DNA from: Patellaria atrata CBS 101060 | Lineage: Eukaryota | Assembly (NCBI GenBank): GCA_010093705.1 | Contig: MU006111.1 | Coordinates: 241,324 to 261,323 of the forward strand | Direction: 5' to 3' | DNA length: 20,000 bases | In this document: in pieces, positions 1-20,000 of the stretch | How the letters are laid out: each line of letters starts with the position of its first letter | Position numbering within the stretch: the first letter of the stretch is position 1 | Notes under the pieces: model-generated | The model's database searches: none | What the model saw: the letters and a program-made list of their open reading frames with translations, nothing else | What the model was told of the DNA's origin: nothing | Program-made: the position numbers and the translations under genes

Positions 1-69
1 ACGTAAGTGTCCAATGGTTGTCAATTCTTGAATCTTGATGGATCTGAAAGTTTCGCTTACCCTCGAAAG

Positions 70-341
70 ATCGCCGTGCATATGGATGAGGGCGGGATTG
101 GGGGGCACGGGGGGAGCTTTGGTTCTTCTTTGATGGCGTCTTCCGGAGGATCAGAAGCACTGCATAAGGTACGGATAGAGAAAGATACCTGGGTTATCAA
201 ACTCTTCTGCGAACCGCATAGATATCGGTACGCCCGCCGAACGCAAATCACCACAACGCCGAATTGATGCTTTCCGAGATGCACGCTGTCCGGACGAGTT
301 ACGAGATGGAACCACCTTTTGAAATCCAGGGAGAAGTGTAA
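70..341 (+). CDS. Possible last two exons of a gene entering from the left edge (product unknown)
   Basis: GTAAGT donor at 3, CTTAC-like branch and AAG acceptor at 69. Exon 70-168 reads IAVHMDEGGIGGHGGSFGSSLMASSGGSEALHK. Intron 169-221 is GTACGG..CATAG with a weak branch point. Exon 222-341 reads ISVRPPNANHHNAELMLSEMHAVRTSYEMEPPFEIQGEV*. Phases are compatible, but no family is recognised. Confidence 0.35.
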
Positions 342-783
342 AAAAGGGCAGACGGCGATCCGGGTCCCAGCCGTTCCCAGTATTCTTATTAACCATTATT
401 TCAACCATATTATCGAACGTTTCTTGCAGTTCCGCGGTGTTGTATGAGCAAAGTTTGAGCTTAAGCTTCTCGTCTTACTCTATTTGCACGCAGGCATTTC
501 GGTTCCCGTCATCTATTCCGGTATTTTCCAAAGGGTTTATATATTAGCGCTGTTACTGCTGTTGTCAGAAATAGCACACTCTCATTTAATATTACCAGAT
601 ATATCGGATACGGTTATCGGCAGCCAACCATCTCATACTTCATTCCAAGTTTCGACCAAGACAACGCCGATCAGAGCAGAGTCAATGGCGTCAAAGGTAA
701 AGAAGCTCCACCAGCTCGCACAAGGAACCTGACTACGCCCAGCTTTCGTCGGCCTCTTCATCTGCAACACTCGCTTCTACGTG

Positions 784-786
784 GAG

Positions 787-820
<34 letters not shown>

Positions 821-840
821 AGGAGGAGGAGGAGGAGGAG
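784..840. repeat. (GAG)n trinucleotide microsatellite, 19 units with two GAA variants, intergenic
   Basis: Directly visible purine-only tract gaggaggag...gaagaggaagaggag... Confidence 0.95.
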
Positions 841-1926
841 AGAAGCAAGTAAAAGGGTGAAAATTTGCTAATGAAGCAGCACTTGAGCCTGAGTAGCTCT
901 CGGTATTCCACCACCCTCTTTAGGGTTAACCAGGCCGCTGGGACGTGCTGTCTCTGAAATGTGAAATCCAACAACCCCGTCAACGTCGTCGTTTTCCCCT
1001 GCTATGCTGGATGTTTTTTGTTATTAGTAAACAGTAAACTGTATACCTCAGTTCCAGATTATTTTATTTTTTTGCGCCCAGTGAAAATCACCCACTCCTT
1101 TTGTGCCGTGCCCTTTACAGAAGCCGGATACAGCGCCAGCAGTAGGCGTGCATGTGTGCTTGACTACTGCTTGTTCTGTCCCCTACTCCCCTTGTCTCTT
1201 CCACCAATCCGGACTTCGCGCCACCTACTTTGCTCCCGCGATTATGAGCAGGCCGATCCTGACGACTGTGCGCGGCTTGTTCAACTTGGTCGACTTTTGA
1301 GGGTCCCAAAAGATGGTCAAGGGCTCCCAAGCAGGTGTCCTATGCTTCATCCCTCCGCTACTAGGCCCCATCTTTCACCTAAACTAGAACTAAACGTTAA
1401 CTTGATTCCCCAAACCCAATCCAAGCCAACCCTAGAGCTAATACTACCTACCTTACCACTTGTCGCCATTATTGGTTGTCCGCCAATTATTACACCAGAC
1501 GACACACCTCCTCTCTTGCTTCTTCTTTTGTTCTCTACTCAACCCATCCTCGACCACGTCTGTCTCCGCATTCCATCCCCAGCTGTGCACTCCTAACGCC
1601 TGATATTCGCTCGTGCTCCCATCTTCCCCTCCGTGCTACCGTCTGGGCGCGCTTGGGCCGTTTTCCACTGGGACGGGTCCTTGACAGCATATCCGCGCGG
1701 ATTTCTTCTTTCAGCATACGGGGTACCCACAGCCACCGAAACGAGATCCGACGACGACATTCCATCAGCGCGCGACATCTACATGGCCCACGTCGATGTG
1801 TTACATGTGATCGTCTTCCTTGCTCTTACTATTGGCGCTCTGGACTTGAAACGGACTTCGTCCAACGACTAGGAACTTTTGCGACGAGAATAACATCATA
1901 ATAGAGTGATAGACTCGATAAGAAAT

Positions 1927-4169
1927 ATGGATGCGAATCAAGGGCAGGCGGGAGCCAGCAACTCCAGCGACTTCGTAAGTGAAACTGTACCTGATAATAC
2001 TCAGATATCGAACTTATACCTTACTAATGTAATGTGGTCGGCTAGGTTCGCAAATTATATAAGTTAGTCCTTAGAAAAAATCGCAACCCATTTCGCGGAT
2101 CGGACTCATCGCTAACAATGTTAACAGAATGCTTGAGAACCCCACAGATGAGAATGTAGTAAGATGGGGCAATGAAGGTGATAGTTTCGTTGTATTAGAG
2201 GTCAGTCTATGCTACTCATTGCTACACGTCGCAGATGATAACTAATCGAATGTAGAATGAGAAATTCACAAAGCATATCCTACCGAAACATTTCAAACAT
2301 AGTAATTTCGCAAGCTTCGTCAGACAATTGAACAAATACGATTTTCATAAGGTCCGACATAATAATGAAGAGTCTGGTCAATCACCTTACGGCGCAGGTG
2401 TAAGTGAAGACATATGTGAATGACTGTGACCTTTATTGATTGCTCGTACAGGCTTGGGAGTTTAAGCACCCCGATTTTAAGATGAACAATAAAGATGCGC
2501 TGGACAATATTCGGCGGAAAGCACCTGCCCCAAGGAAACCCAATGCAACCGTAGATGAGATGATGATCCCAACTCAGCAGATGGATCTCGTCAACACGCA
2601 ACTAGTTGCAACACAACAACAACTTCAAGCACTCCAGGAAAGATACAACGAACTCAGCATACATCATTCCATGCTCTTACAGGAGTTGATAGGGATCCAG
2701 AAGACCGTTGTAAACCACGAGCATGTCATGCAAAATGTGATGAGCTTCCTTCATTCCGTCGATGCACAACGTAGGCGGGATAGTAGGATGATGAACCCTA
2801 ATCCATTTGGACAAGCAAACGCACAAAACGGACAGGTGGATCCTGCAAACCAGCAAGTGACACCACTAGAGGACGATGTTCCGGCGTCACCATTACAACA
2901 TGCCTCGAAGCTGCTTAGTGAGACCAATGCGGATATGATGTTGAATCCGAGGAACCTGGAACATATGAATGAGGTATCAATGCGTATGAATGGAACGTTG
3001 ACAACCCCGCCACCCGATTATGTCCGAAATGGACAGCGTCCATCCAGTCGGGGTGCACCCACATCGGCAGGTTCGTCCACGTCGATGCGTCATGCCGAAC
3101 TTGATACAATGGTCTATCCTGTTGGAACCTCACAGGGTATTGATCCAATGTATAGTGAACACATTCATAACATCCCATATCCTCTACCCACTAAGGTTGA
3201 AACCAGTGATCCAAGGTTCCATCCCACAGATGGTCGAAAGAAGAGTGCGCAGGTTGACCCGGGGTGGCTCCGACAGCCTCAAATCCTGCTTGTGGAAGAT
3301 GATCCTACTTGTCGCAGAATTGGTGGCAAGTTCCTCTTCGCATTCCATTGTTCGATTGATTTTGCGGTAGGTAGCACGGAAACTTATAGTGAGCTTTGCT
3401 AATGATCCCATAGTTGGATGGGCTGGAAGCCGTGAACAAGATGAACGCCGGGTCCAAATATGACTTGGTCCTCATGGATATTATTATGCCTAACCTAGAT
3501 GGTGTATCAGCCTGCCATCTCATACGTCAGTTTGATTCTACACCAATTATAGCAATGACATCAAACATCAGAAGTGATGATATATCGATGTACTTCCAAC
3601 ACGGTAAGTTCCCAGTGCTGTATGATATCCTTAGCTCTTTCTGACAAATGAAAGGTATGAATGATGTGTTACCAAAACCGTTTACTAAGGAAGGACTGTT
3701 GCACATGTTGGAAAAACACCTTGCACATTTGAAGAAACCAGCACATTTGGACGGTATGGGTGCCCCTGTGCAACAACAAGGCAATTTGCAACCTCACCCC
3801 CAACAAGCAATAAGACAGGGATTGAAGGAAGCTGAATCTCCGGCAAAGTCACCGGCGACGACCAGTAATTGGAACTCTCCAAACCAGATGCCGGGAGTAT
3901 CCCCAGTGGGCAGTACAATGACCGATGAGTATATGAACGCAGTCCAGACTGGGGCTTATGGCACACCCATGACAGGAGGCATGGGATACAATACCTCTCC
4001 CCAACAGATAACGATGACAGCTCCTAGGGCTCAGCAAGGTGGTCATCGACGGCAGATCTCGGATATTACAGGCGGCGATGAGGCGATGAACAATGCGAAG
4101 CGGCAGCAAATGTACGTCCAACCCATGCAACAACAACATCAGATGAATCCCAACCAGAGACAACGGTGA
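1927..4169 (+). CDS. SKN7: Stress response regulator Skn7/SrrA/Prr1 (HSF-type DNA-binding domain, coiled coil, receiver domain), about 633 aa
   Basis: Exons 1927-1974, 2046-2062, 2128-2200, 2256-2399, 2452-3366, 3414-3603, 3655-4169, all with GT-AG introns and in frame. HSF motifs [20 protein letters not shown] and [25 protein letters not shown]. Receiver domain ILLVEDD...[14 protein letters not shown]...KPFT with the phospho-acceptor Asp intact. Gln-rich tail. Confidence 0.95.
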
Positions 4170-5021
4170 TATCTAGGACCAGGTGAATAGGTGTAAGTTG
4201 ATGACGATGACATTCTGAATCATTCAAGAGTTGGAAGGATATTGTTTTTGATTCGACGTGCTTCCTCTTGGCAAGGATATGCTTTTGATGATGTTCTTTG
4301 GTTCGTACCATCATGTACGCGACTGTATCTTATTCGAACTGTAATTTTTTCCCCATGTAAGTGGAAGGGTCAGTCTGGGGTTTCAGAGAGTGGACAAGCA
4401 TGATTCCCATGGCAAACAACTGCATAGAAGAACTAGAAAGAGATATAAGGAGAGAGAATACGGAGTGATCTCCGATGGCGCAAGTGGATAGGAGGAAAGT
4501 CGGATAGTACGGAGCGCAGCAAGTGAATGAAACGGCTTCTTTTTTTTTCTTATGATTCTAATTGAAACGGAATTCTTTACTTTCGTATGTGATTCCTGGT
4601 TGGCGAAAAGAAGAAAAAGGTTTTGAAGGGAATTGGGCGGGACGTAGTCTCCTTATAAACAAGTTGATGGAGCACAGAAATAAGGTCCAGCCCCATCTAT
4701 ACATATGTTTTGCTGTGTTCCTTAGTGTTCTAGATTCAAGGGTTCCAGATATCAGGCCAGTCAACAAAGGCTAACAAGCATCTGAGAGTCTCGCCTGTCT
4801 CTATCTGTAAAACTAACCGTTGCCAAGCCTGATATCCCGGGTTGTCAAGCCACATGGATCTATTACCAGTCATACCTTATTATTACTCCCGCACTTCGTA
4901 CTTTACACTTTATATCACTTTCGATAACTTCCACTAGAAGGAAATCTCACGCTTCAGTACAATACCTGCTTGATACTTTGATTACGCGTACCTTCATCTA
5001 TACCTACACATCACAATAATC

Positions 5022-7363
5022 ATGCCACCAAAAGGCAAAAAGAGCGCTGCAAGCGACAAGCAGAAGTCAGCGGAGGATGAGAGAGAAGAACCCCTCCAGG
5101 CAGTGGTGAGTAGAGCGGTCTAGGTCCTTTCGCCAATTCCCACACTGAGACAGCGCAGATACTGGCAGATCCCTTCGAGACCCGCTTCAGTCCATTCACT
5201 CTCGAGCGACCACGAGTACGTTCCCTGCAGGGACCCAGTCAGACCATGGTGCGACCCGTTTGCTGACATCCTGGCATAGTGTTTGCTCCCGCTCGCGAAT
5301 ATGCCGCTGATCGAATACACGTTCGAGTTCCTGGCTAATGCGGGCGTCGATGAGATTTTCGTGTATTGTGGTGCTCATACGGAGCAGGTAGAGGATTATA
5401 TACAGTAAGACCGCATAGCAGTTAGTTGAGGAGATAACTTGCGCTAACATGGTTTAGGGAATCAAAATGGTCATCTCGATCCTCCCCCTTCTCCAAGTTG
5501 GAGATAATACGATCGACGTCGCGATCAATAGGCGACGCAATGCGCGATCTAGACAAGAGGAATATCATGGGCGGAGATTTCCTCGTAGTATATGGAGACG
5601 TCGTCAGCAATCTTCCACTGGAATCCGCACTAGCAGCCCATCGTGCACGACGCATGAAAGACAAGAATGCTATCATGACTATGGTCCTGAGAGAGGCTGG
5701 AACGTCACATAGAACAAAAGCACATGGTACATGTCCCGTCTTTGTGGTAGACCCTACCAAGGAGAGGTGCATTCATTTCGAACAGATGCATCCAGGGCAA
5801 CATAATAAGTTCGCTAATATTGATCCACAACTACTGTTGGACCACCAAGAGATCGAGATTCGACAGGACCTGATCGATTGCGGGATAGATATTTGCACAC
5901 CGGATGTACTTGCACTGTGGAGTGATAATTTCGATTATGAAGCTCCGCGGAGAGGTTTTTTACACAGTGTGCTCAAGGATTATGAACTTAACGGCAAGAC
6001 AATACATACGCATGTAGTAAAGAATCACTACGCAGCTCGAGTGAGGAACCTACACGCGTACGACTCTGTCAGTAAAGATATCGTCTCTCGCTGGGCTTAT
6101 CCTCTATGTCCAGACAGCAATCTTCTTCGCGGTCAGTCATATCGATTACAGAAAGGCAACATCTATAAAGAAGACAATGTCATACTCGCCAGATCCTGCG
6201 TTATCAATCGTAGATCAGTTATCGGTCAAGGGACGAGCATTGGTGAGGGTAGCGTTGTCTCTAATAGCGTCATCGGTCGTTCATGTATTATCGGTAGACA
6301 TGTTACCCTCGATGGAGCTTACATCTGGGATCACGCTGTCGTAGGCGATGGTTCCGATATCCGCCAAGCTGTCATCGGCACCGAAGCCGCTATTGGACGG
6401 AACTGCAAGATCGAACCGGGCGCCCTGATCTCCCAAGGCGTCAGAATTGCAGATAACATGACCATCGCAGGTACGAGCAGGATCACGCGCACCAAACGCA
6501 AGCGAATGGACAAAGAGGAATTGTTCAGAGGAGAACCGGACCCCAAAGTGGTCGGTGAAGACGGCGACGGTTTCGAATTCGTCGACTCGGACGCCGACTC
6601 CGACTCCGAAGACCTCGCCGAAGGTCTCGCTTCCACGGGACTGATATACAACCTTTCCGCGCTCGCCCTCTCCTCCGACTCCATCTCCACGCTCAACTCC
6701 GACTCGGAGCTCTCAGACGACAGAACATCCCGCCACCATGCCGCCGACTCCTTCGCCTCCATAGCCTCCGACGACAGTCACGCGAGCCAACACGCAGAAC
6801 ACTTCCACAACGACGCCGCCGCCAGCATCTTCGACTCCCTCCAGAAGGGCGACGATACGTCTAACATCCAGCTCGAGCTCACGGCACTCAAGCTCAGCAC
6901 AAACGCAAGCGAGCACCAGGTCCGTCGCGCCGTCGTCGCGGCCCTCATGCGGCGTCTCTCTCAACTCGTCGACGCCGGTGCCTCCCCCAAAGACGCCGTC
7001 AAGGGCCTCGTTGCGGGATATCAGGACCTCGTTAGACGGACCATGTTCGATAAGGAGACGGTGGGGAAGCCGGATCAGGTCGATTTCCTGCTGCTGGCGC
7101 AGATGGATTGTTTGGCGAGGAGACAGGGCGAGGTTATGCTTTTGGTGCTTTGTACCGAGCTTTATAGTGTTGATGTCATCGAGGCGGAGGGCTTGGAGGC
7201 TTGGTGGATGGATGAGAGGGGTACGGCGACGGAGGAGTTGAGGAGGGTTAGGGAGCGCACGAGGCAGTTGATTGAGTTTTTGGGGGAGAGTGAAGAGGAT
7301 GAGGAGGATGAGGAGGATGAGGAGGATGAGGAGGGTGAGGAGGATGGGGATGAGGAGGAATAG
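5022..7363 (+). CDS. GCD6: Translation initiation factor eIF2B epsilon subunit, about 723 aa
   Basis: Exons 5022-5105, 5159-5215, 5280-5404, 5458-7363. N-terminal LQAVILADPFETRFSPFTLERPRCLLPLAN nucleotidyltransferase-like domain, DCGIDICTPDVLALWSDNFDY motif, hexapeptide left-handed beta-helix repeats, C-terminal W2/HEAT domain (NIQLELTALK...EAWW) and an acidic tail. Confidence 0.95.
7291..7360 (+). repeat. Coding (GAG/GAT)n low-complexity repeat encoding the poly-Glu/Asp tail of GCD6
   Basis: gaggatgaggaggatgaggaggatgag... gives EEDEEDEEDEEDEEGEEDGDEEE. Confidence 0.85.
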
Positions 7364-7771
7364 GGGGGAGGGGATATACCCGGGTCTTTAAGTAGATAGG
7401 ACACGAAGTCATTGTGGAGATAAATGCAGAGGTTAGGGATTTGAGCCAGATATGGAAGTTATATTCATTTCGAACCTATCCTCCGTTGCTAGAAGCTTCT
7501 TTGTGAATATACATGCTTTTTTGAGAGAGAGAATATCAATGTTCGCCATTTTGGTTACGAGCCCTTGAACCTTCTGAAGCAAGCTGGATAGCTCAAGAAC
7601 TTTGTCTTTGAGGACTTGCACTCGCACCAAGCACTCAATCAACTTGGTGAACCATACTAAATGACGGTGCACGAGTGGCTTCGCCTATAATCTACTCCCT
7701 AATTCATCATTCATCATTCATCAACTCGTCAACTCGTTAACCTCTCGTCTCGTCCACCAGCTCTACACTTT

Positions 7772-8626
7772 TCAGATCGTCAACCTCCCCGTCCCAGCCC
7801 ACCCATGCCACACACCGCCGACCTCAACCGCGAGATCCTCGGCACTCCTCCCCCTCGCATCCCTCAACCTCCTGATATCGACCAAGCCCTCCTGACTCTC
7901 CCTCTGCACCCCTAACGCATCCGCTTCGAGCAACACCTCCTGCGGAAACCTACTCAGCTCCAACTCGGACGCCAACAACAAAAGCAACCAGACGACCTCG
8001 CGGGCGCCGCCTTGCACCGCGGCATGGAGCCCGCTGCGGTGGTCCCCGAGGGGGTCCTGCGAGCGCAGCAGCGCGGTGCGGGCGGGTGAGCCGAGGGGGA
8101 TCGCGTCTTCGGTGCTGGAGGACTCGTCTTCAAGCATGTGCAGGATCGAGGTCACGTCGTTGGAGGCGCAGAAGGTGAGGAAGGCGCGCGGTTTGAGGGC
8201 CTCCGGGTGCGTGCGGAGGTAGGATTCTTCGGTCAGTAGGGGCAGGATGTCGAGGTTGCGTTGGAGGCCGCCTTCGTTGTGCAGGGTGCAGGGGATCTTT
8301 GGGGAGGAGGGGGAGGTTAGGGGGGTGGAGCAGGAGGGGCAGGTGGGCGTTTGGTAGGCGTCTAGGAGACATTGCCTGAGTTAAGGTTAGCGGAGGTATT
8401 CTGGCATACGGTCTTTGGACTGTTTGTTGAGAGAGGTGTTGTGATGCTGAGAGGGGTCTTACCAGTGAAAGTGACATCCACAGCCCAATTCTATATCGTC
8501 AGGTACGGTGTTTGGTTGCGCGGCGGAGGAACTGCTCCCCACCACTCCCTCCATCTGCATGTCCTCATCCTCGGATTCTTGCTCAATCTCCAGTGTCAAT
8601 GGCTTTTGGCACGCGACACACGCCAT
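7772..8626 (-). CDS. RING-variant (C4HC3-like) zinc finger plus ankyrin-like repeat protein, putative E3 ligase, about 255 aa
   Basis: Exons 8626-8463 and 8375-7772, intron GTAAGA..GCTAAC..CAG. The spliced product begins MACVAC...ELGCGCHFHWQCLLDAYQTPTCPSC and has an ankyrin-like SGLHAAVQGGAREVVWLLL motif downstream. The ORF track shows only fragments. Confidence 0.8.
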
Positions 8627-8942
8627 TGCGTCTGTCGGAGCGTTTCATCTGCGGTGGAGCGAAACTGAGGTGGAAGAGAGCAGCGTTTGCGGTGTTCGAA
8701 GATGTGGAGGTGAGGCGGGACGTTTCAAGGGGCTTGGCGTGATCGTCAGGGCGAACCGACCGTTGCTCAATTTGGATGAGCTTTCGAGTTGAACGGCTGA
8801 TGCTGTCGTCCTTGTGCCCGCTTACCTCTACTCTTTTTGTTGGAGAAAGACATACCACTTTTCTCTATACACGATTTTATGGGAACGAAAATGAACAATA
8901 TTATGAGGAAGATTTTCTGATTCCCATGTCGGCGAGATAGTT
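8627..8942. promoter_or_regulatory. Short divergent intergenic region (316 bp), probable bidirectional promoter
   Basis: Head-to-head ATGs at 8626 (-) and 8943 (+). Confidence 0.55.
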
Positions 8943-11900
8943 ATGGAAGAGCAGGAGAGCGCAGCTCAGCTGCAAGAGCTGGAGCAAACACCAGAACCCA
9001 CCGCCGCAACTGGTGAACCCAAGGTCCTTTTGGAGGAAGCGAAAGATGCTATAAAGACTTTGCCCGACAACGCACAGAATATCCAGGCTACCGTCCAGTC
9101 TGTCACGAATCATGCCCTGGGATTTCTATCTACGGCGAGCAACGAGACCCTGGGAGCTTGTCTCGTAGGACTGAGTGCAACCACATACTTGGTATTGGGA
9201 CGTGTCGGGTTGGTGTTGATAGGAGTTGTGGGTGGAGTGGTATTACACGCAAGCTGGGAAGGGAGCACGGCAGATGTAGCAGAAAAATCCAAGGAAGAGA
9301 AGAGAAGAAAGGAGGTAGGAGTCGATGTCCTCCATAGAGTTCTGGACTGGCGGACAAAAGCCCCAGAGACCGTTGATGGATCAGGGGATGGTGTAGGTAG
9401 CTTTACGAGCAGTCTTCATACTCGCAAACAGCTGGACTATTCGGAATTCAAGCCTGAGACTGCCGCGGCGCTGAACGATCTCACTGACGCCGTGATACGT
9501 GACTACGTGAGGTAGGGGATCTGTCCCCTTATAGCTGTACTTAGACTAATGTATATACAGGTGGTGGTATACTCCTGTCCTACCCTCAGAAGAGTTATTT
9601 CCTACCTCATCCCGAAAAACATTGACTGCTTTCATACTTTCCATATCAAATCATCTCTCCCGGAAGCGACCGGCCGACACGTTTCTCGATTTCCTCGCAA
9701 ACTCATCTTCCATAGTGGTAGTATTTCTCAATGAGTTAGCTAGCGCATTGACCGCATTACCATCCGCCGCTGCTCCCGAGGCTGTTGCTACATACTTGAT
9801 CTCAAAACCAGATAGCAGCTTGTCACAAATTCTAGACCGAAAGAACCAGGAAAGGAAGCTTGATATCGTCGCGGAAGATGTTCTTCAGACATACTTGGAT
9901 TCGAAAACGTATAATTGTGAACCCGCACGAGTCTTCCTCAGGGAAGTACTTGCAAAATTAATACTGGAGAAGACGGTTCAAAGTTGCTCTAAAGCCGACT
10001 GGGTCAACGGATGGATTGTCTATCTTTTAGAAGAAGGCGAGCCGGAGATAATGAACGTTATTGATACAGGAGTTAGTGGAGAATGTGGGGAGCAACTTCA
10101 GAATGTCAAAAAGCAGATGATTGCGCACGATGAAAATGCTTCAGCAGAAGCGAAACGTACGGAAGAGAAGGTCCAACAGCACAAACGAGTCGTCAGCAAA
10201 GCACAAGAAGCCATGGATGAAGCGATGAAGGAAGCACAGCGACTAACTCAACTCATAGCAGAGGAAGATGCAAAAAGGCAACGGGAACAAGGGTCTGTCA
10301 ATGCTTCAGTGAGCGACTTATCGGAGGTCACCACTCAGGGAATGGCGACACCTACATCTTCTCAGAGCGATATTAATGGGGAAAGCGATATGGCTACGTC
10401 AAGAAACATGTCTACTGAGTCATTTGGCAACGTTTTGACCGAACGGACGAACGGTTCCTCTAGCACTCTGCCTAGTATCAACACAAGCACTACTCCAGCC
10501 CCTGTCTCTGCTTCTGCTCCACAGCGTGCAGTGCCAACCCCTTTTACTAGCTTCGACCAGCTCATTCCACAACTTCCTACGGCCTTACTAGGGGAAGACG
10601 AGAAGCCGACCAAAGAGCCGCTTACCTTATCCAATGCGACTCTATCTATTTTCGATGATTCTATGCCTGGGGAAAAAGGTGTCATCCGCAGTAAACCGAA
10701 TGTAGATTATCTGATCCAGATCGAGCCTCGCTCTTCACATCATCCGGGGTGGATGATTGCTCGAAAATATGCAGACTTTGAGACACTGCACGAAATCATC
10801 AAAAGGTTATCTGTCATATCCGGCGTGGGATTCACAGAAACTCACCCTACACTACCTGCCTGGAAAGGTCATACTAAAGCTTCTCTTCGAGGAGAGCTTG
10901 AAAGATATCTGAACGATGCGGTGAAATTCAAGCCGCTAGCTGAGAGTGAAGGCCTAAAGAGATTCCTAGAAAAGGACCAAGGTTTAAGAAGCTCACCCCA
11001 TGCATCGAACAAGGGCGGATTCCCCGGTATTGGATGGCCCACCCCATCAGCTTTCGAGAACATGGGCAAAGGTATGATGGATGCTCTTACGAAGGCTCCG
11101 AAGGAAGTAGCGGGTGGCGGCAAAGCGTTGTTTGGCGGCGTCACAAGTGTACTGGGTGGTGTTGGTTCAATAGGACAGAGAAAGCAATCCGTAAATTCAG
11201 GAAGTCGAAGCCGCTCATCGACTTCAACTACTGCAACGACACCCAAATCAGGCCATATAAGGGTTGACAGTACACCGGTGGGTTTAAGTCTGAATAGGAA
11301 ATCTCAGGATGGGCTTACCTCTCAGGAGAGTCTACGACTGTCGCCCATCGTTGATCAGCAACCAGCTCCTATTCCCCAGATGGATCGGAAGCCTAGTTAT
11401 AATCCTGAAGTGGAAGCTGAGAGGGTACCTAGACTGAGTTCATCCTCAAAAGCATCTTTACATGCAAGGTCTGCAAAATCAAGTCGAGAGCCGAGTCGAG
11501 CTTCTTCGATAAGAGAAAGCTTGGATGAGCTTTCCCCTACCATGGGCGGTGATCAGATCCTCAACCTCCCTCCTCTCCCGACAGACATATCGGACGACTA
11601 CGGCAGTCCCGCCACATCATCACCCCTGCGTAACGTAAGGAACAGCGAAGAAATCAGCCGCGTCCTGAAAATATCCTCGCGCAAGCAATCCGAAGCAGAC
11701 ATCCCCTCCGTTCCGACACTCCCACCTCGCCCTTTCGAAAACAACGTCCCCACCAGCCCCCCTAAACACCCCAAACGCTCCCTGCCAAAACTTCCCCTCT
11801 CTGAAGACGAAACCAAGAATGTAGTAGAGCTCCTCTTCGCCGTCATAAACGAACTCTACACCCTCTCCTCGGCCTGGAACATCCGCCGTACCCTCCTCAC

Positions 11901-12288
11901 GGCCGCGAAAACCTACCTCCTCCGCCCCGGCAACCCGCAGCTCGAAAGCATCCGCGTACTGCTCCAAAGCAGCGTCCTCGACGCGAACACCTCAGACCCC
12001 GGGCTCGCGGCCCACATCAAGCTGCTCCGCGCCAACGCCCTTCCGACCGCGGACGAGCTGGAAACCTGGCCGCCGCCGCTTGCCGAGAGGGAGAGGGAGG
12101 CGCTCAGGGTGAAGGCGCGCAGGTTGCTCATGGAACGCGGCGTGCCGCAGGCTTTGATGAGCGTTATGGGACAGGCGGCTAGCGGTGAGGCGCTTGGGAA
12201 GGTGTTTGATTGCTTGCAGGTTGAGGAGGTCGCGAGGGGTTTGGTGTTTGGCTTGCTCTTGCAGGCTGTTCGGGCTGTCACGCAGTGA
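8943..12288 (+). CDS. PXA-PX-PXC (Nexin_C) sorting-nexin-like membrane protein (Mdm1/SNX13-related, Pxa1-like), about 1098 aa
   Basis: Exons 8943-9511 and 9561-12288, intron GTAGGG..ACTAAT..CAG. N-terminal hydrophobic segments, PXA start 'DAVIRDYVRWWY', PX domain (YLIQIEP..GWMIARKYADFETLH..LERYLN..FLE) and C-terminal PXC (ELYTLSSAWNIRRTLL...VFDCLQ). Confidence 0.88.
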
Positions 12289-13069
12289 TCCCTTTTCATT
12301 CACGGTTGGGATTTCGAAGTGTCCTGGGGATTTGGGGGGTTGGTATCGTGGAACCTCCTGGAATGTAGAAGTACGAGGTCAGTAGATGCAGGCGAGGCTG
12401 TGTTTGTGTTTCGAATTGCTAGATGTGTGAGTGAGGTGCGGTGTTTATTGGGGAATTGCGTCCTGTACAATATGAACTATCATGAAGGGTTATGTATCAA
12501 GACGGCCGATTTAAAGATATACAAAACGTATAGTCCGTGCTGGACAGTACGCTGAAAACATGCTGCGCTCATAGGAAATTGGTGATATGCGTCTCGGAGA
12601 ACGCTTCCGTATCCTTCACACGATGATCTCTCGAGTTATGGGAACCGGTCCTCAGACGTACTGCTTCACGCCCGCCATGAGAATGTTATTATACCTTATA
12701 TTAGCTACGTGCCGGAGAAATAGGAACATCTTCTCTCCTATCCCGTCACGAAAAAAGCCGTGTTTACAGAAAATTCTCCGAAAACCATCAGAATATGCTT
12801 AACTATTTTGAATATGCCCGTTCCGATACTTTCCCTACATGTACCGTTCCCAAGCCGAATATACACCGAAAGTCATTTTCCCATCTGCCCCCTACCTTGT
12901 ATAAGTTACTACAAGCAAATCCCTCGGCAGAGGCCCTATGCGAAAACTCCACACCTCACCTCCCCCCTCACCATCCCGCTGCCGCGTTCGCCGCGGCGGC
13001 CTCAGCCCAGGAATCCGCACCCTCGACATAGCCGCCCCAATCTCTACCCCAGCTGGCTCCGCCATCTAG

Positions 13070-14876
13070 TCAATCGCTATCGACGCTGCCCCCGTCCTCA
13101 CGCACAGGCATGCGCGTCGTCCTGCTAAGAGAAAAATCCAAAATGTCGCTGCGGGGCTCGACGTACTTCTTCTGGCACCAGCTGCAGCGGACCGCGGCTG
13201 TGCGCTCCCTGCCCAAGGTGTCGCGCGTCGTGCCTTTGATGAAGATGAGCTGGTTCTTAGAGTCCTCGCGGTCGTAGACTTTATCGGAGACGCCGAAGGC
13301 GAGGACGGCGAGGCGGGTTTGGGGGGCGGGGACGGAGGGGTTGGGGGCGAAGTGGAGGGGGTGCGGGCCGTGTGGGGTAAGGTAGAGTTTTGCGAGGGCG
13401 GCGAGGAGGGTTTCGTAGAGGGTGCGTGGGAGGCGGGTTAGGGATGTTGCGATCGTGGGGAAGGTTGTGATGTTTAGCGTTATTAAGCCGGAGAGGTGTG
13501 AGAGGGCGCTCTGTGTGGCGTAGGTCAGCTATGTTCTGATATTTGATATACTAGGTAATTTGAATAGGAAGGGGCGTAGGGGAAGCATACATCGAAGGCG
13601 AGAAACTCTGCGCTAAGGTTTCGGAGGACGTTCGTCTGTGGGAAGGCTATGGAGAGCTGTTCGAGCCTTACGCAGGCTTTGCAGATGGAGTGGAAGGACT
13701 CGTAGTCATAAACGTGTTCTTCGTCCTCCCCGCCTCCGAGTGAAGCGTGGAGATTCAGTTGATTAAGCGTTCGGCCGTGTCTTGTTATGCAAGCTACCGC
13801 GGGGAGCGACTTCACGAAGCACATGTCCACTGTTAGCACCCTTATTCCAGATACAAGACAAAGGAAGCCCTCAAGTGCGTGCAAAGCATCGTTCTCGGTG
13901 TTATCGTCATGCTTGAACTCTAACGTTTCTAGCTTCTCGGGCATTAGGGTGATCTTGCTGAGTTCGGCGAACAGCGCATCCGCACCTGGACAGCCGAAGA
14001 TACGAAGAGATTTGAGGTGGCCGAAATCTATGATTTTGCAATAAGTATTCGAGGCGTACCGTAGAGCAATCTTCTGAAGGGTCAAGTTGCGCAGAACTAT
14101 AGGTGTACATTTATCAAATGGCAGCATATGGCTAAATATCGTCCCAGTAAGGAGACCTGGCCCTGTACTAGAGTCGTTAAGCTCTCTGGACGAGACATCC
14201 GTCAGAAGATCGTCGAAACTGGAGTGTAGGGTGATTTTCTGGACCTTGGGCGAGTTCTTGACCAGGTAATTGCAATAGTTCAGCACCTCTCTACTATCAG
14301 GATATAGACCCAGCTTCTTCACTTGACTAAACACATTCTTAATGTTCGGTATGGTTTGTATCTCCGGCAGAGCATCTCTGTCACATGCTATAGCTTCCAT
14401 CCATTTCATCCTCCTCTGTTTCTTGTACAGCAATATTAAATTGTCAGTCGAGAACTGGGACCAAGGATGCCATGAGAACTTTTCGAGGATATTCTCAGGG
14501 AGGAGCGCCAGGATCGCCCGAATGGTAAAATTCGCCAGTTGTATTTGATTGCATTTGTCTACCACTTCCGCAAGATATAGGTCTATCTTGCGAACGTATG
14601 GAAGGCCAATATTCCCAGGATTTAGGAAGTCTAGGAGCCGGGTGTCGTTTGCGGTTCCGATATCGATTGTGACTTCGTTGTATAGTTGTGGGACTGTGAG
14701 TCTATGTAACTGTTTGCAGGTAAGGCATAGGTTTTTCATGTCCGTGGGACGAGTAACCTAGCTTGATATCAGTGTCTTGTCTAATAATAGCAGCCTGCAC
14801 GGTTAATCAAATTTACATGGTCGATGATAAGGCGTTGGACGTCTTCTATAAGGTCCATGAACTGTAGACGACCCAT
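13070..14876 (-). CDS. F-box-like protein with a leucine-rich-repeat-like body, about 555 aa
   Basis: Exons 14876-14817, 14757-13591, 13510-13070, with introns GTAAAT..CTGAT..TAG and GTATGC..GCTGAC..CAG. The N-terminus FMDLIEDVQRLIIDHVTRPTDMKNLCLTCKQLH is F-box-like, followed by LxxL repeats. Ends ...EDGGSVDSD-TGA. Confidence 0.8.
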
Positions 14877-15724
14877 ATTAGCCAGATTAGTGAAATGAAT
14901 TTGCTCCTTTACTCGTCGGTGTAGGGGATGTGCAAAGTTTGATAGAACTACAGTTGCCTATCACCTGAAGATATCAACTGTGGATGCAAATGAAAAGAGT
15001 GGCGATTCGATAAAGATGCTAACAGATGTAGCTAAAGAGGATTGATGATCTTATAGAATGAATGACGATTTGCGCGTATATGAGGATGTATCACAATTTT
15101 TATTGTCTTGCAAAATCGGCGATACCGTTCGCTCGGTCAGCCCTGTGTTTTCAGGTGGGAAAACGAGACGCGGTGGTTGACTGCTCTATCCCAACTGGCA
15201 TTATTAGAGAGAGCAAACAAACCGCTGTACTGATCTCCCTGTACAGACAAGGAATCATATTGTCAACCTTTTGGTTTCTCACTGTTTTGGAACTTTGTCG
15301 ATCGTGTATTTTGAGGAGTAGACAACGTGGGGGTGAGACCAGCACAGGAAGATATCCGGCTCGCCCGAATAGGTCCGCTTATTGACAACTCTAATACCTT
15401 AGATACAGTGTCTAGGTCCAGAACTGAACCATTTTTTACACGTAGAAATGCATAGACTACTCTCAGACACGGGCTCTGTCAATTCAGGTATACAGCCCGT
15501 GGAAAAAAACATCATTTAAATATACTCAGACCGCAGTAGATAGATATCAAGAGCATATACATCAAGACCTTTTATATCAAACTCAAAGAGTTGAATCTTG
15601 GCCAAACCCTCCAAGAACAGTTGAACCACATGCGACCTTCGCCATATGCGCCTGAATATGCAAGTCACCCTCAGTAAACTCTTCCATTCCTACTAGTCAC
15701 AATGCCTCATCTCCTATGCATCGC

Positions 15725-17544
15725 TCAATCATCCCCATCTTCCCAGGGTAAACTAAATGTTCCAACCCAATCCTCCACTTCCTTCCTCAACTGAACAATC
15801 TCCACCACATCCTCTCCCTCGCCTAGATACTCTGTAAATGCCTTGACGCTTCCCGGATTCTTCCTTCTACTCTTCTCTGCTGCCTCTTTCGCCTTCTTAT
15901 CAACATCGAGCGTGATACCGACGGCACGATGCACAACATCCGCCACACGCCTGAAGTCATCTGGCTGGAATCCACGAGTAGTCATGGCCGGAGATCCCAT
16001 GCGTAGACCACCTGGTTTCATCGCAGACTTGTCGCCGGGGACGGTATTCTTGTTTGAGGCGACACCAACAAGCTCGAGAACACGCTCAACGCGAGCACCG
16101 TCAATGCCGCGGTCCTTAAGGTCAACAAGGACGAGGTGGTTATCAGTACCACCGCTTACAACCTTATAACCGAGACCACCCGACTCCTTTGGATTTCCCA
16201 GTCGATCTGCTAGCGATTTCGCGTTTTTAAGAACTGTTTGTTGGTACTCTTTGAACTCAGGGGTTTGAGCTTGGTGTAGTGCAACGGCAAGGGCTGTGAT
16301 GGTGTGGTTGTGAGGGCCACCCTGGTGACCGGGGAAGACTGACATATTGATAGGGCCTTCTAGGTCGTACATCTCTTCATTACCCTTTTTGTCGGTTCGG
16401 CGGACGCCTTTACGATAGAATATCATTGCACCTCGTGGTCCGCGGAGAGACTTATGGGTTGTAGTTGTCACAACATCAGCATATTGAAACGGTGAAGGGA
16501 TAACACCTGCTGCAGCAAGACCAGAGACGTGTGCCATATCACTGTAGAGGTATGCGCCAATCTTGTCACAAATAGCACGCATGCGGTCGTATTCGATCAA
16601 TCGACTGTAAGCGGAAGTGCCTGCGATTATGATCTTGGGTCGATAGAGAGTAGCATTTTCTTCTAGCCTGTCGTAATCAATTATCCCAGTCTTCTCATTT
16701 AACCTGTATGGAAACGTCTCGAAGTATTTTGATATCGCAGAAATCTTCTTGCCGGGTATTTGGTAACCGTGCGATAAGTGACCCCCATGGGGTAGGTCTA
16801 GGCCCATGATACGATCGTGAGGTTGGAGAACAGCGGAATATGCATAAAGATTGGCCGGTGATCCAGATAACGCTTGGAAATTGTTAGTACCATTTTCAAA
16901 ATCCGTGAAATGGGTGTAGCGCACGCTGAACATTGACTCCCCATTCGTCCTCTTTCAAACCGAAAGTTTGCAATGCTCTTCGCTGACATAGGCGTTCAGC
17001 TTCATCTATGAATTCGTTTCCTCCGTAGTATCGTGCTCCAGGATATCCTTCTGAATACTTGTCTGTGGTCTAGATGTTAGCATTACTCCCTCTGGGGGTG
17101 TATCCTTCGAGTTCTATGATCTAGCATACTTTGCATTACACTCCCTAGCGCATCCAAAACAGCTTGTGAAGTGAAATTCTCCGAGGGTATAAGGTTTATA
17201 AAATGTTTCTGCCTCCTCTTCTCCTAGAATACCACATTCATCAGGATCCAGTAGCTGTATGGGTCATTCTCGATACCTGACGTACCTTTTGTATTATTTC
17301 ATACACAATAGGATCTGCATCTTCTAAATCGGCAGACAGAATCTATAAATCAATAATTAGCGACCGGCACAATCTTACAGCACAACGCTATAAATCATTC
17401 TCGTACCTTATGCTGAGCATCCAGCGACAGACCCCGCCTAGTAGAAACCCTCAAACCGGGACTCCATCTCGTCCCAATTGGTCTCCCAGCAGCTCTAGCA
17501 AGCAGACTCACCGATGCCCTCGAAGAGACCACAAAATTCGCCAT
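15725..17544 (-). CDS. SHM1: Serine hydroxymethyltransferase, mitochondrial, about 524 aa
   Basis: Exons 17544-17407, 17342-17286, 17223-17130, 17062-16925, 16872-15725. Motifs [42 protein letters not shown] and the PLP-lysine motif [13 protein letters not shown]. The Arg/Ser-rich, acid-poor N-terminus [21 protein letters not shown] fits a mitochondrial presequence. Confidence 0.95.
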
Positions 17545-18682
17545 GATCTTCGAGTGTGACTCCTCTGCAGGACACGAGGGCAAAATGAAACTATACACGA
17601 GCGCCGAGAGTGGTGATGCAAGCTTGGACGGAAGCCGATAAATTAGCCACTATACTAAAAATAGTTTAGCTTTTCGACACCGTTTTTGCACTTTCAACTT
17701 GACGTTGAGTCCTTCGGTTTTTCTCTTCTTCACACAACTAAATCCAAGATGATGAAGAGCTTTCAGGGCAGTCAACCTCACTCGTACTGGCTTTACGGCT
17801 TGTGTGATGTGGGGGATGCTGAGATGTTCTGGGCCAGACTCACCACCTTTTGAGGGACAATTTGAAACCAGCTGATTGGAAAGTTGTGTATATCCAGCAG
17901 TAAATCTTGCTAGGGGACATTGATGCGAAATATAAGGATATGGTGGAAGTTCCTCATTAGGACGGGGATGATGGGTGATAGTTATCTACTACTTGTGCCT
18001 CGTGCCTGTAGACAGTTCTATCGCCCCGTCCGTAGACTTTGAAGTGACAGGAGATCGACAAGAGGAAATGTAACAAAGGAAATTCCTTACTCCTACACAG
18101 CTTACACCAACTCGACCACACTGCCAGAAGTGACAGTTCCCCAGGTTCCAGCTATCTATAAAGCCTACACCTTTTGAAGGACTTTCTGTGTAGGAGATTC
18201 GAGTTCGTCTTTAGTGAGATTCCGGTCTTGGGAGACGTACTCTACTATACACAAAATATGAGACCGTATAGAAGTGCCGTACCTATACAGTATGCGAATC
18301 TGCACGGTATGTTGTCCATCAGTTGGGAGTCCCCCTACACATTACTCTCTCTTATACAGTGGAGTTGGAGACAAGCTGAAGAGATCGCGTACAGTAGGCG
18401 AATAAAATCACGAGTAGACAAACGGTATCAGTAGAAGGGAAGATCAGAGTCCTCGACATGTACAATATGCGTACGTCTGCTTTATTCAAATAGAGTTCAG
18501 TATTGAGTTCCGTATATGGCAGGGTGTGACCAAGGAGTCTAGTCAAAACTTCCTACCCTCTCGCAATATATGCCTTCGAACTCGATGATTTGCTGCAGCG
18601 GCTACCTAACTCACTCCAGGAATACTGTAACTCTTATAACAATCACATTCCACCGTATTTAGAGAGGTCAATGTGCTCATCA

Positions 18683-18775
18683 CAGTGTGGCCAACGATCC
18701 GTATCGATAAGGTATTAGTATTCTCGGTATTTCATCGGTATTGTATCGAATATCATAATACCTTAACAATACTCT
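18683..18775 (+). mobile_element. Possible terminus of a hAT-like DNA transposon (TIR-like CAGTGTGGCCAAC plus subterminal GTATC/GGTATT repeats)
   Basis: CAGTGT start, clustered GTAT(C/T) motifs and a 10-bp inverted repeat TAAGGTATTA (18708-18717) / TAATACCTTA (18756-18765). Composition turns AT-rich immediately after. No partner TIR or target-site duplication is seen in the window. Confidence 0.3.
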
Positions 18776-18860
18776 TGGCATTTTAAGATTTTTTAATATT
18801 CTTTAGAATTCAACTAAAATATTATCGTTTTCTTAGAAATTTAATTAAAATAAAGATACT
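18755..18860. other. AT-rich tract, possibly RIP-affected repeat DNA
   Basis: Abrupt switch to TA/AT-dominated sequence (ttttaagattttttaatattctttagaattcaactaaaatatt...ttaattaaaataaa). Confidence 0.5.
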
Positions 18861-18928
18861 CTTCGTACGAAGGGATTATATAGCTATGAATAACATCTAT
18901 AGCTGTTCTAAGATAGAAGGCACGAGGG

Positions 18929-18982
18929 CGTGCCTACGTGCCTGCCTGTCCACCTGTCTACTGGCCCACCTGCCTACCTGCC
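18929..18982 (+). repeat. Degenerate tandem repeat of CCTG/CCTA/CCCA units (GCCTACCT-like 8-mers)
   Basis: cgtgcctacgtgcctgcctgtccacctgtctactggcccacctgcctacctgcc, directly upstream of a TATAAAA box near 18989. Confidence 0.7.
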
Positions 18983-19117
18983 AATTTGTATAAAATACAT
19001 CTTTTTTTTGAATTTCTCTTCTTCTCTTCTTCTCTCCTTCTCAATCTTTGATTTTAGTAACTCAAAGTGTAAGTACTCAGCTTAAACCTATCGTACGAAG
19101 GCTAATAAGACTATAGT

Positions 19118-19649
19118 ATGGCCAATACGCAAGTAGTTCTCTATAACCCAGCGATCACGGCTGCCGCTCACGCGAACCGCAACCCGGTGCTACTCGTAAC
19201 ACAGCAGCAATTGGCTCCGTGGTGTCACAGCCCACAGAATAGAGCACTTCTGGCCGTCGGTGGAGGTGTTGATGTTGAGTTCGTACGTGACTCTATCACA
19301 CCGAGCAGATTGGATCTCATAGGCAGTCATATGTCAATGGGATTCTTATCCAGTCTCGTGGAGGTGACGTTGATCCTTGTGCGGCTTGTCGTACGAGAGA
19401 TTTCCGTCCCTTCCTTAGTTGTCACCGCGCTGAGGGACACTTTGGCGGAACATGCGCCAACTGCAAATGGCGCGACCATACAGCACGCTGTTCCGTACGA
19501 GCTGGTGGTCCAGATAAGCCTGCTCAAGGAGCCAGGGTGCTTGGACCTGGTTCAGGGGTTGACGGAGCTGACGGCACCGCCCCTGGGAATGCTATTGTGC
19601 TGGATGACGATGAGGGGCTACTCCCCAAAATGCTATAATCATTGGTTGA
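19118..19649 (+). pseudogene. DUF3716-like Cys-rich protein gene, frameshifted (about 177 aa if restored)
   Basis: Frame 0 gives MANTQVVLY...VEFVRDSITP. A -1 shift near 19303 continues EQIGSHRQSYVNGILIQSRGGDVDPCAACRTRDFRPFLSCHRAEGHFGGTCANCKWRDHTARC, which matches my recollection of the DUF3716 (PF12511) pattern IQSRG..CxxC..PF..C...FGGxCANC.W...C. TATA box near 18989, CT-rich leader and a 5'UTR intron at 19069-19116 (GTAAGT..GCTAAT..TAG). Confidence 0.7.
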
Positions 19650-20000
19650 GCAGAGCTTCGTACGAAGTATTCTTTGGCGTTTAAGCGTTCTGGCGTTTCG
19701 GTGTTCTGCTTTGCCTAGCTATCCAGGGCTGTTGGTAGCACTCAGACGTGATCTGTACCTTTACGTGTGTCTGAGATCAGTAGCCATTAGGTGAAACTAA
19801 ACAAATCGTACGAACCTTTCAATAAATTTTTTTGTTTTGCCCAATGTTTAAGACATTCAGTATGTTCTAACTCTCTTGAACTTAAGCGTGATCTTTCCCA
19901 TGATACCGTACGACGAGCTGCTGAAAACACTCGTTCTGGTTCATCGCTCATTGCTGGAATTGAGAGGATCTCAATTGCAAGTATAGATAATCGTGGAAAC

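Follow-up and report, generated by a model that had tools for sequence, protein, structure and literature searches.

A candidate stop-codon readthrough that would append a C-terminal tryptophan motif to a predicted F-box/LRR receptor of Patellaria atrata

We analyzed a 20,000-nt stretch of the Patellaria atrata genome (contig MU006111.1; hereafter the window), which carries on its minus strand a three-exon F-box/LRR gene with a product of 555 aa according to our splice model. The database match P0001, from the same species, also has 555 aa and is 100% identical to the modeled product across exon 2. Exon 1 (14817..14876) encodes the first half of the F-box (MGRLQFMDLIEDVQRLIIDH) and is followed by a GTAAAT...CTAG intron (14816-14758); both are taken from the splice model, whose product length agrees with P0001. 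Exon 2 (13591..14757), over which the model and P0001 are identical, contributes 389 aa that complete the F-box and contain the greater part of the LRR domain. Exon 3 (13073..13510, or to 13070 with the stop), again from the splice model, contributes 146 aa and ends in an acidic tail, ...REDGGSVDSD, that is homologous to the ...S-D-D-S-D terminus of 47 close orthologues. The two sequencing runs found to contain the locus (X1 and X2, from one sample) match it as genomic DNA, with no joints at the introns.

P0001 itself scores 13.3 bits against the Pfam F-box-like family, under the cut-off of 24.3 bits, and 25.1 bits against DUF3760 with a cut-off of 26.6; the orthologue P0115 reaches 27.4 bits against F-box-like, above the same 24.3-bit cut-off. 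An AlphaFold2 model of P0115 (mean pLDDT 86.5) contains an LRR solenoid after the F-box, and its best matches in the PDB are COI1, TIR1, D3/MAX2, Dia2, FBXL3 and FBXL17. The gene is a predicted F-box/LRR substrate receptor of Dothideomycetes, from a family whose disordered C-terminal tail contains both an acidic cluster and a tryptophan, the latter usually as GW.

The coding sequence closes with GAT AGC GAT TGA, with its first stop codon at 13070..13072 (minus strand). Directly 3′ of this stop lies CTAG (13066..13069), which completes the UGA CUA G context associated with high readthrough, and the same frame continues uninterrupted for another 33 codons (LDGGASWGRDWGGYVEGADSWAEAAAANAAAGW; 12971..13069) up to a second TGA at 12968..12970. 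Four tryptophan codons fall within this extension (13051-13049, 13039-13037, 13009-13007 and 12973-12971), the last of which encodes its final residue. A first-pass annotation of the window had pointed to this arrangement, and we recover it as described across 13072-12968. Its reading of UGA-CUA(G) as a leaky context in fungi and animals is documented in the literature (PMC4207609, PMC4132726), and it was right that the extension has no peroxisomal PTS1 signal: the sequence ends in AGW, and none of the orthologue extensions has an SKL-type end either.

Taken by themselves, the stop context and the open frame of the window are no more than chance would supply. Shuffles of the 150 nt immediately downstream of the stop leave at least 33 codons open in 34% of cases, and post-stop frames this long also follow 52 of 153 long ORFs from the window and related loci. 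The window contains three copies of the heptamer TGACTAG, where 2.41 are expected (at least three in 78 of 200 shuffles), and neither of the other two copies terminates a long ORF. RNA folding of positions 12940-13090 gives a structure that is not unusual compared with shuffles (z = +0.41), and no hairpin is evident there.

We therefore turn to the orthologues. Among 55 database homologues with a recognisable tail, 47 have an end that lacks tryptophan, nearly always S-[DE]-[DE]-S-[DE] followed by the stop, and in all of these DSD-type orthologues the first stop occupies the identical position. From 51 orthologue loci, 29 of which reach the C-terminus, we obtained post-stop DNA for the window and for 11 further DSD-type lineages, represented by 15 metagenome loci, which makes 12 non-redundant lineages in all. 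Apart from the window, the orthologue DNA comes entirely from metagenome contigs. The best named relatives fall into five orders, namely Pleosporales, Mytilinidiales (Mytilinidion), Phaeotrichales (Trichodelitschia), Venturiales (Venturia) and Patellariales, and the 12 lineages are not unrelated to one another, with eight of them Pleosporales-like. The protein tree has an unresolved backbone and neither supports nor rejects a single origin of the early stop. A third clade (L017, L018 and L025) has a TGA-G stop and long extensions, one of them without tryptophan. When we looked for orthologues that have a sense codon in place of the stop (5 and 6 matches), P0175 alone continued, reading ...DSD-W-VRQGRNAMVAWGSS..., and its near-twin P0180 ends at DSD. 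This continuation may reflect a gene caller that took TGA as tryptophan; P0175 is not counted among the lineages, and as a thirteenth lineage it would be a miss.

The first stop is TGA in 10 of the 12 lineages, and TAA in the remaining two (L001 and L041). It is TGA followed by C in 8 of 12 lineages, compared with 13 of 150 background long ORFs (p = 7e-6). UGA is reported to be the leakiest stop codon, and C at position +4 to favor its decoding by near-cognate tRNAs (PMC12233894). Five lineages, all of them among the eight Pleosporales-like ones, read TGA CAG, and two of these five match the yeast CARNBA stimulator. The longer context in the window is not shared. According to one of the studies above, UGA CU(A)(G) causes readthrough both in Ustilago and in human cells (PMC4207609), and the first-pass annotation had proposed to look for TGACTAG in orthologues; CTAG after the stop is present in 0 of the 11 other lineages, so that the window is its sole carrier among the 12. 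In the form given there, this conservation test fails. The extensions of the other lineages are 2 to 18 codons long and cannot be aligned with one another, and the frame of L003 already closes after 2 codons.

What is kept across these lineages, besides TGA-C, is an in-frame tryptophan. In 9 of the 12 lineages a tryptophan codon lies at most three codons before the next in-frame stop, compared with 1 of 12 for either alternative frame and 10 of 150 for the other long ORFs of the same loci (Fisher p = 1e-7); leaving out the window gives 8 of 11 (p = 6e-7). At other stop triplets within the same 300 nt the same measure yields 7 of 140, and 2000 dinucleotide shuffles give a mean of 0.9-1.6 out of 12 and a maximum of 5-7. 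The statistic, a tryptophan within the last three codons, was chosen post hoc with the data already seen. Counting all TGG triplets within the extensions by frame gives 17 in frame versus 4 and 5 in the other two (p = 8e-4). Over the first 60 nt after the stop, the median identity between lineages is 0.55, equal to that of shuffles (0.55), so the retained tryptophan is not a matter of simple inheritance. Two pairs of lineages offer anecdotal synonymous changes, one in W-G-Q (TGG GGG CAA in L007, TGG GGC CAG in L008) and one in R-G-G-E (CGG GGC GGC GAG in L008, AGA GGC GGT GAG in L034), and L014 differs from L034, as L008 does from L013, by one-codon indels.

The position of the tryptophan varies. 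It is the last residue of the read-through form in 5 of the 12 lineages (the window, L004, L005, L007 and L011), lies three codons ahead of the stop in L034 and is found only in mid-extension in L008; the extensions of L003 and L041 have none. The orthologue extensions end in W, WG, WS, WM, WVD, VQ, NR or SG and contain zero to two tryptophans each. Tryptophan, which the first-pass annotation had emphasized, is the feature that the comparison picks out, both as the in-frame residue near the next stop and in the acidic and tryptophan-bearing ends of distant relatives described below.

In those relatives the motif stands inside the main ORF. Of the 43 representatives with a scorable tail, 24 have a main ORF that finishes with a tryptophan next to acidic residues. 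This end was verified under the standard code at five loci (L020, L027, L040, L046 and L050) and is present in named proteins from Peltaster, Saxophila and five Botryosphaeriales; the tails hold one or two tryptophans only, and the tryptophan is terminal in L020, L027, P0115, P0125, P0129 and P0152. In Bathelium and P0154 the tryptophan is located in a conserved block outside the tail. A motif that is appended by readthrough in some species and located in the normal ORF in others has been reported before, in the study of Ustilago and human cells cited above (PMC4207609).

These observations suggest that a conserved, low-level readthrough of UGA adds the family's C-terminal tryptophan motif and yields two isoforms of the receptor, a reading to which we assign a probability of roughly 55%. 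The window falls into a large group whose main ORF closes right behind the acidic cluster (...SDDSD). The stop used there is mostly UGA with a C after it, the weakest kind (in the window, UGA CUAG), and a tryptophan is encoded a few codons beyond in the same frame. The majority of ribosomes would terminate here and release a receptor without the tryptophan. A few percent may instead decode UGA with a near-cognate tRNA that inserts Trp, Arg or Cys; insertion of Trp and Arg is reported in human cells and of Trp, Arg and Cys in yeast (PMC5133446). The read-through ribosomes would continue for another 4-33 codons and produce a tryptophan-bearing end, which would restore the acidic and tryptophan motif of the family. 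Each cell would therefore contain two forms of the receptor, with and without a short interaction motif in the tail. We infer the ribosomal readthrough itself, its rate and a binding partner for the tryptophan tail, all of which lie beyond the sequence comparison.

The most serious competitor, which we nonetheless consider unlikely, is that none of this has a function: the window's features would be chance, the tryptophan pattern of the orthologues would stem from an unmodeled bias and any readthrough product would be noise. Candidate biases include G-rich 3′ ends, mutational hot spots that convert TGG to TGA or TAG, and the slow decay of an older, longer tail. Several results fit this explanation. 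The stop context and frame of the window are at chance level, neither the sequence nor the length of the extensions is conserved, the terminal tryptophan is missing in 3 of 12 lineages and the tryptophan statistic is post hoc. The extensions are also G-rich, with a G content of 0.45 versus 0.32 further downstream, and their codon-position composition over all codons has no significant periodicity (p = 0.26). A significant periodicity obtained once TGG was removed was discarded as an artefact, because T-initial codons are excluded from an open frame. However, composition-preserving shuffles, other frames, other stops and other genes produce the tryptophan at 5-13%, compared with the observed 75%. 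A relic tail should have decayed across orders, since the DNA around the tryptophan has been randomised. In addition, the lineages that carry the tryptophan in their main ORF show a tryptophan end in 0 of 8 post-stop frames.

A more far-reaching version of our preferred reading is a long shot. UGA might act as a conditional tryptophan codon within the acidic and tryptophan motif; under this version, the tryptophan would be inserted directly after ...SDDSD and followed by a further tail that itself ends in tryptophan. Such a tail could plug the pocket for a substrate or regulator in the manner of FBXL3, a readthrough rate that is tunable by growth could set the share of receptors competent for one class of targets, and several orders of Dothideomycetes could have retained the device.

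There is also a slim chance that the readthrough is selected while the extension serves as a dosage or stability device, in which the tryptophan matters only for protein turnover. Yeast readthrough peptides are reported to tend toward destabilising C-termini, with tryptophan rare at natural C-termini (PMC10493509), and stop-loss editing of Fusarium DBF2 reportedly creates an unstable protein and a lower dosage (PMC13123824). The predicted disorder of the tail, where the last seven residues of the P0115 model (557-563) have pLDDT below 50, is compatible with such a role. However, a constitutive acidic and tryptophan end in the main ORF of relatives is hard to reconcile with a pure degron, and the same yeast screen describes tryptophan at position -2 as enriched among stable variants (PMC10493509).

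Editing of the mRNA, rather than readthrough, is a very improbable source of the same protein. In this scenario, A-to-I editing during sexual development would convert UGA to UGG and produce an identical product, DSD-W plus the extension, as an edited UGA would be read as tryptophan. To our knowledge, A-to-I editing has not been reported in Dothideomycetes. Stop-loss editing of this kind is known from Fusarium, Neurospora and other filamentous ascomycetes, which are the species covered in the reports (PMC4817773, PMC11156358, PMC5381528). Fungal editing is described as strongly favoring U at position -1 and hairpin loops (PMC11156358). The preference for U at -1 directs it to UAG and UAA, whereas 10 of the 12 stops here are UGA with G at -1, and the window has no evident hairpin around its stop.

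Alternative splicing that removes the stop and joins the extension to a second mRNA isoform is barely credible, even though fungi reportedly add cryptic C-terminal signals by alternative splicing as well as by readthrough (Freitag et al. in 2012), CAG directly follows the stop in five lineages and a 40-nt GTGCGT...CTAG stretch spans the stop of the window: the 4-5-codon extensions of L004 and L005 are too short to accommodate an intron without loss of the conserved SDDSD end, and a donor common to the lineages is absent. The 40-nt stretch, the sole GT...AG candidate in the window, was rejected, as its removal joins the wrong frame and leaves no tryptophan tail.

Most documented cases of conserved cellular readthrough in fungi so far concern enzymes that acquire a peroxisomal signal in this way. 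If the preferred reading is true, a ubiquitin-ligase receptor with a conserved C-terminal tryptophan motif past its leaky stop would bring signalling and proteolysis under the same principle, and the role of the tail would have a simple genetic handle (TGA to TGG, TGA to TAA-TAA, Trp to Ala). A readthrough candidate could then be conserved in no more than a weak stop and a single residue, with both the canonical CUAG motif and the sequence of the extension free to change, and such cases would be missed by alignment-based screens. Among the papers listed in full-text searches, judged by title and abstract, we found none that describes this case.

How does this candidate compare with known systems? 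Its likeness to the GW/WG hooks that bind Argonaute, which the first-pass annotation had raised, is pure speculation. The extension in the window, which is rich in Gly, Ala and Asp and probably disordered, does contain SWG, DWG, SWA and GW, but Argonaute hooks are typically multiple, unlike the zero to two tryptophans of the orthologue extensions and the one or two of the relatives. The stop-loss A-to-I editing of Sordariomycetes (Fusarium DBF2 and PUK1) shares a bypassed stop, a C-terminally extended isoform and an edited codon that reads as tryptophan; according to the editing reports it prefers UAG or UAA with U at -1, unlike the F-box stop, which is mainly UGA.

The vertebrate genes OPRL1, OPRK1, SACM1L and MAPK10 have the same seven-nucleotide context as the stop in the window and were likewise found as candidates through comparative signals past the stop, as described by Loughran et al. 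2014 (PMC4132726). In that report the motif is conserved throughout vertebrates and the extensions have positive coding scores, whereas the fungal TGACTAG is lineage-specific and only the tryptophan is kept. FBXL3, as seen in SCF-FBXL3 with CRY2 (PDB 4I6J), has a similar F-box/LRR fold (4i6j_B is a Foldseek match with E = 3.3e-5, rank 33), and its last residue is reported to be a tryptophan that plugs the substrate pocket (PMC9845712), just as tryptophan is last in the read-through form of five of our lineages. The tails have no sequence homology and that of FBXL3 lies within its main ORF; the likeness is an analogy only.

Another parallel is with the readthrough systems that append a PTS1, represented by Pgk1, Tpi1, Art1 and Rpe1 in Ustilago and by mammalian LDHB and MDH1. 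They differ in acting on metabolic enzymes, whereas we describe a predicted SCF receptor whose putative extension ends in AGW with no peroxisomal signal and whose orthologues keep TGA-C (8 of 12) but not CUA(G). As reported for those systems (PMC4207609), however, our candidate has UGA followed by C (CUAG in the window), a short in-frame extension in which only a short terminal motif is conserved, and relatives that carry the same motif in an ordinary ORF.

On the minus strand of the window, the splice model of the F-box gene joins exons 14876-14817, 14757-13591 and 13510-13070 into a 555-aa product, and a database search matched its exon 2 (389 aa) at 100% identity to a 555-aa protein annotated as hypothetical in Patellaria atrata CBS 101060. 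The coding sequence ends in GAT AGC GAT TGA, followed by CTAG, and the frame behind this stop remains open for 33 codons (LDGGASWGRDWGGYVEGADSWAEAAAANAAAGW) until a TGA at 12970-12968. The first-pass annotation had described this TGA-CTAG stop and 33-codon extension exactly, and sequence and gene model agree on both. The product is predicted to be an F-box/LRR receptor. It scores 13.3 bits against the Pfam F-box-like family, below the threshold of 24.3, and its orthologue P0115 scores 27.4 bits, above it. The AlphaFold2 model of P0115 (mean pLDDT 86.5) structurally matches COI1, TIR1, D3/MAX2, Dia2, FBXL3 and FBXL17, with a tail of pLDDT <50. The window's intron 2 is missing from two metagenome loci, L004 (1460-3127) and L008 (4001-5656), where the F-box region and the stop lie in a single ORF; the metagenome protein P0175 and locus L007 have inserts at intron positions that keep the frame and contain no stop, so gene callers that work from ORFs read through them. 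Convergent with the F-box gene, a plus-strand long ORF (9553-12285) codes for a protein of the sorting-nexin type with the architecture PXA-PX-Nexin_C (Pfam E=7e-29, 9e-7 and 6e-22), the two stops lying ~780 nt apart. A minus-strand exon at 15728-16954 codes for serine hydroxymethyltransferase (Pfam SHMT, E=2e-153).

Taken alone, the window's stop context and open frame are not more than chance provides. When the 150 nt directly behind the stop are shuffled, the frame is open for at least 33 codons in 34% of cases, and across the window and related loci post-stop frames of that length follow 52 of 153 long ORFs. The window contains three copies of TGACTAG where 2.4 are expected, and neither of the remaining two terminates a long ORF; one, at 15693-15699, lies 26 nt past the hydroxymethyltransferase stop and is no stop context. 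RNA structure around the window's stop is nothing unusual (z = +0.41).

Exon 3 and the extension, with the stop translated as Trp, were searched without a profile against 1.84 billion cluster representatives; of the 48 matches, none aligns convincingly through the whole extension. Among the 43 representatives with a scorable tail, 24 have a tail Trp, almost always beside an acidic run and ~10 residues or fewer from the end, as in ...DGDGWDDD, ...LGWDPDDDDEND, ...FGWGDDE, ...GGWGEEDD, ...DDDGGW, ...NDGWG and ...GPDW. Because metagenome-derived proteins could contain TGA read as Trp, we rely on two named proteins (Peltaster fructicola and Saxophila tyrrhenica) and on five loci where the tail Trp is TGG in the standard code: L020 (...NDDGW), L027 (...GDDGW), L040, L046 and L050. 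From these named and DNA-verified tails, this F-box/LRR family has a C-terminal motif that combines acidic residues and Trp and is predicted to be disordered.

The window's gene belongs to a group that stops earlier. With exon 2 as query, a protein search gave 232 relatives, and tails were analyzed in the 120 listed; among these, all source-named relatives are Dothideomycetes, and 47 of the 55 proteins with a recognizable C-terminal anchor have no tail Trp, nearly all of the 47 finishing S-[DE]-[DE]-S-[DE] immediately before the stop. This shared end indicates that the stop position is conserved in named Pleosporales species and in Mytilinidion, Venturia, Microthyrium and Trichodelitschia. Five Botryosphaeriales proteins among the listed matches extend instead to ...GVGWLAN or ...SAPGW. 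The S-D-D-S-D end presumably resembles a cluster of acidophilic (CK2-type) kinase sites, and phosphorylation could modulate this acidic half. One JGI metagenome protein, P0175, has Trp at the conserved stop position (...DSD-W-VRQGRNAMVAWGSS...) and 25 further residues, and the near-identical P0180 ends at DSD; the Trp is either a natural TGG (a TGA/TGG polymorphism) or a gene call reading TGA as Trp.

We then considered the DNA behind the stop. One metagenome-contig scan gave 51 loci, 29 of which reach the C-terminus with a stop; merging near-duplicates left 11 lineages ending in DSD (12 with the window), three ending in GGDE or NGDD and eight with an aromatic/acidic end in the main ORF. Eight of these 11 DSD lineages are Pleosporales-like by their best named relative; the other three are near Mytilinidion, Trichodelitschia and Venturia, respectively. 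Their in-frame extensions are short and mutually unalike. Behind TGA-C stand LAGW (L004), RRLIW (L005), QTVFEGGWS (L014), QSQQGLVGGPPRWGWM (L013), QGDEVVEWGQPDGDDGW (L007), QTRSTGGMDWRHTVANEW (L011) and QVRGGEALGWGQGMFGVQ (L008); behind TGA-T, WDRGGEGADWVD (L034); behind TGA-A, NR (L003); behind TAA-A, TESNSRQSWG (L001); and behind TAA-T, LPLLPPASG (L041), each closed by a second stop. In the window (12965-12973, minus strand), L004 and L005, the Trp codon and second stop read TGG TGA G, resembling the 5′ splice donor (G|GTGAG) of a possible 3′-UTR intron; in L007 and L011 they read TGG TAG. In a third clade (L017, L018 and L025), the end is ...GGDE or ...NGDD and the stop TGA-G, behind which the frame stays open over long stretches (44, 23 and 21 codons); the opening codons are common to L017 and L025, which then diverge, probably via an indel, and one member of the clade is without Trp.

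The first-pass annotation's own test, conservation of TGACTAG, fails as written, because that sequence is at the stop of none of the 11 other DSD lineages; both the CTAG context and the 33-codon sequence are confined to the window's lineage, and the suggested likeness to Argonaute hooks is speculative. The interpretation is partly supported. The first stop is TGA in 10/12 lineages and TGA-C in 8/12, against 13 of 150 long ORFs in the background (p=7e-6), and five of the eight TGA-C lineages read TGA CAG, all within the eight Pleosporales-like lineages. Trp lies within three codons of the next in-frame stop in 9/12 lineages, a statistic picked after the data were seen and for which P0175, left out of the counts, would be a miss as a 13th lineage. 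A weak UGA-C stop followed by an in-frame Trp appears to be kept across orders; the main ORF of DSD-type genes retains only the acidic half of the family motif, with the Trp that completes it behind the stop.

The best surviving alternative, which we consider unlikely, is that the Trp pattern reflects chance, unmodelled bias or a decaying relic; the lineages are few and related, and the statistic is post hoc. The controls weigh against it. Trp ends occur in 1/12 lineages in each of the other two frames, in 10/150 other long ORFs of the same loci and window (Fisher p=1e-7; 8/11 lineages without the window, p=6e-7) and at 7/140 of the remaining stop triplets in the 300 nt downstream, each read in its own frame. 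Dinucleotide-preserving shuffles average 0.9/12 (150-nt windows) or 1.6/12 (extension only), and 0 of 2000 reach nine. TGG triplets in the extensions number 17, 4 and 5 by frame (p=8e-4), with 13/21 in frame without the window (p=7e-3), and a Trp-ended post-stop frame follows none of the eight lineages already holding Trp in the main ORF. Median identity between lineages over the first 60 nt after the stop is 0.55, equal to shuffled sequence, so the Trp was not carried along by slow divergence. As a caveat, codon-position periodicity of the extensions is not significant (p=0.26). Local alignments, as anecdotes rather than a test, hint at protein-level constraint: two lineages spell W-G-Q differently (TGG GGG CAA and TGG GGC CAG), two spell R-G-G-E as CGG GGC GGC GAG and AGA GGC GGT GAG, and indels are single codons.

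Three other explanations were weighed. That readthrough is under selection for its effect on dosage or stability, and not for binding, is improbable. A-to-I stop-loss mRNA editing is more doubtful still, since fungal editing is described as preferring U at -1, hence UAG and UAA (PMC11156358), while 10/12 stops here are UGA. Alternative splicing onto the Trp tail can be practically discounted, as no in-frame intron fits and extensions of 4-5 codons are too short to accommodate one.

UGA is described as the least efficient stop, with a following C favoring near-cognate decoding (PMC12233894); ribosomes read through UGA CU(A)(G) in Ustilago as well as in human cells (PMC4207609; PMC4132726), and a CAR-type hexamer stimulates it in plants and yeast (PMC4132726). 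L008 and L011 fully match CARNBA. Decoding of UGA is reported to insert Trp or Arg in human cells, with Cys as a further option in yeast (PMC5133446). From the weak UGA-C stop and this literature on leaky contexts, we propose that a minority of ribosomes may read the first UGA, possibly as Trp, which would append 4-33 residues with Trp at or near the end and yield a second receptor isoform carrying the complete family motif. The F-box gene is, on its sequence, a credible candidate for a new member of the functional readthrough gene class. Peroxisomal PTS1 readthrough cases have the same arrangement: some relatives carry the motif constitutively, while in others it follows a leaky stop (PMC4207609). 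Within the F-box/LRR fold, FBXL3 provides a terminal-Trp precedent, its last residue, Trp428, being described in the FAD pocket of CRY2 (PMC9845712); its likeness to the fungal tail is one of analogy, not homology.

Follow-up and report, generated by a model that had tools for sequence, protein, structure and literature searches.

Palindrome arrays accompanying DUF3716 accessory genes in a hAT transposon of Patellaria atrata and in other fungal mobile elements

The window analysed here, a 20,000-nucleotide stretch of contig MU006111.1 from Patellaria atrata CBS 101060, ends inside a hAT-superfamily DNA transposon. The visible part of the element carries a DUF3716 accessory gene, the 3' end of a transposase gene on the opposite strand, and eight copies of the palindrome CGTACG dispersed through both genes and the DNA around them. 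The element adjoins core fungal genes. The features, in window coordinates, are these:

18683..20000, hAT-superfamily DNA transposon, left 1.3 kb; continues past the window end and holds all eight clustered CGTACG copies
18683..18698, plus strand, left terminal inverted repeat CAGTGTGGCCAACGAT, beginning CAG; 12 of 16 bases equal to CAGGGGTCCCAACGAT
18711..18762, subterminal GGTATT repeats, four copies (18711, 18726, 18737 and 18757), one inverted; distinct from the palindrome
18863..18870, TCGTACGA, copy 1 (TTCGTACGAA), 180 bp from the element end, upstream of the DUF3716 gene and 254 bp before its ATG
19091..19098, TCGTACGA, copy 2, 20 bp 5' of the DUF3716 ATG, within a possible 5'UTR intron
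19118..19638, plus strand, DUF3716 accessory gene with one frameshift near 19303-19310; stop at 19636-19638
19282..19287, CGTACG, copy 3 (TTCGTACGTG), DUF3716 codons F-V-R, phase 2
19389..19396, TCGTACGA, copy 4, DUF3716 codons C-R-T-R directly past the first CxxC, phase 0
19493..19500, CCGTACGA, copy 5, DUF3716 codons S-V-R where the Cys domain ends, phase 2
19658..19665, TCGTACGA, copy 6 (TTCGTACGAA), flanked by the two convergent stop codons
19787..20000, minus strand, hAT transposase gene, 3' end (C-terminal dimerisation domain); stop at 19787-19789, extends past the window
19806..19813, TCGTACGA, copy 7, hAT transposase codons S-Y-D (minus strand), phase 1
19906..19913, CCGTACGA, copy 8, hAT transposase codons R-R-T-V (minus strand), phase 0

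The original prediction had taken the palindrome as the mark of an accessory or mobile unit, while overlooking the transposase gene beside it. A mobile unit is indeed present: positions 19790-19999 of the minus strand encode a hAT dimerisation domain (Pfam PF05699, E 3.1e-12, 46.5 bits against a cutoff of 21.4), and the terminal repeat resembles that of complete relatives, CAGGGGTCCCAACGAT being present at either end of L051 and of L058 and CAGGCTTGGCA in L023. These complete relatives are 3.4-3.7 kb long and bear similar subterminal repeats (GGTAT / ATCGATA), and judging from sequence the GGTATT repeats of the window are probably the binding sites of the hAT transposase itself. A PF05699-type dimerisation domain adjoins DUF3716 in 20 loci (tblastn). 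The BED finger and catalytic core of the transposase fall beyond the window; in the hAT relatives BED fingers gave weak matches alone (E 3e-4 to 3e-3). No matching 8-mers, as expected of an 8-bp target-site duplication, were found around three repeat-bounded relatives, possibly because the ends are misplaced by some bases or the duplications have been lost to decay. Contigs of run X1, which may be kin to the source of the window, are identical to it over 18682-19264 and 19348-20000, a cover that excludes 14000-18681 and 19265-19347 (the latter spanning the frameshift); in a 156-nt X1 contig, a stretch aligns to 18691-18740 in inverted orientation with 3 differences, beyond which the similarity ends.

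The accessory gene is DUF3716-like, as had been proposed (Pfam PF12511, E 1.4e-12, 47.7 bits against a cutoff of 22), and all six conserved cysteines are present. Its reading frame is broken near 19306, a minor correction to the original prediction. The protein reads in frame 2 to FVRDSITP and in frame 1 from QIGSHRQSYVNG onward, and three homologs align in the same two frames, frame 2 to ~19305 and frame 1 from 19306 (tblastn). An intron at 19283-19353 (GTACGT..CAG) was considered and rejected: homologs code continuously across this stretch, so the break is a frameshift and not an intron. Ahead of the gene, the sequence makes a 5'UTR intron plausible, running from GTAAGT at ~19069 to TAG at ~19116.

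DUF3716 proteins occur mainly in Ascomycota, and a full search of protein representatives (E up to 0.001) returned 177 cluster representatives. The 94-residue C-terminal part used as query found no homologous proteins at near lengths, and a scan of viral contigs with the DUF3716 protein gave a single weak low-complexity match (L001), which was disregarded. The family has six nearly invariant cysteines and no conserved His positions, a core with a net charge of +5.6, a tail that is 21% Asp plus Glu and, in 54 of 130 relatives, a C-terminal motif (N/D)P(I/V)x(L).

A motif search placed CGTACG at all eight positions of the predicted cluster (starts 18864, 19092, 19282, 19390, 19494, 19659, 19807 and 19907), with spacings of 228, 190, 108, 104, 165, 148 and 100 bp, in the range first given. 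Elsewhere, the two copies named, near 10156 and 18470, are there, but they are not the only ones, a third lying at 6057. The whole window therefore holds 11 copies against 2.79 expected (11 or more in 0 of 200 dinucleotide-preserving shuffles), and eight of them fall within 6.6% of its length (binomial p = 5e-8). Against the eight copies in the 1319 bp of element sequence (18682-20000), 2000 dinucleotide shuffles averaged 0.24 and never exceeded 3. Five of the eight clustered copies are TCGTACGA and seven are YCGTACGR, while T..A flanks are found at none of the three copies in the remaining 18.7 kb. The dense cluster at 18864-19912 is thus confirmed. The coding copies do use several codon phases, although within DUF3716 these are two and not the three that had been counted (2, 0 and 2 for FVR, RT and SVR). 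The last two copies, described simply as downstream, both sit in the coding sequence of the minus-strand transposase gene, which adds phases 1 and 0, so that all three phases are used in the window.

To place this cluster in a wider setting we used 80 metagenomic loci chosen by the DUF3716 peptide pattern G[ACS]C[GA]NCKW alone, blind to the motif. They contain 1062 copies of CGTACG against 62.0 expected and 417 of TCGTACGA against 5.0; CGTACG is the top of all 4096 hexamers at 17.1-fold, and at least three copies are present in 69 of the 80. After dereplication to 62 groups the count was 911 against 49.4 expected, with p < 1e-3 in 46 groups and no significant array in 16, some of which encode close DUF3716 homologs (L005, L010, L036 and L054). 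The density near DUF3716, at 17 times the composition-matched expectation in the 80 loci, is accordingly not mere background, and the far flanks are near background (13 copies against 6.6 expected in 77.9 kb from seven 20-kb loci). The copies are grouped in discrete blocks, where the median distance from one to the next is 144 bp, and this spacing is more regular than chance (coefficient of variation 0.65 vs 0.86), gaps under 40 bp making up 5.6% against 20.6% expected. In the window and three repeat-bounded hAT relatives, 75 sites lie in 11,849 bp inside the elements and 6 in 24,641 bp outside; each complete relative has 21-24 sites over its entire length, the first lying 123-308 bp from the ends. 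The eight clustered palindromes are best explained as the portion within view of an array that spans the whole element, with about one YCGTACGR per 145 bp. Two viral loci retrieved by three spaced copies of TCGTACGA proved to be tandem repeats of 35 bp and ~66 bp with no DUF3716, and are unrelated.

In hAT-superfamily elements the transposase binds short motifs that are repeated close to the ends, and the palindromes, as short motifs occurring many times inside a hAT element, could be taken for such sites. This reading is contradicted by the data and we give it very little credence. Subterminal repeats are restricted to element ends and to the specificity of one transposase, whereas the palindromes run through the whole of the relatives, beginning well inside their ends, and are found just as much in Gypsy, Copia and further classes lacking a hAT transposase. 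The actual subterminal repeats also differ from the palindrome (GGTATT / ATCGATA), and in the window they form a separate set.

On the sequence evidence, the pairing of array and DUF3716 recurs in six or more mutually unrelated classes of fungal mobile element, DNA transposons and retrotransposons alike, where both ends are known for hAT only and the other five classes are assigned by adjacency and continuity of motif blocks on short contigs. By Pfam the six carriers are hAT, Ty3/Gypsy, Ty1/Copia, rva_4 integrase, NDC10_II and OrsD with a DEAD helicase, and the elements can be described as hAT, Gypsy, Copia, IS3EU-like, Crypton-like and helicase. Their open reading frames are rich in sites, with 40 in 4814 bp of Gypsy, 13 in 1740 bp of Crypton-like and 28 in 2886 bp and 15 in 2984 bp of IS3EU-like sequence, whereas adjacent transposon frames are nearly empty (LINE, 2 in 3345 bp; Tc3, 0 in 843 bp; pogo, 1 in 2073 bp; Helitron, 0 in 2715 bp). 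A pogo/Tc5 class was rejected as an array carrier: that single site in 2073 bp belongs to the L002 frame, and the sites of L002 lie only around its DUF3716 gene. The DUF3716 tree follows element class hardly better than shuffled labels do (21 label changes vs 22.8), and places hAT L016 as sister to IS3EU-like L028.

The sites are conserved as DNA. Between diverged live copies they are kept ~3-6 times better than other hexamers: 24 of 32 against 19% for the Gypsy pair L013/L056, which is 75% identical, 12 of 17 against 14% and 14 of 23 against 9% in two Copia comparisons, and 15 of 21 against 28% in hAT. Within 16 long open reading frames all three phases are used (129 / 74 / 112), at 3.3-8.9 sites per kb in 15 of them and 0.5 in the L002 pogo frame. 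In the C-S-V-R of DUF3716 (the xVR cases in the loci) the codons are NNC GTA CGN in 27 of 29, and the copy 5 site (19493..19500) is maintained in relatives through codon choice. Conservation between diverged elements and codon choice at SVR both bear out the original proposal that the constraint acts on DNA, and selection on the DNA itself keeps the sites, within coding sequence too.

A mutational origin deserves consideration, as a single C-to-T change at CpA, of the kind that RIP makes, turns CGCACG into CGTACG, and the TpA/ApT ratio of the window element is 1.00. However, four or more sites arose in 0 of 2000 shuffles, and the presumed precursors CGCACG and CGTGCG number 38 and 74 in the loci against 1062 CGTACG. 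We compared copies with RIP-mutated partners, pairs that differ mostly or only by C>T and G>A (in L023/L070, all 254 differences). The mutated partners retain 6 of 18 and 3 of 13 sites, the others having become forms such as TATATA, and lineages free of such mutation conserve theirs. Mutated copies lose sites rather than gain them, so RIP is not their maker, in line with the original prediction, and the idea that the array arose by chance or as a mutational by-product is contradicted and of negligible probability. The existence of RIP-mutated relatives also means that the array confers no absolute protection. The element in the window has RIP indices like those of nearby intergenic DNA.

Two CpGs make up much of the core, and it might be asked whether CGTACG is the substrate mark of an enzyme, one that for instance methylates, demethylates or cleaves at these CpGs, rather than a docking site for a coat. 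The half-decayed forms TGTACG and CGTACA are enriched 3-4 times in the 80 loci, as would be expected were the CpGs often mutated. Against this, CpG observed/expected is 0.98 in the window element, and in three RIP pairs the CpGs of sites mutated at rates of 0.56, 0.39 and 0.48 against 0.43, 0.19 and 0.47 for other CpGs, which is alike in two pairs and about twofold in the third. The same figures lend no support to the notion that the sites are shielded from RIP or specially targeted by it. No enzyme gene accompanies the DUF3716 and array module in the loci by Pfam, and variant palindromes without any CpG exist, as described below. An enzyme mark is in our view very unlikely.

These variants are found at two loci. 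L072 has 24 copies of TGTACA (consensus TTGTACAA) against 0.52 expected, spaced as CGTACG is elsewhere and with CpG observed/expected of 0.93, and L062 has 13 copies of TGATCA (consensus CTGATCAG) against 2.3 expected; neither TTGTACAA nor CTGATCAG contains a CpG. The DUF3716 proteins of both loci belong to a divergent subfamily in which CKWHD...KC[ST]L replaces CKWRD...RCSVR, which suggests that the site and its presumed reader vary together.

With this co-occurrence and the two variant loci in hand, DUF3716 protein is probably what reads TCGTACGA, and we propose, with moderate confidence, a portable two-part module in which DUF3716 docks on the palindromes and coats the element. The protein would consist of a basic six-Cys zinc domain, an acidic disordered tail behind it and, at the C-terminus, a short peptide motif; it would bind the palindrome, probably as a dimer, and with about one site per nucleosome length could coat the entire element. 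Such a coat might keep the element transcribed, or shield it from chromatin- or homology-based host genome defence; either role, anti-silencing or activating, is conjecture drawn from the protein's architecture and from analogy. In the window copy the sites are intact while DUF3716 is broken, which counts against docking, as do the 16 locus groups with no significant array; with the gene frameshifted, these sites would need protein supplied in trans by other copies.

The predicted structure is well defined. We modelled the full-length homolog P0012, since the window fragment alone folded poorly (pLDDT 63), and AlphaFold gave pLDDT >90 across residues 21-130. Against solved structures the model had 0 Foldseek matches at E <=0.001, and VIA-align against 48,161 chains gave none at Z >=2, so that no known DNA-binding fold was matched, a further point against docking; the best hit of the DUF3716 profile to PDB sequences was at E 0.65. 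Gal4-type Zn2Cys6 domains have six cysteines in the order CxxC...C...CxxC...C and bind as dimers to inverted half-sites. DUF3716 shares this arrangement, but its first spacer is 11 residues and not 6, and it has no Zn_clus or structural match. The SBP-box of plants, a zinc-binding domain of ~76 residues, recognises TNCGTACAA with an essential GTAC core (PMC10796333), and GTAC is likewise central to TCGTACGA and TTGTACAA. The likeness is limited to the target word: DUF3716 has six invariant cysteines, unconserved His and no SBP match by Pfam or structure. Searches of six DUF3716 proteins with Pfam SBP and Zn_clus gave no match at E up to 10, DUF3716 alone being reported.

A fold unlike any known DNA-binding domain leaves room for a host factor, for example a transcription factor with sites in host promoters too, to read the palindrome, with transposons borrowing host activation and DUF3716 serving as a cofactor or in some other role. 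The retention of sites in the window copy despite its broken DUF3716 fits this, as does a report from the Dothideomycete Pseudocercospora fijiensis, in which a 19-bp element containing TCGTACGA in the promoter of one host gene, cyp51, acts positively and raises expression when multiplied (PMC6637983). We nevertheless consider a host factor unlikely. Arrays are absent from neighbouring transposons without DUF3716, a conserved site lies within the DUF3716 gene itself, different palindromes accompany the divergent DUF3716 subfamily, and the array runs regularly across coding sequence with no clustering at promoters.

It is also conceivable that the motif acts in RNA, where the self-complementary UCGUACGA could be bound by the zinc protein or pair RNA to RNA, and so affect packaging, export, splicing (through a donor-like GUACG core) or small-RNA production. 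Small Cys-rich proteins are frequent RNA binders, retrotransposons are among the array carriers, and the sites lie mostly within transcribed open reading frames. Yet a palindrome is the classic signature of a dimer reading double-stranded DNA, DNA transposons have sites before their genes, 123-308 bp from the ends (in the window, copy 1), and regular spacing of ~145 bp has no obvious RNA rationale. We judge an RNA-level role to be distinctly improbable.

The docking module resembles known systems in part. A search of the literature on TCGTACGA, DUF3716/PF12511 and fungal transposon anti-silencing found no description of such arrays, in agreement with the original prediction, which knew of no described counterpart. 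In Zymoseptoria tritici the IS3EU-type transposon REP9 has two DUF3716 genes within it, and one of them influences a host trait (PMC8232023); in the portions available, neither this paper nor that on cyp51 (PMC6637983) links TCGTACGA to DUF3716 or reports transposon arrays. Closest in logic is VANC of the Mutator-like VANDAL elements of Arabidopsis, where a transposon accessory protein is likewise paired with short motifs that have built up in the element encoding it, relatives of the protein pair with other motifs, and escape from silencing is the suggested gain (PMC5735166). As far as the available text of that work goes, VANC localises to non-coding DNA, its targets are often tandem repeats, and one transposon family is concerned (PMC5735166), whereas DUF3716 sites are dispersed every ~145 bp through coding sequence in six classes including retrotransposons. 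DUF3716 proteins, known by Pfam as DUF3716 only, have no known sequence relation to VANC, and their function is predicted. TET/JBP dioxygenase genes travel on 11 lineages of fungal DNA transposons and, like DUF3716, are accessory genes spread across unrelated superfamilies with gene trees that depart from element class (PMC12730594). TET/JBP is an enzyme for which the accessible part of that source mentions no cis site (PMC12730594), while the small zinc protein DUF3716 is accompanied by a dense cis array and occurs on retrotransposons too and mainly in Ascomycota.

We also put forward, tentatively and as more doubtful than the docking module itself, the broader idea of a portable cloak open to acquisition by fungal mobile elements of every class, made of a small zinc protein together with a docking site for each nucleosome length along the entire element. 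The bound coat might counter host genome defence by halting the spread of heterochromatin or methylation, or by obstructing the search for homology that sets off RIP, a search that depends on unbroken stretches of similar length. The reader and its site would diversify jointly into private specificities such as TCGTACGA, TTGTACAA and CTGATCAG, and stray sites in host promoters would let transposon proteins rewire host genes.

To our knowledge, how fungal transposons counter genome defence is largely unknown. The finding offers a concrete and testable pair, one protein family and one 8-bp word, and with it a candidate function for DUF3716, a domain of unknown function with many representatives. 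Selection has been strong enough to shape codon choice over entire polyproteins, in DNA transposons and retrotransposons alike, and the array provides a simple sequence signature that separates live from decayed transposons. Transposon-encoded proteins may also be linked in this way to host promoters bearing the same word. If the co-diversification of reader and site is true, these elements would hold a natural set of orthogonal DNA-binding modules.

The CGTACG cluster in the window is real. All eight copies noted between 18864 and 19912 are present, together with three others in the 20-kb window, and this total of 11, against 2.79 expected, was reached in 0 of 200 shuffles. From 18682 to the window end (1319 bp) dinucleotide shuffles averaged 0.24 copies, with a maximum of 3 in 2000 trials, against the 8 observed. 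The clustered copies also share their flanks, five of the eight reading TCGTACGA and seven YCGTACGR, and the three outside the cluster have neither. Core fungal genes in the window encode eIF2B-epsilon, a PXA/PX sorting nexin and serine hydroxymethyltransferase, and from ~18683 on the content is different. Runs of GGA/GAG/GAT triplets at 774-851 and 7264-7368 are ordinary low-complexity coding sequence, the latter being the acidic tail that ends the eIF2B-epsilon ORF.

Features of the palindrome-marked segment of the window
18683: CAGTGTGGCCAACGAT, resembling CAGGGGTCCCAACGAT, the sequence of both terminal inverted repeats in complete relatives
19118-19638, plus strand: DUF3716 gene (PF12511, E 1.4e-12), convergent with the transposase gene
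19787-19789, minus strand: stop codon of the hAT transposase gene, which enters from past the window end
19790-19999, minus strand: hAT transposase C-terminal dimerisation domain (PF05699, E 3.1e-12)
Palindromes (eight): one upstream of the DUF3716 gene, one just 5' of its ATG, three in its CDS, one between the two stop codons and two in the transposase CDS

Contigs from one public sequencing run (X1) covered 18682-19264 and 19348-20000 with zero differences, and a third gave an inverted match to 18691-18740 with 3 differences. The transposase domain, the terminal-repeat resemblance and these contig matches identify the segment as the left-hand 1.3 kb of a hAT transposon that would measure ~3.4-3.7 kb in full. 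Judged by its sequence, then, the marked segment is a hAT transposon end, and the mobile unit of the original prediction is borne out. The first palindrome lies 180 bp inward of the element end; four copies of GGTATT, a different word, fall within the first 80 bp and probably serve the hAT transposase. Using tblastn, three relatives matched the window DUF3716 gene in two stretches that lie in different frames and meet near 19306, and the gene is therefore frameshifted. An intron was considered and rejected, as relatives code FVRGxIxxxQxxxHRPSYINAxLIQSRG uninterrupted. The frameshift falls within 19265-19347, the gap between the two identical X1 contigs.

A search of protein representatives returned 177 DUF3716 relatives, and with an alignment of 42 of these 80 loci (L002-L081) were retrieved from metagenome contigs by G[ACS]C[GA]NCKW alone, a protein-level pattern blind to the palindrome. 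Their 477,699 bp contain 1062 copies of CGTACG, where per-locus dinucleotide content predicts 62.0, so that the density around DUF3716 genes is raised 17.1-fold over composition-matched background. It ranks first of 4096 hexamers, followed by words overlapping it; TCGTACGA is the commonest 8-mer overall (417 observed, 5.0 expected), and 69 of the 80 loci hold at least three CGTACG. Several loci are near-copies, and after collapsing to 62 groups the count was 911 against 49.4 expected, with p < 1e-3 in 46 groups. When 60 palindromic hexamers were compared at p < 1e-4, CGTACG was the best in 52 of the 80 loci, and none of the 60 reached this threshold in 21. The one-transition forms TGTACG (266), CGTACA (208) and TGTACA (183) are 3-4 times enriched in the same loci, and represent sites in decay or else variants that are tolerated.

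The sites follow the elements. Long loci have them in discrete blocks, such as the one at ~9.0-13.5 kb in the 20-kb locus L043, that contain or adjoin the DUF3716 gene. In three hAT relatives with both terminal repeats, 67 sites lie within the elements (10,531 bp) and 3 outside them (5,959 bp); adding the window brings the totals to 75 (11,849 bp) and 6 (24,641 bp). Farther out, in the far flanks of seven 20-kb loci that are non-redundant (77.9 kb), 13 sites compare with 6.6 expected.

Element classes carrying the array, assigned by Pfam scans of long ORFs
hAT (L051, L058, L023 and others): transposase tail beside DUF3716 in 20 loci (tblastn); 21-24 sites per complete element
Ty3/Gypsy (L013, L017, L056): polyproteins; 7.9-8.7 sites per kb in ORFs
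Ty1/Copia (L026, L031, L039, L055): polyproteins; 6.2-8.9 sites per kb (L031, L039, L055)
IS3EU-like (L004, L028): rva_4 integrase; 28 sites in 2886 bp and 15 in 2984 bp
Crypton-like (L043): NDC10_II ORFs; 13 sites in 1740 bp
Helicase element (L044, L053, L064): giant OrsD+DEAD-helicase ORFs; 4.1-6.4 sites per kb

Both ends are bounded in the hAT elements only; for the other classes adjacency and block continuity suggest that DUF3716 is part of the same element. Mobile elements that merely adjoin are nearly site-free (LINE, 2 in 3345 bp; Tc3-type ORF, 0 in 843; pogo ORF, 1 in 2073; Helitron, 0 in 2715). L056:792-9151 offers a natural control, with LINE-like and Gypsy elements side by side and the array in the Gypsy alone (40 sites versus 2).

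In hAT, Gypsy and Copia loci alike (window 19118-20000, L013, L017, L039, L055) the main ORF is followed closely, at its 3' end, by a convergent DUF3716 gene, which in the retrotransposons is therefore antisense to the genomic RNA. In L057, L061, L063 and L065 a distant DUF3716-like gene (~10001-10500) sits amid conserved host genes (STE3 pheromone receptor, Brix, tRNA synthetase); the array is absent, two CGTACG fall within the gene, and this may be a domesticated copy. L018:976-2778 carries dense CGGCCAG and CCTGGCCG repeats (37 and 28 copies), unrelated to the palindrome, with ORFs matching collagen and pentapeptide-repeat models. TCGTACGA also appears in tandem repeats with periods of 35 bp and about 66 bp in two viral-collection contigs, L082:4141-4531 and L083:1242-2370, where DUF3716 is absent; these are probably ordinary prokaryotic or phage repeat arrays.

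Repeat-induced point mutation (RIP) had been raised as a possible source of the sites, and we reject it because mutated copies lose sites and the precursors are rare. In the pair L003/L027, where 233 of 279 differences are C>T or G>A, the mutated partner keeps 6 of 18 sites, and in L023/L070, where all 254 are, 3 of 13. Lost sites become TATATA, TGTATA and similar forms. CpGs within sites are mutated roughly as often as other CpGs, or up to twice as often. Possible precursors number 38 (CGCACG) and 74 (CGTGCG) against 1062 CGTACG. The window element has a GC content of 0.45, CpG observed/expected of 0.98, and RIP indices like those of adjacent intergenic DNA.

The claim that the constraint is on DNA holds on three counts. 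In 16 long ORFs sites use all three codon phases (R-T 129, x-Y-x 74, x-V-R 112). Between diverged but un-mutated copies, sites are kept far more often than other hexamers: 24 of 32 versus 19% in Gypsy L013/L056 (75% identity), 12 of 17 versus 14% in Copia L031/L055 (69%), 14 of 23 versus 9% in Copia L039/L055 (67%), and 15 of 21 versus 28% in hAT L051/L059 (76%). Finally, the conserved C-(S/T)-V-R with which the DUF3716 zinc domain closes is written NNC GTA CGN, and so carries the site, in 27 of 29 cases, where only around one in four valine codons of these ORFs is GTA; the window copy at 19493 is this site. Gaps between sites (median 144 bp, mode 120-160 bp) are more regular than a random, truncated exponential model of equal mean, with a coefficient of variation of 0.65 versus 0.86, 5.6% versus 20.6% of gaps under 40 bp, and 48% versus 25% at 100-200 bp. 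Such regularity suggests selection for even coverage, at what would be about one site per nucleosome length.

The predicted fold of a full-length homolog (P0012) has pLDDT above 90 over residues 21-130, so the domain is larger than the 59-residue Pfam model. Six near-invariant cysteines are arranged as CxxC-x11-C-x10-CxxC-x8-C, an arrangement resembling that of Gal4-type clusters. The P0012 model matched no solved structure (Foldseek; VIA-align, 48,161 chains), the DUF3716 profile matched no PDB sequence, and Pfam and fold searches gave no membership in SBP or Gal4-type families. The core has a net charge of about +5.6 and the tail is 21% Asp+Glu; past the domain, 54 of 130 relatives carry an (N/D)P(I/V)x(L) motif, at the very end in 41, and the window gene encodes GNAIVLDDDEG. 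This layout is that of a putative DNA-binding adaptor or activator. In a tree of 43 DUF3716 sequences element classes are scattered (21 changes versus 22.8 in shuffles), with hAT L016 sister to IS3EU-like L028 (support 97/86); the gene seems to move between classes, as far as a tree of 93 alignment columns with little resolution can indicate.

Two loci carry variant arrays. L072:1-4477 (4.5 kb, GC 0.57) has 24 TGTACA against 0.52 expected (consensus TTGTACAA), with gaps of 40-338 bp, most 126-234 bp, a roughly 150-bp spacing, and just 4 CGTACG; CpG content is normal (observed/expected 0.93), so the variant array is no deamination product. L062 has 13 TGATCA against 2.3 expected (consensus CTGATCAG), 11 of them within 2.5 kb (3005-5497) adjoining two DUF3716-like ORFs, and these could be a third type of site. 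Their DUF3716 proteins form a divergent subfamily with CKWHD...KC[ST]L replacing CKWRD...RCSVR. A variant palindrome with a divergent DUF3716 is the pattern expected of a protein paired with the site it recognises, a lead from two loci that carries no statistic.

Literature searches found no description of the palindrome array. The nearest concept in the literature consulted is the VANC proteins of Arabidopsis VANDAL transposons, whose targets are described there as non-coding, often tandem and limited to one family (PMC5735166). A second parallel is offered by the TET/JBP genes: fungal DNA transposons of 11 lineages carry them, and the gene trees fail to track the class of transposon (PMC12730594). 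Plant SBP domains are reported to bind a GTAC core (PMC10796333). Two papers each hold one half of the pair and do not join them: a 19-bp promoter repeat with TCGTACGA that, when multiplied, raises host-gene expression (PMC6637983), and a Zymoseptoria IS3EU-type transposon with two DUF3716 genes aboard (PMC8232023). We are highly confident that the palindromes belong to an array that spans the element, is conserved and under selection, and is tied to DUF3716 in mobile elements of unrelated kinds. We lean slightly towards DUF3716 being the reader that would bind the palindrome, and more tentatively, as a possibility we think doubtful, a DUF3716 coat might counter silencing or activate transcription.
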